Below are positions 1 through 53,949 of a stretch of 53,949 nucleotides of DNA, piece after piece. This stretch comes from an uncultured Geobacter sp. (lineage in GTDB: Bacteria > Myxococcota_A > UBA9160 > JADFDR01). The translations under genes and the position numbers were made by a program. Below the pieces are notes generated by a model that was given only the letters and a program-made list of their open reading frames with translations, had not been told where the DNA came from and ran no database searches. Where the stretch lies: contig CAYRID010000004.1 of assembly GCA_964424225.1 (NCBI GenBank), positions 1-53,949 on the forward strand, in the 5' to 3' direction. Each line of letters begins with the position of its first letter. Position 1 is the first letter of the stretch.

Positions 1-1677
1 CGGCCCTTCGCCGCCTTCTGGTGGTGTCCAGGTGATGATCTGATACGGATCGGCGATATCGCAAGTCTTGCAGTGCACGCAGTTTTCGTGATGGATGAAA
101 AGGTTCTTTTTTCCCGGATGCTCGGGGTCGGGCATCATTTCGTAAACGGCCGCTGGACAGAAATTTTCGCACGGGTTGCCATACTCTTCGGTGCAAACAT
201 CTCGACACAAATCTACGTCGGCCACCACAAGGTGTGACGGCTGGTCGGCTTCGTGTTGCGTGCCGCTGAAACCCACGAGATGCTCTCGGCTGAAGGTGAG
301 TTTTCCGTCGAATTCGAGCTTCTTGCGATTGCGCTTTTCCGCCGAAAGCTCCGCCAGTTTCTTCATGTGCGACTCGCCCGAGGAAGTGAGAATTGGATCA
401 ATCAAGCCGCGACCGTTCGTGATGTCGCGCAGCGGTTGATTGAGCGCAAAGAACAAGGGGCCGCGTTCCATTGAGCCGTGGAAGTTGCGCGACTTCCAGT
501 GTTCTTCGTAAGCCCAGCTCTGGCGATACAATTCGGTGTAGCGTCCAAGTGTCAGCGTTGAGAAATCATCTTGGGCGAAGGCCGACACGAGTGCTTCGGC
601 AGCGAGCATGCCCGATTTGATTGCGAGATGAATGCCGGCAAGTTTTTCGGCGTTACAGAAATTCGCTGCATCTCCGACGATCATGGCGCCGTTTGTGTAG
701 AGCTTTGGTTGTGAATACAGTCCGCCGGTCGGCAGTGTTTTGGCGCCGTAGCGCACAAGCTCTGCACCCTCGAGAAGGTCGCGCATGAAGGGATGCAGCT
801 TGAAGCGCTGTGCCATCTCGTGCGGATCAATGCGCGGATTGTCGTAGTCAAGCGCCGTCACGAAACCGAAGGAAACGAGATTGTCCTTCATGTCATAGAG
901 CCACATCCCACCGACGGTTTCGAAGTAGTTTGGAAAACCAAGACCGTGGATGACGCGGCCCGGTTTGTGTTTCTCGGGTTTCACGCGCCAAATTTCTTTA
1001 ATGCCCGTTTCAAAGGTGGGCGGATTTAAGCCTTGCAAGTCGAAGCGCTGAATCAATTGCTTGGTGAGGCTGCCGCGCACGCCCTCGCCGAGCACGGTCA
1101 CTTTCGCCAAGATGTCCATGCCGGGTTGGAAGTTCGCTTTCGCTTTGCCGTGTTTGTCGACACCCATGTCGCCCATTCGTACACCGGCGACACGATTGCC
1201 TTCGACGAGAAGTTGGTCGCCTGCAAAGCCGGGATAAATTTCAATGCCGGCGGCTTCCGCACGAGCCGCGAGCCACTTCACCACATTGCTCAGCGACACA
1301 ACGTGATAGCCCTTCTTTTGAAACGGCGGCGGCGTGACGGGAGCGCGAAACGAAGTGTTTTCAAGAAAGACGCGCAGCGCAGCGTCGTTGCACACATACT
1401 CCGTCGGAAAACCTTGGGCTTCGAAGTCGGGCACGAGTTCGCGGATTGCGCGCGGATTCATGACGCCGCCGGAAAGCGAGTGATCGCCGATCGAGGCGGC
1501 TTTTTCGATGACGAGAACGTTGGGTTTTTCAATCGGGGCGACACCACGCTTTGTAGCGCTGGCGTTGTAGGCATCGATTTGATTCATCAAATGGAGCGCG
1601 CTGGCCAGTGTCGCAGGTCCTGCGCCAACATAGAGAATGTCGACTTCCATACTTTCACGTTCAATCGCTTGGGCCAT
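1..1677 (-). CDS. Electron transfer flavoprotein-ubiquinone oxidoreductase (ETF-QO), 3' end runs off the window
   Basis: Not in the ORF track. Manual minus-strand translation from ATG at 1677 (SD GAGGAGG at 1684-1690) gives MAQAIERESMEVDILYVGAGPA (FAD-binding GxGxA) and IEKAASIGDHSLSGGVMNPRA. The last in-window codons read CVHCKTCDIADPYQIITWTPPEGGEGP, the ETF-QO 4Fe-4S C-terminus. Confidence 0.93.
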   Translation of the reverse strand, partial: MAQAIERESMEVDILYVGAGPATLASALHLMNQIDAYNASATKRGVAPIEKPNVLVIEKAASIGDHSLSGGVMNPRAIRELVPDFEAQGFPTEYVCNDAALRVFLENTSFRAPVTPPPFQKKGYHVVSLSNVVKWLAARAEAAGIEIYPGFAGDQLLVEGNRVAGVRMGDMGVDKHGKAKANFQPGMDILAKVTVLGEGVRGSLTKQLIQRFDLQGLNPPTFETGIKEIWRVKPEKHKPGRVIHGLGFPNYFETVGGMWLYDMKDNLVSFGFVTALDYDNPRIDPHEMAQRFKLHPFMRDLLEGAELVRYGAKTLPTGGLYSQPKLYTNGAMIVGDAANFCNAEKLAGIHLAIKSGMLAAEALVSAFAQDDFSTLTLGRYTELYRQSWAYEEHWKSRNFHGSMERGPLFFALNQPLRDITNGRGLIDPILTSSGESHMKKLAELSAEKRNRKKLEFDGKLTFSREHLVGFSGTQHEADQPSHLVVADVDLCRDVCTEEYGNPCENFCPAAVYEMMPDPEHPGKKNLFIHHENCVHCKTCDIADPYQIITWTPPEGGEGP

Positions 1678-1912
1678 CTTCGACCTCCTCGTTTTCGGTC
1701 TGTTCTTGATCTTTGTGCGTGCAGCGAGCTTCAACACTTGCTGCGTCGAAAAAATGTGGTGCCGAGAATTGCGGGAAACGCTCTTTTGGTCAACCAAAAC
1801 ACGCGCATTCGTGCTCGGGAACCGTCGGGCAGCAAGTCTAAAAAAATGCTTCTCATCACGTCAGCCCCGGATGAGATTTTTTATGTAACGCGTACTTTTC
1901 TGCTTGGATTAC

Positions 1913-3190
1913 TTAGGACGGAGTTGCCGCTGCGAGAGTATGCGCAAGATGGCGGTGCATCCAGAGCGCGCACGCAGCGACGAGGAAGCTGCCAATCAAA
2001 AACGGTGCGCGCAAATCGATGTAGTCGATGGCCAGTCCGCCGAGAAGTGGCCCGAGGATGCGCCCCGTAGTCTGCATCGCATAGCTATCGCCCATCAATT
2101 CACCGGTGCGCGCGGCCAGGCAGGTCTTCGAGTAAAGGCTCAGAAACACCGGATAGGCGACGCCTTGGCCAAGTGCCATGAGGGGTCCCAAGCTAAAGAG
2201 CCATGGTTTCGACGGTGCGAGCGCGATGCCGAGCAGGCTGAGTGCGAAAACGAAAAGTCCGGTTGATACGATTTTGACTTCTGTGAATTTTTTCGTGATT
2301 CGACCGAGGAGGCCACCTTGAACGACGATCATACACACTCCAATGTAGGCGAGTGTCATGCCGACGCTGTGCTCGTTCATGGCGAAGCGGCCGTTCAAAT
2401 AGGGCGTAAACATGGCTTCGAATGCGCCCAGTGAGCTGTGCAAGACCAAAAACAGCGTGAGAAAGGCGCGAACGTGCAACGGATAGCGACCGAGCAGCAA
2501 GCGCGCCGGCGGCGGGAGCACGATGCGTCGGACCAAGAATCTCCAATCAAAGTTTTTTGCACGCGTTAGGTTGGATTCGGGCAAAAAGAAGAGTGTGAAG
2601 AAGAAATTGATTCCAGCGAGAAAGACCACAAAGAGAAATGGAAGCTTTGTATTGATGATCAACGGCAAGTGTTCGTGTAGTTGTGGATGCTGTTCGTGCA
2701 ACGTGGCCAGGATGCCGCCGAGTGCTGGGCCGATGACGAAAGCAAGTCCGATCGTAGCGCCGATCCACCCCATGGCTTTTGAGCGCATCGCGGGCGATGT
2801 GAGATCCGTGATAATGGCCTGCGCCGTCGAGATGTTGGCGGCAAAGATGCCACCGAGGAAGCGAGCGAGAATTAGACACGAAAGAGTGTTGGATGCAGAG
2901 AGAAGCAAAAACGCACAAAAAATTCCGGAGAGCGAAATCAGAATTACAGGCCTGCGCCCTATGCGGTCTGACAGCATGCCCCATGCGGGAATGAAGAAGA
3001 GCTGCGCCAGCGCGTAAACAGCAAAGAGAACACCGATTTCGGTACGGCTTGCACCGAGGGTTTTCGCGTAGATCGGCAAGACTGGAATTAAAATGCTTAG
3101 CCCAAGAAAGTCGATCAAGATCGTAAACAGAACGATGGGTAGTGCCAGGCGATAGCGTTGCGCTCGCTCCGGATTTTCAGTTTCTGTCAT
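1913..3190 (-). CDS. MFS transporter, TetA/DHA1-like drug:H+ antiporter family
   Basis: About 12 hydrophobic segments, motif A GMLSDRIGRRPV and antiporter motif FVIGPALGG. Confidence 0.88.
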   Translation of the reverse strand: MTETENPERAQRYRLALPIVLFTILIDFLGLSILIPVLPIYAKTLGASRTEIGVLFAVYALAQLFFIPAWGMLSDRIGRRPVILISLSGIFCAFLLLSASNTLSCLILARFLGGIFAANISTAQAIITDLTSPAMRSKAMGWIGATIGLAFVIGPALGGILATLHEQHPQLHEHLPLIINTKLPFLFVVFLAGINFFFTLFFLPESNLTRAKNFDWRFLVRRIVLPPPARLLLGRYPLHVRAFLTLFLVLHSSLGAFEAMFTPYLNGRFAMNEHSVGMTLAYIGVCMIVVQGGLLGRITKKFTEVKIVSTGLFVFALSLLGIALAPSKPWLFSLGPLMALGQGVAYPVFLSLYSKTCLAARTGELMGDSYAMQTTGRILGPLLGGLAIDYIDLRAPFLIGSFLVAACALWMHRHLAHTLAAATPS

Positions 3191-3230
3191 GGATGGACTT
3201 TCTTTGCCTCAATGGCCAAGTTACACGAGT

Positions 3231-3998
3231 CTATGTTTTGGACGTGTCTCGAGAATGTGTCGCGTGCGACGTAGTTCGGGTGCGAAATCCGAACCAAAAC
3301 ACTGCACCGGTGACGAGCAAAAAGATGGCAATCCACTGTGCTTGCGAAAGGCCAGCGACTCGAGGGTTGAGCCGCAAAATTTCAACAAAGAAACGACCGA
3401 GGCCGTTGAGCATCATGTATTCGCCAAAAAGAAACGGACTTTTTTCGCGCCTCTTCCAGAGGTAAGCAAAAACGAGGAATAGCCAGAAGCTTTCATAGAG
3501 CTGAGTCGGGTGGACGGGGACATCGATCGGTGGTGCTCCTTGCGGAAAGGCGACACCCCACGGCAAATCGGTCTCGCGCCCATAATCGTCTCCAACGAGA
3601 AAGCAGCCGATTCGGCCGAAGGCTTGTCCCATGGCCATGGCGGGCGCGGCCGCTTGCGACAATGTAAAGAGAGGGATTTTATGGATCCGCGCGCCGAGGC
3701 AGCTCGAGAAAAAGCCACCAATTAAGCCACCGTAGAAGGTAAATCCGGCACGTTGCCAAAACAGTTCCCAGAACGGGCCTTCGCCGCGCAGCGAAAAATC
3801 CGTTGCGTAATAGATTTTTGCGCCGAGCAAGCCGCCCAGAATGGCGTAGAGCATGATCGTGGTGGCGTGGTCGGGGTCGATGCCTTTTTCCTGGAAGAGC
3901 CTTGCGGCGAAGTGCGTGCCCGCCAAGAAGCCGATCGCCACCATGATGCCAAAGGTGCTGACCGAGAAATTTCCGATTTCAAAGAGGATCGGATACAT
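3231..3998 (-). CDS. lgt: Prolipoprotein diacylglyceryl transferase
   Basis: MYPILF N-terminus, FYGGL, GRIGCF and HPTQLYE motifs; multi-TM protein. Confidence 0.9.
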   Translation of the reverse strand: MYPILFEIGNFSVSTFGIMVAIGFLAGTHFAARLFQEKGIDPDHATTIMLYAILGGLLGAKIYYATDFSLRGEGPFWELFWQRAGFTFYGGLIGGFFSSCLGARIHKIPLFTLSQAAAPAMAMGQAFGRIGCFLVGDDYGRETDLPWGVAFPQGAPPIDVPVHPTQLYESFWLFLVFAYLWKRREKSPFLFGEYMMLNGLGRFFVEILRLNPRVAGLSQAQWIAIFLLVTGAVFWFGFRTRTTSHATHSRDTSKT

Positions 3999-4829
3999 GG
4001 TTGCTCCAGACCGCAGCCCAATCTCGGGCCGCGAAGTACGGGCAGCCTACGCAAAGCGGGGTTTTGGAGCAAGCGCTGCGGGGCCCTTGCACGCCAAATA
4101 TTTGCGTCGTCAAAGCGCGCGCAGAGGAGGGGGGGCGGCCTCAGCGCATGGCTGGGCGACTCCGCAAGCGAGATTGCGATTCTCCAGGTTTTGTTCGCAG
4201 TGAAAATCGATACAAAATTTCATGTAACACAAATATGAGTAATCTATTTCTTCGGATATTCGCTCTTGGAGTCGCGTTCCATCTTGCCCAAAATCGAATG
4301 AGCAGAATCTCGCCTGGATTGTTTCTTGCTGGAAAATTTCCGCAGCGAAGTTTGAAGATCATGCAGTGATCACTCAAAAAACACGTTGGCTCGAAAAAAA
4401 GTGAAAACGTTTCTGCTTTCAATGGGTTAGTCGGTTAATTGCAAAAAAGGGTAACACCGAGAAGCGTTTTAAGCGCTTTTTGCCTTCCCAAGGGGTGCAG
4501 AAATGAGTTTTTGACTGGCTCGGTAGTGAAGCTGGTGTAAGGTGTGCGCGCGAAAAAAGGATATCGCTGCAAAATAGATTCATTTATGATGCGCTTCATC
4601 CAAGAGGCGTGATTCGAGTCACGTACAAGCGCAGCAGAAGTTTTCGTGAACGTGGAGAGAGCAGTCGAGCTATTGCAATCAGTGTTCATGCAAAGCAGCA
4701 ATGTCGAACTCTGCGAAGAAGGTCGAATCCAAAATCGAATTTGAGGCCAGTGATCCGCGCAAGTGTTGGTAAAGCACGAAGCGAGATCGCAAAGCACCAA
4801 GAGATGGCGAGACGATCGAGGAGAACGCA

Positions 4830-5408
4830 ATGACGAAGCGCAAACTTGTAATTTTGGCTCTGTTATCCGTGTTTTTAGTGAGTGCTCCGCAAGCCCCGCA
4901 AGTTGAATCCTGGGATTCCGAGTTGGGTTGGACGAAGGCGCAAGCGCCAGAGTCTCCGACTGTGATTGATGCGAATTCGATTGCTCGCATTATGCAAAAT
5001 GCCAATCCTTTACTTTCAAGCGGCGAAGGCCTGCGAATTGGGGCTGCCGTGGTGCGCTACAGCCAGGAATACAATCTCAATCCCGAACTCGTTTCTGCCG
5101 TCATCCTCGTTGAAAGTGGTGCACGCCCCTGGGTCGAGAGCCCCAAAGGTGCTTTGGGTCTGATGCAAGTGATGCCCTATATGCGGACGCAAATGGCGCG
5201 CGAAGGCAAAAACATGGCGGGCAATCTCATGACGATTGAAACCAATATTGAGGCGGGCTGTTGGATTCTCGCCGACAATATCCGGCGCCTGGGCGAAGAA
5301 AACGGTGTCTCCTCCTACTTTTGGGGCAGTGAAATCCGCAGCGTGTCCTATCTCAACAAAGTGCGCCTCGCGCAGTCTAAAGTTCGCGCGCACCATCTCG
5401 AGTTCTAA
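4830..5408 (+). CDS. Secreted lytic transglycosylase (SLT domain)
   Basis: Signal-peptide-like N-terminus, catalytic motif ILVES, GALGLMQVMP, NIEAG; SD GAGGAG upstream. Confidence 0.85.
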   Translation: MTKRKLVILALLSVFLVSAPQAPQVESWDSELGWTKAQAPESPTVIDANSIARIMQNANPLLSSGEGLRIGAAVVRYSQEYNLNPELVSAVILVESGARPWVESPKGALGLMQVMPYMRTQMAREGKNMAGNLMTIETNIEAGCWILADNIRRLGEENGVSSYFWGSEIRSVSYLNKVRLAQSKVRAHHLEF

Positions 5409-5463
5409 TCGCAAATTGTTTTTTGAGCTGTACTGACAGCGAGGATCGCCTAGCCTCGTAGCG

Positions 5464-6312
5464 ATGCAGACTTTTCGGCATTTCGAAGCTTCCTTTGCGG
5501 GCTCCGATGCGACACCGTTGTTTCGGCAAGCATGGATTCCTCCGTCACCAAATCGTGTACTCGTGCTTGTGCATGGGCTTGCAGAACATAGTGGGCGCCA
5601 TGCTGCTTTGGCGCAGTGGTTTGCACAGCGCTGCTTTGCCGTGCACGCCTACGATCATCGTGGCCATGGGCGTTCGCTGGGTCGCCGTGGTTTTGTCCGC
5701 AGCTTTTCAGAATTGCTCGATGATCTCGAATGCTTTTTGGTAGCAGTGAAAAAGGATCATCCGACGTTACCGATTACTTTGCTTGGGCATAGCTTGGGCG
5801 GACTTGTTGTGCTGACACTTCTTTGTGAGAGAAGCCCCGAATTGGCGCAGGCCGTCGTGTCGGGGCCGGCCTTGCGTGTTGCCGACGGAGTTTCCAAGTT
5901 GCAGATCGAATTGGTGCGCCAAATCGGTCTGCTTTTGCCTTGGTTACCGATACCGAATTCTTTGAATCTCGAAGATCTTTCGCGCGATCCTGAGGTGGGA
6001 CGACGTTATCGTGAAGATCCATTGGTGCAGAAAAAAATTTCGATTGCACTTGCGCGCGCCATTCTCGAACAAGGGTCGTGTACGCTGCGCGCTGCGGCGA
6101 AAGTACAGGTGCCGATTTTGATTTTGCACGGGGCCGAAGATCGGATTTGTTCAGCTGCCGCAAGTCAAGAATTCTTTCGTACACTGCGCATTCAGGGTAG
6201 CGCTTGCAAAACGTATCCAGGGTTGCGTCATGAAGTTTTTCAAGAGCCTGAACACGAAAAAGTGTACAACGACGTTTTGAGATGGATCGAGAGCCGAGAG
6301 GAGAAAAAATGA
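5464..6312 (+). CDS. Alpha/beta hydrolase, lysophospholipase / monoacylglycerol lipase family
   Basis: [15 protein letters not shown], nucleophile elbow GHSLG, HGAEDRI and RHE catalytic motifs. Confidence 0.88.
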
Positions 6313-6809
6313 GTTCTCAAAAACTGACGCATTTGGATGCACAAGGTCGCGCGCAGATGGTCGATGTGGGCGAGAAGGCTGTGACGTCGCGCGAGGCCAT
6401 TGCGCGGGGCGAGGTGCGCATGGCACCGCAGACCTTGCGCATGATCACTGACGGTACGAATCCGAAGGGTGACGTGTTTGCGGTGGCGCGTTTGGCAGGG
6501 ATTCAGGCGGCAAAGCGTACGGCAGATTGGATTCCGCTCGCACATCCGCTGGCGCTTGATCAAGTGACGGTGACGCTCACGGCAGATGAAAAAAATTCGC
6601 GAGTTTTGATCGAAGCGTGCGCGCGCGTCCAGGCGCGCACGGGTGTGGAGATGGAAGCACTGGTGGCGGTGTCGGCGGCAAGCCTTGCGATCTACGACAT
6701 GTGCAAAGCTGTCGATCGCGCGATGACAATCGATGCCGTACGCCTCGTGAGTAAGACAGGCGGTAAGAGCGGGTCTTGGTTGCGTGCAGGCGAGGAAGAC
6801 GACGCGTGA
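6309..6809 (+). CDS. moaC: Cyclic pyranopterin monophosphate synthase MoaC
   Basis: LTHLD...[39 protein letters not shown]. Start set at ATG 6309, which overlaps the hydrolase stop. Confidence 0.95.
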
Positions 6810-8080
6810 TGAAGCAGTGTCACAAAATTGCGTTATCCATTTTGTTTTGCATTGTGTTAGGAATGGCGTTTCCAACACGGGCTGGTGTTGTCGATCTTGC
6901 ACCGCACGGCGAAACGTGGTGGGGCGTACGCGATTTGGTTGCCCCGTTTGCGTCGATCTTCGTTGGTCCGATGTACTACTACGGTAAGCGCGAACTCAGG
7001 ATCGATACCGTGCCGCCTGCAGGCACACTCGATTTGTTCTACATCCGAGCCTCATTTCAAAAGCGCTACGAGCGCACACAAGCACCCGCGACGGTAATTT
7101 TGCCTCGCCGAATTGATGCAAGTCCGCGTGATGTGGTGTTGATTCGCGCTTCGCTTGAAGGTTACCGCGAGCAGGAACGCACCGTTCAGATTGCATCGCG
7201 CGAGGACAAAGTACAAATCAACTTCGAACCGCTGCCGAACACCTTGCGCGCCGTAGCACATACTTACCTTGCAGGACGCGCGTCACTTACATTTCTTACG
7301 GATGAAGTCTTAAATATTCGAATTCAAAAAGACGCCACCGAAGGCTACACCGTGTTTTTGAATGCCACAGCCAAGGCGCCCGGCGTTGGCGAAGCGTTAC
7401 AAAGCTTGCGAAGTGCATGGATCGATTCTTTGCGCTCGCAACAACTTGGCGAAGATTTGTTGATTCGCATCAAACTTTCCGAGATTGCGAAAAAAGCCAA
7501 TCTCGAACTTCGCTCGCGCCAAGCGCATGACCCGTATCGCGATATTCAAACTTATACGCTGGATTTGATTGCCCCCGACGAGCAAGCGATGATTGCAGCG
7601 GTCAAGGTTGCTCTAATCAAAGTAACGCCGATTGATGTTACAGATTGCTCTTTTGCGTTCGAGGATGGCCTACACGAGGGGTTGACGCTTGATGCGCTGA
7701 ATCGCGCACTCGCTCCGCGTGGCGAATTTACAGATCCGTATTTGCAAGCTGCAATGAAGCGACTCGGAGAAGTGTCGCCAGGTAAAGTGATTACGCTGCA
7801 GGACGGTACGCAACTTAGTCCCGATAATGTACTCGAACTCACACTGGCGATGAGTCAACCGGCGCAAGTGCGTGGCTACCTCGCCTTTTTGCGTAGCTTT
7901 TCACGGCACCTTGAAGGTCAGAATGAATGGCGATCGACGCTTCGCGGTTTGATTGCACCCGAAATCGGCGCTACGACCTTCAACGAGATTCTCGATCGTG
8001 CGACGGCGCGTGAGCGCAGCTGCATGCTGCGCAAAATCGGTGCTGCAGCACCCGAACTGCAACCTTTCATCGTGCGTTAA
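6809..8080 (+). CDS. Secreted hypothetical protein (about 423 aa)
   Basis: ATG overlaps the moaC stop (TGATG). Signal-peptide-like N-terminus ending in PTRA; long open frame with no recognised family. Confidence 0.75.
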   Translation: MKQCHKIALSILFCIVLGMAFPTRAGVVDLAPHGETWWGVRDLVAPFASIFVGPMYYYGKRELRIDTVPPAGTLDLFYIRASFQKRYERTQAPATVILPRRIDASPRDVVLIRASLEGYREQERTVQIASREDKVQINFEPLPNTLRAVAHTYLAGRASLTFLTDEVLNIRIQKDATEGYTVFLNATAKAPGVGEALQSLRSAWIDSLRSQQLGEDLLIRIKLSEIAKKANLELRSRQAHDPYRDIQTYTLDLIAPDEQAMIAAVKVALIKVTPIDVTDCSFAFEDGLHEGLTLDALNRALAPRGEFTDPYLQAAMKRLGEVSPGKVITLQDGTQLSPDNVLELTLAMSQPAQVRGYLAFLRSFSRHLEGQNEWRSTLRGLIAPEIGATTFNEILDRATARERSCMLRKIGAAAPELQPFIVR

Positions 8081-8155
8081 TTTTCGCTTTGCAATTTTTT
8101 TCAAAACGCTATTGTGCGTCGCGCTCTCCCCGCATTCGCGTCCCGGGAGTTTTGC

Positions 8156-8887
8156 ATGTCTGTATCAAAACAGATAGCACTGACGCCGCCATCGCCTCAG
8201 CAAATCGACTCGAATTTGTGTATATCTGATTGGCCGCGTGAGCGCCTTGTGATGCAAGGCGCCGCAGCGCTCAGTGATGCCGAGTTGTTAGCTTTGCTAT
8301 TGCGCACCGGCGGAAAAAACAAAGATGTATTGGAGGTTGCACGCGGGATTTTGCAAGCACTCGGCGGGCTCGCTGGACTGCAGCGAGCGACAGATCGCGA
8401 GCTTTGCATGATTGAGGGTGTGGGTCCTGCCAAAAGTGCCACGCTGCAAGCTGCGCTTGAGCTTGGAAAGCGTGTGACGGCGCGCCGCTTGCGTCCGGGT
8501 GAAGCGATTCGTGGCGCGCAGGACGTCTTTGATCACTATTACTCACAACTGCGTATGCTGGCCCATGAGCGTTTCTTCGTGCTTTTGCTCGACGGACGCC
8601 ACCGCATCCTCAAAGATGTGACTGTCTCGCAAGGTACGCTTACGGCGAGCCTCGTGCATCCACGCGAAGTCTTTCAAGCGGCGCTTCGCGAGACGGCCGC
8701 AGCAATTATTCTTGTCCACAATCATCCAAGTGGCGATCCGTCACCGAGCGTGGAAGATCGTGAAATTACGCAGCGGCTCGTACGCGCGGGCGAAATTCTC
8801 GGCATCAAAGTGCTCGATCATCTCGTGATTGCCGAGCAGGGTTTCGTGAGTTTTCTCGAAAAGGGTTTGATGGAAACGAAGACGTGA
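8156..8887 (+). CDS. radC: RadC / UPF0758 protein (HhH plus JAB domain)
   Basis: PRERL...LSDAELLALLL, GVGPAK, ERFFV, HPREVF, HNHPSGDPSPSVED, LDHLVI. Start at ATG 8156 preferred. Confidence 0.93.
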   Translation: MSVSKQIALTPPSPQQIDSNLCISDWPRERLVMQGAAALSDAELLALLLRTGGKNKDVLEVARGILQALGGLAGLQRATDRELCMIEGVGPAKSATLQAALELGKRVTARRLRPGEAIRGAQDVFDHYYSQLRMLAHERFFVLLLDGRHRILKDVTVSQGTLTASLVHPREVFQAALRETAAAIILVHNHPSGDPSPSVEDREITQRLVRAGEILGIKVLDHLVIAEQGFVSFLEKGLMETKT

Positions 8888-8907
8888 TGAGGTGCTGCGT
8901 TTGTAAT

Positions 8908-8947
8908 GCGAACGCACGAGATGAAATCTATCGTCTCGTGCGTTCGC
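8908..8947. terminator. Perfect 14-bp inverted repeat, probable bidirectional terminator between convergent radC and ssb
   Basis: gcgaacgcacgaga (8908-8921) is the exact reverse complement of tctcgtgcgttcgc (8934-8947); 12-nt loop; no clear U tract. Confidence 0.55.
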
Positions 8948-9016
8948 GAAGAAGAGCGCTTTGTAACGCAAGTCACATTTTAGTGTAACAAACTTGTGGG
9001 TTGTGACAGGTGTAGT

Positions 9017-9451
9017 TCAGAACGGGATATCGTCGTCCGGCGGAGGTGGCGCTTGCTCGCTGCGTGAAGAATATCCGCCTGTATCCGAATCACTGCCGGA
9101 AGCGTGAGATTCGCCGCCGCGTCCGCCGCCGAGGAATTGCACGGTCTGCGCATTGATCTCGGTGGTTTGGCGTTCGTGGCCGTCTTTGTCTTCCCACTTG
9201 CGTGTTTGCAAGCGACCTTCGATGTACACGCTGCGGCCCTTGGACAAATATTTGCCACAGTTCTCTGCAGCCTTCCCCCACACGACGATGCGATGCCACT
9301 CGGTGTGTTCTTCGCGCTCGCCGGCTTTGTTGTTCCAGCTATCCGTGGTTGCGATCGAGAACGAGGCGACTGGTTGCCCGCTTTTCGTGTAGCGAAGTTC
9401 GGGATCGCGCCCCAAATTTCCAACTAAAATAACTTTGTTGACACTTGCCAT
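9017..9451 (-). CDS. ssb: Single-stranded DNA-binding protein
   Basis: [41 protein letters not shown]; C-terminal DDDIPF. Confidence 0.97.
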
Positions 9452-9602
9452 CGGTATGGACTCCGTGGTTGGGGGTGAGAGATCATGATTCCTGCATCGG
9501 ACGTTATCGTCAAGCAGGACTTCGTCGCGCGTGCAGAGCGCGCTGTTACCGACGGTCCAAAGTGATGTTTCTGTATTTTATTTTGTGGATTGGAATGATT
9601 TC

Positions 9603-10331
9603 GTGAATGGAATCTATTTTTTGCGCGCCAGCCTGATCGTGCTCTACACGATTTTTTGGGGTCTTTTTGCATGCGTCGTAGGTTTGGTAGATCGCTCGGG
9701 TGCGGGAGTCGTGGGGGTGGCGCGAATTTGGGCGCACTGGATTCTTGCAACGTGCAAAATCAAAATTGAGGCGCACGGGATTGAACAAATACCGCGAGAT
9801 CAGCCCGTCATTTTCATGTCGAATCACCGCAGTGCCCTCGATGTTTTGGTTTTGGTGAAGACGCTGCCGGTGCCGTTTCGGTTTGTCGCAAAAAAAGAAC
9901 TGCGCTGGATTCCTCTTTTTGGTTGGGCACTCTTCCTCGGACGCCATGTCTTTGTAGATCGCGAAAATCGGATCAAAGCCATTCAAAGTTTGACGGAAGC
10001 TGCGGAGCGCGTGCGTAGCGGCACCAATGTCATTCTTTATCCCGAAGGTACGCGCAGTCGAACGACGGAACTTTTGCCATTTAAGAGTGGTTCGTTTCAC
10101 ATGGCGCTGGATGCAGGGGTGCTCGTAGTGCCCGTGAGTGTTTCGGGCAGCCAGCGTTTAACCCCGAAGGGTTCGTCCATCGTGCGATCCGGGACGATCC
10201 GGATCGTTTTTGGAAAACCAATCGCAAGCCGCGACTTTGATTTTGACCGTCGGTACTTGTTTATGGAAACGGTGCGCCAGGCCATTCTTGCGGGTCTTGC
10301 AAACGATCTCGATAAAGTTGAGGGGTCGTGA
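9603..10331 (+). CDS. plsC: 1-acyl-sn-glycerol-3-phosphate acyltransferase (LPAAT family)
   Basis: NHRSALD, FVAKKEL, FVDR and YPEGTRS motifs. Start uncertain: the frame is open from 9531, GTG 9603 preferred. Confidence 0.85.
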   Translation: MNGIYFLRASLIVLYTIFWGLFACVVGLVDRSGAGVVGVARIWAHWILATCKIKIEAHGIEQIPRDQPVIFMSNHRSALDVLVLVKTLPVPFRFVAKKELRWIPLFGWALFLGRHVFVDRENRIKAIQSLTEAAERVRSGTNVILYPEGTRSRTTELLPFKSGSFHMALDAGVLVVPVSVSGSQRLTPKGSSIVRSGTIRIVFGKPIASRDFDFDRRYLFMETVRQAILAGLANDLDKVEGS

Positions 10332-10502
10332 GTTGCATGTGTTGGATCGTGCCGCCAAGTGCCAAGCCTGAGCCTGCCCGAGCACTCGATGCTGCGACGG
10401 AAGCGAGTTGTCGTCCCAAACGCGAAAGCTTGCTTGACGGTCTTTGTGATGAGCAGGTACGCTCGACCGGTACCTCCCCCCAAAAAAATCGAGTGCACGA
10501 CT

Positions 10503-12896
10503 ATGTCGAGAGTGTCGATGCGCGCTAGTTCGTCTCAAACGAAAGCGAAGGGAGAAACTTCGCGTCACTCGCTTGCGGCGCACGCGACTTCGGAAGCAGT
10601 GGGAGTCCTGCTCGTCTTTTTGGCGTTGCTCGCAGGGCTTGCGCTTGCAAGCTACAACCCCGCAGATCCGCTCTGGACGTGGGTGAGTGTTTCAAATCGC
10701 GCCGGAATCGTGGGTGCCCATCTCGCCGCAATTTTGTTTCACACGGTGGGCGCGGGTTCGATGGTGATCGTCGGTGTGCTCGCCACGATGGGCATCCGTC
10801 TTCTCATGGGCCGAGATATACCCGATTTGGTGTCGCGTTTTTGGCTGGGTAGCGCTGCGCTCTTGCTTGCAATCGCTACGTTGCCGGTCGTGCTCGCGAA
10901 ATTTGCACCGGAGACATTTTCGGCCGCACAAGGTGGTTGGCTTGGCCAAAATGCAGCGGCCTTGCAAGTGAAGCTCGTGAGCGAGTGGGGCAGTTTCCTT
11001 TTTAATTTTGGCTGTTTCTTTTTTGGCGTCTTTGCGCTGCTTGGCATTTCGAGCCAAGACGCGCTTACAAAAATCGGGCATGCGACACGTATCAGCGCGA
11101 GTCGCACCATGGCGGCATTGGTGTTTTTAGCACGATCTTTTTCGGTGTTACACCAAAAAGTGCAGCAGGTAGTGCAGGGTCTTGAAGTTTGGCGTGAGCG
11201 CCGTGCGCGGCTGGCGCGCGTTGCAGAGGCGCGGGAGAAAGAACAACTCTCGTATGCTGCGGAAGCTTCGGCGCCGAAGTTCGACACGGAGACTGCCGAA
11301 GCACGCAAGGCGGTGCCTGCATCGGTGCCGCAAATTCAAATCGTCGATCACGCTGCCGAGGCCAAGGCTCCCAAAAAACCCAAGCAGGTTACGTTCACTT
11401 TTTCGGATCACAAATCAGGAATTGCGTACGAGTTGCCCAACCTCGACTTGTTCCAATCACCACCCCCTGCGACGCGTGCCGTCGATCGCGAGAGCTTGAT
11501 CATGCGCTCGCGTATTGTCGAAAAGAAGCTCCGCGACTTCGGTGTCGAGGGACGCGTGGAAACCGTGCATCCTGGCCCCGTCATTACGATGTATGAGTTC
11601 GAGCCGGCACCCGGTGTGAAAGTAAACAAAATTGTGTCGCTATCCGATGACTTGGCCTTGGCGCTGCGCGCGCTTTCGATTCGAATCGTGGCACCGATTC
11701 CGGGGAAATCGGTCGTCGGGATCGAAGTGCCGAATGTGGATCGTGAGACGGTGTATATTCGTGAGGGCTTTGAGTCGGAGACTTTTCGCGACGCCGATGC
11801 CGCATTGCCGCTTTTTATGGGAAAAAATATTTTTGGTGAATCGGTCACGGCGGATCTTGCGAAGATGCCGCATTTGCTCGTGGCCGGCGCTACGGGCACC
11901 GGTAAGAGTGTTTTCCTAAATTCGCTGATTTGTTCGCTGCTTTGCCGTCGTACTCCAGACGAATTGAAGCTCTTGCTGGTCGATCCCAAGCTGCTTGAAC
12001 TTTCCATTTATGAGGATATTCCGCACCTCATTGCAGAAGTGGTCACGAATCCCAAGCGCGCCGCCGCAGCCCTACACGGAATTGTGATAAAAATGGAAGA
12101 GCGTTATCGCAAAATGGCGGCGCTGGGCGTGCGCAACATTCAGCAATACAACGAGCGCGTCGACCAAGAACTCAAGGCCGGCAACAAAACATTCAAGTTG
12201 AAAGGCAAGCCTGGAGAAGAGGACGAAGAGGCTGCGTTCGAGCGCATTCCGTACATTGTTGTCGTGATCGATGAGCTTGCCGACTTGATGATGGTCTCGG
12301 CGCGCGATGTGGAAGAAGCGTTGCAACGCTTGGCGCAGATGGCACGGGCCGCAGGCATTCATCTCGTGTTGGCGACGCAGCGTCCAAGCGTCGATGTGCT
12401 GACGGGCGTAATCAAAGCGAATTTTCCGTCGCGCGTTGCGTTTCAAGTGTCGTCGAAAATCGATTCACGCACGATCTTGGATCAAAACGGAGCGGAGCAG
12501 TTGCTTGGTCAAGGCGACATGCTTTTCTTGCCGCCGGGCACATCCAAAATTCAACGCATCCACGGTTCATTCATTTCGGAGAAGGAAGTCAAGAAGCTCG
12601 TCGAATTCTTGATCAAGCAAGGCAAGCCGGACTACGACGCAGAAATTATGAATGCGAAGCCGGCTTCGGAAGTGCGCGCCGAGCCGGGTGAGGAGGCCGA
12701 CGAACTTTACGATCAAGCGATCGCGATCGTCGCGGAGTCGCGCAATGCTTCGATTTCGCATTTGCAGCGCCGCTTGAAAGTCGGCTACAACCGCGCAGCG
12801 CGAATGATCGAACAAATGGAAGCCGAAGGCGTCATAGGTCCGCAGGTCGGCAGTAAATCGCGCGAAGTTTTCGTACAAGATCATCACGCTGACTAA
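10503..12896 (+). CDS. ftsK: DNA translocase FtsK/SpoIIIE
   Basis: N-terminal TM helices, PHLLVAGATGTGKS (Walker A), IDELADLM, ARAAGIHLVLATQRPS, gamma domain LQRRLKVGYNRAAR. Start uncertain (frame open from 10359). Confidence 0.95.
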   Translation: MSRVSMRASSSQTKAKGETSRHSLAAHATSEAVGVLLVFLALLAGLALASYNPADPLWTWVSVSNRAGIVGAHLAAILFHTVGAGSMVIVGVLATMGIRLLMGRDIPDLVSRFWLGSAALLLAIATLPVVLAKFAPETFSAAQGGWLGQNAAALQVKLVSEWGSFLFNFGCFFFGVFALLGISSQDALTKIGHATRISASRTMAALVFLARSFSVLHQKVQQVVQGLEVWRERRARLARVAEAREKEQLSYAAEASAPKFDTETAEARKAVPASVPQIQIVDHAAEAKAPKKPKQVTFTFSDHKSGIAYELPNLDLFQSPPPATRAVDRESLIMRSRIVEKKLRDFGVEGRVETVHPGPVITMYEFEPAPGVKVNKIVSLSDDLALALRALSIRIVAPIPGKSVVGIEVPNVDRETVYIREGFESETFRDADAALPLFMGKNIFGESVTADLAKMPHLLVAGATGTGKSVFLNSLICSLLCRRTPDELKLLLVDPKLLELSIYEDIPHLIAEVVTNPKRAAAALHGIVIKMEERYRKMAALGVRNIQQYNERVDQELKAGNKTFKLKGKPGEEDEEAAFERIPYIVVVIDELADLMMVSARDVEEALQRLAQMARAAGIHLVLATQRPSVDVLTGVIKANFPSRVAFQVSSKIDSRTILDQNGAEQLLGQGDMLFLPPGTSKIQRIHGSFISEKEVKKLVEFLIKQGKPDYDAEIMNAKPASEVRAEPGEEADELYDQAIAIVAESRNASISHLQRRLKVGYNRAARMIEQMEAEGVIGPQVGSKSREVFVQDHHAD

Positions 12897-12944
12897 TCGT
12901 TTTTACATTGTCGCACGTAATTTGCGCGCTTCGGGAGTGTCGCT

Positions 12945-13634
12945 ATGCGAATTGTCGCTTTTTTGTGTATGATGCTTGCGGTGTCGATGGCGTCGGCCGA
13001 CGTAGGAGCGAAACCCAGTGCTCCCGGGTCGGGTTGTGCTGTCGAAAACGCGCGTCGCGTACAAAATTATTACAATGCCATTTCAGATCTCGTTGCCGAC
13101 TTTGAGCAGAAGTCCGAAGTCGCATCTTTGGCAGGAAAGTCTTTGGGCGGCGGGGAGAGTCGCGGCGAGGTGACGCTCGCAAAACCCGGCAAGATGCGTT
13201 GGCGTTATGTGAACTCCGACGGAAGCGACGCGAGTCTTGTCGTGAGCGATGGGAAAGTGCTTTGGATTTATGATCTCGCTGCGCGCGAAGCTCAGCGCTT
13301 TTCCGTCGAAGAAGGTTTTTTGTCGGGTGCGGCCATGCAATTTTTATTTGGCGAAGGTGATCTTTTGCAATCGTTTGTGGTGACGAGCAAAAGCTGTGTA
13401 TCGCCGGTGGTGCTATCGCTCGTTCCGCGCGAAGCGGCGACGTATGAAAAACTCGAACTCGAGGTTGATGCAAAGACCGGGCAAGTGATTGAGAGTGCAG
13501 TTTTCGACATCGTTGGGAACGTGACGCGCGTTCGCTTTGCAAATTTGCGGATTAATCAAAAACCGAAGGCGCAGGTTTTTTCATTTGATCCACCCAAGGG
13601 CGTGCGTGTCCTTGAGGCGCTGCCTGCATTTTAA
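12945..13634 (+). CDS. lolA: Outer-membrane lipoprotein carrier LolA family
   Basis: Signal peptide, KPGKMRWRY, VSDGKVLWIYD, FSFDPPKGV; directly downstream of ftsK as in many diderms. Confidence 0.85.
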   Translation: MRIVAFLCMMLAVSMASADVGAKPSAPGSGCAVENARRVQNYYNAISDLVADFEQKSEVASLAGKSLGGGESRGEVTLAKPGKMRWRYVNSDGSDASLVVSDGKVLWIYDLAAREAQRFSVEEGFLSGAAMQFLFGEGDLLQSFVVTSKSCVSPVVLSLVPREAATYEKLELEVDAKTGQVIESAVFDIVGNVTRVRFANLRINQKPKAQVFSFDPPKGVRVLEALPAF

Positions 13635-13672
13635 TTTTTACGTCACCTTCGGACGCAATTTTTGTTCTACTC

Positions 13673-13713
13673 TGCAACGGTTGTTGCATTTTTTGCGGAG
13701 TACTCCGTTTTTT
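13673..13713 (+). terminator. Two tandem intrinsic-terminator-like hairpins after lolA
   Basis: tgcaac-ggtt-gttgca (13673-13688) plus T6, then palindrome cggagtactccg (13696-13707) plus T6. Confidence 0.45.
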
Positions 13714-14168
13714 GTCATGCAGAATACAAATTTCGGCATAACGCCATTTTTCGTCTTTTTCGAAACGTCAGTTTTTCAACCTAGACGTCAACTTTACGGC
13801 AATTTATTGGCATCTTTGCTCCATCAATTTGCAATGGGAAGGCAGTTCAGCGCCCAACACATTGTTCTAAAACTTTTTTTGAATTGAATAGTAGTTTTTG
13901 AAACGCTTCTTACAAAGCTTGGTTCCGCTTTCTGTGCTTGCTCGGCAGGGAAAAGGTTTTTGCGTGTTCAATCCACTTCAAAATGAAGCAAGAAACTCAC
14001 TGTGCGCGTTCGTTTTATACAATTGTTTCGACGGTGATTTCAGTTGCGGCATGCGCCTTGCAGCGTGCAACAATGCAGGTGCTCTCACCTGGAAGATGTA
14101 GGCAATAACGCTTGGCATCATCGTTCGAGGCGAGCACGAGCAGTCGGGCCACTCGACGGGAGGCAGCA

Positions 14169-16013
14169 ATGAGTGAATCGGATTCGCAGTCGGATGCAAA
14201 AGGTTTTGTGCGCGATGTTATGCGGCGAATTTCGACGACTACCGAGGGAGAGGCTTTGCAGTCGGATGCTGGTCGCGAACAGGCGGCGAGCGGCTTGTTG
14301 CGCGCGGAGATCGAAGGGATCCAAGAGGCCGTGCGCTTTTACGGCGGCGATTCCATCGAAGTGCGCCGCAAGTTGAATCGCATCCTTGCAGAAACAGAGT
14401 CAATTCGGCGCCGATACGAAATCGGTCGTGATCGACTGGTCGATGCCGAGCGTCAGAATGAAAAACTCGTCGCGGCATTGCACGAAGCGAAACAACAGAT
14501 CGAGGCCTTACGCGAAGAAGTCGACAAGCTTTGCACGCCGCCAAATACCTATGGAATTTTCGTGAAGGCGAATGACGACGCCACGGTTGAAATCATGGCC
14601 GACGGACGTCCGATGCGTGTGCACTTACATCCGAGTGTGAACGTGGAGGAATTGCGCGAGGGCCAATACGTCGTGCTCAATGAAGCCTTCAATGTGATCG
14701 AGCCGGGAACGTTTACGAAGCGCGGTGAGATTGCGAAGGTCGTCGACGTTTCGCTTGAGGATCGACGCGTGATCGTGGTGGGACATGCCGACGAAGAGAA
14801 AGTGCTTAGCCTCTCCAAGCCGCTCTTTGAAGAGAAAGTTCGCGTCGGCGATCACTTGCTCTACGATCCTCGTTCGCAATTCGCTTTCGAGAAAATGCCG
14901 AAGTCTGCCGTCGAAGAAGTGAACCTCGAAGAGGTGCCGGATGTTTCGTACGACGACATTGGTGGTTTGGGTGAACAAATTGAAGTGTTGCGCAATGCAA
15001 TCGAGTTGCCGTATCTACACCCGGAAGTGTTCCGTGAGTACAAGCTTTCGCCGCCCAAGGGTATTTTGCTCTACGGTCCGCCAGGCTGCGGCAAGACGAT
15101 GATTGCGAAGGCGGTGGCCAATGCACTTTCGAAGAGTATCGAAGAGCGCACGGGCAAGCCGACGCCGGCGTACTTCCTGAATGTGAAAGGTCCGGAGTTG
15201 CTCAACAAGTACGTCGGTGAGACCGAGCACAAACTGCGCGAGGTGTTTCGCAAGGCGCGCGAGAAGGCGAGCGAAGATGTTCCGGTCGTGATCTTCTTCG
15301 ATGAGATGGATTCACTCTTTCGCATGCGCGGATCGGGTGTGTCATCGGACATGGAAGCGACGGTGGTGGCGCAGTTTTTGTCGGAAATCGACGGTGTTGA
15401 ATCACTCAAAAATGTGATCGTGATTGGAGCGAGTAATCGCCAAGACTTGATTGATCCGGCGGTGCTTCGCCCTGGTCGCCTCGATTTGAAGGTGAAGGTA
15501 ATGCGCCCGGATGCGACGGCTGCGCGTGAAATTTTCATGAAGTATTTGACGACGGATCTTCCGTTTCATGCGTCGGCGTTGCAGAAATACGGCGGTGATC
15601 TTGAGAAGGTTGCCAAGGGCTTGGTAGAAGACACGATCGAAGTGATGTATGCCGAGGGTGAAGAGAATAAATTCCTTGAAGTCACCTACGCCAAGGGCGA
15701 GCGCGAGATCTTTTATTTCAAAGATTTTGCGAGTGGGGCCATGATTGAAAACATCGTGGCACGTGCAAAGAAGAAAGCAGTGCGACGCTTTATTGAGCAC
15801 GGCGAAGTGGGTGTGAAGTTGAGCGATTTGCTTGAATCCGTGCGCGAAGAGTTCAAAGAGAACGAAGATTTGCCGAACACGACGAATCCGGACGACTGGG
15901 CGCGGATCTCGGGCAAGAAGGGCGAGCGCATCATCAATGTGCGCACTTTGATGCAGAAGGTGAGCCGCAACGAGCGAAGCATCGAAAATATTTCGTCGGG
16001 TCAGTACCTCTAG
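14169..16013 (+). CDS. arc: Proteasome-associated AAA+ ATPase ARC/Mpa
   Basis: Coiled coil ending in TPP, OB domains, Walker A GPPGCGKT, LNVKGPELLNKYVGETE, Walker B IFFDEMD, SRH ASNRQDLIDPAVLRPGRLD, C-terminal proteasome-gating motif GQYL. SD GGGAGG before ATG 14169. Confidence 0.96.
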   Translation: MSESDSQSDAKGFVRDVMRRISTTTEGEALQSDAGREQAASGLLRAEIEGIQEAVRFYGGDSIEVRRKLNRILAETESIRRRYEIGRDRLVDAERQNEKLVAALHEAKQQIEALREEVDKLCTPPNTYGIFVKANDDATVEIMADGRPMRVHLHPSVNVEELREGQYVVLNEAFNVIEPGTFTKRGEIAKVVDVSLEDRRVIVVGHADEEKVLSLSKPLFEEKVRVGDHLLYDPRSQFAFEKMPKSAVEEVNLEEVPDVSYDDIGGLGEQIEVLRNAIELPYLHPEVFREYKLSPPKGILLYGPPGCGKTMIAKAVANALSKSIEERTGKPTPAYFLNVKGPELLNKYVGETEHKLREVFRKAREKASEDVPVVIFFDEMDSLFRMRGSGVSSDMEATVVAQFLSEIDGVESLKNVIVIGASNRQDLIDPAVLRPGRLDLKVKVMRPDATAAREIFMKYLTTDLPFHASALQKYGGDLEKVAKGLVEDTIEVMYAEGEENKFLEVTYAKGEREIFYFKDFASGAMIENIVARAKKKAVRRFIEHGEVGVKLSDLLESVREEFKENEDLPNTTNPDDWARISGKKGERIINVRTLMQKVSRNERSIENISSGQYL

Positions 16014-16045
16014 GAGGATCGCGGACGCGCAAAGCTGGAGTGGAA

Positions 16046-17530
16046 ATGTCGATTCCGAAAGTGATGGGAACAGAGATCGAATTTGGAATTACCGTCAAGA
16101 ACGATCGTGACTTTGATCCCATATCCAGTTGTGTGTTACTCGTAAATGCGTATCGCGAAGATCATATCGGAAAAATTCTCTGGGATTACGATCAAGAAGA
16201 CCCGCTGGTCGACGCGCGCGGCTTCCAAGTCGACGGCGAGAAGTATACGCCGAATCAGCAAGAGAATATTGCGCGCAACAAAACACTCGTGAACGGTGCG
16301 CGCTATTACGTCGATCACGCACATCCTGAATATTCTTGCCCGGAAGTGACGAACGCGCGCGATTTGGTGATCCATGAAAAAGCGGGTGAGCGCATTATCG
16401 AGCTAAGCCGTCGCGAAGCCAATCGCATGCTCGACCCCAATTCGCCAATTTTGATCTACAAGAACAACAGCGATCGCAAAGGCAATAGTTATGGATCGCA
16501 CGAGAACTATCTCGTCGATCGCAAAATTGCGTTTAAGCAAATCGTTGAACATCTCATGCCATTCTTTGTGTCGCGCCAAATTTTCGCCGGTGCAGGAAAG
16601 GTGGGTAGCGAAAATCGAGCGGAGCCTTGCGACTATCAAATTTCGCAACGTGCCGATTTTTTTGAAGTCGAAGTTGCGCTCGACACGATGGTGAAGCGAC
16701 CGATCATCAATACGCGTGACGAGCCGCATGCGGATCGTGAAAAATACCGTCGCTTGCATGTGATCGTGGGCGATTCGAATATGAGCGAGTACACGATTTA
16801 CCTACGCAATGGTGTGACGGCGTTGATTTTGTCGATGATTGAAGACGGTGCAATCAAGCGCGATCTCGCGCTGCGTGATCCAGTGCAGGCAATTCGTCGA
16901 ATTTCTCATGACCCAAGCTGCAAGCGCAAGGTATTGCTCGAGCGCGGCGTCGAACTTACAGCGGTTGAGATTCAGCAAGAATACTTCGAGCTTGCGCTTG
17001 CGTATGCAGCGTCGCACGAACTTGATGTTGTGACGCGCGATGTTTTGCAAAAATGGGGTGAAGTGCTTGAGGCGTTAGCGCGTGATCCAATGGAATTGAG
17101 CGCGAAGATTGATTGGGTCATCAAAAAAGCGATGATCGAAAGTTTTATGCAGAAAAAAAATCTCGATTGGGATTCTCCACAGGTGAGTTTGCTTGATCTG
17201 CAATATCACGATGTTCGCCCCGACAAGGGTTTATACTTTTTGCTTGAGCGCCAAGGGCGTGTTGAGCGCATCGTGACCGACGATGAAATCATGGCGGCAA
17301 TTCACAACGCACCGGAAGACACGCGTGCGTATTTTCGTGGTGAGTGCTTGAAGCGATACGGTTCGCACGTTTTTGGCGTAAACTGGGATTCGATTTCGTT
17401 TGGAGTCGGCGACGAGCCGATCAAACGTGTCATGATGGTGGAACCTTTGAAAGGCACCAAAGCGCATGTCGAAGAACTCTTTCGTTCTTCACCGAAAGTT
17501 TCAGATCTTGTAAAAAATCTGCGGGCGTAA
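16046..17530 (+). CDS. dop: Depupylase / deamidase Dop
   Basis: MGTEIEFG, Dop-loop WDYDQEDPLVDARGF, Dop-type YVDHAHPEYS, SYGSHENY, NTRDEPHAD, RLHVIVGD, EPLKGTKAHV. Confidence 0.92.
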   Translation: MSIPKVMGTEIEFGITVKNDRDFDPISSCVLLVNAYREDHIGKILWDYDQEDPLVDARGFQVDGEKYTPNQQENIARNKTLVNGARYYVDHAHPEYSCPEVTNARDLVIHEKAGERIIELSRREANRMLDPNSPILIYKNNSDRKGNSYGSHENYLVDRKIAFKQIVEHLMPFFVSRQIFAGAGKVGSENRAEPCDYQISQRADFFEVEVALDTMVKRPIINTRDEPHADREKYRRLHVIVGDSNMSEYTIYLRNGVTALILSMIEDGAIKRDLALRDPVQAIRRISHDPSCKRKVLLERGVELTAVEIQQEYFELALAYAASHELDVVTRDVLQKWGEVLEALARDPMELSAKIDWVIKKAMIESFMQKKNLDWDSPQVSLLDLQYHDVRPDKGLYFLLERQGRVERIVTDDEIMAAIHNAPEDTRAYFRGECLKRYGSHVFGVNWDSISFGVGDEPIKRVMMVEPLKGTKAHVEELFRSSPKVSDLVKNLRA

Positions 17531-17551
17531 TGCTCGGAGAGGAGAAAGACC

Positions 17552-17833
17552 ATGAAGTGGATCGAAAAAAAACCAACTCGTGAGGAAGTCACCGATTTGC
17601 GTTTTGGCACTTTGGGCATTGTGGCGGCGGCGGAAGGCGGACAAGAACAAAAGAAGCGCAGTGGCGGCGGCGAGGGCTCCGATGCTGACAAGAGTGACGG
17701 TGGGCAGAAGCTCAAAAAGAAAGGCGATGAACTCAAAGAAGAGATGGATGATCTTGTTAGTGAAATTGACGATTTGCTCGAAGAGAATGCCGAAGAGTTT
17801 GTCAAGAATTACGTGCAGCGCGGCGGGGAATAA
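17552..17833 (+). CDS. pup: Prokaryotic ubiquitin-like protein Pup (93 aa, C-terminal GGE)
   Basis: C-terminus EMDDLVSEIDDLLEENAEEFVKNYVQRGGE closely matches actinobacterial Pup (M. tuberculosis ...DEIDDVLEENAEDFVRAYVQKGGQ). Strong SD GGAGAGGAG; sits between dop and prcB. Confidence 0.93.
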   Translation: MKWIEKKPTREEVTDLRFGTLGIVAAAEGGQEQKKRSGGGEGSDADKSDGGQKLKKKGDELKEEMDDLVSEIDDLLEENAEEFVKNYVQRGGE

Positions 17834-17934
17834 CGAGGCGTTTTTAGTCAACACATTTTTGCGCTTAACATCAGAAAGTGTTGTCTGAAAAAATTAAGTA
17901 GACGAGTGAGCGATCAAAAGGGAAGGGAGAGGCG

Positions 17935-18732
17935 GTGTATTTCGATTTTGGGGGCAAGTACGCGGGTTCGAGTTTCTTTGAGCTTCTCGACCAAGATTTT
18001 CCGCATCTCAAAGTTGATTTTCAACGCTTGCTCAAGCAAAGCAGCGGCGAAATTTCTGTGCCGCACGGTACGACGGTACTTGGACTCAAATATCGCGAGG
18101 GTGTGCTCGTTGCCGGAGATCGCCTGGCGACCGAGGGACACCGCGTTGCGTCGCGCGATGTGCAAAAGGTTTACAGCACTGACGAATTTTCCTTGATGGC
18201 CATCGCGGGTGCGGCGGGCCCGTGTATCGAGATGGCGCGCTTGCTGCGTGTCGAGCTTGAGCATTATGAAAAGATCGAAGGTGCTCCGCTCGAGCTTGAC
18301 GGAAAAGCCAACAAACTTTCACAGATGATCCGCGCGAATTTACCGGCGGCGATGCAAGGCTTGGTCGTTGTGCCAATTTTTGCGGGCTATGACCAGCGAC
18401 GCGCGACGGGTCGTGTTTGGAAGTACGACATCACCGGCGGTCGTTATGAAGAAACCGAGTACGAGACTTCGGGTTCAGGTGGTTTGTTTGCCAAGGATTC
18501 GCTCAAGAAGTCGTACAAACCCGGTGCGACGCAAGAGGAAGCCATCGCGATGGCGATCGAAGCTTTAACCGATGCGGCCGATGATGATCGCGCTACCGGC
18601 GGTGTCGACTTGCAACGCGGTATTTATCCAATTTTGAAAACGTGCTCGGCGCAAGGTTGCAAAAATGTGTCGGAAGAAATGATTGCGCAGATTTATCGTG
18701 ATTTGATGAGTCGCCGCGCCGGAGGACGCTAA
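17935..18732 (+). CDS. prcB: 20S proteasome beta subunit (45-aa propeptide, catalytic Thr1 at 18070)
   Basis: Propeptide with GSSFFELL, cleavage site PHG|TTVLG, AGDRLATEG, IAGAAG, GSGGLFA, TGGVDLQRGIYP. Confidence 0.95.
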   Translation: MYFDFGGKYAGSSFFELLDQDFPHLKVDFQRLLKQSSGEISVPHGTTVLGLKYREGVLVAGDRLATEGHRVASRDVQKVYSTDEFSLMAIAGAAGPCIEMARLLRVELEHYEKIEGAPLELDGKANKLSQMIRANLPAAMQGLVVVPIFAGYDQRRATGRVWKYDITGGRYEETEYETSGSGGLFAKDSLKKSYKPGATQEEAIAMAIEALTDAADDDRATGGVDLQRGIYPILKTCSAQGCKNVSEEMIAQIYRDLMSRRAGGR

Positions 18733-19433
18733 TGTCGGTCCCCTTTTATGTTTCTCCCGAACAACTCATGGCCGACAAGGCCGAATATGCGCGCAAAGGC
18801 ATTGCGCGCGGCAAGTCGATCGTGGCTTTGGAGTACGCAGCAGGCATCGCGCTGGTTGCGGAAAACCGCTCGGCACATCTTTCGAAAATTGGAGAAATTT
18901 ACGATCGCTTGGCGTTCGCGGGCGTTGGCCGTTTTAGCGAGTTCGATCAGCTACGAAAAATCGGAGTCCGTTACGCCGACGTGAAAGGTTATGGCTATAG
19001 CCGTGAAGACGTGCGTGGCAAAGCGCTTGCGAATGCTTATTCGCAAGCGATTGGTGATGTGTTTACGCGTGAGATGAAGCCGCTCGAAGTGGAGATCGTC
19101 GTTGCGGAAGTTGGCACCGACGAGCTTGCTGGGCAGGAAGAAAATTCTTTGTATCGAATTCAGTTTGACGGAAGCATCGTTGACCACGACGGCTACTGCG
19201 TGATTGGCGGCAACGTCGAGAATATCGAGCAACACTTGCGTGCGAATTATCGCGAGCATCTCTCCCTTGGGGAGGCGATCAAAATGGCGAAGGCGGCGCT
19301 TGAGTGTGCGAGTGCAAATCATGAAGCGATCGCACCGCAACATCTCGAAATTTGTATTTTGGATCGCGAGCGTGCGGGGCGAAAGTTTCGCCGTCTGACG
19401 GCCGATGAGATAAGCAATATTCTGGGCTCCTGA
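18732..19433 (+). CDS. prcA: 20S proteasome alpha subunit
   Basis: MSVPFYVSPEQLMADKAEYARKGIARGKS, KIGEIYDR, YSREDVRG, KPLEVE, LDRER...RKFRRL; ATG overlaps the prcB stop (TAATG). Confidence 0.95.
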   Translation: MSVPFYVSPEQLMADKAEYARKGIARGKSIVALEYAAGIALVAENRSAHLSKIGEIYDRLAFAGVGRFSEFDQLRKIGVRYADVKGYGYSREDVRGKALANAYSQAIGDVFTREMKPLEVEIVVAEVGTDELAGQEENSLYRIQFDGSIVDHDGYCVIGGNVENIEQHLRANYREHLSLGEAIKMAKAALECASANHEAIAPQHLEICILDRERAGRKFRRLTADEISNILGS

Positions 19434-19508
19434 GGTGCACACCCGGCTGCGTAGTTTGGGTGCGCGTTGTTACCAAGCCCACAAATCAGGCCGCAAAGAA
19501 GAAAGACC

Positions 19509-20915
19509 GTGCAGAAGCGAATTTTCGGTATTGAAACAGAGTTCGGCATCATCTTTACGCCCGAAGGTCGCAAAACGCTTCCGGTCGAGAAGGCGATACG
19601 GTTTCTTTTCGAAAAGCTAATTACGACCGAACACTTCTTAAACGTGTTTCTTGAAAACGGAGCGCGTTTTTATCAAGACACCGGTTGCCATCCTGAGTAC
19701 GCGACACCCGAGTGCGCTTCTCCGCGTCAATTAATTGTGTATGACAAAGCCGGGGAACGAATTCTCGAAGATTTACAGGATTATGCGGAAGAAAAAATTC
19801 GCGAAGAGCGGATTCCAGGCAAGCTCTCCATTTTTAAGAACAATACGGATTTCGTTGGAAACAGTTACGGGTGTCACGAAAACTATCTCGTGGATCGTGA
19901 TGTCGATTTTTATTATCTCGCTGAACAATTGATTCCGTTTCTCGTGACACGTCAAATTTATAGTGGTGCAGGAAAGGTATTTCAGACACAAGAAGGTGTA
20001 CATTACTGTATCAGTCAGCGTGCGCAGCATGTGTATCAAAAAATCTCGGGCACAACGACGAACGATCGCTCGATCATCAATACGCGCGACGAGCCGCATG
20101 CCGATCGTGAAAAATATCGCCGCTTGCATGTAATCGTCGGAGATTCGAACATGAGCGAGTTTACGAATTTCCTGAAGGTTGCAGCCTGTACGGTCGTGTT
20201 GCAGATGATTGAAGACAACTTCATCAACAAAGACTTCACGCTGCGAAACCCCGTGAAGGCGATCAAGGACATTTCGTACGATACGACTTGCAAGCGCAAG
20301 CTTCGCCTCGATAACGGCAAGGAGTATTCGCCGCTCGACATTCAGTTTGAATATCTTGAGATGGCGCAAAAATACATTGACCAATATCCCGTGAGCGATG
20401 AATTGCGCGACGGCATTGCCAAGTGGCAGTACGTGATGGACTGCTTGGCGGATGATCCCAATAAACTCGATCGCGAGATCGATTGGGTGATTAAGCGCAA
20501 AATGATCGAACGTTTTCTTGATGCACAATCGGCGAGCTGGAGCGATCCGCGCTCGTTCATGCTTGATTTGCAGTATCACGATATTCGTTTGAACCGCGGG
20601 CTTTACTACTTGCTCGAACGTCGCGGTGCTGTTGAGCGCGTGCTCAATGACGAAGAGGTGCTCAAGGCAAAAACGGAACCGCCGCACAACACGCGTGCCA
20701 AGATGCGCGGAGAGTTCATTAAACTTGCACGCCAAAACAACATTCAATACGACCTCGATTGGTCGAACATTCGGCTTGGCAATCTGCTCAACGTGCGCGT
20801 GATTTGCAATAACCCGTTTGAAACGGACACCGAAAAAGTTGCAGAACTCGTGCGGACGATTCAAAAAACCAACTTGCGCAAGACCAGTCTCTCAAAATTG
20901 GTGATTCAGTCTTAG
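19509..20915 (+). CDS. pafA: Pup-protein ligase PafA
   Basis: KRIFGIETEFG, PafA-type NGARFYQDTGCHPEYATPEC, KNNTD...SYGCHENY, SQRAQH, NTRDEPHAD, TRAKMRGEFI. GTG start at 19509. Confidence 0.93.
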   Translation: MQKRIFGIETEFGIIFTPEGRKTLPVEKAIRFLFEKLITTEHFLNVFLENGARFYQDTGCHPEYATPECASPRQLIVYDKAGERILEDLQDYAEEKIREERIPGKLSIFKNNTDFVGNSYGCHENYLVDRDVDFYYLAEQLIPFLVTRQIYSGAGKVFQTQEGVHYCISQRAQHVYQKISGTTTNDRSIINTRDEPHADREKYRRLHVIVGDSNMSEFTNFLKVAACTVVLQMIEDNFINKDFTLRNPVKAIKDISYDTTCKRKLRLDNGKEYSPLDIQFEYLEMAQKYIDQYPVSDELRDGIAKWQYVMDCLADDPNKLDREIDWVIKRKMIERFLDAQSASWSDPRSFMLDLQYHDIRLNRGLYYLLERRGAVERVLNDEEVLKAKTEPPHNTRAKMRGEFIKLARQNNIQYDLDWSNIRLGNLLNVRVICNNPFETDTEKVAELVRTIQKTNLRKTSLSKLVIQS

Positions 20916-21085
20916 AACCCATAAATTGCGCGTTTTCTGATTTTTCCGTCGATTCGACACATTTTTTTTCGAACGGGATCAATCCCCGCGCGGGTTTGCC
21001 GATAAGCAAGGAGCGAGTTTGGAGTTTGCGGAAGCCCGACTCTCCGGCGAGCGCAAAACCACGGGGTGAGAAGAGGGATTCGCCC

Positions 21086-22123
21086 ATGATTCTTGAGGCC
21101 ATAGCCAGAAAATTTTCAAAAGATCTCGCGATCGATCTCGGTACGTCAAACACTTTGGTGTATGTACGCGGAAAAGGTCTCGTTTGCTCGGAGCCAAGCG
21201 TCGTCGCGGTGACGCGCGATGAAACCGGTCAAGGGCGCGTGCTTGCTGTGGGGCACGAAGCCAAAGAAATGGTGGGTCGCACGCCGGGGAGCATCGAAGC
21301 GATTCGCCCGATCAAAGAAGGCGTGATCGCAGATTTTGAAGTCACCGAAGCGATGCTGCGTTACTTCATTCGCCGTGTGCACGATTCGCGTACATCACTC
21401 TTCAAACCACGAATCGTAATCTGTGTACCGCCAAGCATTACGAGTGTTGAGAAGCGCGCCGTGAAGGAATCAGCGCGCTCCGCCGGTGCACGCGAAGTCT
21501 TCTTGATGGAAGAACCGATGGCCGCGGCGATCGGTGCAGGTTTGGATGTTACGGCACCGACGGGAAACATGGTTGTCGATGTCGGTGGTGGCACGACGGA
21601 CGTGGCGGTGATTTCTCTTGCGGGCATTGTTTCGAAGCGTTCGATTCGCTGCGGTAGCGATCAAATGGATGAGGCGATCATCAATTATGTGCGGCGCAAG
21701 TACAACGTACTGATCGGAGAACGCACGGCCGAGCGCGTGAAGATGACGATTGGTACGGCTTATCCCGAAGAGCATCCGATGACCATGGAAATCAAAGGAC
21801 GCGATTTGGTGACGGGCGTACCGAAGGTGATTGAAACGAACAGTGAAGAAATTCGTGAGGCGCTGCTCGAGCCAATTCAAAACATCATCGATTGTGTGCA
21901 CCATACACTCGAAAGTACGCCGCCAGAGCTTGCCGCCGATATCGTGGATCGTGGCATTGTGCTCGTGGGTGGCGGTTCGTTATTGCGTGATCTCGATCGG
22001 CTGCTTCGCGAAGAAACGGATTTGCCGATTTTGCGCAGCGAAGATCCTTTTACAGCAGTCGTAATGGGGGCGGGCAAGGCTCTCGAAAACATTGATCTCT
22101 TGCATCAAGTCGAGATCGACTAG
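21086..22123 (+). CDS. mreB: Rod shape-determining actin homolog MreB
   Basis: DLAIDLGTSNT, EPSVVA, IRPIKEGVIADF, EEPMAAAIGAG, VDVGGGTTD, IVLVGGG. Start at ATG 21086. Confidence 0.95.
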   Translation: MILEAIARKFSKDLAIDLGTSNTLVYVRGKGLVCSEPSVVAVTRDETGQGRVLAVGHEAKEMVGRTPGSIEAIRPIKEGVIADFEVTEAMLRYFIRRVHDSRTSLFKPRIVICVPPSITSVEKRAVKESARSAGAREVFLMEEPMAAAIGAGLDVTAPTGNMVVDVGGGTTDVAVISLAGIVSKRSIRCGSDQMDEAIINYVRRKYNVLIGERTAERVKMTIGTAYPEEHPMTMEIKGRDLVTGVPKVIETNSEEIREALLEPIQNIIDCVHHTLESTPPELAADIVDRGIVLVGGGSLLRDLDRLLREETDLPILRSEDPFTAVVMGAGKALENIDLLHQVEID

Positions 22124-23191
22124 CTAAGGGCGCTTTTTGCGATTTGTGGTTTGAGTCGAGGGTGACTCTTTTGTGTGTTGATTTCGTTGAAAGAGATTCA
22201 CAGCATTAACGTGCTCGCGGTATGTTTCCGAAAAATAATGTGATCCATCGTTGCGTGCGACGAAATACAAGTATTTCGTTTGTGCAGGGTGCAGGACGGC
22301 GCGCAAAGCTTCGGCACCCGGATTTGCGATTGGCCCCGGTGGCAGCCCCCGAATTTGATAGGTGTTGTAAGGATTCGTTGCGTCGTCGAGTTGGCGACGG
22401 CGCAGATTGCCATCGAAATTTGCAATGCCGTAAATCACCGTCGGATCCGATTGCAAACGCATGCCAAATCCTAGGCGATTTAAAAAGACGGATGCAATCA
22501 ATGGACGCTCATTGGGAGAGCCGGTTTCTTTTTCGATGATCGAGGCCAAGGTGACGATCTCGAGCATCGAGAAACGAGATTGTGTCGCCTCGGCAGAAAT
22601 TTTTTTCCAGTTCTTATGAAATTCACGAGTCAATGCTGTGGCGATCTGTTGCGCAGAGACGCCGCGCGCAAAGGAGTAGGTTTCGGGAAATAAGTAGCCT
22701 TCGAGATTTTTGCCCTCGACGCCGCACTCCCGCACTGCGCGAGCACTACGCGCATAGGCTAGAAATTCTGATACAGAAACAAGACCAGTTGTTTCGAGCA
22801 CAGAAGCAATTTCTTGCAGAGTGAGCCCTTCAGCGATCGTGACAGAATAAAGTTTAACTTGTCCTTCCACAATTTTGTGTAGAATTTCCTCGGGACGCAT
22901 TGTGGCTGAAAATTCGTATTCGCCAGCTTGCAAGCGATGTGAAACTTGCTGCCAGCGCGCCAAAATGCGCAGAGCATAGGCGCTACGCACGATGCCTTGC
23001 TTCTCGAGATCTTCGGCGATGCGCCGTGCGCTTGTCCCGGGTTGCACAATATAGAGCGTCGGCGCGATCAATGCGTGCGCACCGGATTGAACGGGACGCG
23101 TAATCTGACACCAATATCGGTAGGTAGCAAAACTACCCATTGCAAGCATCACGACCAAAAACAAAAGGTAGCGAGTCCACCGACGCATCAT
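22124..23191 (-). CDS. mltG: Endolytic transglycosylase MltG (YceG)
   Basis: N-terminal TM helix, LQAGEY, LEGYLFPETY, LASIIEKE, LQSDPT, YNTY...GLPPGPIANPG, YLYFVA. Confidence 0.94.
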   Translation of the reverse strand: MMRRWTRYLLFLVVMLAMGSFATYRYWCQITRPVQSGAHALIAPTLYIVQPGTSARRIAEDLEKQGIVRSAYALRILARWQQVSHRLQAGEYEFSATMRPEEILHKIVEGQVKLYSVTIAEGLTLQEIASVLETTGLVSVSEFLAYARSARAVRECGVEGKNLEGYLFPETYSFARGVSAQQIATALTREFHKNWKKISAEATQSRFSMLEIVTLASIIEKETGSPNERPLIASVFLNRLGFGMRLQSDPTVIYGIANFDGNLRRRQLDDATNPYNTYQIRGLPPGPIANPGAEALRAVLHPAQTKYLYFVARNDGSHYFSETYREHVNAVNLFQRNQHTKESPSTQTTNRKKRP

Positions 23192-23610
23192 CGTTGTAAG
23201 TCTTTCGTGCTTTCGAGGTAAGCACGCAACAAAATCGAAGCGGCCGTTTCGTCGATGCGAACTTTTTGTTTTTTGGAAGAAACGCCTGCTGCTTGCAAAG
23301 CGCGTTTGGCTTCGAGGGTGGTCATGCGCTCGTCGAAGAAATCGACGGGAAGTTGACAGGCCTCTTGAAGTTTTGCGCCGAAGCTTCGCACGGCAGCGGC
23401 CTCCGGGCCTTCTTTCCCATTCATATGCAAAGGCAATCCAAAAACAATGAGTTCGATTTTTTCGTCGGTGATGCGCTTTACGAGGGCGGCGATGTCTTGT
23501 TTTGCACCGTGGCGTTCAAGCGTACCTGCGACAAAAGCAAACTTTCCTTCGCGATCGGAAATCGCAAGTCCCATTCGTTTTGCACCGTAGTCGATGGCCA
23601 GTACGCGCAT
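23188..23610 (-). CDS. ruvX: YqgF/RuvX RNase H-like nuclease (pre-16S rRNA processing)
   Basis: LAIDYGAKRMGLAISD, VFGLP, DERMTT, IDETAA. Confidence 0.93.
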   Translation of the reverse strand: MRVLAIDYGAKRMGLAISDREGKFAFVAGTLERHGAKQDIAALVKRITDEKIELIVFGLPLHMNGKEGPEAAAVRSFGAKLQEACQLPVDFFDERMTTLEAKRALQAAGVSSKKQKVRIDETAASILLRAYLESTKDLQR

Positions 23611-23669
23611 GCAACAACCCTAGCAATCTCGCCGGTGCTTCTCCTAGACAGAAAGCGGTTGAATTGAGT

Positions 23670-25019
23670 TTATGCCGATAGAATTTTTGCGACGTCGATC
23701 TCTACAAGGGCCTCTGCATTGCCGAGGATTTCGCGTGCATCGGCTTCGGGCGCAGAGAGATCGCAGAGAATCGGTGGATCAACGCGCTGACCCGCAGCAT
23801 CTTGGACAATCCACACGGTCGGACTCGTCGCATCGAGATCGTTGAGTTTGGCGATGATGGCAATTTCGTCCGATGTCAAACGCACGAAATCGCCGACGGG
23901 ATAAGCACCGAGCATGGCGACGAAACTGGCCACAGTTTCGGGCGCATAGGCTTTGCCAACAAGGCGTCGAATAATGCGGATTGCATCACCGGGATGGCGC
24001 GATTTTTGATAAGGGCGCGTAGTCGTTAGCGCATCGTAGCAATCGGCAAGAGAGATGATTTTGCTCAAAGGATGCGGAGTTTCTCCACTACACAATTTTG
24101 GATAACCTGTTCCATCGAAGCGAATATGATGATAGAGCACGATTTTGCAGGTTTCGTCATCGACGTTGCCAAGTTCACGCAAGAGTTCTTCGCTCAGTAC
24201 GGGATGTTTTTGCATGATTTCGAGTTCTTCCGGGGTGAGCGCGCCGGGCTTTTTGATGATTTTTTCGGCGGTGCGGATTTTTCCGATGTCGTGCAATAAA
24301 CCGGCGAGCGCAACACGATGCAAGTCTTCACCGGTGATTCCCAAATGACGTGCGTAGGCCAGCGCGAAGACCGCTGTTGTGATCGAGTGCGAATAAGTGT
24401 AGGGGTCATATTTTTTTAGCAGCGTGAGTCCGAAAAGTGCGGCGGGTGAAGTGAGTATCATTTCGCGCATGGTGCTCAAAAGCTGCGTTGCATTTCCGGA
24501 AGATGCGATTTTGCCGGAACGGAGTTGCGAGAGGAGATCGAAAATTTCACCGAGTAATTCTTCGTAAGCAATGGCAACCAAAGCACGCACGTCGCCTTCG
24601 TCGGGAATTTTTTCACGAAATATGACGTGCGGCATGGCGTTTTGCTGTGCGGCGTCGAGGAGAGAAATCTTCTGTACTTGATCTTGCGAGGCGAGCGCGC
24701 GCACCAAGCGTTCTAACTCGGAGAACGTAACACCCGGCTGAAAAATGATGGCCTCGACATTGGACTGACGTATAGAAGTGTAGACCTGGGGAAATTCTTC
24801 ATTGGCTTCGTAGAAAGGAATTTCGTCAAATACAAGTACATCGTCGAATAAGCCCAGTACGATACGATCGCGCTCTTTGAGCATTGCGGCGAGTGCTGTT
24901 GCGAGGTGTACGATTGGTGTGTGAATTGCGGGATGTCCGGCCTCGTAAAGTTTACAGGTGCGCACGGCACTTCGAAGATGACGCAAAATAATGTCGAGCC
25001 GCTGCCGAGTTTCGCTCAT
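23670..25019 (-). CDS. HD-GYP domain cyclic-dinucleotide phosphodiesterase with uncharacterised N-terminal module
   Basis: YTYSHS, LLHDIGK, HHIRFDGTGYP, ADCYDALTTTRPY; metal-binding motifs look intact. SD-less ATG overlaps the upstream stop. Confidence 0.88.
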   Translation of the reverse strand: MSETRQRLDIILRHLRSAVRTCKLYEAGHPAIHTPIVHLATALAAMLKERDRIVLGLFDDVLVFDEIPFYEANEEFPQVYTSIRQSNVEAIIFQPGVTFSELERLVRALASQDQVQKISLLDAAQQNAMPHVIFREKIPDEGDVRALVAIAYEELLGEIFDLLSQLRSGKIASSGNATQLLSTMREMILTSPAALFGLTLLKKYDPYTYSHSITTAVFALAYARHLGITGEDLHRVALAGLLHDIGKIRTAEKIIKKPGALTPEELEIMQKHPVLSEELLRELGNVDDETCKIVLYHHIRFDGTGYPKLCSGETPHPLSKIISLADCYDALTTTRPYQKSRHPGDAIRIIRRLVGKAYAPETVASFVAMLGAYPVGDFVRLTSDEIAIIAKLNDLDATSPTVWIVQDAAGQRVDPPILCDLSAPEADAREILGNAEALVEIDVAKILSA

Positions 25020-26809
25020 GGGACAGCACGGCCTTGTGCACGTTTGCGCAATATGTGCTGAGCCTCACGCTTAAAAATGGGATCTTCTCCCTCGGCAAAG
25101 CGCAGAAGTAAATTTCGCGTTTCATTGCCTGGGATATTTGCGAGTGCCTGTAAGGCTACGAGTTTGAGTTCCGTCATCTTTTGGCGTTTAAAGAAACTTC
25201 GCTGTTCCAAAACGAAGAGCAGCGCGGGGACGGCTTCCAGCAGAGCGATTTGTCCGAGCGCACGAACTGCTTCTTGGGCAAGTTCGAAGTCACCACGTTG
25301 TGTCGCTTGTTGCGCGATGTCTGCAAGTGGTTGCAAGGCATAAGTGGATTGTGTTTTGCCAAGCCAGTAGGCAGCCTGCGTTGCGACTGCGCTTGTTTCG
25401 TGCAAAAGAGCGTGAATCAAAGCGCCAATTGCCGTCGAATCGCCGATGAGTACGAGTGCCTTTGAGGCTTCTTTGGCGAGAGAGGGATCGCTGCTGGTCA
25501 TGAGCTTACGCAGTGTCGAAACGGCTGCGGGATTTTGGATTTCTCCGGCGAGGCGTGTAGCAACACGAGCTGCGCGCAAATTGTTGCCCTGCATCGTGCG
25601 CAGCAAATGAGGTGTGGCTCGCTCGCCGATGGCAATTAAAATGCCTGCAACTTGGCTGCGGTGATTGGGGTCTTGCAGCGTTTCGATGCTGCGCAGCAGG
25701 GCGGGAACAGCATGCTCAGCGAGTTGCAATAAAATTTGTGTCGCACGAATGCGTAGGCTGGTATCGGCCGAGCAAGCACGCGCAATCAAGTCAGCGAGCT
25801 GTGGTCCAGAAGCGAAAGAAATTAAGGCTTCGCTAGCACATCGACTCTTTTTTGTGTCATTTTCCGAGTCTTGAGCAGCTTGCGTGGAAAGTGCCAAGAT
25901 CGTTTGATAGGCCGCATCGGAATCGCCATCTTCGAAAAGCAGCTTGGCCGTCGCGATGGCTTCGGCCGCAAGACATTCATAGGTAGAATCTTCTTTTGCC
26001 TTTTCGAACTGGGACAGCGTGTTTTTTAGGCTGGCTCTGCGTTGATCGCGCAAGGCCTGTTTGGCCGGAGTGAGATTTGGAGGGGGTGCAGCAGACAGCG
26101 AGTTGGTCGATCCAACGCTTTCAAGTGTTGGCGTATCGAGCGTTTCGGGTTCGAGCAGTGCGGCGAGAAGTAGGGCGGGATCAGCATGACCAATTTCAGC
26201 GTTGATTTCGGCGCAGGAAGGAGAATCCATGTCGAGCAAATCGAGTACGTCGCTTTGCTCTTCTTGCGCCGCTGTGGCGGTGTGGGCCGGACGCCCCAGT
26301 GTGATTTCGACGCCGTGTTCCGCCGCAGTGCGAATGCACGCTTGCCGCTTTGCATGTGTCGTTGCTGCGAACTCGGTGTCGGAGAATATTTCGAGCAGAG
26401 CTTGGAAGCCGTCTTGTGTCATGGCCGGAGTGACGCCAAGAGCACAAACGCCGTACGCCGTAAATTCACGCGCGAGTTCGTCGGAGTGCGCGCTTGTAAT
26501 CGGAGATGAATTGACTAAGCGCAACATTTTTCCGTGTAATACCGCTTCGAGAGTGCCATGCCGATCGAGATCGGCGCGCCAAGTACGAAAGCTGCGATGG
26601 AGGATGGCTTGCAGCTGCGGATGCGTGCGTGGATAAAACCGGTAGCCCTTGATTGCGCGCGCGAGTTCGACCCAAAGCGTCGTGACGTCGCTTGCGGTGC
26701 GAGTTTTGGGCAAGGGAAGAATTGTAGGGTTGGCCGCCATGGTCACTGTTTCGACTTTCACTTTTGCGATGCGCGCGTAGTGTGAAAACTCTGCAAGCAA
26801 ACGTTTCAT
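25016..26809 (-). CDS. HEAT / PBS-lyase repeat protein with uncharacterised N-terminal module
   Basis: C-terminal half is repeated helical units such as ASKALVLIG...AIGALIHAL, AAYWLGK, AVRALGQIA, ALQALANI. Start uncertain (26809 or 26740). Confidence 0.78.
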   Translation of the reverse strand: MKRLLAEFSHYARIAKVKVETVTMAANPTILPLPKTRTASDVTTLWVELARAIKGYRFYPRTHPQLQAILHRSFRTWRADLDRHGTLEAVLHGKMLRLVNSSPITSAHSDELAREFTAYGVCALGVTPAMTQDGFQALLEIFSDTEFAATTHAKRQACIRTAAEHGVEITLGRPAHTATAAQEEQSDVLDLLDMDSPSCAEINAEIGHADPALLLAALLEPETLDTPTLESVGSTNSLSAAPPPNLTPAKQALRDQRRASLKNTLSQFEKAKEDSTYECLAAEAIATAKLLFEDGDSDAAYQTILALSTQAAQDSENDTKKSRCASEALISFASGPQLADLIARACSADTSLRIRATQILLQLAEHAVPALLRSIETLQDPNHRSQVAGILIAIGERATPHLLRTMQGNNLRAARVATRLAGEIQNPAAVSTLRKLMTSSDPSLAKEASKALVLIGDSTAIGALIHALLHETSAVATQAAYWLGKTQSTYALQPLADIAQQATQRGDFELAQEAVRALGQIALLEAVPALLFVLEQRSFFKRQKMTELKLVALQALANIPGNETRNLLLRFAEGEDPIFKREAQHILRKRAQGRAVP

Positions 26810-26901
26810 CGTCTCTTACACCGAGCAGCTTGACGTCCACACAGGGACAAATTCACAGACTGAGTTTTTTACCGACTTTCTCTTTTTTTTCGCTTTTTGT
26901 A

Positions 26902-26931
26902 TTGACGCTTCTTGCTGGCGGGCGGTAGTGT
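26902..26931 (+). promoter_or_regulatory. Candidate sigma70-type promoter for pgpA-cinA-recA
   Basis: TTGACG (26902-26907), 18-nt spacer, TAGTGT (26926-26931), preceded by a T-rich tract. Confidence 0.3.
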
Positions 26932-26979
26932 GGCTTCACGCCTTTGGCCACCACCAAGGGTTGATCCATTAACTCGTTC

Positions 26980-27573
26980 TTGAGTAGCGCACCCATCGAA
27001 AATTTAAAAAACATCAATAATTCCAATACCTTTGAAGGGAAGGTCGTCTTTCTTGTTGCGACGTTCTTCGGGGTTGGTCTTGCGCCGTTTGCGCCGGGAA
27101 CTTTTGGATCGGCCGCTGGTGTCATCATTTTTCTTGGTTTGGCGACACTTCCTACCGGTTTGTATGCACTCACGGTTTTGACACTGTTTGCACTGGGAGT
27201 TTGGGCCGCTGAGCGCGCAGAGGGAATATTTCGTCGACACGATGATGGTCGGATCGTGATTGACGAAGTAGTTGGCCAATTGTTGACGCTTTCGCCGCTG
27301 CTTTGGTCTGCGCAGTTTTCTTCTGCGAGCGGCCAGAGCTGGCAAGTTTCGCAGTTCGCATGGAGCTGGAAAAGCTGGAAGCTTTGGTTCTTGTTGACCA
27401 TGGGATTTTTCATGTTTCGCGTACTCGACATTCTGAAGCCCGGACCAATTCGCAAGGCGGAACAGTTTGCCGGCGGACTTGGTGTGATGCTCGATGATGT
27501 CGTGGCGGGGATTTTCGGTGCGATCGTGATGGGGGCGTTTCTCTGGGCACTTGGCGGAGGGCTGCACGGATGA
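26980..27573 (+). CDS. pgpA: Phosphatidylglycerophosphatase A
   Basis: ATFFGVG...APGTFGS, HDDGRIVIDEVVG, FRVLDILKP, GGLGVMLDDVVAG. Confidence 0.93.
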   Translation: MSSAPIENLKNINNSNTFEGKVVFLVATFFGVGLAPFAPGTFGSAAGVIIFLGLATLPTGLYALTVLTLFALGVWAAERAEGIFRRHDDGRIVIDEVVGQLLTLSPLLWSAQFSSASGQSWQVSQFAWSWKSWKLWFLLTMGFFMFRVLDILKPGPIRKAEQFAGGLGVMLDDVVAGIFGAIVMGAFLWALGGGLHG

Positions 27574-28859
27574 AGGCGGAAATCTTGACCGTCGGCGACG
27601 AATTGTTGCGCGGCGAAATTCTCGACTTGAACAAGAGTTTTCTTGCTGAGCGGCTTCTCGAAATTGGAATCGAGACTCATTGGCAGACGTCCGTGCGCGA
27701 TGATTGCGACGCGATGATCGATGCATTTCGAAATGCTGCCAAACGCAGTGATGTGGTTTTGGTTTCGGGTGGTCTTGGCCCGACGCGCGACGATCTGACG
27801 AGCGAGGCGCTGGCTCAAGCCTTCGGGCGCAAACTTGTTTTCGACGCTGCATCGTTGCAGGAGATTGAACGCTACTTCGCCGAACTTGGCCGCAAGATGG
27901 CCGAAAGCAACGCCAAGCAAGCTTATTTTCCGGAAGATGCAGAGATTTTGCAGAATTCCGTCGGTACGGCACCGGGCTTTTGTTTGCGCGAAGGAAAGAG
28001 TTGGTTTTTTTGTCTGCCGGGCGTGCCCACAGAACTGATGTCAATGATGCACGAAAGTGTTTTGCCACGCCTGAAGAAACAAAGTGTCCTACAAAAAGAA
28101 GTGTCGAAAACGATTTTGTTGCGCACGTTTGGAATGGGAGAGTCCTTGCTTGAGGACATGCTTGCGGATTGCTTCCACGAAGAAGGCGTCACACTTGGGT
28201 TCCGCACTGCATTTCCGGAAAATTTCCTTCGGCTCTCGGCCAAAGCACCGACGCTGCGTGAGGCACAGGAGCGGCTTGAACGGGCCAAGGCGCTTTTGTT
28301 GGCGCGACTTGGTGATGTTGTTTGCGGTGACGAAAAAACAGATCTTGAAAGCATCGTGGTTGCACTGCTTCGCAAATCGTGCCGAACGCTTTCTGTCGCA
28401 GAATCGTGTACGGGCGGATTGATTGCGCAGCGGCTTACCTCGGTGCCGGGTGCATCGGAAGTTTTTTGGGGAGGAGTCGTGGCCTACGCCAATGCGGCGA
28501 AGGAACGCCTGCTTGGCGTCGATTTCTCGCTTCTTGCCGAGCATGGTGCGGTTTCTGCGCCGGTGGCACGCGCCATGGCGGAGGGGGTGCGTAAGCAGTT
28601 TTCTACGCATTTTGGTGTTGCAAGTACGGGTATTTCGGGTCCTGGCGGAGGCAGTGCAGAAAAGCCGCAAGGGCTTGCCTACGTTGCACTGGCGAGTGAT
28701 GGGGGTGAAACGCAAGTGCGTTCGTTTTGTGCTGCATTCGAACGTAGTCGCCACCGCTTTCTTACGTCGCAAGTGGCGCTTGATGGCCTGCGCCGCCAAT
28801 TGCTCGGTTTGGAGTGGAATTTGAATTTTTCTGGGGGTGTTGCGCAGGCTCCGGATTGA
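27570..28859 (+). CDS. cinA: Competence/damage-inducible protein CinA (MocF-like plus PncC domains)
   Basis: VGDELLRGEI, GGLGPTRDDLT, GTAPG, LPGVPTE, AESCTGG, GAVS, TGISGPGGG. Confidence 0.93.
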   Translation: MKAEILTVGDELLRGEILDLNKSFLAERLLEIGIETHWQTSVRDDCDAMIDAFRNAAKRSDVVLVSGGLGPTRDDLTSEALAQAFGRKLVFDAASLQEIERYFAELGRKMAESNAKQAYFPEDAEILQNSVGTAPGFCLREGKSWFFCLPGVPTELMSMMHESVLPRLKKQSVLQKEVSKTILLRTFGMGESLLEDMLADCFHEEGVTLGFRTAFPENFLRLSAKAPTLREAQERLERAKALLLARLGDVVCGDEKTDLESIVVALLRKSCRTLSVAESCTGGLIAQRLTSVPGASEVFWGGVVAYANAAKERLLGVDFSLLAEHGAVSAPVARAMAEGVRKQFSTHFGVASTGISGPGGGSAEKPQGLAYVALASDGGETQVRSFCAAFERSRHRFLTSQVALDGLRRQLLGLEWNLNFSGGVAQAPD

Positions 28860-28957
28860 AACAGGGATCGCAGCGATGCGAGAGGTCTCGGGCAAATCGC
28901 AAAAGGTCAAAAAACAAGAATGAAATGGAGAATGGGAAACCAAGAGGAGAATGAGAA

Positions 28958-30043
28958 ATGACACAAAATAGTGAACAGAGCAAAAAGGCCAGCAAGAAGG
29001 GCGCAGGCATCGAGGAAAAACGCAAAGCCATTGAGGCCGCTGTGTCGACGATTGAAAAGCAATTTGGAAAGGGTGCGATCTTTACCTTGAACGAAGAGGC
29101 GATCAATCGCGAGATCGATTTCTTCTCGTCGGGTTCTCCGAGTTTGGACCTTGCGCTTGGAATCGGCGGTTATCCGAAGGGTCGTGTGATTGAAATTTTT
29201 GGTCCGGAGTCGAGCGGCAAGACGACGTTGATGTTGCACGCCGTCGCCGAATGCCAGAAAAAAGGTGGCGTTGCCGCTTTCGTCGATGCGGAGCATGCAC
29301 TGGATGTTGGTTATGCGCGCAAGCTTGGTGTCGATGTCGAAAATCTTCTTGTTTCGCAGCCCGACACCGGCGAGCAAGCGCTTGAAATCGTCGACATGTT
29401 GGTGCGCTCGGGGGCCGTGGATTTGGTTGTGGTTGACTCGGTGGCGGCTCTCGTGCCGCGCGCGGAAATCGAGGGCGAGATGGGAGATGCCCATGTGGGT
29501 TTGCAGGCGCGGCTCATGAGCCAAGCGTTGCGAAAACTCACAGCGACAGCGGCAAAATCGGGCACCACGATCGCGTTCATCAATCAGATCCGAATGAAGA
29601 TTGGTGTGATGTTCGGCAATCCGGAAACCACCACTGGTGGCAACGCATTGAAGTTTTATTCGTCGGTGCGGCTTGATGTGCGGCGTATTGGTGCGATCAA
29701 GGAGGGTGAGGAGGTCATTGGTAGCCGAACGCGCGTGAAGGTTGTCAAAAACAAAGTGGCGCCGCCCTTTCGTCAGGCCGAGTTCGATATTCTCTACGAC
29801 CAGGGCATCTCGAAAGAAGGTGATCTGCTCGATCTTGCTGCGGAGGCGAACATCATCGAGAAGAGTGGTGCTTGGTACTCGTATTCGGGAGAGCGGATTG
29901 GTCAAGGACGCGAAAACGCGCGCACCTTTTTGAAGGGGAATCCGGAGGTCTGCCAACGGATTGCCGAGGCGGTGTATGCGACCAAGGGCTTGAAGCAGCC
30001 GGTGCCGGCGCGAGACTCCGATGAGTCGGAGGATGCCGAGTAA
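28958..30043 (+). CDS. recA: Recombinase RecA
   Basis: [65 protein letters not shown]. Confidence 0.99.
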
Positions 30044-30110
30044 AAGCTGCAAAGGTTTGCGCAAAGGCGGGTCGGGGCGAACGAACGATTGGAACGTCGC
30101 AGGCAAGACC

Positions 30111-30160
30111 AATTGAACAGTGCGGAGGTTTGGCGAAAGGCCACCTCCGCACTGTCAATT
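30111..30160 (+). terminator. Long GC-rich hairpin downstream of recA (terminator or RNA stability element)
   Basis: acagtgcggaggt pairs perfectly with acctccgcactgt (13 bp), extended by aattg/caatt; inner ggc-gaaag-gcc. Confidence 0.5.
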
Positions 30161-30329
30161 TGCGCATCGTTCATTCAGGCAGGGCTCAAGGGACGCGGCG
30201 ATTAAGTCGAAAGATATTCTCGTAGGCGAGTGTTTTTTCGCTCATTTTCATCTTCGAGCAGATAGTCGAACACAGTCTCAGAACGACGCAGATTCGTGAT
30301 ATGCCAAAACTGGAGGGCGCGGACTCGCT

Positions 30330-31562
30330 ATGGAATTGAACGATATTTTGAAGGTGGCTCTCAAGGGGGGCGCTTCGGACATTCACTGCAAAGCAGGTCT
30401 GCCGCCGATGTTTCGCGTCGATGGTGCTTTGGTTCCGTTAAAAAATGGCGAACGCCTCTTGCCCGACACACTGAAGAAGATGGCTTACGGGATCATGAAT
30501 CCGGTGCAGCGCGAGCGTTATGAGTCGCATCATGAAGCCGACTTGGCGTATGGCATTCCGGGTTTGGGTCGCTTCCGCGTCAATGTGTTTCAGCAGCGCG
30601 GGACGGTGGGTATCGTTTTTCGCGTGATCCCATTTAGCGTCAAGACGGTTGATCAGCTGCATCTTCCGCCGGTGGTGGCAAATATCGCACTCGAACACCG
30701 TGGTTTGATTTTGGTGACGGGAACGACGGGCTCGGGAAAGTCGACGACACTTGCGGCAATGATCGAGCACATCAATACGAATCGCACTTGTCACATCGTT
30801 ACCGTCGAAGATCCGATTGAATTTTTGTTGCGCGATCGCCGCTCGATCGTAAATCAACGCGAGATCGGTGCCGACACACTGAGTTTTGCGGCGGCGATGC
30901 GTGCGTCGCTACGCCAAGATCCGGATGTAATTCTCGTCGGAGAAATGCGCGATCTCGAAACTGTGGAAACCGCACTCACGGCGGCGGAAACCGGCCATTT
31001 GGTGATGAGTACGTTGCACACGCTCGACGCAACGGAAACAATCAACCGCATTATTTCAGTGTTTCCACCCTATCAACAGCGCCAAGTGCGGTTGCAACTT
31101 TCGAGTATTTTGAAGGCTGTGATTTCGCAGCGCCTTGTGCCGCGCGCCGACGGAAGAGGGCGCGTTCCTGCACTCGAAGTGATGGTAGCGAGTGCGCGCA
31201 TTCGCGAGTGTATTGCCGACAAGGATCGCACGAAAGAAATTCATGAAGCCATCGCAGGCGGTTACACAACTTACGGTATGCAGACTTTTGATCAATCGTT
31301 GATGAGTTTAGTGAAGCAAGGTCTCGTGACGTACGAAGAAGCCTTGAACCATGTGTCGAACGTCGATGATTTTGCCCTTCGGTACAAAGGGATTTCGGGA
31401 ACTTCCGATGGTGGTTGGGACGACTTCGAGAAGTCGGGTGGTGATGAAGCGGCGAGCGGCAAGCAAGCCGCGGGTGGGGATGCCGCATTCTTCGAGGACG
31501 ACTCCAGCACACCCGTTCCGCCCGAGGAGGGTGATCTCAACCTCGACATTGAGCGTTTTTGA
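30330..31562 (+). CDS. Type IV pilus retraction ATPase, PilT/PilU family paralog
   Basis: ASDIH, RFRVNVFQQRG, Walker A GTTGSGKST, EDPIE, LRQDPDVILVGEMRD, His box TLHT, GMQTFDQSL. Confidence 0.92.
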   Translation: MELNDILKVALKGGASDIHCKAGLPPMFRVDGALVPLKNGERLLPDTLKKMAYGIMNPVQRERYESHHEADLAYGIPGLGRFRVNVFQQRGTVGIVFRVIPFSVKTVDQLHLPPVVANIALEHRGLILVTGTTGSGKSTTLAAMIEHINTNRTCHIVTVEDPIEFLLRDRRSIVNQREIGADTLSFAAAMRASLRQDPDVILVGEMRDLETVETALTAAETGHLVMSTLHTLDATETINRIISVFPPYQQRQVRLQLSSILKAVISQRLVPRADGRGRVPALEVMVASARIRECIADKDRTKEIHEAIAGGYTTYGMQTFDQSLMSLVKQGLVTYEEALNHVSNVDDFALRYKGISGTSDGGWDDFEKSGGDEAASGKQAAGGDAAFFEDDSSTPVPPEEGDLNLDIERF

Positions 31563-31751
31563 GTGCAAAAATTTCGATCCATGATTGTCACGACTTGCGC
31601 TTCGTATCGACGGTGATTCGTTCAATTTGGTTTTCAAACTTTGCGTTGCTTTGCTCGGGGTCTGCCACGGACAAGCGAGTCCGGTATAGTAGGCAGCCTT
31701 AATTTTTCGGGACACTCTCGTTTCGAAAATCCAAAGCAAGGAGCGCGTCCT

Positions 31752-34427
31752 ATGACGGTAGCGCCGCAAAAAACATCCAAAGCGCCCCAAACCAGTAGTG
31801 AGATTCGCGAAGCATTTTTGCGCTTCTTCGAAAGTCACGGTCATCGTCGTGTGGCGAGTGCTTCACTCATTCCCGCTTCGGATCCGACGTTGCTTTTCAC
31901 GAATGCCGGCATGGTGCCCTTCAAGCGTACTTTTCTGGGAGAAGAAACGCGCGATTACGTACGGGCCGTATCGTCGCAAAAGTGCATGCGTGTTTCGGGC
32001 AAGCACAACGACCTTGAAAATGTTGGTCGCACACCGCGGCACCATACCTTCTTCGAGATGCTCGGCAATTTCTCGTTTGGTGATTACTTCAAAGAAGATG
32101 CGATTCGCTACGCCTGGGAGTTTTTGACGCAAATTTTGCAAATCGCACCCGAGCGAATGGTGGTCTCGGTGTTTCACGAAGACGACGAAGCCTATGCGAT
32201 TTGGCGCGATCAAATTGGCCTTCCAGAGAAGAAAATTTTTCGCCTCGGAGAATCTGAAAACTTTTGGGCGATGGGTGACACAGGACCGTGTGGGCCATGC
32301 TCCGAGATTCACATGGATTTTGGCAAGCAAGATCGGTGCGCGCAGGACGATTGCGATCCGTCCTGCGATTGCGGGCGCTTTCTTGAAATTTGGAATCTCG
32401 TTTTCATGCAATACAATCGCGACGCTTCAGGGCAAATGGTGCGGCTTCCAAAACCGTCCATCGACACCGGTGCTGGGCTTGAGCGCATATCGGCCGTATT
32501 GCAAGGTGTGAAATCGAATTTTGACACAGATTTGTTTCGAAAAATCATTGCTTGTGCAGAAGAACTTTCTCAGACACGCAAAGGTGAGGATGCAGAGAAG
32601 GACGTATCGCTCAATGTCGTTGCGGATCACGCGCGCTCGGTCACTTTTTTGATTGGCGATGGTGTGCTTCCTTCCAATGAGGGACGCGGTTATGTGTTGC
32701 GTCGCATCTTGCGACGAGCCGCGCGCCATGGCGTACTGCTCGGGCTCAATGAGCCGTTCTTGTATCGCGTCGCCGAGACTGTGATTGATGAAATGTTGCC
32801 CGCGTATCCGGAGCTTTCCGAGCGTCGCGCGTACATTACGGATCGTATTCGTCGCGAAGAGGAGCGTTTTTCGGAGACGCTCTCCAAGGGCTTGGCGATT
32901 CTTGAGGCGGAGATCGCGCGTTTGCATGGCCAAGCTGTGCTGCAGGGCGATGTTGTATTCAAGCTCTACGATACCTACGGTTTTCCGCTTGATCTCACGG
33001 AGGACATCTTGCGCAGCCACGCCCTGCGCGTCGACCTGGCAGGCTTTGAAGCGGCAATGGAGGAGCAGCGTGCGCGTGCACGCGCGGCTTGGAAGGGGAG
33101 TGGCGATGCTTCCATCGACGAAGTGTATGGTCGGCTCGCGGCAGAGATCAAAACGACTTTTCATGGTTATGAAACGCTTGAACTCGTTTCGAGTGTGAAA
33201 GCAATTCTGACGAAAGAGGGGCTTGTCCACTCGGCTTCCGTCGGTGATCAGGTTGAACTTTTCTTTGCGGATACACCTTTCTATGCCGAAAGCGGTGGTC
33301 AGGTAGGCGACGTTGGCGCGCTCACGACGGCTGGGGGTGCGCGTGTGCGCATCACGAATACCAAAAAGCCCGTTGAGGGATTGGTGTCTCACATTGGTGT
33401 CGTTGAAGCAGGAATTTTGCGCATTGATGAGGATGCGACGCTTGGGGTTGATCGTGCGCTTCGTGCAGCGACGGTACGCAATCATTCGGGTACGCATCTT
33501 TTGCACGCGGCGCTCCGTCGCGTTTTGGGCCCGCAAGCGATGCAGAGAGGATCTCTCGTTGGGCCGGAACGCTTGCGTTTTGATTTCACGCACGATCAAG
33601 CATTGAGCGATGAGGAGATTGAACGCATCGAAGACTTGGTGAATTCGTGGATTGTTGCAAACGGTGCTCGAAGCGTGCGCGAGATGACATACTCGGAGGC
33701 GATTGAATCCGGCGCGATCGCCATCTTTGAAGAGAAATATGGCGACCGCGTGCGCGTGGTGCGCTTTGGTGAGGTTTCCACAGAATTGTGTGGTGGGACA
33801 CACGCACAAACAACCGGAGAGATTGGTTTTTGCAAGATCGTTTCAGAATCGGGTATCGCCGCAGGCGTTCGCCGTATTGAGGCGATGACGGGCGCGGGGG
33901 CCGTAGCGCATGTGCGTGCACAAGAGCGCGTGTTGAGTGAGGCAGCGGGTCTGCTCAAGGTTTCTCAACACGAAATTGTGTCGCGTATTGATAAGCTTTT
34001 GAAAGAGCGTCGTGGTGCGCAAAAGGAAATCGAAACGCTGCGGCGTTCCGGCGGTGCAGGTGTGCGCGATTTGTCGGCGCAGGCCAAAGAGATTGCGGGC
34101 ATTTCGGTGCTCGCAACGCGCGCGCCCGGTGTCGATGCGAAGGCGCTGCGCGATTTGGTCGATGATTATCGCCAGCGCATCAAGACGGGCATTGTGCTTT
34201 TGGCGACGGAATCCGACGGAAAAGTTGCGATCGCTCTTGGGGTGACGCCCGATTTGAAAGGGCGTTATCACGCTGGAGACTTGATTCGTGAAATTGCCGA
34301 GATCGTGGGCGGTAAAGGGGGTGGACGTCCCGATTTTGCACAAGCTGGCGGCAGTGATGCTTCAAAGATTGATGCCGCGATCGAAAAACTTTACGACCTT
34401 GTTACGGCGGTTGCGCAAGCAAGATAG
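31752..34427 (+). CDS. alaS: Alanine--tRNA ligase
   Basis: LLFTNAGMVPFK, HHTFFEMLGNFSFGDYFK, editing motifs HSGTH and ELCGGTH, C-terminal GGKGGGRPDFAQAGG. Start at ATG 31752. Confidence 0.98.
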   Translation: MTVAPQKTSKAPQTSSEIREAFLRFFESHGHRRVASASLIPASDPTLLFTNAGMVPFKRTFLGEETRDYVRAVSSQKCMRVSGKHNDLENVGRTPRHHTFFEMLGNFSFGDYFKEDAIRYAWEFLTQILQIAPERMVVSVFHEDDEAYAIWRDQIGLPEKKIFRLGESENFWAMGDTGPCGPCSEIHMDFGKQDRCAQDDCDPSCDCGRFLEIWNLVFMQYNRDASGQMVRLPKPSIDTGAGLERISAVLQGVKSNFDTDLFRKIIACAEELSQTRKGEDAEKDVSLNVVADHARSVTFLIGDGVLPSNEGRGYVLRRILRRAARHGVLLGLNEPFLYRVAETVIDEMLPAYPELSERRAYITDRIRREEERFSETLSKGLAILEAEIARLHGQAVLQGDVVFKLYDTYGFPLDLTEDILRSHALRVDLAGFEAAMEEQRARARAAWKGSGDASIDEVYGRLAAEIKTTFHGYETLELVSSVKAILTKEGLVHSASVGDQVELFFADTPFYAESGGQVGDVGALTTAGGARVRITNTKKPVEGLVSHIGVVEAGILRIDEDATLGVDRALRAATVRNHSGTHLLHAALRRVLGPQAMQRGSLVGPERLRFDFTHDQALSDEEIERIEDLVNSWIVANGARSVREMTYSEAIESGAIAIFEEKYGDRVRVVRFGEVSTELCGGTHAQTTGEIGFCKIVSESGIAAGVRRIEAMTGAGAVAHVRAQERVLSEAAGLLKVSQHEIVSRIDKLLKERRGAQKEIETLRRSGGAGVRDLSAQAKEIAGISVLATRAPGVDAKALRDLVDDYRQRIKTGIVLLATESDGKVAIALGVTPDLKGRYHAGDLIREIAEIVGGKGGGRPDFAQAGGSDASKIDAAIEKLYDLVTAVAQAR

Positions 34428-34436
34428 GATCGAGTC

Positions 34437-36557
34437 GTGGCGGTGCAGCAAAATTCTCTTTGTCAATTTTCTTCTGCGCGGCGTATGACACGCGAAGTGC
34501 GCATTGGTGCGGTGGCGGTCGGCGGCCAAAATCCCCTGCGTATCCAGTCGATGACGAATACCAATACACTCGACACGGAAGCGACGGTGGCGCAGATCGC
34601 GGCACTAGCACAGGCAGGATGTGAGATCGTACGTTTAGCCGTGCCTTCAAGTCGAGATGCTGAAAACCTGGCAGCAATTCGCGAACGAATGACACAAATC
34701 GGTGTTTGTGTGCCGCTTGTGGCGGATATTCATTTTGCACCCAAAATTGCACTGATTGCCGCTGAGCACGTCGAGAAAATTCGGATCAACCCTGGAAATT
34801 ATGCCGATCGCAAGCATTTCGAAGTGCGCGAGTACAGCGATGCGGAATACACCGACGAGATTGCACGCGTAGCAGAAATGTTTCGCCCGCTTGTGCGCCG
34901 CTGCAAAGAATTGCAACGAGCACTGCGCATCGGTACGAACCATGGCTCACTTTCGGATCGAATCTTAAATCGTTTTGGTGACACACCAGAAGGTATGGTT
35001 GAAAGTGCGCTTGAATTTTTGGATGTTTGCGAAGCTGAAAATTACTTTGATGTTATTTTCAGCATGAAGGCCAGCAATCCGCGTGTGATGATCCATGCTT
35101 ATCGTTTGCTTGCTGCAAAACTTGCTGCACGCGCGCCAGGACAGCCAAGTTATCCGTTCCATCTTGGTGTCACGGAGGCGGGAGATGGTGAGGAGGGTCG
35201 CATAAAAAGCGCAATCGGTATCGGTGCGTTGCTCGAAGACGGCATTGGGGACACGATCCGTGTTTCTTTGACGGAAAGTCCGGTCGCCGAAGTGCCTGTT
35301 GCAAAGTTGCTTGCGCGCCGTTACGCCAAGCGCTGGAGCGAAGGCAGAACGACGTCGAGTTTTGACGATGCGCGCCCGCAGGACACCGCAGTTTTTTTCA
35401 AGACCAATTTTTCGGATATTTATTCGCGCCGTGCGACGCGGACTTTGCCGCGCTGGAGCGGTGTACCGTCGGTATTCACGGCACGAAAAATTGGGACGGA
35501 TACGAAAAACTTTGCTTTGGGTGGTGAAAACCCGGTGCGAGTCGAACTTGCGACCGGAAAGCTGCCTCACGATATAGCATCCTACGCAAAAATGTTTTAT
35601 TCGAGTTTGCTGCGTACGCGCGATTTGCGGTGTGAAGGCGTCGTCGTCGAAGTCGATTCGGAAGGGGAAGCATTGCGTGCCGAAGAGTTTGCGTGCGCGC
35701 TTGCAAGTCGCGGTTTCGAAGCCCCACTCTCTCTACTTATTGCACCCAATTGCGACATTCATCCTACGGCACGGGTCTCGCGTTGGATCGTTGTGATCAC
35801 GCCGGAAAGCGACATGGCAACATTGAGTGCGTTGCGCGAACGCGCCCGAGCCGCTGCATTGCCGATCGAATGGCGTTGCCAAGGTACGCCTGCGCAGATT
35901 CAGAAACTCGCAGATCAACTCGTAGATCTGTATGGCGTTTCGACGGCAGAAAATTTTCTTGTTTCGGTGGATAGTGCATTTGCAATTTTTGCATTGCGTG
36001 CGTTGCTTACTCGATTGCACGCGCGCGGCTTCGATAAAAATCCTGTGGTTCTACACGAAAAAATGTATAGCTCAATGCGTGGCGCTGCAAGCGAACAAGA
36101 TGCGCAGCTGCTCGATACGGCGATTGACCTTGGCGTGCCCCTCAGCGACGGAATCGGCGATGCAATCGTCATCGACAGCGTATTCAATCCCAATCAAGCA
36201 CTCAATTTTGGATACCGAATTTTGCAAGCGGCTCGCAGCCGTATTTCGCGTGCAGAATTCGTTTCGTGTCCTTCGTGTGGACGCACGCTTTTCGATCTGG
36301 AAGAGGTGACGGCGCGCATCAAAGCGCGTACAGGACATTTGCAAGGCGTATCGATTGCAATCATGGGCTGCATCGTCAATGGCCTTGGTGAAATGGCCGA
36401 CGCAGATTTTGGTTACGTCGGTTCTGGGCCCGGCAAGATCAATCTTTATGTCAGGAAAGAACTTATGCTGCGGAACGTGGATCAAGCAGAGGCTGAAGAT
36501 CGCTTGGTCGATTTGATTCGCGAGCGCAATCGGTGGATTGATCCACCGTCAGAATAG
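34437..36557 (+). CDS. ispG: HMBPP synthase IspG, long form
   Basis: QSMTNT, PLVADIHF, RINPGN, RIGTNHGSL, HLGVTEAG, GIGDTIRVSLT, Fe-S ligands SCPSCGR and MGCIVNG. Confidence 0.95.
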   Translation: MAVQQNSLCQFSSARRMTREVRIGAVAVGGQNPLRIQSMTNTNTLDTEATVAQIAALAQAGCEIVRLAVPSSRDAENLAAIRERMTQIGVCVPLVADIHFAPKIALIAAEHVEKIRINPGNYADRKHFEVREYSDAEYTDEIARVAEMFRPLVRRCKELQRALRIGTNHGSLSDRILNRFGDTPEGMVESALEFLDVCEAENYFDVIFSMKASNPRVMIHAYRLLAAKLAARAPGQPSYPFHLGVTEAGDGEEGRIKSAIGIGALLEDGIGDTIRVSLTESPVAEVPVAKLLARRYAKRWSEGRTTSSFDDARPQDTAVFFKTNFSDIYSRRATRTLPRWSGVPSVFTARKIGTDTKNFALGGENPVRVELATGKLPHDIASYAKMFYSSLLRTRDLRCEGVVVEVDSEGEALRAEEFACALASRGFEAPLSLLIAPNCDIHPTARVSRWIVVITPESDMATLSALRERARAAALPIEWRCQGTPAQIQKLADQLVDLYGVSTAENFLVSVDSAFAIFALRALLTRLHARGFDKNPVVLHEKMYSSMRGAASEQDAQLLDTAIDLGVPLSDGIGDAIVIDSVFNPNQALNFGYRILQAARSRISRAEFVSCPSCGRTLFDLEEVTARIKARTGHLQGVSIAIMGCIVNGLGEMADADFGYVGSGPGKINLYVRKELMLRNVDQAEAEDRLVDLIRERNRWIDPPSE

Positions 36558-36585
36558 TCCAAGTGACATTTTTTTGTGTTTCGAA

Positions 36586-37098
36586 TTAATTTGATTGCGC
36601 TGGTGCCAAAGAAACGCTGGGGAGAGTGTCGCTCGGTTTTGCTTTGGCGATTTTTTCGATTTGTTCGAGTGTGGCAAGAGATTGCGAATCTTTGACGAGC
36701 CGATGTTCTTTGCCCAGCACGAGCATCGTCAGCGTGAGCAAAATCCCGGCTACGAGCAAACCTTCGGCAGCGCCGAGGAGACCTCCTGCGCTGCGATCTG
36801 CCCATCCAAGTCCGACGGCCTGAGCGCCGCGCTGCAAAAGCCTCCCGAGCAACGCAACAAAGAAAAGAGTCAACACCACAATGAGAACTCCGCAGCCGAC
36901 GCGCACGATCCATTCAGGCCATTCGCGGTTGGTGACGTCGAGGAGCGCCTGCGCCGCAGGCGATGCGCCAAAGCGCACGGCAAGCGACGCAGCAATCAAG
37001 CCAGCGATGGAGAAAAGTTCACGAATCAAGCCGAGAAAAATTCCGCGCACGGTGGCTACGCCGAGAATCGTGAGCACAGCGATATCGGCGGAGACCAT
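36586..37098 (-). CDS. cvpA: CvpA / colicin V production family membrane protein
   Basis: From ATG 37098 (SD AGGAG): DIAVLTIL...RGIFLGLIRELFS...LGWADRSAGGLLG. The 5' part of the tracked 337-aa ORF overlaps the TPR gene and is not real. Confidence 0.85.
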   Translation of the reverse strand: MVSADIAVLTILGVATVRGIFLGLIRELFSIAGLIAASLAVRFGASPAAQALLDVTNREWPEWIVRVGCGVLIVVLTLFFVALLGRLLQRGAQAVGLGWADRSAGGLLGAAEGLLVAGILLTLTMLVLGKEHRLVKDSQSLATLEQIEKIAKAKPSDTLPSVSLAPAQSN

Positions 37099-37108
37099 CC
37101 GGTTGCTC

Positions 37109-37840
37109 CTAGCTCGCGACCGAGATGCGTTGATCGACGTCGAGTTTCGCCAGCATGTCGAGGTACATCTTGGCTTCGCGGCTTGCGGGATTTTTTGCGA
37201 GCAAGCTTCCCCACTCGTGCATCGCGAGTTCAACTTTTCCGATGGTGTAATAGGTGAGGCCAAGTTGTACGGCCGCGATTTGGGAGTCGGGTTGTTGGCG
37301 AAGTACGCGTTGCAGTTCTTGAATCGCTTGATCGGGTAGCCCGAGGTCGCGAAGCGTCGTCGCGAGGCGGATGCGAATATCGTGAAAGTCCGGGCAGCGA
37401 TACAGCGCTTTGCGATATGCCTCGGCCGCATTGCGCAGTTCACCGACATCGCGAAACGCGTCGCCAAGGCTTGCTTGCATATTCGCAAGTTTGCCACGGG
37501 TTGTGCGATCGAGTCCGTCGGCTGCGGGACTCGTTGCGCTTTGTGCGCGATTTGCGAGCACGCTCGCCTTTTCAAAATTACCTTGTTGCTCGTAAACACA
37601 TGCGAGTGCCATCAAGGCCTCGACGTACGCCGGGTTGAGTTCGATTGCAGTTTCGAGACTGCGCGCAGCGGCAAAGAGGTTGCCTTGCTGTTCAAAGGCG
37701 AGCCCGGCCCAGTAGTGCACGTCGGCAAATTCAGGACAGCTCTTGGCGAGTTCGCAGAAATATTTGATCGCGGCATCGGTTTCGCCACAGGACAAGCGCT
37801 CTTGACCGAGCGTGAAGTTCAAGCGTTGCGTTTCGTTCAT
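37109..37840 (-). CDS. Tetratricopeptide-repeat protein
   Basis: Repeated TPR units: FADVHYWAG...AIELNPAYVEA; LGDAF...YRKAL..CPDF; AVQLGLTYY. Confidence 0.85.
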   Translation of the reverse strand: MNETQRLNFTLGQERLSCGETDAAIKYFCELAKSCPEFADVHYWAGLAFEQQGNLFAAARSLETAIELNPAYVEALMALACVYEQQGNFEKASVLANRAQSATSPAADGLDRTTRGKLANMQASLGDAFRDVGELRNAAEAYRKALYRCPDFHDIRIRLATTLRDLGLPDQAIQELQRVLRQQPDSQIAAVQLGLTYYTIGKVELAMHEWGSLLAKNPASREAKMYLDMLAKLDVDQRISVAS

Positions 37841-37953
37841 TGCATTTTCCTCCCGCCAATTTGGGCGTCGAGCCGCTTACACAGGCTTTTCCCGATCGAA
37901 AAAGCGTACGCAAGGGCGTGTGTTCGTGGTGGGGGGATTGACTAGAGCGAACC

Positions 37954-38751
37954 CTAGTTTTCTAAACCTGTCGTAACCTTGGAAGATAAACTTGAGAACT
38001 TACTTTCAGGATAATTCTTTTTTACCAAGTCAAAGGCACGGGCGGCTTCTGTTGGGCGCTTCATCTTGGTGTAGCAAAGGCCAAGCTTGTACAGCGCCTC
38101 GGCATCGAGTCCAAGCCCCGGATAGCCATCGAGTAGGGCCTGAAAGCGCTGCAGGGCCGAGGAGTATTCTGCGCGTGCAAAATAGTAATTGCCGATCATC
38201 AATTCGCGCTTGGCCAGGCGAAGCTGCAATTCTTTCCACTTCGGCTCACCTTGTTTGGCGTATTCGGATTGTGGATAGCGCCGCATCAGGGTTTCGAAGT
38301 GTTCGATTGCACTGCGACTCGCAGTTTGATCGCGTTCAAATTCTTTTGACTGGTTGTAGTAGCAAAGTGCCGATTGATAAATCGTGTAGGGCACTTCCGA
38401 GTGTTGCGGGTGGAGATCGGCAAAGTCGCGGTAGTACGACACGGCCTGGTCGTATTTCTTGTCTGCAAAATAAGTATCGGCGATTTTGAGTTCGGCGAGC
38501 ACCGCTTGTTCACTGTATGGAAAATGATCAATTACGTTCTGGAAGCTTTCGATCGCTCCGTCGTAATCGGTGACATCGACGCCGAGAATGCGTTGTCGAT
38601 GGGAAAGTTTCGCAACGCCTTCGTTATAGAGCTGTTCGGCGGTCGCGTCTTCGGGCACGCTTTGTTTTTTCGTCGCGCACGCACTACCGACGAGAAGAAG
38701 CAACGCAGCAAAAATGGACGCGGTGAACTTGCGATACACGGTTTGTCTCAT
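37954..38751 (-). CDS. bamD: Outer membrane protein assembly factor BamD (lipoprotein)
   Basis: Lipobox GSAC, AEQLYNEG, HFPYS, FADLHPQH, RDQTAS..A, RYPQSEY, LAKRELMIGNYY. Confidence 0.88.
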   Translation of the reverse strand: MRQTVYRKFTASIFAALLLLVGSACATKKQSVPEDATAEQLYNEGVAKLSHRQRILGVDVTDYDGAIESFQNVIDHFPYSEQAVLAELKIADTYFADKKYDQAVSYYRDFADLHPQHSEVPYTIYQSALCYYNQSKEFERDQTASRSAIEHFETLMRRYPQSEYAKQGEPKWKELQLRLAKRELMIGNYYFARAEYSSALQRFQALLDGYPGLGLDAEALYKLGLCYTKMKRPTEAARAFDLVKKNYPESKFSSLSSKVTTGLEN

Positions 38752-39019
38752 TGGTCTTTGAATCCGAAGTTCGAATCGATGTTTTCAAGTGAGGTGCCGA
38801 ATGTTTGGCACGCTACCTGATCGACTGAAACGCTGTCAATTTGCTAAGGTGCGATCCGCAGTTTGATTTTTCCTCGGTGTTTTGGACTGGCTTGGCGCAT
38901 GACGTTTTCACCGCGTTGCGTCGGTGGACGATGCCGATGGAACTTCGAAAAATCCCTCTGAACGGAATAAATGCAGAATCGCCTCGGGCAAAGAGACTCG
39001 AGAAATTCAAAACAGGAGA

Positions 39020-39220
39020 ATGACGATGCTGAGTGATGCCGCAAAACGCCTTCGAGAAGATAAGCGCCTTCACCGACGGAATGGTTGGATTTCAAGCGAA
39101 GAACTTGCGGCACAGCTTGATGCTTTGCCGGATGTTTCGCACAAATGTGCCGTGGACGAAGAAGAGACGGAAGAAACGGCGGCAGCGGACGCTGGCGCAG
39201 AGAGCGTAAATCCGTCTTAA
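39020..39220 (+). CDS. Small acidic hypothetical protein (66 aa)
   Basis: SD AGGAG immediately upstream of ATG 39020; MTMLSDAAKRLREDKRLHRRNGWISSEELAAQLDALPDVS... fills the gap between bamD and the next gene. Confidence 0.65.
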   Translation: MTMLSDAAKRLREDKRLHRRNGWISSEELAAQLDALPDVSHKCAVDEEETEETAAADAGAESVNPS

Positions 39221-39346
39221 GCTTGCGGCCCATTTGCCTTGCGAACAAAGCGGTTGATCTCGGCGTGAATGAGGTCGGGTCGAGGGCGTGCGCAGAGGTA
39301 GAACGATTCCGTAGTAGTCGAGCGTCGGAAGGCTTCGGGACGAACC

Positions 39347-40027
39347 GTGCTCAAAGAGAAATTTGCACGACGGATTGAAGGTTTGTTTCGCACCTTCTTT
39401 CCGTTTTTGTTTTGGCACCCAATTCCTCCAAATTTTTTAACTCTTGCAGGAAGCCTCTTTGCTGCGGTTGCGGCCGTGACCTTCTTTCGAGGCGAGTTCT
39501 TTGCTGCGGGACTGCTCGTGTTGATTAGCGGATTTTTTGATCTCGCCGACGGTGCGGTAGCGCGCTACTTTGGGTTGGCGGCGCGCTTTGGGGCATTTCT
39601 TGACTCAACGCTCGATCGGCTCGCTGACCTTTTGCTCTTTCTTGGACTGACACTGCATTACGCAACGCGAGATCATCTCGCCTTGGCGCTGCTTGCGGCG
39701 TATGCGCTCGTGATGAGCCTGCTGACTTCCTATACGAAGGCACGGGCCGAGGCCTTTCTGGCCGAGTTCAAGGTGGGATTTTTCGAGCGCGGTGAACGAA
39801 TTGGCGTGCTGGCCCTGGGCGCTATCGCGCAGCCATTCATCACGATGTTCGACACGCTGACACTGGCGCTCGGTGTTCTCGCAGTTTGCGGTACTATCAC
39901 GGTCGCTCAGCGTGTGTGGGCGGCCAAGCTGGCGTTCGCCAATTTGGATCGCGATGCCTCTGACGAGCGTCGTGCAACACTGCAGCAAAAAGTCGAGCCC
40001 GACTCGGTCTTACACAAAAAAGAGTAG
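39347..40027 (+). CDS. CDP-alcohol phosphatidyltransferase, PIP-synthase-like
   Basis: PNFLT, signature DLADGAVAR...GAFLDSTLDRLAD, SYTKARAE, GFFERGER. Confidence 0.85.
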   Translation: MLKEKFARRIEGLFRTFFPFLFWHPIPPNFLTLAGSLFAAVAAVTFFRGEFFAAGLLVLISGFFDLADGAVARYFGLAARFGAFLDSTLDRLADLLLFLGLTLHYATRDHLALALLAAYALVMSLLTSYTKARAEAFLAEFKVGFFERGERIGVLALGAIAQPFITMFDTLTLALGVLAVCGTITVAQRVWAAKLAFANLDRDASDERRATLQQKVEPDSVLHKKE

Positions 40028-40060
40028 TGACCGAGTGCTCAAATTTCGAGGAGCCGTTTC

Positions 40061-40360
40061 GTGTCCGATTCCGTTGAACAATCCAAAATCCATCGCGACA
40101 AAGCCCCGTCCGAATTATTGAAAGTTGATTTTTCTACCTTCGTGCTTTCGCTCTCGACGTCGGCGCTTTATCACTTGGGTGAAGTTCCAGATCCGGTGAC
40201 GGGACAGATTGCAAAAAAAAATCTCGTGATCGCGCGGCAAACGGTTGACACTTTAGAGTTACTCCGAGAAAAAACCGTCGGTAATCTTGAGCCCGAAGAG
40301 GCCAATCTTTTGAATAGTTTGATTTATGAACTGCGGATGAAAGTGATTAAGGAGCGTTGA
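40061..40360 (+). CDS. DUF1844 family protein
   Basis: DFSTFVLSLSTSALYHLG..PDP.TG...NL..ARQTVDTLELLREKT.GNL..EE..LL..L.YELRM pattern. Confidence 0.8.
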   Translation: MSDSVEQSKIHRDKAPSELLKVDFSTFVLSLSTSALYHLGEVPDPVTGQIAKKNLVIARQTVDTLELLREKTVGNLEPEEANLLNSLIYELRMKVIKER

Positions 40361-41841
40361 TGCCGAGATTTTTGGCGCGAAGCGTGGCCGGCGTACTGAG
40401 TGTGTCGGTTTTATTTTTTGCGGCGAGTGGCTTTGCGGAAGAGAATTCGGACGCAAAAAAGAAAGAATCTTCTGCCAGCAAAGCAGAGCGTTTTTGGGAA
40501 GACGCGCCGAGTTTGTACGTCGTCGGTTCGGGAAACCCGCTTCGCGAGTCGTTGCCCGGCGACATCTACGTCACGGTGGGTGAGCGAGCGTTGCCCAGTG
40601 TTGTGAGTGTTCTGCCTCAAGCGGATACCGAAGGCTTGGTCGATGATTCTCTCGAAGAGTTTGATCCCAATCGCGAAGAAATGGGTGGAGGCTCGGGTTT
40701 TCTCGTCAGTGCGCGCGGGATGGTTTTGACCTCGGAGCATGTGGTGGCGGATTTTTCGGAAGTCCGCGTAAAACTTTCCGACGGACGCATTTTTGCGGCA
40801 CGCGTACTGGGTAGTGATAAAGGACTCGATATTGCTTTGTTGCAATTGCAAGGGCTTTCGAAAGGCAAAACGCTGCCTTTTCTTAAACTCGGTCACTCGT
40901 CCGAGCTGCGGATCGGCGAGCATGTGGCCGCGCTGGGTAGTCCCTTTGGCTTGGACGGCTCTCTTTCCGTCGGTGTCGTGAGCGGGATGCAACGCGATCT
41001 GCGTTATGGAGACTTCGACGATTTCTTGCAAACCGATGCGCTGATCAATCCGGGCAGCAGCGGCGGTCCACTCGTCGACATGCGCGGAAACGTCGTCGGT
41101 GTGAATACGGCGATCGTGGCGTCGGGGAACAAAATTGGGTTTGCCGTTCCCATTGATCTCGTGCGTGCGTTTTTGCCGGATCTCAGCACGAAGGGTTACA
41201 TCACGCGCGGTTGGGCGGGAATTCAAGTGCAAAACCTGACACACGATCTTGTCAAGAGCTTGCGCATGGAGCGCGAAAGCGGCGTGCTGATTACGGGGAC
41301 CGTGCCGGGTAGCCCGGCGGAGAAGGCGGGTTTCCAAGCCGAGGATGTATTGATCTCGTTTGCTGGGCGTGAAATTACGTCGGCGCGTGTTTTGCACCGC
41401 GCGCTTGCGCAGTCGGTTCCGGGCAGCGAAGTGTCGGCCAAGGTTTGGCGCAATAACACAGAAGTGTCGCTCAAGCTCACGCTGGCTGAGCGCGTCCGCC
41501 CCGACGAGCGCATGCCGCAGGATAAAATGCCAAAGGACGTTTTGGGATTGCAGGTTGTGCCGAGTAGCCCCGATTTGCGCCGGGAATTTTCGCTTTCAAG
41601 TGAAGCGGGACTCGTGGTGGTGGCTGTGCACAAAGGCAGTCCTGCCGATCAAGCAGGGCTTCGCGTCGGCGATTTGCTTTTGTATGCCGAGCGGGAGCCG
41701 GGTCAGCGTGTGACGTTGCAAACTGCCAAGGATTACGCGCAAATTCTCGAAGTCTTCGAGAAGAATCGCAGTGTTTTGTTTTTGACGCGTCGTGGGCCGC
41801 AGACGCGCTTTGTCGTCATCAAAGATGAAGCGCGTGAGTAG
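40360..41841 (+). CDS. HtrA/DegP-family periplasmic serine protease with two PDZ domains
   Basis: Signal peptide, GSGFLV, SEHVV (His), DIALL (Asp), QTDALINPGSSGGPL (Ser), two PDZ-like repeats (GSPAEKAG, GSPADQAG). Confidence 0.9.
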   Translation: MPRFLARSVAGVLSVSVLFFAASGFAEENSDAKKKESSASKAERFWEDAPSLYVVGSGNPLRESLPGDIYVTVGERALPSVVSVLPQADTEGLVDDSLEEFDPNREEMGGGSGFLVSARGMVLTSEHVVADFSEVRVKLSDGRIFAARVLGSDKGLDIALLQLQGLSKGKTLPFLKLGHSSELRIGEHVAALGSPFGLDGSLSVGVVSGMQRDLRYGDFDDFLQTDALINPGSSGGPLVDMRGNVVGVNTAIVASGNKIGFAVPIDLVRAFLPDLSTKGYITRGWAGIQVQNLTHDLVKSLRMERESGVLITGTVPGSPAEKAGFQAEDVLISFAGREITSARVLHRALAQSVPGSEVSAKVWRNNTEVSLKLTLAERVRPDERMPQDKMPKDVLGLQVVPSSPDLRREFSLSSEAGLVVVAVHKGSPADQAGLRVGDLLLYAEREPGQRVTLQTAKDYAQILEVFEKNRSVLFLTRRGPQTRFVVIKDEARE

Positions 41842-42847
41842 TGTGGGCCGGCGCAGTTTGCGCTTGCAGGCACCGGCGAAGATCAATCTCGGACTCAAAA
41901 TTCTGGGACGCCGGGCAGATGGCTATCACGAAATCGAGAGTGTTTTCCTTCCGCTTTCGCTTGCAGACGAAATCGAACTCACGGTGGGAGATTCAACTCA
42001 GTATTGTGTTGATCTTGAAGTGGTGCACGTGCAATCGACGCAGTTTGGTGTCGATGAAGCTGTGCCCAGCGATGCGCGCAATCTCGCTTTTCGCGCTGCA
42101 CAAGCCTTTCTCGAAGCCGCCGATGTATCGGCCCGCGTTGGGCTGCGGCTGACGAAGAAGATTCCCGCGGCGGCGGGTCTTGGCGGAGGTTCGAGCGATG
42201 CAGCGGCGGTGCTGCGCGGTTTGGCGCGAATTTTTCCGCAGGCCGTTTCGCGTGAAAAACTGACCGAGATTGCGCTTACACTGGGCGCAGACTTGCCGTT
42301 CTTTCTGGATCCGCGGCCTGCACTCGTTACCGGAATTGGTGAGAAAATTTCGCCGCTGGATTCGATTCCCGAAATTGCATTGCTTTTGGCCAATCCTGGA
42401 CTTCCGCTTGCGACGGCGGATGTGTATCGCGCTTACGACGCCAACTCGTTGACGATGTCCGAGGCAGGTTCTACGATGCGGGCGCTTTGGGGGCTTTGCG
42501 AAAGCGCGTGGTTTTCTGCGTCGGATACGCCGCAAGGACAAGCGCAAAACTCGAAAGCAGAGCTGCTCGTCGAGACACTTTTGCGAAATGATCTCGAACC
42601 GGTAGCGACGGCGCTTTGTCCTGCTGTGAGCGATTTGCGAAAAAAAATCGAGGCCGTCGGGGCCAAAGCGGTGGGTTTGAGTGGCAGCGGTCCGACGGTG
42701 TACGGAATTTTTGAAGATGTGCGAGCGGCGCGAATTGCGCAGGCAAGGCTTCAAGAGGGCGCAAGCTGCACGACGTCTTTGCCGCAGAACTCGCTTTGGC
42801 TCGACGTGGCGATGACTTGTTCGCAGGGAGCGCTTGAGAGCAAATAG
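41834..42847 (+). CDS. ispE: 4-diphosphocytidyl-2-C-methyl-D-erythritol kinase
   Basis: APAKINLGL, DGYHEIES, KKIPAAAGLGGGSSDAA, LGADLPF, NDLE, LSGSGPT. Confidence 0.95.
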   Translation: MSSVGRRSLRLQAPAKINLGLKILGRRADGYHEIESVFLPLSLADEIELTVGDSTQYCVDLEVVHVQSTQFGVDEAVPSDARNLAFRAAQAFLEAADVSARVGLRLTKKIPAAAGLGGGSSDAAAVLRGLARIFPQAVSREKLTEIALTLGADLPFFLDPRPALVTGIGEKISPLDSIPEIALLLANPGLPLATADVYRAYDANSLTMSEAGSTMRALWGLCESAWFSASDTPQGQAQNSKAELLVETLLRNDLEPVATALCPAVSDLRKKIEAVGAKAVGLSGSGPTVYGIFEDVRAARIAQARLQEGASCTTSLPQNSLWLDVAMTCSQGALESK

Positions 42848-42903
42848 AGCGTAGAAACAGAATTCGTCGCACGAATGAGTTTTTGAAACTTTTTGGAGAT
42901 TGC

Positions 42904-42974
42904 TGGGGAGTCGTCTAACGGCAGGACACCGGACTTTGAATCCGAGAATGGAGGTTCGATTCCTCCCTCCCCAA
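42904..42974 (+). tRNA. tRNA-Gln (anticodon UUG)
   Basis: Acceptor TGGGGAG/CTCCCCA, D-arm GTCT-AACGGCA-GGAC, anticodon loop CT-TTG-AA, T-arm GGAGG-TTCGATT-CCTCC. CCA not encoded. Classic ispE-tRNA-Gln-prs position. Confidence 0.95.
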
Positions 42975-43030
42975 GCGCTCACTTTGGTCATTTCGAGCGC
43001 GATCCTCGAACTTCACTTGTGAGAAAGCGC

Positions 43031-43969
43031 ATGAAAGACATGAAAATTTTTGCTGGCAATTCGAATCTGCCACTCGCGAATGCAATTTGCTCTTATCTCA
43101 AAATGGATTTGGGCAAAGCATTGGTCGGCCAATTTTCCGACGGAGAAGTGAGCGTCGAGATTGAAGAAAACGTGCGCGGCATGGATTGCTTCGTGATCCA
43201 ATCGACGAGTTCACCGTCGAACAATCACTTGATGGAATTGCTCGTGATCCAAGATGCCTTGCGTCGCTCGTCGGCGCGGCGCATTACGGCCGTGATTCCG
43301 TATTACGGTTATGCCCGTCAAGATCGCAAGGCGCGCCCGCGAATGCCGATCACCGCCAAGCTCGTGGCGGATTTGATCTCGACGGCGGGTGCGGATCGCG
43401 TGCTCTGTGTCGATTTGCATGCCGGGCAGATCCAAGGTTTTTTCAATATTCCCGTCGATAACTTGTATGCGATGCCGGTTTTGTTGCAGGCCATTCGCGC
43501 GCGTGTGCCGGGCGAAGTGACGATTATTTCGCCGGATGCCGGCGGCGTGGAGCGTGCGCGAAGCTATGCCAAACGCCTCGGTGCCAAGCTCGCGATCATC
43601 GATAAGCGCCGCGAGCGCGCCAATGTTTCGGAGGTGATGCACATCATCGGCGATGTGCGGGGGGCGACCTGCGTGATCGTCGATGACATGGTGGATACGG
43701 CAGGGACCCTGACAGAAGCCGCAAATGCGCTAATAAATGCCGGCGCAAAAGTCGTGCATGCGGCGCTGACGCACCCGGTACTTTCGGGGCCAGCCATCCA
43801 ACGCATCGAAGAATCGCCTCTGCGCGAAGTGATCGTCACCGATACGGTCCCGCTGCGTGCCGAGGCAAGAGCGTGTTCAAAATTACATGTCGTATCGACA
43901 GCCGAATTACTCGGCGAGGCGATTCGGCGCATCAACAATGAAGAGAGCGTGAGTTCTCTCTTCGTATAG
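43031..43969 (+). CDS. prs: Ribose-phosphate pyrophosphokinase
   Basis: [50 protein letters not shown]. Start at ATG 43031; the tracked upstream extension runs through the tRNA. Confidence 0.97.
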
Positions 43970-43983
43970 TTAGGAGAAGAGTC

Positions 43984-44640
43984 GTGAGCACCCGGACTCT
44001 GACAGTGGAATATCGAGAGAACAGTGGCAAAGGCGTTGCGCGCAAACTTCGCGCGAAAGGCCAAATCCCGGCCGTTTTGTACGGAAGCGGCAAAGACAGC
44101 ATTGGTCTGGCTGTAAACCCAAAAGTGTTGCTGGAGTTGCTCACGACGAGCGAGCAAGGCATCAACACGGTCATTGATCTCAAGATCGAAGGCAGCAAAG
44201 AGAAGAGCGCGCATGTGATGACAAGGTCATTGCAACGCGAGCCGGTGACGGGTGATGTGATTCATGCCGACTTCTATCGCATCGATGACAAAGCGACGGT
44301 GGTGGTGAATGTGCGCGTAGAACTGCTGGGGATTCCGGTGGGCGTCACGCTCGATTCCGGCGTGCTCGACCATATGCGCCGCGAAATCGAAGTGAGCTGT
44401 TTGCCGGCGCAGGTTCCGTCGCATCTTACTCTCGATGTGTCACAACTTGGTGTTGGACAGTCGCTGCACGTAAGTGACATTGTATTTCCGCCAGGTGTTA
44501 CGCCCGTGACGACTGCGGATGTCACGGTGGCGACGGTGGCAAGCACGCGTTCTGCGATTGAAGATCAGCCTGCCGCGGCAGCCGCTGCGGCGCCGGCAGA
44601 CGCCAAGACGGAAACCAAGACCGAAGCCAAAGCGAAATAG
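43984..44640 (+). CDS. rplY: 50S ribosomal protein L25/CTC (long form)
   Basis: GKGVARKLR..G.IPAVLYG, HADF, GIPVGV..GVL, LGVGQSLHVSD. Confidence 0.95.
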   Translation: MSTRTLTVEYRENSGKGVARKLRAKGQIPAVLYGSGKDSIGLAVNPKVLLELLTTSEQGINTVIDLKIEGSKEKSAHVMTRSLQREPVTGDVIHADFYRIDDKATVVVNVRVELLGIPVGVTLDSGVLDHMRREIEVSCLPAQVPSHLTLDVSQLGVGQSLHVSDIVFPPGVTPVTTADVTVATVASTRSAIEDQPAAAAAAAPADAKTETKTEAKAK

Positions 44641-44723
44641 CGGCAAAGGCGATGCGCAGCTTTGCGCTCGCCTTTGCATGCCGCCTGAACACTTCATCAC
44701 TTTGGGCATGAGGTCGCGCTGCG

Positions 44724-45317
44724 GTGAAGCTCGTCGTTGGACTCGGAAATCCAGGTTCTCAGTATGCTGCGACACGGCACAACATTGGCTTTCGCATCGT
44801 CGAGAGTTTGAGTGCGCGCAGCGGCATTCGCTTGCAATATCAAAAGTTCGATTCGCTCTTTGGCCGCGGTTCTTTCGTCGGTGAAGACGTTGGCCTTTTG
44901 TGTCCGCAGACGTACATGAATCTTTCCGGCAAAGCGGTTGCCGCCGCATTGCGTTTTTTGCCCGTGGCCGATCCCGCGCAAGATTTGATCGTCGTCTCCG
45001 ACGATGTCGATCTTGAGTTTGGGCAATTGCGAATCAAAGAGTCCGGCGGTGCAGGCGGGCAGAAGGGCCTTGCTGACATCATTGCGCGCATAGGGCGCAA
45101 AGATTTTCCCCGATTGCGTTTTGGTATCGGACGCTCGGCGCAGATGAGTACGGCCGATTATGTTTTGCAGAAATTTTCTCGCGCCGAAGAAGTGCAACTC
45201 GCTCATCACATCGAAGACGCCGTCGCCGCGCTCGAACTTATTCTTCGCGGCGAAATTTCTGCTGCCATGACGCGCTACAACGCGGCGGAGCGAACGCAAA
45301 AGCCCAAAACGAATTGA
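44724..45317 (+). CDS. pth: Peptidyl-tRNA hydrolase
   Basis: VVGLGNPG..Y..TRHNIGF, PQTYMNLSG, DDVDL, GGAGGQKG (His of the usual GGHNG replaced by Gln), RLRFGIGR. Confidence 0.92.
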   Translation: MKLVVGLGNPGSQYAATRHNIGFRIVESLSARSGIRLQYQKFDSLFGRGSFVGEDVGLLCPQTYMNLSGKAVAAALRFLPVADPAQDLIVVSDDVDLEFGQLRIKESGGAGGQKGLADIIARIGRKDFPRLRFGIGRSAQMSTADYVLQKFSRAEEVQLAHHIEDAVAALELILRGEISAAMTRYNAAERTQKPKTN

Positions 45318-45526
45318 ATTCCCCAGGCGCTTTCCTTTGCAGACGGAGCGCGCGTGTTAAATTGCCTGCCGGATTGATGGGATTGGCGAGGTGGCGGGAC
45401 GAGTGGGATCGCGCCGCCGTGCGCTACGCAACAGCAAAAACGAACAACACTTTTCGGTTTCTAACGACACTTTTGTGCGTTGGATGAAAATTTCAGGAAG
45501 ATCGAAAAGTCAGGGAGAGGGAAAAG

Positions 45527-46927
45527 ATGCATTCGGAAGATTCCCGTGACACGGTAAATGAACAGAAACTCGCGGATCGCTTGACCGAGCCCTTTGTCCG
45601 ATTTTCGCAGATTGAAATTGCAAGTACGTTGCTTTTGCTGGCTGCGTCGCTCGTGGCCTTGGTGTGGGCGAATCTTCCCGGTGAGCTTGGCGCATCGTAT
45701 CACCACTTTTGGACGACGGTACTTACCGTCGGTGTAAGCCACGGTGCTCCCGGAGCACTTGAAGGAATGTTGCCTGTGGTTTCGCTTCCGCTGGAAGCGT
45801 GGGTCAACGATGCCTTCATGGCGGTTTTCTTTTTTGTCGTCGGCATGGAAATCAAACGCGAACTTGCGTATGGAGAGCTCGCCGATCTCAAGAAAGCCAT
45901 GCTGCCAATTTTCGGAGCCGCAGGCGGAATGCTTTGTCCCGCGCTGATTTATTTGTGTTACCACGCTGGAGGCACCGCCGAGCATGGCTGGGGAATCCCC
46001 ATGGCGACGGACATCGCGTTTGCGGTGGCGGCCTTGTCGGTGCTGGGCCCCCGTGTTCCGTCGGGACTCAAGGTGTTTTTGCTTGCGCTCGCCATTGCGG
46101 ACGATCTTGGTGCAGTGCTCGTGATCGCTCTGTTTTATAGCGGACAAATTTCTGTGTTGGCTTTGCTTGGCGCGGCTTTTGTTTTGTCGGTCATTTGGTT
46201 TTGTAACAAAGCAGGGTTTCGTTCGTATCTCTTGTACACACTCCTTGGTGTTTGTTGTTGGTATGCGATGTTGCGTTCGGGAATCCATGCCACCGTGGCA
46301 GGCGTGATCATTGGCTTTTTGACGCCGAGTCGATCCGAGTCTGCGCCCGAGCGCGTGATGGATCGCGTGCTGAGCGCGTTTGAGTCGTTGCGCGATACAC
46401 TGCAAGGTGACGGCGATGCGGACCATGGCGGACACCGACGCGTGGCGGCGTTGCGAAAAATTCAAGGTGCAAGTCGCACCGTGATTTCGCCCCTCGATTT
46501 TTTGACAAATCTTTTGCATCCCTGGGTGGCGTTTGTCGTGATGCCGATCTTTGCCTTGGCCAACGCCGGTGTGCAGGTTGACGCGAGCGTGCTCGGAAAC
46601 GCCGAGGCGATGAAAGTGGCCCTGGCCGTCGGCATGGGGTTGGTGATCGGAAAGCCGCTTGGCATCACTTTGTTTAGTTTCTTGGCCGTCAAGCTTGGCT
46701 TTGCCGCACTGCCGCGAAATGCGACTTGGTTGTCTTTGTTTGGCGTGAGCGTGTTTGGCGGAGTTGGTTTCACCGTTGCGCTTTTTGTGACGGCGCTTGC
46801 CTTCAAAGAGCCAGTTTTTGCATCGGGTTCGAAGATCGGAATTCTCTCGGGTTCGATTATCGCGACGGGCCTTGGACTCGCTGTGCTGGGTTTCGTTTTG
46901 TCACGCCAAAAGCAGCTTGAGCGATAG
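45527..46927 (+). CDS. nhaA: Na+/H+ antiporter NhaA
   Basis: WVNDAFMAVFFFVVGMEIKRE, GWGIPMATDIAF, LALAIADDLGAVLVIA, SGIHAT, PIFALANAG, GKPLG, GVGFTVALF. Confidence 0.95.
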   Translation: MHSEDSRDTVNEQKLADRLTEPFVRFSQIEIASTLLLLAASLVALVWANLPGELGASYHHFWTTVLTVGVSHGAPGALEGMLPVVSLPLEAWVNDAFMAVFFFVVGMEIKRELAYGELADLKKAMLPIFGAAGGMLCPALIYLCYHAGGTAEHGWGIPMATDIAFAVAALSVLGPRVPSGLKVFLLALAIADDLGAVLVIALFYSGQISVLALLGAAFVLSVIWFCNKAGFRSYLLYTLLGVCCWYAMLRSGIHATVAGVIIGFLTPSRSESAPERVMDRVLSAFESLRDTLQGDGDADHGGHRRVAALRKIQGASRTVISPLDFLTNLLHPWVAFVVMPIFALANAGVQVDASVLGNAEAMKVALAVGMGLVIGKPLGITLFSFLAVKLGFAALPRNATWLSLFGVSVFGGVGFTVALFVTALAFKEPVFASGSKIGILSGSIIATGLGLAVLGFVLSRQKQLER

Positions 46928-47119
46928 CTGAGTTATCGGGCGCATGCGATGAGTGCGCGAGGGCGAGGAGCGCACCGAGCTTGGAACCAAGCCGATCGAA
47001 GCTCCTGGAAAAATGGGTGCTGAATTGACCCGGTTTCCGGCGCTGCTACCGTCTTTTTCCGCAAAAGCCTTTGCAAAAATCCAGCGCAGCACAAAGCACA
47101 GAAAGCAGGAAAGCAAGTT

Positions 47120-48055
47120 ATGGCCAAATCGAAAAATTCTACGCAAACCGCGAAAGGCAGTGAAGCCGCACGTACGTCTGCACAAGCGTTCGAGATCAAA
47201 GTCGGACTCGCGGAGATGCTCAAGGGCGGTGTGATCATGGACGTGACGACGCCCGAACAAGCGAAGATTGCCGAGCAAGCCGGTGCCTCTGCCGTGATGG
47301 CGCTCGAGCGTGTTCCGTCGGATATTCGCCGCGATGGCGGTGTCGCACGAATGTGTTCGATCGAAGTGATCGTCGGCATACAAAATTCAGTGTCGATTCC
47401 GGTGATGGCCAAAGTACGGATCGGGCATTTTCTCGAAGCGCGTGTGCTCGAAAGCCTGGGCGTCGATTTCATCGACGAAAGCGAAGTGCTGACACCGGCG
47501 GACGAGTCGTATCACGTCGATAAGCACGATTTCAAAACGCCCTTCGTGTGTGGCGCTACGGATTTGGGTGAAGCACTGCGTCGCATTGGCGAAGGTGCAG
47601 CCATGATCCGCACGAAAGGCGAAGCGGGCAGCGGCAATATCGTCGAGGCCGTGCGGCATTTGCGCACGGTGACGGGCGAGATGCGAGCGCTCACGACGCT
47701 GCGCCCCGAAGAGCTCGCATCGCGCGCCAAGGAACTTCGCGCCCCGATCGATCTCGTGCGTTTCGTGGCGGAGCACGGCCATTTGCCCGTGCCCAATTTT
47801 GCCGCCGGTGGCATTGCGACACCGCCTGACGCAGCATTGTGTATGGCGCTGGGCGCCGAAGCGGTTTTCGTTGGCTCTGGGATTTTCAAGAGCGAAGATC
47901 CCGAGGCGCGTGCGCGCGCCGTCGTGCATGCGACCACGCATTGGCAAGATCCGGGCGAAGTGCTCAATGCTTGCCGAGGACTTGGTCGCGCGATGGAAGG
48001 CCTTGAAATGAAGATGCTCGCCGAGCACGAGCGTCTTGCAAAGCGCGGTTGGTAA
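47120..48055 (+). CDS. pdxS: Pyridoxal 5'-phosphate synthase lyase subunit
   Basis: [56 protein letters not shown]. Confidence 0.97.
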
Positions 48056-48666
48056 GTGCGTTGATCGTCGGTGTGCTTGCGATTCAAGGTGATTTCGAAG
48101 CGCACGCAAAGTTGTTGCGTGCGCTGGACGTTGCGCGCGACGCAAGCCTGCACGGAAAACACCTCACCGTGCGGGCCGTGCGCAAAGTGCAAGATTTCGA
48201 CGGAATTTCAGCTTTGATTTTGCCCGGCGGCGAAAGCACGACGATTTCCAAGGGGCTTGCGCGCGAAGCGCTCACAAAGCCGATTCAAGAATTTGCGGCC
48301 GCCGGCCATCCGCTTCTTGGCACTTGTGCCGGCGCGATTTTGCTTTGTCGTAGCTCCGAAAATCATCCCGTAGAAACACTGGGCCTTCTCGATGCTGTGG
48401 CCTTGCGCAATGCCTATGGCACGCAGGTCGATTCCTTTGCGCAAAACGTCGACGACGATTGTGCGCCCGAATTTGCAGGCATGCGCTGCGTGTTCATTCG
48501 CGCGCCAAAGTTTGCGTCGCTGGGCCCGCAGGTTGAAGTGCTTGCGCGCGTTGGCGGAGAGCCTGTTTTCGTGCGCGAGAAAAACTGCTTTGCCACCAGC
48601 TTCCACCCGGAACTCACCGAAGATCTTCGTGTACACGCCGCGTTCGTCGCGGCGATTTCGCATTAG
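48049..48666 (+). CDS. pdxT: Pyridoxal 5'-phosphate synthase glutaminase subunit
   Basis: [46 protein letters not shown]. Confidence 0.96.
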
Positions 48667-48830
48667 GGCATTGGCCGCCGGCAGGCGCTGTGGTATCCAT
48701 TGCCCCCTCGAAGCGCACCGGCGCAAGGTCGGCTGCGGGCGAGGAAAAAATCAAATAACAACCTCAGTTCTTACCTGTGCCGGCTACTTCCCGTGGCTTT
48801 GATCTTGCATCGTGGCGCAAAAATGTGTAG

Positions 48831-48878
48831 GAGCTCTGGCGCCCTCGAACGAGAGGGGTCAGTCCGGGAGGAGAAAAC
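48831..48878 (+). promoter_or_regulatory. Candidate S6:S18-binding autoregulatory mRNA leader of rpsF
   Basis: Hairpin ccctc...gaggg, then CCG immediately before the SD (ccg-ggaggag), resembling the described rpsF leader layout. Confidence 0.35.
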
Positions 48879-49385
48879 GTGATACGGGAATACGAAACTA
48901 CTTTCATCATCCAGCCGGAAATCAGCGAAGAAGGCCGCGAGGCTCTTTGTCAGAAGTTCGATCAAGTGCTTGCTCGCCATGGCGCGACGCGACTCATGGT
49001 TGATGACTGGGGCAAGCGCCGCCTGGCTTACGAAATCCACAAATTCCAAAAAGGTCATTATCTGAGCTTGCTTTATCTCGACAACGGCGCTGCCGTGCGT
49101 GAGCTCGAATACGCACTGCGCATCGAAGAGTCGGTGCTGCGTTTTCTGACGGTGCAAGCAAAAGACGAAGTTCTCGATATCGAAGCCCGCAAAGCCGAGG
49201 CCGCCGAGCAAGAGCGCGTGCAGCGCGAACGCCGGGCTGCCGACAAAGCGGCGCGCGAGGAAGAGGAACGCCAACGCCTCGATGCGGAAGAGAGCTTGGG
49301 CTTGGGTGGCGCTGGATTTGGTGATGACGAAATCGATCCCGATGCTCTAGATGACGTCGATTCCGACGAGATCGACGAAGAGTAA
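48879..49385 (+). CDS. rpsF: 30S ribosomal protein S6 with long C-terminal extension
   Basis: [28 protein letters not shown]; GTG start after SD GGAGGAG. Confidence 0.95.
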
Positions 49386-49402
49386 GGGGAAGGAGTAAAA
49401 CG

Positions 49403-49852
49403 ATGGTGGAACGACCTGAACGCAGTGAACGGTCCGAACGCTTTGAGCGCGCGGATCGACCGGAACGAAGTGAACGCGGCGATCGTGGTGGCGACCGCGG
49501 AGATCGTGGCGATCGTGGTGGCGACCGCGGAGATCGCGGCGATCGCTTCGAGCGTCGCGAACGCACGCCGATGACAGCCAAGGCGCGCTTGCGCGCGAAG
49601 TTTCGCAAGAAGGCGCGCAAGAAGAGCAAAGGCATGTTCAATCGACGCAAAGTTTGCCGCTTCTGCGCCGACTCGAAAATTGTGATCGATTACAAAGACA
49701 CCAAGGCGATCCGCTTCTTTGTGACGGAGACGGGCAAGATGATTCCAAGCCGCGTTTCCGGCAACTGCGCGAAGCACCAACGCGAACTCAGCGTTGCGAT
49801 CAAGCGTGCACGTCACTTGGCGTTGCTCCCCTTCGTCACTGCGGGGATTTAA
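49403..49852 (+). CDS. rpsR: 30S ribosomal protein S18 (Zn-binding type) with long N-terminal extension
   Basis: [43 protein letters not shown]; SD GGAAGGAG before ATG 49403. Confidence 0.95.
49478..49546 (+). repeat. 30-nt tandem repeat (about 2.3 copies) encoding [10 protein letters not shown] inside rpsR
   Basis: ggcgatcgtggtggcgaccgcggagatcgt (49478-49507), ggcgatcgtggtggcgaccgcggagatcgc (49508-49537), partial ggcgatcgc. Confidence 0.9.
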
Positions 49853-49866
49853 GAAAAAGGAGATCG

Positions 49867-50331
49867 ATGATGGGCCAGCATTTGCAGGTCATCTTGACGG
49901 AAGACGTAAACAATCTCGGTAACGCCGGCGACATCGTGCGAGTGAAGGCGGGCTATGCGCGCAATTTCCTTTTGCCGCGCAAGCAAGCCGTGCTCGCGAC
50001 GCGAAGCAAGGTGAACGAGATCGAGCATCACAAGCAAGTGATTGCCGCGAAGGTGGCACGCTTGCACAAAGAACTGGTTCACTTTCGCGACAAGATCCAG
50101 GGTCTTGATCTCACGATTGCGGCGCAGGCCGGCGAAGAGGGCAAGCTCTTTGGCTCGGTGACGGCAACGGCGATTGCGGAATTGATCAGTGAGAAACTGA
50201 ATGTTCCCGTGGACCGACGGAAAGTCGCGCTCGAAGACCCGATCAAAGAAGTGGGCGAGCACAAGGTTGCGATTCGTCTCGGCAAAGACGTCGTGGCGAA
50301 AGTCGTGGTCAAGGTGGTTGCAGCGGCCTGA
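49867..50331 (+). CDS. rplI: 50S ribosomal protein L9
   Basis: QVILTEDVNNLG..GDIVRVKAGYARNFLLP, GKLFGSVT, PIKEVGEH. Confidence 0.96.
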   Translation: MMGQHLQVILTEDVNNLGNAGDIVRVKAGYARNFLLPRKQAVLATRSKVNEIEHHKQVIAAKVARLHKELVHFRDKIQGLDLTIAAQAGEEGKLFGSVTATAIAELISEKLNVPVDRRKVALEDPIKEVGEHKVAIRLGKDVVAKVVVKVVAAA

Positions 50332-50389
50332 GTGTTCGGGGCATCCTGTGAACTCGCCGAGAGCCTTCTCATAAGCGGAGGAAATCGCG

Positions 50390-51841
50390 TTGGCGCGGGA
50401 GCAAAAGAACACAAAAAAGCGTCAAGCCGACGCGGTCGTTTCGGGCCGCGTTCCGCCGTACAACCTCGATGCAGAAAAAGTGGTGCTCTCCGCGATTTTG
50501 CTCGACAACGATGCGCTGTATCGCATTTTGAACGAAGTGCGCGACACCGATTTCTATCACCCCGCACACCAGACGATCTTTGCGGCGATGCTTGCGCTCA
50601 AAGACGCCAACCAACCGGTCGATCTCCATACCCTTTCGGATTATCTAAACGGCGCCAAGACGCTCGACTCCGTCGGTGGACCGGTGTTTTTGGCCGAGCT
50701 TGCGGATTACGCCGCAACGAGCGCAAACATCGTGCACCATGCGCGCATCGTGCATGACAAATCCGTGAAGCGCGCGCTGATCTCGGTGGCGTCGGAGATC
50801 GTCGAAACGGCTTTCGATCAAGACGACTCGGCCGAGGGCTTGCTCGATGTGGCCGAGTCGAAAATTTTTGGCCTGAGCCAACAAAAAGGTCGAAGCGATT
50901 TCACGGCTCTCCACACCGAGATGACCGCAACTTTCGATCACATCGAAAAGTTGATGCAGCGCGCAGGCTCGCTCACGGGAATTCCGACGGGATTTAAGGC
51001 GTTCGACGAAATGACGGGCGGTTTGCAAAGCGGCGAGTTGGTGATTTTGGCGGCGCGGCCGAGCATGGGGAAAACCGCGCTGGCTCTCAATATGGCGCGC
51101 CACGCAGCGGTCGAACACGGCAAGCGCGTGGCCGTGTTCTCGATGGAAATGAACACACAATCGTTGATTCTGCGCATGCTTTCGTCGGAAGCGCGCATTG
51201 ACGCATCTATGTTTCGCCGTGGCATTATCCCGATGAGCGATTATCGACGTCTTTCCGAAGCAGCGACGGTGCTTAGCGAAGCGCCGATTTACATCGACGA
51301 AACCGGCGGTCTTTCGATTCTCGAAATTCGTGCGCGCGCAAGGCGGCTGGCCGCCGAGCATGGGCTCGATCTCGTGATTCTCGATTACTTGCAGCTTGCC
51401 CACGGCGAGCGGCGCACGGATCGCAAGGATCTCGAAATTGCAGAAATCAGCGCGGGGCTCAAAGGCCTGGCCAAAGAGCTACGCATTCCTGTGATTGCTC
51501 TGGCGCAGCTCAATCGCGGCCCCGAGCAGCGCGATCCCGACAAACGCCGCCCGATGATGGGTGATCTGCGCGATTCGGGTGCGATCGAGCAAGATGCCGA
51601 CGTGGTTTGTTTTATCTATCGCGATGAGTTTTACAACAAAGAGAGTGAAGACGTTGGCAAAGCGGAACTCATCATTGCCAAACAGCGCAATGGTCCGACG
51701 GGAACGGTGAAATTGAGCTTCCAAGGTCAGTATGCTTTGTTTGGAAATTTGACCGAACGCGAAGAAGAAGCGATGCCGCATCGCGAAGCGAGTTTTTCGG
51801 GTCCGCCGAGTTACACCGACGAAGACATCGAGCCGTTCTAA
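50390..51841 (+). CDS. dnaB: Replicative DNA helicase
   Basis: PPYNLDAE, FYHPAH, AARPSMGKT, DYLQL, AQLNR, DLRDSGAIEQDAD, IAKQRNGPTG. Confidence 0.98.
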   Translation: MAREQKNTKKRQADAVVSGRVPPYNLDAEKVVLSAILLDNDALYRILNEVRDTDFYHPAHQTIFAAMLALKDANQPVDLHTLSDYLNGAKTLDSVGGPVFLAELADYAATSANIVHHARIVHDKSVKRALISVASEIVETAFDQDDSAEGLLDVAESKIFGLSQQKGRSDFTALHTEMTATFDHIEKLMQRAGSLTGIPTGFKAFDEMTGGLQSGELVILAARPSMGKTALALNMARHAAVEHGKRVAVFSMEMNTQSLILRMLSSEARIDASMFRRGIIPMSDYRRLSEAATVLSEAPIYIDETGGLSILEIRARARRLAAEHGLDLVILDYLQLAHGERRTDRKDLEIAEISAGLKGLAKELRIPVIALAQLNRGPEQRDPDKRRPMMGDLRDSGAIEQDADVVCFIYRDEFYNKESEDVGKAELIIAKQRNGPTGTVKLSFQGQYALFGNLTEREEEAMPHREASFSGPPSYTDEDIEPF

Positions 51842-51844
51842 GTG

Positions 51845-52756
51845 ATGGATCTCAAAAAACCCAAAGCCTTGTCTCCGGGTGGCACGATTGCAATCATCGC
51901 GCCCGCAGGTCCAGTGAACCAAAACTGTGTCGATGCCGGAGAAGTGAAGCTGCGTGCCGCAGGTTTTCGCACGCTGCGCCGCGACGATCTCACGGATTGT
52001 TGTGGTTATCTCGCCGGTGACGATGCGCGGCGCGCCGACGAGTTCATGCAGTTTGTTGGCGACGAGCGCGTGGATGCGATTTTTTGTGCGCGCGGCGGCT
52101 ACGGCTCGGCGCGAATTTTGTCGCGACTCGATGCGCAGCACGTGCGTGCTGCGGCAAAACCGCTGCTTGGTTACAGCGACGTGACGACGCTGCTGCTTTG
52201 GCAGCGCGCTTGTGCTGGGCTCGTCGGTTTTCATGGCCCGATGCTCGAACGCGGCGAAGATCTCAGCGACGAAGAACTTGAGGCATCGCTTGCGCTTTTG
52301 ATGGGCCAGCCGGCCGCCCTGCAACCGCTCGAAGGCTGTGCTGGCGCCGGTGCGCGCGCCGAAGGGCCGCTCGTCGGTGGATCGCTGAGCTTGATCGTCG
52401 CGAGTCTCGGTACACCGTGGGAGATCGACACGCGCGGCGCGATTTTGCTCATCGAAGAAGTCGGCGAGCGCCCGTATCGCATCGATCGAATGTTGCAGCA
52501 ACTTGCAGCGGCAAAAAAACTCGAAGGACTCGTCGGGATTGCTTGCGGTTCGCTGACGTCTTGCGAAGATCCTCGCTATCCCGCTCCGACGGCAGAGGCC
52601 GTCGTGCGCGAAGTTTGCGAATCGCTCGGGCTTCCGTGGGTGATGGGTCTGCCGTTTGGTCATGCTTCGCGCAATTTGCCGTGGGCCTATGGCGTGCGCG
52701 GTGCGATCGACGGTGAACACAGAAAAGTTTCGATTCTCGAACAAGGTGTGGTGTAG
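51845..52756 (+). CDS. ldcA: LD-carboxypeptidase (peptidase S66, LdcA-like)
   Basis: IIAPAG, YLAGDDARRA, ARGGYGS, GYSDVT, GGSLSL, IEEVGE.PYRIDRML, FGH. Confidence 0.9.
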   Translation: MDLKKPKALSPGGTIAIIAPAGPVNQNCVDAGEVKLRAAGFRTLRRDDLTDCCGYLAGDDARRADEFMQFVGDERVDAIFCARGGYGSARILSRLDAQHVRAAAKPLLGYSDVTTLLLWQRACAGLVGFHGPMLERGEDLSDEELEASLALLMGQPAALQPLEGCAGAGARAEGPLVGGSLSLIVASLGTPWEIDTRGAILLIEEVGERPYRIDRMLQQLAAAKKLEGLVGIACGSLTSCEDPRYPAPTAEAVVREVCESLGLPWVMGLPFGHASRNLPWAYGVRGAIDGEHRKVSILEQGVV

Positions 52757-53949
52757 ATGAAGCAGAGTGTTTTGCAAAAGAAACTTGCGCGCGTGGATCA
52801 AGCGCTCGACAAAGCCATCGAAGCCGCGGAGATTTCGGGCGCGGTGGTGCTGGCGCGAATGCCGCGTCCCGGCGCTCACGGAGAAAGCCACAGCGAAGGT
52901 CTTGGAGAAGACCGCAGCGAAGGCCACGAAGAAACTCTGGGCGGCGTTGCGGGCGACGGCGCGGCCGGCAGCGACGGAAAAAATCGCGAAATTCTCGAAC
53001 ATCTCTCGGTGCGCGGGCTGGCCGTGATGCGGCCCGAGCGCGTGGCCATGACGCGCGAAACGATCTTCGATCTCGCCTCGCTCACGAAACCGATCGCCAC
53101 TACGACGGCCATTCTTTGGCTGATCCACGACGGTGTCATCGCGCTCGACGATCCCGTGGCAAAGCACTTGCCCGCCTTTGCCGCTCGCGAAAAAGAAGGC
53201 GTGACGATTCGCCATTTGCTCACGCATTCATCGGGAATGAAACCGTGGCGCGCGTTTCACGAAGAGTTGCTCGAACGCGAAAAGAAAAAAGGCGAGCGTC
53301 TGATTTGGACGCCGCAAGCCAAAGACTGGATCCTCGAGCGAATTTTTTCAGCAGGGCTCGTGCATCAACCCGGTGAAGCGGCGGTGTATGCCGATCTCGA
53401 TTTCATCACGCTCGGTGCGCTCGTCGAAACGGTGGCGCAAGAACCGTTCGATCAGTTTTGCGAGCGCCGGATTTTCGCTCCGCTTGGTCTCAAGAACACG
53501 CGCTTCATTCGTCTGAACGAAGAGGGCATCGGTCTCGTCGATCCCGAGCGTCGCCGCGTTGCAGCGACGGAAAATTGTCCGTGGCGCGATCGCATTCTTT
53601 GGGGCGAAGTGCACGACCCGAACGCTTCGGCGATGGGCGGTGTGGCCGGGCACGCGGGTTTGTTCGCGCCGGTCGATGACGTGATGCGCTTTGCGCAAAC
53701 GCTCGTCGACGTGTGGCACGGACGCAGCGACGCATTACCCAAAGATTTGTTACACCGGTTTTTTACGAAGCAAGGCCTGCCGCCCGAATCCGACTGGGCA
53801 CTCGGTTGGGATACGCCGACGCCGGGTGCGTCGTCGTCGGGCCAGTATTTCGGGCCAAATTCCGTCGGACATTTGGGTTTCACGGGCACTTCGCTTTGGA
53901 TCGATCTCGAGCGCGAGGCAATCGTCGTGATGCTCACGAACCGCGTGCA
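52757..53949 (+). CDS. Serine hydrolase, beta-lactamase / PBP-like family, 3' end runs off the window
   Basis: Not in the ORF track. ATG follows the ldcA stop directly: FDLASLTKP (SxxK), LLTHSSG, YADLDF, GHAGLF, GHLGFTGTSLWID, MLTNRV. Confidence 0.9.
   Translation, partial: MKQSVLQKKLARVDQALDKAIEAAEISGAVVLARMPRPGAHGESHSEGLGEDRSEGHEETLGGVAGDGAAGSDGKNREILEHLSVRGLAVMRPERVAMTRETIFDLASLTKPIATTTAILWLIHDGVIALDDPVAKHLPAFAAREKEGVTIRHLLTHSSGMKPWRAFHEELLEREKKKGERLIWTPQAKDWILERIFSAGLVHQPGEAAVYADLDFITLGALVETVAQEPFDQFCERRIFAPLGLKNTRFIRLNEEGIGLVDPERRRVAATENCPWRDRILWGEVHDPNASAMGGVAGHAGLFAPVDDVMRFAQTLVDVWHGRSDALPKDLLHRFFTKQGLPPESDWALGWDTPTPGASSSGQYFGPNSVGHLGFTGTSLWIDLEREAIVVMLTNRV
52877..52936 (+). repeat. 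Five degenerate 12-nt in-frame repeats in the serine hydrolase gene
   Basis: cacggagaaagc / cacagcgaaggt / cttggagaagac / cgcagcgaaggc / cacgaagaaact, encoding HGES HSEG LGED RSEG HEET. Confidence 0.55.

Follow-up and report, generated by a model that had tools for sequence, protein, structure and literature searches.

Organization of the operon

The window (the whole stretch of DNA analysed, 53,949 nt of contig CAYRID010000004.1) carries six intact, co-oriented genes between positions 14169 and 20915, which encode ARC/Mpa, Dop, Pup, PrcB, PrcA and PafA and are preceded by a non-coding spacer:

13635-14168, + strand: lolA-arc spacer, non-coding, presumed operon promoter (putative role)
14169-16013, + strand: arc, encoding ARC/Mpa, 614 aa; ATG start with GGGAGG upstream
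16046-17530, + strand: dop, encoding Dop, depupylase/deamidase, 494 aa
17552-17833, + strand: pup, encoding Pup, 93 aa; C-terminus YVQRGGE
17935-18732, + strand: prcB, encoding PrcB, 20S proteasome beta subunit, 265 aa
18732-19433, + strand: prcA, encoding PrcA, 20S proteasome alpha subunit, 233 aa
19509-20915, + strand: pafA, encoding PafA, 468 aa from a GTG start; longest open reading frame from 19467

The start codon of prcA overlaps the stop codon of prcB and the spacers are short, which fits a single operon. Five of the six proteins scored above the curated NCBIfam equivalog cut-offs, the exception being PafA (6 bits short), and E-values of 1e-60 to 1e-220 exclude chance matches. The original prediction of a complete six-gene Pup-proteasome operon agrees with both the open reading frames and the family scores, and the key motifs that it had described as intact were all read in the sequence and in alignments with PDB structures.

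Two terminator-like hairpins (13673-13688 and 13695-13708) lie directly 3' of lolA. In a scan of 13.5-21.2 kb for sigma-70 promoters and terminators, sites were no more common than in shuffled sequences. Likewise, no nucleotide conservation was detected in the lolA-arc, pup-prcB and pafA-mreB spacers across 80 related loci, and we therefore put forward no conserved cis element or small RNA. An Rfam scan returned only tRNA-Gln (42904-42974), with no match in or near the operon, and neither pafBC nor bpa nor a PAC2-like chaperone was seen within the window.

ARC and the 20S core particle

ARC scored 732 bits against TIGR03689 (cut-off, 505) and matched the Pfam domains Prot_ATP_ID_OB_N, Prot_ATP_ID_OB_C and AAA. 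It consists of a coiled coil, two tandem OB domains, an AAA module and a C-terminal GQYL, with Walker A (GPPGCGKT) and Walker B (FFDEMD) motifs present in the sequence. Residues 50-609 of M. tuberculosis Mpa aligned with ARC at 658 bits and ~58% identity, the GQYL included, and M. tuberculosis Mpa differs by an insertion of ~17 residues in the OB region that the window ARC lacks. The GQYL tail was found in 63 of 63 related loci.

PrcB scored 310 bits against TIGR03690 (cut-off, 192) and has a propeptide of ~45 residues with a processing site at PHG↓TTV; in the alignment, residue 46 of the open reading frame coincides with the start of the mature Rhodococcus and M. tuberculosis beta subunits. 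The catalytic residues Thr1, Asp17 and Lys33, as counted from the sequence, are present, and identity to Rhodococcus beta1 is ~57%. The G↓TT site was matched 62 times among related loci, 58 of these with the full HG↓TTV. PrcA (304 bits against TIGR03691; cut-off, 139) aligned over the full length of M. tuberculosis PrcA (218 bits, ~48% identity) and retains the equivalent of Lys52 of the latter within HLSKIGE. We take this lysine to be tied to docking of the GQYL tail.

The modifier

The 93-residue modifier scored 65 bits against PF05639 (cut-off, 27) and 52.9 bits against TIGR03687 (cut-off, 41.45). In alignments to 3M9D and 7PX9, the whole of M. tuberculosis Pup corresponds to residues 30-93 (64 residues), and residues 1-29 form an N-terminal extension. 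A strong Shine-Dalgarno sequence, GGAGAGGAGAAAG, precedes the pup ATG at 17552. Extensions of roughly 15-30 residues occur in most species of the clade. In M. tuberculosis, Mpa threads Pup starting from its N-terminal end, which is the end at which the extension sits. The last 17 residues follow a pattern conserved in 75 of 75 related sequences, with 46 species ending in E and 29 in Q. A 54-mer taken from the 3' end of pup had no exact match in species-representative genomes; the source genome is therefore not a GTDB representative.

Dop and PafA

Dop scored 582 bits against TIGR03688 (cut-off, 492) and aligned over its full length with Acidothermus Dop (4B0R). This alignment included the Dop-loop region, where the loop of the window protein (WDYDQEDPLVDARG...) matches that of Acidothermus Dop; the loop motif is conserved clade-wide among related loci. 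The catalytic Asp lies in YVDHAHPEY. Table 1 of Hecht 2020 (PMC7947786) gives ~20 positions that discriminate ligase from hydrolase. Dop is Dop-type at 13 of these (4, 9-13, 15, 25-28, 30 and 33) and PafA-type at none. Its alpha-loop has TM where the conserved TT is expected.

PafA, scored as the 482-aa open reading frame, reached 545.4 bits against TIGR03686 and thus missed the equivalog cut-off of 551.3. TIGR03686 is nevertheless its top NCBIfam family, with the Dop family next at 400 bits. C. glutamicum PafA aligned with it end to end and uninterrupted, with no Dop loop, and the motifs GIETEFG and FYQDTGCHPEY (containing the catalytic Asp) are present, as is one extra residue after this Asp (D-T-G-C). 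Among the positions of Hecht 2020, PafA-type residues were found at 4, 7, 10, 11, 13, 14, 25, 29 and 46 and a Dop-type residue (Pro) at 15, which is compatible with ligation (PMC7947786), while positions 3, 5, 6, 9, 27, 28 and 30-33 are of neither type. Ten of the ~20 discriminating positions, among them most of the alpha-loop, thus depart from the consensus of actinobacterial enzymes, and the functionally important Glu177 of M. smegmatis PafA is replaced by Gln. The alpha-loop reads HIYQKISGTTTNDRS in place of the actinobacterial H.WEG.SSATTRSRP, with 7 of 9 discriminating positions changed; it is conserved within the clade and distinct from the actinobacterial one. The two Thr and the Arg common to PafA and Dop enzymes are retained.

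The AlphaFold model of PafA (pLDDT 85, pTM 0.89) had the PafA-Pup complex 4BJR as its top fold match (TM 0.90-0.91), followed by Acidothermus Dop structures (0.85-0.86) and M. smegmatis Dop 9CKU (0.75). In the alpha-loop, pLDDT was only ~60-70 and the secondary structure mixed, favouring neither a helix (PafA-like) nor a loop (Dop-like). Relatives carry the NCBI names "Pup--protein ligase" or "PafA2 family protein". Conservation of PafA among related loci is unusually high (83-90%, versus 70-82% for MreB). Overall, the window protein is predicted to be a PafA-type Pup ligase of a Gram-negative subclade.

Host and synteny

Pfam matches to LGT, LolA and YfiO/BamD on the contig, together with a PilT-like T2SSE ATPase in the window, confirm the outer-membrane host that had been proposed. 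The best 80 related loci all come from metagenome-assembled genomes (MAGs) mostly labelled Myxococcota, Myxococcales or Deltaproteobacteria, with a minority labelled, e.g., Spirochaetales or Gammaproteobacteria; these are NCBI submitter labels rather than GTDB placements or marker-gene trees. The genomes nearest to the window bear Myxococcota or Deltaproteobacteria labels, which answers the concern that the host could belong to Actinobacteria or Nitrospirae. A diderm, Myxococcota-like host is supported.

Each operon junction was present in at least 4 independent Logan metagenome assemblies, and identical junctions were found in assemblies from SRR19071534, SRR12234141, SRR12234144, SRR17578869 and SRR28201393. 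The order FtsK-LolA-ARC-Dop-Pup-PrcB-PrcA-PafA-MreB-YceG is kept in ~60 species-level MAGs and in essentially all sufficiently long loci among 80 such MAGs. Because independent assemblies and ~60 related species show the same junctions, the locus is not chimeric at the operon edges, a possibility that the original prediction had raised. In a distant genome (L092), PafA is 64% identical and the flanking proteins are only 20-41% identical, and the extended neighbourhood is kept from an acyltransferase and FtsK through RecA and PilT. GC3 is 0.58 in the operon and 0.57 in its flanks.

Phylogenetic placement

PafA falls in a Gram-negative clade with proteins labelled Gemmatimonadota, Nitrospinota, Entotheonellia and Ca. 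Moduliflexus (62-72% identity), and identities across this clade are 62-90%. Identity to two labelled Actinomycetota clusters is 40-47%. As the best Actinomycetota cluster found, from Ilumatobacteraceae, is only 47% identical, a recent transfer of the operon from Actinobacteria is unlikely. A crude neighbor-joining tree (BLOSUM62 distances, without support values, and with no Nitrospirae sequence included) shows only that the Gram-negative PafA clade stands apart from two labelled actinobacterial sequences. The description of the operon as "actinobacterial-type" therefore holds for its architecture only, since its PafA belongs to a separate Gram-negative clade.

The same six-gene order was found in a locus (L091) whose PafA clusters at 90% with a protein labelled Nitrospinota, and an Entotheonellia-type contig has the same order in its visible stretch, which starts at dop (arc lies outside it). 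It is possible, and we suggest it tentatively, that these loci represent a distinct, slowly evolving "Gram-negative-type" Pup-proteasome lineage with its own PafA/Dop alpha-loop signatures and an N-terminally extended Pup. Such a lineage would have passed vertically, at a single chromosomal site, through hundreds of species of Myxococcota, and lineages with the labels Nitrospinota, Entotheonellia/Tectomicrobia, Gemmatimonadota and Ca. Moduliflexus would share it. In that case, pupylation would not be sporadic outside Actinobacteria, and two assumptions would call for re-examination: that transfer went out of Actinobacteria, and that the ligase mechanism is the one deduced from actinobacterial PafA.

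Comparison with known systems

All six components are orthologous to those of the M. tuberculosis and Rhodococcus Pup-proteasome systems, and the relative gene order is alike. Shared features include the GQYL tail, the Dop loop, Thr1/Asp17/Lys33 and the GhExE ATP motif, and the C-terminal helix region of Pup is near-identical (EENAE.FV..YVQ.GG). Unlike in those systems, the host of the window is diderm, the six genes are contiguous, pafA is followed by mreB rather than pafBC, Pup is encoded as GGE with ~29 extra N-terminal residues, and PafA has a different alpha-loop signature.

Pup-proteasome loci have been described in Nitrospirae (Leptospirillum) and other Gram-negative lineages (De Mot 2007; Barandun 2012, PMC3511204; Hecht 2020, PMC7947786). 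The window locus resembles these in being a complete arc-dop-pup-prcB-prcA-pafA set in a Gram-negative genome but differs in host phylum and, compared with the sporadic Gram-negative loci, in its fixed chromosomal position in at least ~60 species. In Plesiocystis pacifica and Rhodopirellula, Pup occurs with a membrane-anchored ligase that contains a 4-TM insertion, in loci without linked proteasome genes (Iyer, Burroughs & Aravind 2008, PMC2588565). Plesiocystis, a deltaproteobacterium that is now assigned to Myxococcota, resembles the window in combining Pup with a PafA-family enzyme; unlike either genus, the window has ARC, the two 20S subunits and a PafA that is soluble and uninterrupted.

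Among the papers retrieved by a literature search, none dealt with pupylation or a Pup-proteasome system in Myxococcota or with experiments on the present lineage; prior characterisation, named in the original prediction as a point that would remove the novelty, was not found there. The novelty is nevertheless modest and had been overstated, in that sporadic Pup, PafA or Dop homologues in deltaproteobacterial or proteobacterial drafts had already been reported (Iyer 2008, PMC2588565; Hecht 2020, PMC7947786) and NCBI already applies the label "Pup--protein ligase [Myxococcota bacterium]" to close relatives, both within the 90% cluster of the window PafA and in neighbouring ones. The locus adds a real, unsurprising member to a known system and is no new kind of system.

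Proposed function and alternative explanations

The operon very probably encodes a functional, chromosomal Pup-proteasome system that has been passed down vertically within a large clade of diderm, uncultured Myxococcota. The present data cover gene identities, motifs, synteny and phylogenetic placement, and the biochemical steps are all taken from orthology with M. tuberculosis, Rhodococcus, Acidothermus and Corynebacterium proteins. With ATP, PafA would activate the gamma-carboxylate of the C-terminal Glu of Pup, which, being encoded as GGE, would be ready for ligation, and would join the activated Pup to lysines of target proteins. The N-terminal coiled coils of the ARC hexamer would then capture Pup, and ARC would thread Pup and substrate via its OB rings and AAA pore, with its C-terminal GQYL docking onto the 20S alpha ring. 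Degradation would take place at the Thr1 sites of a PrcA7-PrcB7-PrcB7-PrcA7 core, exposed through autocatalytic loss of the ~45-residue beta propeptide. Dop would reverse tagging, and in sister species with a GGQ Pup (roughly 40%) would first deamidate it. Points counted against this explanation were the PafA score below cut-off, the divergent PafA positions and alpha-loop, the low loop pLDDT, the Pup extension, and the lack of pafBC, bpa and a PAC2-like chaperone in the window.

Alternatively, the tagging machinery may be present but depart from the actinobacterial model. The product of the sixth gene, a paralogue with a remodelled alpha-loop, might not be a standard Pup ligase (having a different acceptor, being regulated, or being partly hydrolytic), or pupylation might be mainly regulatory, with the extended Pup altering ARC engagement. 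The sub-threshold TIGR03686 score, the clade-specific PafA loop, the TM in the Dop alpha-loop, the Pup extension in most clade species and the unusual conservation of PafA relative to MreB are all in keeping with this. However, nine PafA-type positions are kept, and several partial combinations of PafA-type residues suffice for ligase activity (Hecht 2020, PMC7947786). PafA also retains the shared two Thr and Arg, is free of a Dop loop and has PafA-Pup as its top fold match, and the complete, co-conserved ARC-20S with GQYL in the same operon argues for degradation. We consider such a departure improbable.

An operon foreign to the chromosome, through an assembly or binning chimera at its edges or a recent horizontal gain from Actinobacteria or Nitrospirae, is far less probable still. 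The overall GC of dop (0.49) and pafA (0.48) is slightly below the window mean of ~0.54, and published work favours a horizontal spread of the pathway from Actinobacteria to other bacteria (PMC3511204, PMC7947786). Yet the junctions are identical in independent assemblies (five SRR datasets), the flanks are the same in ~60 species and in the far more distant L092, GC3 equals that of the flanks, and PafA is 47% identical to that of Ilumatobacteraceae compared with 62-90% within the Gram-negative clade. Both the chimera and the recent transfer were rejected on these grounds. An ancient transfer into the ancestor of the clade is compatible with a vertically inherited, functional system as well. 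The UBact systems of Lehmann et al. 2017 reportedly have Gram-negative hosts and an identical order of Mpa, Dop, PafA and 20S homologues, with a modifier that is reportedly not a Pup-family protein. The host and this gene order would suit a UBact locus of the kind found in some Gram-negative phyla, but the modifier scores above the cut-offs of both curated Pup models, its alignment with M. tuberculosis Pup spans 64 residues and its C-terminus is YVQRGGE, compared with YVQKGGQ in the latter. It is a bona fide Pup, as had been proposed; a UBact identity was rejected on the basis of the two models and the alignment, and we regard it as the least credible of the readings weighed here.

Significance

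The usual view is that pupylation and bacterial proteasomes belong to Actinobacteria (and Nitrospirae) and are "very sporadic" elsewhere. In the present clade of uncultured diderm Myxococcota, which is large and widespread in the environment, the complete system is a fixed part of the chromosome and strongly conserved. This clade would offer a second major lineage for studying the purpose of regulated proteasomal degradation in bacteria. It also supplies natural variants of the PafA/Dop alpha-loop, the element that experiments have shown to determine whether the enzyme acts as ligase or hydrolase, and a natural Pup whose extended N-terminus is the end threaded first in M. tuberculosis. The names of the MAGs place the clade in marine water, marine sediment and soil.

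The Pup-proteasome operon

The six co-oriented open reading frames named in the original prediction are all present in the window at the predicted place, with the same lengths as those picked by independent gene callers. Identical ARC, PafA and RecA sequences are deposited in an NCBI assembly.

Genes of the operon
14169-16013, +, ARC/Mpa, 614 aa; ATG start with GGGAGG ahead of it
16046-17530, +, Dop, 494 aa
17552-17833, +, Pup, 93 aa; strong Shine-Dalgarno sequence, C terminus YVQRGGE
17935-18732, +, PrcB, 265 aa
18732-19433, +, PrcA, 233 aa; start overlaps the prcB stop
19509-20915, +, PafA, 468 aa; GTG start

A profile search with Pfam and NCBIfam models assigned all six genes to the expected family. 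Scores exceeded the cut-offs for ARC (TIGR03689, 732 versus 505 bits), Dop (TIGR03688, 582 versus 492), Pup (PF05639, 65 versus 27; TIGR03687, 52.9 versus 41.5), PrcB (TIGR03690, 310 versus 192) and PrcA (TIGR03691, 304 versus 139). PafA scored slightly below the cut-off of its model (TIGR03686, 545.4 versus 551.3 bits), and the Dop model gave the same protein a far lower score (400 bits).

The predicted catalytic and docking motifs could be read both in the sequence itself and in alignments to solved structures. ARC aligned to residues 50-609 of Mycobacterium tuberculosis Mpa (658 bits, ~58% identity). The aligned part takes in the coiled coil, the two OB domains, the Walker A and B motifs, a pore loop reading NKYVGET and GQYL at the C terminus; an OB-region insertion of ~17 residues found in Mpa is missing from ARC. 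Dop aligned over its full length with Acidothermus Dop (518 bits), and both the Dop loop and the catalytic Asp (YVDHAHPEY) were covered. The sixth gene product aligned end to end with PafA from Corynebacterium glutamicum (356 bits), lacks a Dop loop and retains the catalytic Asp in FYQDTGCHPEY. Residue 46 of the PrcB reading frame (PHG↓TTV) corresponds to the first residue of the mature beta subunit in both Rhodococcus and M. tuberculosis, and Asp17 and Lys33, counted from it, are present. PrcA aligned with M. tuberculosis PrcA starting at residue 1 and retains the equivalent of Lys52, which presumably lies in the pocket receiving GQYL. The whole of M. tuberculosis Pup aligned to residues 30-93 of the window Pup, so that residues 1-29 constitute an N-terminal extension.

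Host and integrity of the contig

According to precomputed Pfam annotation of matching contigs, the operon is preceded by genes for Lgt, an SLT transglycosylase, MoaC, RadC, SSB, an acyltransferase, FtsK and LolA. It is followed by MreB, YceG, RuvX, an HD-domain protein, a HEAT-repeat protein, PgpA, CinA, RecA, a PilT-like T2SSE ATPase, AlaS, IspG, BamD/YfiO, a DegP-like protease, Prs, L25, Pth, PdxS/T, S6, L9 and DnaB. LolA and BamD are diderm markers, in agreement with the predicted outer-membrane host.

The locus was assembled independently from five runs (SRR19071534, SRR12234141, SRR12234144, SRR17578869 and SRR28201393). The LolA-ARC junction was seen in three of the five contigs and the PafA-MreB junction in all five, identical wherever visible, and GC3 is 0.58 in the operon versus 0.57 in the flanking genes. 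A chimera at the operon edges is therefore excluded for practical purposes. Overall, the operon was confirmed as an observation, and its interpretation is supported by family scores, motifs, structure alignments and recurrent junctions.

Several further features of the window were recorded. The spacer upstream of arc (13635-14168, 535 bp) is non-coding and has two terminator-like hairpins directly 3' of lolA (13673-13688 and 13695-13708); sequence conservation of this spacer was sought in other species, and none was found. A reading frame between moaC and radC (6776-8080, +, 423-434 aa), also called by independent assemblies, had no Pfam match. IspG/GcpE (34437-36557, +) is of a long form (706 aa, GcpE plus GcpE_C).

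Conservation among related genomes

A search with six PafA peptides against one genome per species returned at least 547 stretches encoding a relative. The best 80 of these all come from metagenome-assembled genomes and encode PafAs 82-90% identical to that of the window. Their submitter labels are mostly Myxococcota, Myxococcales or Deltaproteobacteria bacterium, consistent with the predicted Myxococcota-like host, while some labels are evidently inconsistent (e.g., Spirochaetales, Gammaproteobacteria). When eleven window proteins were compared with these best 80 loci by tblastn, the order FtsK-LolA-ARC-Dop-Pup-PrcB-PrcA-PafA-MreB-YceG was found in essentially all sufficiently long loci.

Identity of window proteins to those of related loci
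PafA, 83-90%
Dop, 66-80%
ARC, 66-82%
PrcB, 52-72%
PrcA, 49-74%
MreB, 70-82%
FtsK, 50-78%
LolA, 31-53%
YceG, 41-66%

No other protein of the neighbourhood is as conserved as PafA, which ranks above MreB, ARC and Dop (window versus L012-L090, the related loci); this is partly a selection effect, as the loci were ranked on PafA. Key motifs are likewise retained: GQYL was present at 63 of 63 related loci, the G↓TT processing site was matched 62 times (58 of the 62 with HG↓TTV in full), the Dop-loop motif WDYDQENPLADARG is kept across the clade, and the last 17 residues of Pup read VLEENAEEFVKNYVQRGG[E/Q] in 75 of 75.

A much more distant genome (L092, GCA_037446715.1) shares 64% identity with the window in PafA, 69% in RecA, 41% in FtsK, 38% in YceG and 21% in the HEAT protein. 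Its gene order is acyltransferase, FtsK, LolA, two inserted genes, ARC, Dop, Pup, PrcB, PrcA, PafA, YceG, RuvX, more genes, HD, HEAT, PgpA, CinA, more genes, RecA and PilT-like. As this distant genome keeps the extended neighbourhood at low flank identity, the operon is most simply read as having been in place at this chromosomal position before the two lineages diverged.

Between lolA and arc, L092 carries genes for a MiaB-like radical-SAM protein and a DksA-type zinc-finger protein, plus a 79-aa reading frame (L092 2894-4995). It is without mreB, and pafA abuts yceG (L092 11383-12819). The window's HD_5/HDOD protein (449 aa) and the HEAT-repeat protein that follows it (597 aa; pair at 23670-26809, -) keep the same neighbours in L092 at just 21-29% identity.

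Variation in Pup

Pup length is bimodal among 75 related species, with 66-69 residues in 14 and 83-99 residues in ~60, the window included. The long forms have a Shine-Dalgarno sequence before the upstream ATG, and an internal ATG, if any, has none. The extension of the window Pup (17552-17638) reaches ~29 residues beyond the M. tuberculosis N terminus, and a semi-conserved motif resembling [LF]P[IL][YF].AA[ED]S lies ahead of the Pup core.

The last residue of Pup is polymorphic among close relatives (L012-L090), being Glu (GGE) in 46 species and Gln (GGQ) in 29, whereas the 17 residues ahead of it do not vary. Given this difference, the deamidase role of Dop is predicted to be dispensable in the window organism and needed in many sister species.

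Ligase identity and the proposed cycle

At the experimentally derived positions that discriminate ligase from hydrolase (Hecht et al. 2020, PMC7947786), Dop of the window has Dop-type residues 13 times and a PafA-type residue nowhere. The window PafA is PafA-type at nine; PafA-type features include Phe at 4 and 7, His25, Ser29, Asp46, Ala-Thr, and an extra residue plus Gly after the catalytic Asp. A single position, Pro15, is of the Dop type, a state found to be compatible with ligation (PMC7947786), and ten positions, mostly in the alpha-loop, are of neither type. The AlphaFold model of PafA (pLDDT 85.4, pTM 0.89), in which the alpha-loop is uncertain, best matched the PafA-Pup complex 4BJR (TM 0.90-0.91), with Acidothermus Dop structures at 0.85-0.86.

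The PafA alpha-loop (20025-20075, residues ~173-189) reads HVYQKISGTTTND in the clade, where H[IV]YQKISGTTTNDRS contrasts with the actinobacterial H.WEG.SSATTRSRP. Gln takes the place of Glu177, a residue of functional importance in M. smegmatis PafA. Since the loop HIYQKISGTTTNDRS is nearly invariant (87 of ~100 matches in the protein search, 80 matches in translated loci), it is a conserved variant rather than a product of decay. The Dop alpha-loop (16655-16700), DFFE[TV]EVALDTMVKRP, is also nearly invariant in the clade and has Thr-Met where both enzyme families usually have Thr-Thr.

By orthology, the operon very probably encodes a canonical Pup-proteasome cycle. PafA would phosphorylate the gamma-carboxylate of the C-terminal Glu of Pup and transfer Pup to substrate lysines. 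The ARC coiled coils would bind Pup, and the conjugate would be unfolded into the 20S core, on which ARC would dock through GQYL. The substrate would then be cleaved by Thr1 of processed PrcB, and Pup would be removed by Dop. Ligation is the least secure step because of the departures of PafA at discriminating positions and in the alpha-loop. A mechanistically deviant variant of the system seems improbable. What the sequence evidence shows is that all residues with an established requirement are present and under purifying selection.

Relation to known systems and other phyla

Pup was previously identified in the deltaproteobacterium Plesiocystis (Iyer, Burroughs and Aravind 2008, PMC2588565). 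However, the arrangement there is unlike that of the window, with no linked proteasome genes and a ligase with four TM helices (PMC2588565). Proteasomes beyond Actinobacteria have been regarded as a few sporadic cases, e.g., in Nitrospirae (Barandun et al. 2012, PMC3511204), and horizontal transfer from Actinobacteria was proposed by Hecht et al. (PMC7947786). NCBI already uses the name 'Pup--protein ligase [Myxococcota bacterium]' for close relatives, both within the 90% cluster of the window PafA and in clusters next to it. In the library searched, no paper connecting pupylation with Myxococcota was found. The operon is thus correctly annotated, its kind of system is known, and in this lineage that system has been catalogued but not studied. 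What is new here is that the system is systematic, not sporadic, in this lineage, and that Pup and the PafA/Dop alpha-loop have clade-specific variants.

In a PafA search among 5.8 billion proteins, identity fell continuously from 90% to ~75% among proteins carrying a Myxococcota or Deltaproteobacteria label. A cluster with a Gemmatimonadota-labelled member followed at 72%, clusters that include Nitrospinota- and Candidatus Entotheonellia-labelled proteins at 65-66%, and Candidatus Moduliflexus flocculans at 62%; all share one 50%-identity cluster with the window PafA. The next full-length representative was from Ilumatobacteraceae (Acidimicrobiia, Actinomycetota; 47%), with Dermatophilus at 40%. 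That the closest actinobacterial match belongs to an Acidimicrobiia family echoes an earlier proposal on Nitrospirae (PMC3511204).

In a crude neighbour-joining tree rooted on Dop, the Gram-negative PafA clade is set apart from actinobacterial PafAs. The same six-gene order occurs in L091, a genome whose PafA falls in a 90% cluster with a Nitrospinota-labelled protein. An Entotheonellia-type contig has dop-pup-prcB-prcA-pafA; its visible stretch starts at dop, so that any arc would lie outside it. The separate PafA clade and the gene order shared by these loci argue that the operon was not acquired recently from Actinobacteria; a transfer long ago, into or out of that group, may have occurred.

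L091 (Nitrospinota-type, GCA_900174565.1) also carries a third Pup_ligase-family gene (14639-16006, -; 455 aa, sharing 54% identity with the window PafA), which lies ~3 kb downstream of the six-gene operon and adjoins redox and Fe-S genes.

What the first reader, a model, noticed from the sequence alone, without database searches (positions are those of the whole stretch)
17552..17833. Pup with an extra 24-27-residue N-terminal segment and a ligation-ready GGE end
Seen: a strong SD (GGAGAGGAG) supports ATG 17552, giving 93 aa. Pup-like sequence begins only at about AEGGQEQKKRSGGG; before it is MKWIEKKPTREEVTDLRFGTLGIV, with aromatic and hydrophobic residues unlike Pup's disordered N-terminus. 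Known: M. tuberculosis Pup is 64 aa and its free N-terminus is what the ATPase pore engages; GGE Pups need no deamidation, leaving Dop as a depupylase. Inference: the segment could be a regulatory pro-sequence, second binding motif or altered threading signal. An in-frame GTG at 17621 without an obvious SD could give a short isoform.
Basis: partly seen in the sequence, partly recalled or inferred. Interest (0 to 1): 0.62.

Follow-up and report, generated by a model that had tools for sequence, protein, structure and literature searches.

The report
Pup tag with conserved N-terminal leader
This is the real gene for the bacterial ubiquitin-like tag Pup in a marine Myxococcota genome; it carries about 25 extra, floppy N-terminal residues that are conserved in most relatives, repeatedly lost in others, and of untested function.

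Summary
ORF 17552-17833 encodes a 93-aa Pup inside a complete arc-dop-pup-prcB-prcA-pafA operon. Pup homology covers residues 28-93 only, and the protein ends in GGE.

The extension is translated:
- ATG 17552 has the strong SD.
- 40 of 62 distinct extension-bearing ("long") orthologs have no start codon near the canonical Pup start.
- Codon composition, in-frame indels and dN/dS of 0.13-0.24 all indicate a coding region under purifying selection.

The extension is not peculiar to this genome. About three quarters of sampled relatives in the same order have a 16-25-aa leader. So do three Entotheonella-type genomes. The leader has the same layout everywhere: an M-[RK]-x-[IVF] head, an acidic patch, then a hydrophobic cluster just before AA[ED].

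Actinomycetota, Methylomirabilota and other phyla have the canonical 64-69-aa Pup. On a Dop tree the trait changes at least 7-11 times. Short forms arose by deletion.

The leader is predicted disordered. I found no co-varying feature in ARC, Dop, PafA or the 20S subunits.

My best guess (about 0.4) is a longer, stickier threading leader for the ARC pore. A cleaved pro-sequence, a docking motif and near-neutrality all remain open. The GGE ending is ordinary (47 E to 32 Q in the clade).

This is a new variant of a known kind, of moderate interest.

The parts
14112..16013 (+). ARC/Mpa proteasomal AAA ATPase. It ends in GQYL. The true start is probably ATG 14169.
   Evidence: TIGR03689 scores 732 bits. 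OB and AAA domains are present. All relatives begin at MSE.D...GFVRDVMRRIS.
16040..17530 (+). dop (depupylase/deamidase)
   Evidence: TIGR03688 scores 582 bits against a cut-off of 492. Pfam Pup_ligase matches.
17536..17544 (+). Shine-Dalgarno sequence GGAGAGGAG, 7 nt before the pup ATG
   Evidence: Read. Duplex with the anti-SD is -7.2 kcal/mol. It is conserved in 4 of 5 genus-level relatives.
17552..17833 (+). pup coding sequence, 93 codons plus stop
   Evidence: The identical protein is on record as P0001.
17552..17626 (+). N-terminal extension, residues 1-25 (MKWIEKKPTREEVTDLRFGTLGIVA), absent from canonical Pups
   Evidence: It lies outside the Pfam match. It aligns with the extensions of 61 other distinct long Pups. 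dN/dS is 0.13-0.24 with in-frame indels. pLDDT is below 50.
17552..17581 (+). Head of the extension, residues 1-10: M-K-W-I then a basic stretch
   Evidence: Across 168 long Pups, position 2 is K or R in 42% and positions 3-4 are hydrophobic in 44-46%. Synonymous changes occur at I4 and P8 among close relatives.
17582..17596 (+). Acidic patch, residues 11-15 (EEVTD)
   Evidence: Positions -9 to -7 before the junction are acidic in 27-35% of 168 long Pups. The recurrent form is N-A-D or D-A-D.
17597..17623 (+). Hydrophobic cluster, residues 16-24 (LRFGTLGIV), directly before AAAE
   Evidence: Positions -5 to -1 are 44-94% hydrophobic, and position -2 reaches 94%. The same G-I-V-x-x-A-E junction occurs in Entotheonella Pups.
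17621..17623 (+). In-frame GTG (Val24), a possible minor internal start
   Evidence: The SD is weak, -2.4 kcal/mol. The GTG is invariant in 5 genus-level relatives, but GTG makes up 50% of Val codons here. Forty of 62 long orthologs have no start codon at this place.
17627..17830 (+). Canonical Pup body, residues 26-93: a conserved AAE..Q.QKK N-terminal box, a Gly/acidic linker, and the helix-forming C-terminal half
   Evidence: Pfam matches 28-93. It aligns with M. tuberculosis Pup 2-64. AF2 predicts a helix at 47-89 with pLDDT 72-87. Residues 76-92 are invariant in 36 homologs.
17822..17830 (+). C-terminal Gly-Gly-Glu, the ligation-ready end
   Evidence: The clade has 47 GGE and 32 GGQ endings.
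17935..18732 (+). prcB, proteasome beta subunit with a propeptide and an HG|TT processing site
   Evidence: Pfam Proteasome matches. Alignment.
18732..19433 (+). prcA, proteasome alpha subunit
   Evidence: Pfam Proteasome matches. The N-terminus MS.PFYVSPEQ is invariant in the clade.
19467..20915 (+). pafA, Pup ligase
   Evidence: TIGR03686 scores 545 bits, just under its cut-off of 551. Pfam Pup_ligase scores 500 bits.

Best explanation
Shown (odds about 0.9): translation starts at ATG 17552 and yields a 93-aa Pup. Its first 25 residues are an intrinsically disordered leader specific to one clade.

The leader has a basic/hydrophobic head (M-K-W-I), an acidic patch, and a hydrophobic cluster (LRFGTLGIV). 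That cluster abuts the otherwise canonical Pup N-terminal box (AAE-GGQEQKK). The leader is shared by the pupylation operons of one class of Myxococcota and of Entotheonella. It is under purifying selection and has been deleted many times, each time leaving a canonical MA[ED].. Pup.

Inferred (odds about 0.4): the leader acts at the step where the ARC/Mpa ATPase engages Pup. In M. tuberculosis, Pup residues 21-51 dock as a helix on the ARC coiled coil. The free N-terminal 20 residues are the threader, and Met1 stops in the lower ATPase chamber about 35 A short of the 20S gate. An extra 25-28 residues is up to roughly 85-90 A if extended. That could let the N-terminus pass all the pore loops and reach the gate before any ATP-driven pulling. 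It would also offer the aromatic pore loops (K-Y-V-G here) a hydrophobic stretch to grip, instead of the Gly/acid-rich canonical leader. The expected effect is to modulate the rate or commitment of degradation, not ligation by PafA or removal by Dop, which use the C-terminal half of Pup.
For: Start and coding status:
- SD is -7.2 kcal/mol at ATG 17552 against -2.4 at GTG 17621.
- Across 62 distinct long orthologs the upstream ATG has a mean SD of -7.4.
- 40 of those 62 have no ATG, GTG or TTG within 3 codons of the canonical position. The others have weak internal SDs, mean -2.1.
- In relatives of at least 60% GC, the extension has GC3 0.76 > GC1 0.64 > GC2 0.50.
- Among 5 genus-level relatives, indels are 3 and 9 nt and the SD and ATG are conserved. 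dN/dS is 0.13-0.24 in most pairs where dS could be computed.
- The gap from the dop stop to the pup start is about 20-30 nt in both long and short loci.
- There is one pup gene per genome.

Conservation:
- 42 of 55 relatives in the order are long.
- The motif statistics come from 168 sequences.
- Entotheonella shares the G-I-V-x-C-A-E-G-G junction.
- The Dop tree puts Entotheonella plus Myxococcota in one clade with 99% support and short-Pup Actinomycetota outside it.

Disorder: pLDDT is below 50 for most of residues 1-43, and a helix is predicted at 47-89.

Geometry and the threader role of the Pup N-terminus come from PMC8755798. The pore-loop motif KYVG is invariant in all ARCs examined.
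Against: Nothing here tests the mechanism.
- The leader has been lost at least 7-11 times, sometimes between very close relatives such as L161 and L162/L164. It is therefore dispensable.
- No position or domain in ARC, Dop, PrcB, PrcA or PafA tracks its presence.
- Sequence conservation is modest. An extension-only HMM gives just 14 bits on the window's own Pup.
- A threading role does not explain why the hydrophobic cluster sits exactly at the junction with the canonical N-terminus.
Confidence: 0.4

Rival explanations
1. Pro-sequence. The leader is cut off by a cellular protease or by the 20S proteasome itself. The hydrophobic cluster serves as the recognition site, with P1 an aromatic or branched residue. 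Cleavage releases a Pup whose N-terminus (x-A-A-E-...) matches the canonical one, so Pup would be made as an inactive or differently routed precursor.
For: The conserved hydrophobic cluster lies immediately before the residues that align with the canonical start, and A-A follows it in nearly all sequences. Precise loss of the leader gives a working canonical Pup many times over. That is expected if the mature product is the same.
Against: No protease is linked to the operon. The head of the leader is also conserved (M-[RK]-x-[IVF]), which a disposable pro-peptide need not be. The residue before AA is variable (G, S, R, A, M). No N-terminal processing of Pup is known (my own knowledge).
Confidence: 0.15
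2. Docking motif. The acidic patch plus hydrophobic cluster is a short linear motif that binds a partner other than the ARC pore. Candidates are the clade-specific basic N-terminal motif of ARC (GFVRDVMRRIS), the OB ring, the 20S alpha ring, or another AAA+ protease of this diderm host such as ClpX. This would add a second contact or an alternative route for pupylated proteins.
For: The acidic-then-hydrophobic layout in a disordered segment is typical of linear binding motifs. The ARC N-terminal motif occurs in Myxococcota and Entotheonella but not in Actinomycetota ARCs, the same clade-level distribution as the leader. From memory only, the head resembles the Met-basic-hydrophobic N-terminal signals described for ClpX.
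Against: The ARC motif stays fully conserved in lineages that lost the leader. No operon protein co-varies with the leader. The artificial Dop-Pup co-fold left the leader at pLDDT about 30, although that model was poor overall.
Confidence: 0.2
3. Nearly neutral appendage. An upstream start was recruited once. The extra disordered residues are tolerated because the Pup N-terminus only needs to be flexible. Apparent motifs would reflect shared descent and mild constraints such as avoiding aggregation or keeping the SD and translational coupling with dop.
For: Loss is frequent, even between close relatives. The middle of the leader is poorly conserved. There is no co-variation with operon proteins. 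The leader is disordered.
Against: dN/dS is 0.13-0.24, not near 1. The length stays within 16-25 residues. The hydrophobic cluster and head persist across two phyla whose Dop proteins are only about 52-54% identical. There is no significant RNA structure that could explain conservation at the nucleotide level, z = -0.69.
Confidence: 0.2
4. The start is mis-called, or there are two isoforms. The functional Pup would start at GTG 17621 (70 aa, MAAAEGGQEQ..., very like M. tuberculosis MAQEQTKR). The upstream ATG would be unused or would give only a minor product.
For: The 70-aa product would look canonical. The GTG is invariant in 5 genus-level relatives. In 28 of 168 long Pups a Met sits at the canonical position. 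One locus with both starts (L079, internal SD -5.5) is sister to a short-type locus.
Against: The SD at the GTG is weak, -2.4, and too close to the codon. GTG is half of all Val codons here, so its invariance has about a 3-6% chance expectation. 40 of 62 long orthologs cannot start there. The region upstream of the GTG is under protein-level selection. A short-only start would leave a 90-nt dop-pup spacer, against about 25 nt in true short-type loci.
Confidence: 0.05

Closest known systems
Mycobacterium tuberculosis Pup (64 aa; PDB 3M9D, 7PX9)
   Same: Same family: phmmer E = 9e-14, aligning residues 30-93 with 2-64. It shares the Q-E-Q-x-K-R N-terminal box, the Gly/acid linker, the helix-forming C-terminal half and the GG[EQ] end. 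The operon partners are the same: ARC/Mpa with GQYL, Dop, PrcBA and PafA.
   Different: The window's Pup has 28 more N-terminal residues, including a hydrophobic cluster. In M. tuberculosis the free N-terminus begins directly at the Q-E-Q box and serves as the threader (PMC8755798). M. tuberculosis Pup ends in GGQ; this one ends in GGE.
Short Pups of the same Myxococcota order (for example L022 MAESTQKQKPKRGG..., 66-69 aa)
   Same: The body is the same, including the invariant LEENAEEFVKNYVQRGG. The operon is the same and the ARC proteins are 70-74% identical.
   Different: They lack the leader, which was removed by deletion. The dop-pup gap is 9-57 nt.
Entotheonella-type Pups (L064, L082, L085)
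   Same: They carry a 17-18-aa leader ending in W-x-(A/G)-I-V-T-C-A-E-G-G, the same junction as G-I-V-A-A-A-E-G-G here. Their Dop is sister to the Myxococcota Dops.
   Different: The head differs, the Lys-rich box is replaced by Q-Q-Q-V-R-R, and the linker is Thr/Ser-rich.
Corynebacterium glutamicum-type PupE systems (own knowledge)
   Same: The Pup is encoded with a terminal Glu while Dop is kept as depupylase.
   Different: They have no N-terminal leader, and C. glutamicum lacks the 20S proteasome.
UBact, the Pup-like tag of several Gram-negative phyla (own knowledge; Lehmann et al. 2017, not read here)
   Same: It is a Pup-related tag with proteasome and ligase genes outside Actinobacteria.
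   Different: The window's protein is a bona fide Pup by Pfam and NCBIfam, not the divergent UBact family. I did not test UBact for N-terminal leaders.

Membership tests
Pup (PF05639 / TIGR03687) | Sequence match above the curated cut-offs | tested here: met
   PF05639 scores 65 bits against 27. TIGR03687 scores 52.9 against 41.45.
Pup (PF05639 / TIGR03687) | C-terminal Gly-Gly-Glu/Gln as the last residues | tested here: met
   The protein ends ...YVQRGGE followed by the stop.
Pup (PF05639 / TIGR03687) | Gene adjacent to a Dop/PafA-family ligase, and usually to proteasome genes | tested here: met
   The order is arc-dop-pup-prcB-prcA-pafA.
Pup (PF05639 / TIGR03687) | Intrinsically disordered N-terminal half and a helix-forming C-terminal half | tested here: met
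   The AF2 model has pLDDT below 50 for most of residues 1-43 and a helix at 47-89. This is a prediction only.
Pup (PF05639 / TIGR03687) | Isopeptide conjugation to substrate lysines and recognition by ARC/Mpa | not testable with these tools
   This needs biochemistry.
Canonical-length Pup (free N-terminus at the Q-E-Q/K box, about 64-69 aa) | The start codon lies directly before the A-[ED]-x-x-Q-K box | tested here: not met
   25 residues precede the box. 60 short Pups from other lineages start at the box.
Sec/lipoprotein signal peptide (considered for the FGTLGIVAAA stretch) | A short basic n-region followed by a hydrophobic core of at least 7-15 residues | tested here: not met
   The n-region is 17 residues long with 5 acidic residues. 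In orthologs the hydrophobic run is only 3-5 residues and often holds Arg. This was judged by eye; no predictor was run.

The most novel reading that the evidence does not exclude
Pup in this clade is made as a precursor ('pro-Pup'). The conserved hydrophobic cluster would be a processing or gate-interaction site. Removal or insertion of the 25-residue leader would decide whether a pupylated protein is degraded or merely marked. That would give a bacterial tag a maturation or commitment step on its N-terminal side.
Probability: 0.15. Interest if true: 0.7.

Novelty: new variant of a known kind. Interest (0 to 1): 0.42.

Why it matters
The N-terminus of Pup is the one part of the tag that the proteasomal ATPase must catch to start unfolding. 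All mechanistic work has used the 64-aa mycobacterial form.

A natural version with a conserved extra leader is found in about two thirds of the sampled Pup-bearing genomes of this Myxococcota class, and it has been repeatedly deleted in the rest. Matched long and short pairs therefore already exist for asking how leader length and composition set engagement, degradation rate or fate.

It also shows that Pup systems outside Actinobacteria are not simple copies. I found no paper that describes this leader, but my literature search was limited to open-access text.

Tried and rejected
1. Co-variation. ARC N-termini align end to end in long and short types. No alignment column in ARC, Dop, PrcB, PrcA or PafA separates the types; the best balanced accuracy was 0.81-0.89 and was dominated by one family. 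The PrcA N-terminus and the ARC pore loop are invariant. Power was low.

2. Co-folding. As a technical trick only, I read the dop stop TAA as Gln to obtain a Dop-linker-Pup chain, and folded it with an unpaired alignment. The leader stayed at pLDDT about 30. Pup formed one helix rather than the two expected on Dop, and the Dop C-domain was poorly modelled, so the result is uninformative. dop and pup share a frame in only 11 of 34 long loci, so natural read-through fusion is rejected.

3. Portable module. An extension-only HMM found nothing above noise in the window's own genome.

4. RNA-level function. The fold z-score is -0.69. There is no promoter-like site inside dop-pup and no terminator.

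5. Signal peptide. Rejected; see the membership test.

6. HbYX-type gate-opening motif. The cluster is internal, not C-terminal, and Tyr is not general. This was not pursued.

7. Literature. Four searches, found no description of the leader. Iyer et al. 2008 note only that Pups are 50-90 residues long.

8. RNA or read evidence for the start.

Full report
WHAT IS THERE

The region 14112-20915 (+) is a complete pupylation and proteasome operon:
- ARC/Mpa ATPase, TIGR03689 at 732 bits, with a GQYL tail.
- Dop, TIGR03688 at 582 bits.
- Pup.
- PrcB and PrcA.
- PafA.

The pup ORF is 17552-17833, 93 codons. The dop stop TAA is at 17528. GGAGAGGAG lies at 17536-17544, 7 nt before the ATG.

Pfam Pup matches only residues 28-93, which are profile positions 3-69 of 69. 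Against solved M. tuberculosis Pup, window G30 aligns with A2. The protein has 25 residues more than the short Pups of its own order and 28 more than M. tuberculosis Pup. It ends in GGE.

WHOSE GENOME

Record titles of the nearest loci are marine and sediment 'Myxococcota bacterium' MAGs. A few are titled Spirochaetales but nest inside Myxococcota on the Dop tree.

Pup was found in 54 of 301 evenly drawn genomes of the phylum. These break down as:
- 45 of 48 genomes in the window's own order.
- 9 of 10 genomes in one other family of the same class.
- None in any other class.

There is one pup gene per genome.

IS THE EXTENSION TRANSLATED?

Five independent lines say yes.

(i) Start signals. 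The SD duplex is -7.2 kcal/mol at ATG 17552, against -2.4 at the in-frame GTG 17621.

(ii) Orthologs. Among 62 distinct extension-bearing ("long") orthologs, the upstream ATG has a mean SD of -7.4. Forty have no ATG, GTG or TTG within three codons of the canonical position; the residues there are Tyr, Trp, Phe, Gly, Ser or Arg. The remainder have weak internal SDs, mean -2.1.

(iii) Spacing. The distance from the dop stop to the pup start is about 20-30 nt in both long-type and short-type Myxococcota loci. A start at 17621 would leave an atypical 90-nt spacer.

(iv) Composition. In relatives of at least 60% GC, the extension shows GC3 0.76 > GC1 0.64 > GC2 0.50. This ordering is the same as in the Pup body.

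(v) Substitution pattern. Among five genus-level relatives recovered from metagenomes:
- The SD and ATG are conserved.
- The two indels are 3 and 9 nt.
- There are synonymous changes in conserved codons.
- dN/dS in the extension is 0.13-0.24 in most pairs where dS could be computed. It is 0.04-0.15 in the disordered middle and about 0 in the C-terminal helix.

The GTG of Val24 is invariant in those five relatives. However, GTG is half of all Val codons here, and the codon is absent in the next genus (L019). A minor short isoform cannot be excluded, but it is not a clade feature.

HOW WIDESPREAD, AND WHAT IS CONSERVED

Of 55 relatives in the order with a Pup, 42 are long and 13 short. In the other family of the class, 1 is long and 8 are short. 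Nearly all of the best 120 database homologs are 81-112 aa.

The leader is 16-25 residues long in 60 of 62 sequences. It has a common layout (168 distinct sequences):
- A head, M-[RK]-x-[IVF].
- A variable polar stretch ending in an acidic patch, often N-A-D or D-A-D.
- A hydrophobic cluster at positions -5 to -1, with position -2 hydrophobic in 94%. Typical forms are L-P-I-Y, F-G-V-A, L-R-F-V and S-I-W; here it is L-G-I-V.
- The near-invariant A-A-[ED], which aligns with the M-A-[ED] of short Pups.

Three Entotheonella-type genomes carry a 17-18-aa leader ending W-x-[AG]-I-V-T-C-A-E-G-G. This is the same junction as in the window.

Pups of Actinomycetota, Methylomirabilota, Rokubacteria, Binatia, Nitrospirales and Gemmatimonadota in the same scan are 63-71 aa. 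They start directly at the box, as MAEQ.KK or VPQEQEQKK.

HISTORY

On a Dop tree, Actinomycetota (all short) lie outside a 99%-supported clade. That clade contains one Gemmatimonadota sequence (short, on a long branch), Entotheonella (long) and Myxococcota.

The long/short trait needs 8 changes on that tree. It needs 11 after adding the second family, and at least 7 are forced by well-supported branches. Long and short forms interleave even among close relatives: L161 is long and L162/L164 are short.

Two facts bear on the direction of change. The junction motif is shared by all long forms, and short loci have lost the DNA rather than shifted the start. I therefore infer one gain in the ancestor of the Entotheonella plus Myxococcota operons, followed by many deletions.

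Some long Pups keep a Met at the canonical position (28 of 168). One such locus is L079...LAVWASMAESQQKQK, with an internal SD of -5.5. It is sister to a short-type locus (L113), which makes it a plausible intermediate.

WHAT IT DOES

Only indirect evidence is available.
- AlphaFold2 with 36 homologs leaves most of residues 1-43 below pLDDT 50 and builds the usual helix at 47-89. The leader is therefore a disordered segment carrying a short linear motif.
- Nothing in the operon tracks its presence. ARC proteins of both types align from their shared N-terminal motif to the GQYL end. No column in ARC, Dop, PrcB, PrcA or PafA separates the types. The ARC pore loop K-Y-V-G and the PrcA N-terminus are invariant.
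- The region has no unusual RNA fold, z = -0.69, and no internal promoter-like site.
- An extension-only HMM finds no other protein in the genome with this leader.

Published structural work on M. tuberculosis (PMC8755798) shows the following:
- Pup residues 21-51 form a helix on the ARC coiled coil.
- The disordered N-terminus points into the pore and acts as the threader.
[quoted passage not shown] That leaves 48 rather than 20 residues on the pore side.

My preferred reading (about 0.4) is a longer leader bearing a hydrophobic grip. Such a leader could span the whole ATPase channel and reach the gate before ATP-driven pulling, so it would tune engagement or commitment. It should not affect ligation or depupylation, which use the C-terminal half of Pup.

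The alternatives are:
- A cleaved pro-sequence (0.15). The cluster's position exactly at the junction fits this best.
- A docking motif for another partner (0.2).
- A nearly neutral appendage (0.2). Frequent loss favours it; dN/dS and cross-phylum motif retention argue against it.
- A mis-called start (0.05).

COMPARISON AND NOVELTY

The protein is a true Pup by every testable criterion (see the membership test). It departs from the canonical form in one defined respect: the start is not at the N-terminal box.

Iyer et al. 2008 recorded that Pups range from 50 to 90 residues and occur in deltaproteobacteria (PMC2588565). Database annotations already call these proteins Pup. I found no paper describing the leader, its motif, its distribution or its repeated loss. 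That literature search covered open-access text only.

The GGE end with Dop retained is ordinary. The clade has 47 GGE and 32 GGQ endings.

I rate this a new variant of a known kind, with moderate interest (0.42). It is not a surprise in kind. It does sit on the mechanistically critical end of the tag, and it comes with natural long and short pairs for experiment.

LIMITS
- There is no experimental evidence for the start or for processing.
The single-chain Dop-Pup workaround was uninformative.
- Trees were made by the quick method on one protein.
- Taxon names of the genome search handles are hidden, so 'order', 'family' and 'class' are the tool's codes.

Noticed in passing
window 14112-14240: The ARC ORF as listed starts at TTG 14112, but every relative begins at MSE(F/H)D...GRKGFVRDVMRRIS, so ATG 14169 is the likely start. 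This basic amphipathic N-terminal motif occurs in Myxococcota and Entotheonella ARCs (ERKGFVRDTMRKLS) but not in Actinomycetota ARCs. It stays intact in lineages that lost the Pup leader.
   Followed up: partly
window 17528-17554: The dop stop TAA and the pup ATG are in the same frame, 21 nt apart. This is not conserved: 11 of 34 long loci share the frame. Read-through fusion is therefore not a clade feature.
   Followed up: yes
whole genome / phylum sample: The Pup operon is confined to the window's class within the phylum. It was found in 54 of 301 genomes, none of them outside that class. This is consistent with one horizontal acquisition shared with Entotheonella.
   Followed up: partly
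L016, L025, L026, L028, L038, L039, L079 and others: In one family, and a few other lineages, a Met is kept at the canonical Pup start right after the leader (...PLYMAAGEQ). This applies to 28 of 168 long Pups. Internal SDs are mostly weak. The arrangement could allow two isoforms, or it could be a step towards loss of the leader.
   Followed up: partly
L058, L060, L061, L062, L107: These records are titled 'uncultured Spirochaetales/Spirochaetaceae bacterium', yet they carry Myxococcota-type operons. Those with a usable Dop sequence (L058, L060, L061) nest inside Myxococcota on the Dop tree. The bins are probably mislabelled.
   Followed up: no
window 18732-18765 (PrcA N-terminus) against Pup residues 16-28: The invariant PrcA N-terminus MS(M/V)PFYVSPEQ loosely resembles the commonest leader junction, L-P-I-Y-G-A-A-E-S. 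The window's own junction (LGIVAAAE) fits less well. This may be chance.
   Followed up: no
window 17865-17894: There is one sigma-70-like promoter match (TTAACA, 18 nt spacer, AAAAAT) in the 101-nt pup-prcB spacer. The shuffle expectation is 0.4, so the match is weak.
   Followed up: no

Follow-up and report, generated by a model that had tools for sequence, protein, structure and literature searches.

The two overlapping genes examined here, a HEAT-repeat gene followed by an HD-GYP gene, point to an undescribed two-protein system for degrading a second messenger, probably cGAMP. Both lie in a 53,949-nt stretch of DNA that was analysed as a whole (the window). We regard it as an evenly balanced question whether the two gene products are the subunits of a conserved cyclic-dinucleotide phosphodiesterase system in the cytoplasm, in which N-terminal modules of the two proteins pair with each other and the HEAT protein recruits or gates an enzyme that probably prefers cGAMP. 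The product of the first gene comprises an uncatalogued α/β module of ~130 amino acids (predicted), joined by a variable, polar linker to a solenoid of HEAT repeats, and that of the second gene comprises a paralogous module, a helical linker, the HD-GYP catalytic domain and a C-terminal extension.

A sequence-only reading of this DNA had described the two genes within 23670-26809, with an overlap of 4 nt. Both open reading frames were found there on the minus strand, the HEAT-repeat partner gene at 25016..26809 and the predicted HD-GYP phosphodiesterase gene at 23670..25019, and the HEAT stop codon and the HD-GYP start codon overlap in an ATGA at 25016..25019 (minus strand; cccATGAgc). This overlap shows the HD-GYP gene to be translationally coupled, by prediction, to the HEAT gene. 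The HD-GYP frame encodes 449 amino acids and the longest HEAT frame 597. Since the homologues P0009-P0011 begin with MAANPT or MADS, the HEAT protein probably starts at the ATG at 26740 (MAANPT...) rather than at 26809, giving 574 amino acids. At most of the related loci a small third HEAT gene (~200 amino acids) lies downstream in convergent orientation, and its product is a candidate third component. A tblastn search of the window gave no counterpart of this gene, and Rfam revealed no cyclic-dinucleotide riboswitch there, a tRNA being its sole match.

The N-termini of the two proteins are homologous, as the sequence-only reading had proposed. When deep profiles were built separately from 71 HD-GYP and 61 HEAT N-termini and compared by hhalign, they aligned over 139 columns with a probability of 99.5% (E=4.7e-23), so that the comparison suggested in that reading proved significant, and its two motif pairs matched by eye were both aligned to each other. 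The same comparison with shallow profiles (7 versus 4 sequences) was suggestive at most (P=0.0019, probability 14%). Furthermore, a second-generation HMM of the HD-GYP module, made from 154 library matches of the HD-GYP N-terminus, matched residues ~44-151 of the window HEAT protein (33.3 bits, E=1.3e-9) in a search of the 504 window ORFs, and the next best ORF reached only E=0.11. Pairwise BLASTP between the HEAT and HD-GYP proteins gave no match, whether whole sequences or N-termini were compared; this was not counted against homology because the method is too insensitive here. The modules lie where the sequence-only reading had put them (26381-26689 and 24705-25004), but they are slightly longer than it had supposed. 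That of the HEAT protein spans 26297..26695 (minus strand; ~residues 39-171 of the 597-amino-acid frame) and contains an FYPxxHP motif, and that of the HD-GYP protein spans 24612..25019 (minus strand; residues 1-136) and has LYEAGHP at the turn where the family consensus is LYPxGHP. In the module tree the two module types were separated with 2 changes, compared with 43.9 for shuffled labels, and the distance matrices of all four parts of the pair correlate with r~0.97. Based on these observations, the HEAT and HD-GYP modules are products of one old duplication and have been inherited together.

The module had been described as one without a known name, and our searches agree with this. Neither N-terminus has a match in Pfam-A or NCBIfam, profile searches of the module against PDB sequences gave nothing credible, and the HD-GYP domain census of Galperin & Chou does not contain it. 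Designed PDB proteins found by profile search (E>=0.0015) were rejected as compositional matches. DUF5402 was also rejected, as its weak Pfam match in 13 of the 71 HD-type modules covers 35 residues and scores 13-15 bits against a cut-off of 25 (two members scanned individually). The AF2 models were confident for both the HD-GYP module (pLDDT 90.4, pTM 0.85) and the HEAT module (pLDDT 90.1), and an identical topology, H-H-b-b-H-b-H-H-b, was predicted for the two. When both models were compared with the PDB using Foldseek, nothing significant was found (best E 0.39, TM about 0.2), and a GAF/PelD fold was rejected (E>=0.39, TM~0.2, rmsd >13 Å). Pfam searches for the sensor domains GAF and DUF3369 (PF11849) gave no match in the module family.

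A search of a protein library with the HD-GYP-module profile yielded 782 representative clusters at E<=1e-3, most of them module-HD-GYP or module-HEAT proteins. The Tyr and His residues of a YPxxHP turn are near-invariant in this family, and the same motif is kept in both module types. In each of three proteins (P0081, P0125 and P0106) a single polypeptide has the module twice in tandem ahead of its HEAT repeats, and P0033 consists of two modules, suggesting that the modules act in pairs. P0081 in addition has an N-terminal GGDEF cyclase ahead of its tandem modules and HEAT repeats, and this ties the module-HEAT combination to cyclic-dinucleotide metabolism. The module is also found at the N-terminus of one PAS-HisKA-HATPase kinase, which has a response-regulator neighbour and no HEAT gene beside it, and one module-HEAT protein is solitary and has a degenerate LYPPSNP motif. 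Both cases were counted against exclusivity; because of them, the module is not exclusively a coupler of HEAT and HD-GYP proteins, and each protein could use it separately as a sensor.

We then consider the arrangement of the two genes at other loci. The loci were collected with the full-length HD-GYP alignment as query, and the sample is thus biased towards the HD-GYP side; module-only alignments lacked a stretch conserved enough for a locus query. Module-HD-GYP loci with at least 1200 nt of upstream DNA were taken as informative (n=63, from several phyla), and all sampled loci come from metagenome-assembled genomes or metagenomic contigs. A module-HEAT gene lies directly upstream of the module-bearing HD-GYP gene and in the same direction in 63 of 63 loci, the module being in the same ORF as the HEAT repeats in 61 and in an adjacent frame in 2. 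The HEAT-partner homologues were matched by the HEATc HMM with E=1e-30 to 1e-143. The first codon of the HD-GYP module that could be aligned follows the HEAT stop codon at a distance of 7-96 nt (in one case 225 nt), indicating that there is little or no intergenic DNA. By comparison, none of five module-less HD-GYPs has a module-HEAT gene directly upstream. In the reverse direction, with four cases only, a module-HD-GYP gene follows the module-HEAT gene in 3 of 4 distant representatives. The pair is inherited as a unit across several bacterial phyla, and the co-occurrence on which the sequence-only reading had made its proposal depend is tight and co-directional. In a partial mirror-tree test, the two modules showed no co-evolution in excess of their common ancestry (partial r=0.01, with 213 of 500 permutations as high), a result of little information that we listed against the pairing model.

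The lack of excess module-module co-evolution in that test would fit a different explanation, in which the module is a stand-alone cytoplasmic ligand-binding sensor. The two proteins would then each detect, on their own, one and the same small molecule or redox signal, being co-expressed for one pathway, and the HEAT protein would be a separate ligand-regulated scaffold. We consider this unlikely, yet a serious contender. The module occupies the N-terminal input position of the PAS histidine kinase, which lacks a HEAT partner, and in HD-GYPs it is found where sensors normally sit (Galperin & Chou). Its conserved turn keeps Tyr and His near-invariant, and its best, non-significant fold echoes are GAF-type sensor domains. 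However, the ligand pocket is only putative, and the long, variable and polar linker between module and solenoid seems ill suited to allosteric transmission. The strict adjacency of the genes, the ATGA overlap and the tandem-module fusions are also more in keeping with assembly than with parallel sensing.

In the HEAT protein, the Pfam matches fall in the C-terminal half of the 597-amino-acid frame and define a HEAT/PBS-lyase-like α-solenoid (25016..26029, boundaries approximate, minus strand). HEAT_2 (E=8.5e-18) matches three stretches, the best of which is at residues 414-481 (64.9 bits, cut-off 27.7), and HEAT_PBS (E=4.7e-6) matches residues 513-535 (27.1 bits, cut-off 20.9). The solenoid is connected to the module by an acidic Pro/Ser/Thr-rich sequence (approximately 26030..26296, minus strand). 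In 61 homologues this linker is 57-395 amino acids long (median 108), polar and variable, suggesting a flexible tether. Bacterial HEAT_2 and PBS-lyase HEAT-like proteins are generally protein-binding scaffolds or adaptors. An identity as the phycobilin lyase CpcE/CpcF or as NblB was rejected, since the scores are far below the NCBIfam equivalog cut-offs (37.9 vs 330, 19.6 vs 220 and 16.5 vs 300 bits). As in those proteins, the C-terminal solenoid scores above the gathering thresholds of PF13646 and PF03130, but the window protein has an extra N-terminal module and an HD-GYP partner, and no phycobilisome link.

Based on the translational coupling and on the single proteins that combine tandem modules with HEAT repeats, we suggest that a physical interaction of the two proteins through their modules is plausible. 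The two modules would pair as a pseudo-symmetric heterodimer, like the tandem copies within one chain, and this pairing would tether the HEAT solenoid to the HD-GYP enzyme via the flexible linker. The HEAT subunit may then recruit the phosphodiesterase to a target or partner, or gate it, and the enzyme would linearise cGAMP at a binuclear site. As the site of contact with a ligand or partner, the strongest candidates are the Tyr and His that are near-invariant in the YPxxHP turn, which forms the tip of the N-terminal helical hairpin. A more far-reaching version, which we offer tentatively and with more doubt than belief, is that the module represents a new and widespread cytoplasmic input family with its own fold, which forms a heterodimer and, by binding a signal or partner at its paired YPxxHP tips, switches a HEAT-targeted, cGAMP-degrading HD-GYP.

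In HEAT solenoids, partners are typically bound by the concave face. This would also suit a module that is a generic homodimerisation domain, with each protein forming homodimers and the HEAT protein meeting the enzyme, if at all, via its solenoid and not the module. The occurrence of the module in usually dimeric proteins, namely the histidine kinase and the HD-GYPs, agrees with such a role, but we find it improbable, as it leaves unexplained both the long retention across phyla of the enzyme neighbour's dimerisation domain by a HEAT scaffold and the tandem module copies within one chain. That the pairing is conserved synteny without functional coupling, the module similarity being a relic of an old domain duplication, is very hard to believe: the pair is known from sequence alone and from metagenome-derived loci throughout, but it persists while the flanking genes differ wholly (pgpA-cinA/ruvX-mltG in the window, prkA-yeaH-spoVR at L005, other contexts at L089 and L090), spans phylum-level divergence with overlapping or abutting frames, and keeps the same conserved motif in both modules.

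The HD-GYP catalytic domain lies at 23904..24422 (minus strand; residues ~200-372), and Pfam HD_5 (98.1 bits, cut-off 27.2, E=6.2e-28) and HD (76.6 bits) match residues 200-359. It is followed by a C-terminal extension (23670..23903, minus strand; residues ~373-449), which is conserved in the family alignment and has no Pfam match. Among PDB entries, the protein matched PmGH (4MCW, E=2.1e-27) and a cGAMP phosphodiesterase (5Z7C, E=2e-24). In the alignment to PmGH we located HD at residues 243-244, KPG at 257-259, HH at 297-298, GYP at 305-307 and RPYQ at 335-338. The stretches lHDIGK, HHIRFDGTGYP and ADCYDAL supply the HD-superfamily ligands and the extended HHExxDGxGYP signature, and KKPGAL corresponds to LKPGKL of PmGH, the KPG motif being a contact of the second base (bioRxiv 10.1101/2021.11.05.467447). 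The catalytic motifs are therefore intact (HD, KPG, HHxxxDGxGYP), and the protein has no other recognisable sensor domain, both as previously read from the sequence.

Two positions bear on the substrate. First, the position of PmGH E185 is occupied by Tyr in the window enzyme (DPYTYSH vs DPETQNH) and in 71 of 71 family members. Absence of Glu/Asp here marks the binuclear HD-GYP class (bioRxiv 10.1101/2021.11.05.467447), and the trinuclear-site subclass, which converts c-di-GMP to GMP, was rejected on this ground. Second, the window enzyme has RPYQ, that is, RxxQ in place of RxxK. Among the 71 family members, RxxQ occurs in 54 and RxxN in 7, so that 61 have Rxx(Q/N), and in the other 10 the selectivity position is R, S or H. 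A c-di-GMP-specific assignment (RxY[K/R]) was rejected for the window protein; within the family the fourth position is R in 5 of 71 and K in none. The Rxx(Q/N) motif, which RPYQ matches, characterises the cGAMP-selective HD-GYPs ('GAPs'). It is a reported determinant of cGAMP selectivity, present in 4.7% of the HD-GYPs of the study's set (bioRxiv 10.1101/600031; bioRxiv 10.1101/2021.11.05.467447), and the rule from motif to substrate has known exceptions (bioRxiv 10.1101/2021.11.05.467447). Because RxxQ replaces RxxK and Tyr replaces the third-metal Glu, the window enzyme probably prefers 3',3'-cGAMP over c-di-GMP and linearises it at a binuclear site, and the family as a whole is likely cGAMP-selective. 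Where the sequence-only reading had named c-di-GMP or cGAMP as the substrate, RxxQ thus indicates cGAMP.

Comparison with known systems showed partial likeness in each case. The 'GAPs' (PmxA/MXAN_2061 of Myxococcus xanthus, Bd2325 and others; Wright et al., bioRxiv 10.1101/600031) share with the window enzyme the replacement of RxxK by Rxx(Q/N) at the guanine-recognition motif and an origin in deltaproteobacteria-type lineages. However, PmxA is membrane-bound with a Cache-TM-HAMP input (bioRxiv 10.1101/600031), whereas the window protein, characterised so far by its gene sequence, is soluble, has no N-terminal domain other than the uncatalogued module and is paired obligately with a HEAT-repeat gene. 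PmGH (Persephonella marina GAF-HD-GYP, 4MCW/4MDZ) is the best sequence match among solved structures (E=2.1e-27, catalytic domain), with HD, KPG, HHxxxDGxGYP and the Arg of RxxK conserved in the window enzyme. It differs in having the third-metal ligand E185 and RxxK, with a trinuclear site and conversion of c-di-GMP to GMP, where Tyr and RxxQ stand in the window enzyme; the two proteins have no sequence relationship in their N-terminal domains, the alignment covering the catalytic domain only. The Bd1817 family (DUF3391-HD-GYP, PDB 3TM8) resembles our protein as a soluble HD-GYP with one N-terminal domain of ~120 amino acids and a joining helix. DUF3391 is described as four β-strands followed by two long helices, while in our module two long helices are predicted to come first, followed by the β/α part. 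DUF3391 (PF11871) was rejected on this predicted helices-first topology and on the lack of any match at E<=10, including in 73 full-length members and 71 module segments. To our knowledge, no HEAT partner has been described for the Bd1817 family.

Of the cyclic-dinucleotide phosphodiesterases, the HD-GYP class is the less understood, and the signals sensed by the N-terminal domains of these enzymes are mostly unknown. The present analysis defines a new domain family that Pfam, NCBIfam and the PDB lack, with confident models and at least 782 representative protein clusters. The domain occurs both in the HD-GYP enzyme and in a HEAT scaffold encoded by its own gene, the two genes forming a cassette that is conserved across phyla, and this cassette gives the hypothesis that a partner subunit regulates or localises an HD-GYP. 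The Tyr at the third-metal Glu position of the HD-GYP protein, its RxxQ in place of RxxK, and the prevalence of Rxx(Q/N) in its family are new observations here. If the family is cGAMP-selective, Hypr-type cGAMP signalling would extend well beyond the few model organisms studied. If the heterodimer and targeting reading is true, the HEAT protein would be the first described case of an obligate subunit that regulates or targets an HD-GYP enzyme, and the family would represent a broad branch of cGAMP signalling, so far unexplored, that extends over Myxococcota, Desulfobacterota-type lineages, Nitrospirota and others.

Both genes of the pair lie on the minus strand. The upstream HEAT-repeat ORF (25016-26809; 597 aa in its longest form) matches Pfam HEAT_2 (E=8.5e-18) and HEAT_PBS in its C-terminal half, while its first ~300 residues gave no recognisable Pfam match. 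The protein falls among the generic HEAT_2/PBS-lyase-like repeat proteins and is no equivalog of CpcE/F or NblB. Since close homologues (P0009-P0011) begin at an equivalent internal Met (MAANPT...), the true start is probably ATG 26740 rather than ATG 26809, giving 574 aa, and the extra 23 residues of the longest ORF are probably untranslated. The downstream HD-GYP ORF (23670-25019; 449 aa) carries HD_5/HD at residues 200-359, and domain-family scans of its residues 1-200 returned no match. As described in the sequence-only reading, the genes overlap by 4 nt, the HD-GYP start lying on the HEAT stop as ATGA. By inspection and the Pfam labels of the syntenic related locus L001, pgpA-cinA-recA (divergent) border the pair at one end and ruvX-mltG-mreB at the other. 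The 59 nt between the HD-GYP stop and the ruvX start (23611-23669) contain no predicted terminator, so transcription could run on from the HD-GYP gene into ruvX-mltG. The pair is separated from mltG in L001 by a small convergent HEAT gene, and ruvX is absent there; therefore, an operon of the pair with ruvX-mltG would not be conserved.

The N-termini of the two proteins had been aligned by eye and proposed to be homologous. Pairwise BLASTP between the HEAT and HD-GYP proteins detected no similarity, and when shallow profiles were built from the few close homologues found by word-indexed search, hhalign recovered the same 99 columns with a probability of just 14% (P=0.0019). Searched exhaustively by HMMER with the HD-GYP N-terminal profile, a set of 1.84 billion representative proteins yielded 782 at E<=1e-3, 55 of them at E<=1e-10. 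Among the matches listed, the 73 of at least 300 aa contained HD_5 (39), HEAT_2 (20), AAA_16 (3), HisKA (2) and GGDEF (2), and Pfam found in them no family covering the module itself. A profile from HD-GYP proteins alone thus retrieves HEAT-repeat proteins via their N-termini. In a search of the window's 504 six-frame ORFs, a second-generation HMM trained on those matches hit residues ~44-151 of the HEAT protein with 33.3 bits and E=1.3e-9, the runner-up having E=0.11. When 71 HD-GYP and 61 HEAT N-termini from the genomic loci were compared, hhalign aligned 139 columns at 99.5% probability (E=4.7e-23), with both motif pairs of the by-eye alignment matched to each other. These results confirm that the modules are homologous. 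The spans of 26381-26689 and 24705-25004 were somewhat too short; the modules lie at ~26297-26695 (HEAT protein) and ~24612-25019 (HD-GYP protein), both on the minus strand.

Conservation of the pairing was surveyed in loci gathered with the full-length HD-GYP alignment, that is, sampled from the HD-GYP side. Scanning one genome per species yielded 80 loci at 24-75% identity, all from metagenome-assembled or otherwise uncultured genomes or metagenomic contigs, and their labels (Myxococcota, 'Deltaproteobacteria', Deferrimicrobiaceae, Thermodesulfobacteriota, Syntrophorhabdaceae, Nitrospirota, Acidobacteriota, Rokubacteria, Armatimonadia, Planctomycetota and a few others) may be wrong. Each ORF was scored against module, HD-GYP-domain and HEAT-region HMMs, giving 71 module-bearing HD-GYP genes. 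Where at least 1200 nt of upstream sequence was available, a co-directional HEAT gene ended just upstream in 63/63, its stop codon 7-96 nt (225 nt in one case) before the first aligned module codon, whereas none of the five module-less HD-GYP genes with enough upstream DNA (L065, L068, L071, L082, L085), which served as an internal control, had such a neighbour. The proposed co-occurrence therefore holds in every informative locus. Of these 63 upstream HEAT genes, 61 carried the module within their own ORF and two in an adjacent frame. The HEAT genes of the latter two loci (L009:3187-6001 and L067:4195-5905) are split: the module is read in one frame and the repeats in the next, consistent with a frameshift, an assembly error or pseudogenisation. 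In the reverse direction, three of four distant module-HEAT representatives (L005, L089, L090) had a module-HD-GYP gene immediately downstream; the fourth, which has a degenerate LYPPSNP motif, stands alone. Since the flanking genes differ wholly between lineages, the pair itself is the conserved unit. In the distant lineage of L005 (5449-8987), the cassette adjoins spoVR, DUF444 (yeaH) and prkA, a conserved stress-kinase trio unlike the context in the window.

Most loci contain a third conserved gene, convergent and just downstream of the HD-GYP gene, encoding a HEAT/PBS-lyase-like repeat protein of ~190-220 aa (L001:5866-6528, L007:2480-3142 and L008:7462-8118, minus strand; also L016, L021, L028, L041, L042, L056 and many others). 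It is absent from that place in the window, where ruvX lies, and in the closest relative L006, and tblastn found no copy of it anywhere in the window. L006 (JADFDR010000001.1; 75% identity, same gene pair) is labelled a 'Geobacter sp.' MAG, and each of the next closest relatives carries a Myxococcota label; an error of binning or taxonomy may lie behind the name Geobacter.

In a tree of 132 modules, the two types separate almost perfectly (2 changes vs 43.9 for shuffled labels), and the distance matrices computed for each module type, for the catalytic domain and for the HEAT region are all correlated with one another (r~0.97). Based on these observations, the history of the pair fits one old duplication followed by co-inheritance.

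Confident AF2 monomer models of the HD-GYP and HEAT protein modules (pLDDT 90.4, pTM 0.85 and pLDDT 90.1, pTM 0.82, respectively) show an identical order of elements: two long N-terminal helices, a beta-hairpin, a helix, a strand, two helices and a last strand, with a third short strand added to the hairpin in the HD-GYP module. A conserved [L/F]YPxxHP turn connects the N-terminal helices, and in both paralogues conservation peaks at its Tyr (89% and 100%) and His (89% and 82%). Foldseek against the PDB returned nothing significant for either model (best E 0.39 and 0.68, TM ~0.2); GAF-containing chains recurred among these top matches, a faint echo by which we did not assign a GAF fold. Profile searches of PDB sequences gave nothing credible, and the sole Pfam match among the 132 segments was a sub-threshold DUF5402 in 13 of 71 HD-type segments (35 residues and 13-15 bits in the two inspected). 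DUF3391, DUF3369 and MASE9-12 are described in the census of HD-GYP-associated domains by Galperin & Chou, which makes no mention of HEAT; DUF3391 has its strands first, the opposite of the modelled module (bioRxiv 10.1101/2021.11.05.467447). By these tests the family is uncatalogued, in agreement with its earlier description as unnamed.

At the level of sequence, the pair combines paralogous modules, strict and translationally coupled pairing, co-inheritance and intact catalytic motifs, and the two proteins very probably function together in some way. We suggest that the two modules may associate and thereby tether the HEAT solenoid to the HD-GYP enzyme, that the HEAT subunit would recruit or gate the phosphodiesterase, and that the tip of the YPxxHP hairpin is a putative contact or ligand site; we give this module-mediated two-subunit model an even chance. 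Single-chain relatives hint at paired working of the modules, since they carry tandem copies in a Rosetta-stone-type arrangement: P0081 (L087:3578-7876), P0125 and P0106 are large proteins with AAA_16 (STAND NTPase), two tandem modules and then HEAT repeats, and P0033 (302 aa) is made up of two modules. These resemble fusions of the two-gene system in which a cyclase substitutes for the phosphodiesterase; P0081 has an additional N-terminal GGDEF domain, an independent link of module and HEAT to cyclic-dinucleotide metabolism. Two observations count against the interaction: module-module co-evolution beyond phylogeny gave no signal (partial r=0.01), and in L086 (1085-3379) the module heads a PAS-HisKA-HATPase kinase that is followed directly by a response regulator gene and lacks a HEAT gene nearby, showing that HEAT is not needed for the module to serve as a usual N-terminal input domain. 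That the modules act as independent sensors is unlikely in our estimation. In the HEAT protein, the module-to-solenoid linker is polar, long and variable (57-395 aa), which argues for an anchoring device, not an allosteric sensor of the solenoid. Homodimerisation of the modules only appears improbable. The otherwise variable acidic linker holds a short amphipathic motif conserved among close homologues (DPALLLAALLEPE, window ~26120-26160, minus strand; DPATLLAELLEPE in P0010 and P0011), which may be a short linear interaction motif.

Alignment to PmGH, the Persephonella marina GAF-HD-GYP protein (PDB 4MCW), bore out the intact HD, KPG and HHxxxDGxGYP motifs noted earlier. The third-metal Glu of PmGH (E185) is replaced by Tyr in the window enzyme, as in 71/71 module-bearing enzymes, and RPYQ (R335-Q338; 24006-24017, minus strand) replaces the RxxK guanine-recognition motif. 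This position is RxxQ in 54, RxxN in 7, RxxR in 5, RxxS in 3 and RxxH in 2 of the 71, so that 61/71 carry Rxx(Q/N), the published cGAMP-selective signature found in only 4.7% of HD-GYP domains in the set of Wright et al. (bioRxiv 10.1101/600031). Enzymes lacking the Glu belong to the binuclear class, usually stopping at the linear dinucleotide, and Rxx(Q/N) moves specificity towards 3',3'-cGAMP, both rules having documented exceptions (bioRxiv 10.1101/2021.11.05.467447; bioRxiv 10.1101/600031). Read by these rules, the Tyr and the RPYQ motif predict a binuclear, cGAMP-preferring phosphodiesterase; we hold the cGAMP preference to be somewhat favoured. The catalytic domain belongs to the HD-GYP family, and its sequence matches the signature of the cGAMP-selective 'GAP' subgroup.

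In the sources searched, no description was found of the module family, of its sharing between an enzyme and a scaffold encoded by a separate gene, or of a HEAT/HD-GYP cassette conserved across phyla. Overall, the pair represents an HD-GYP signalling system in which the enzyme carries a new input domain and comes with an obligate partner.
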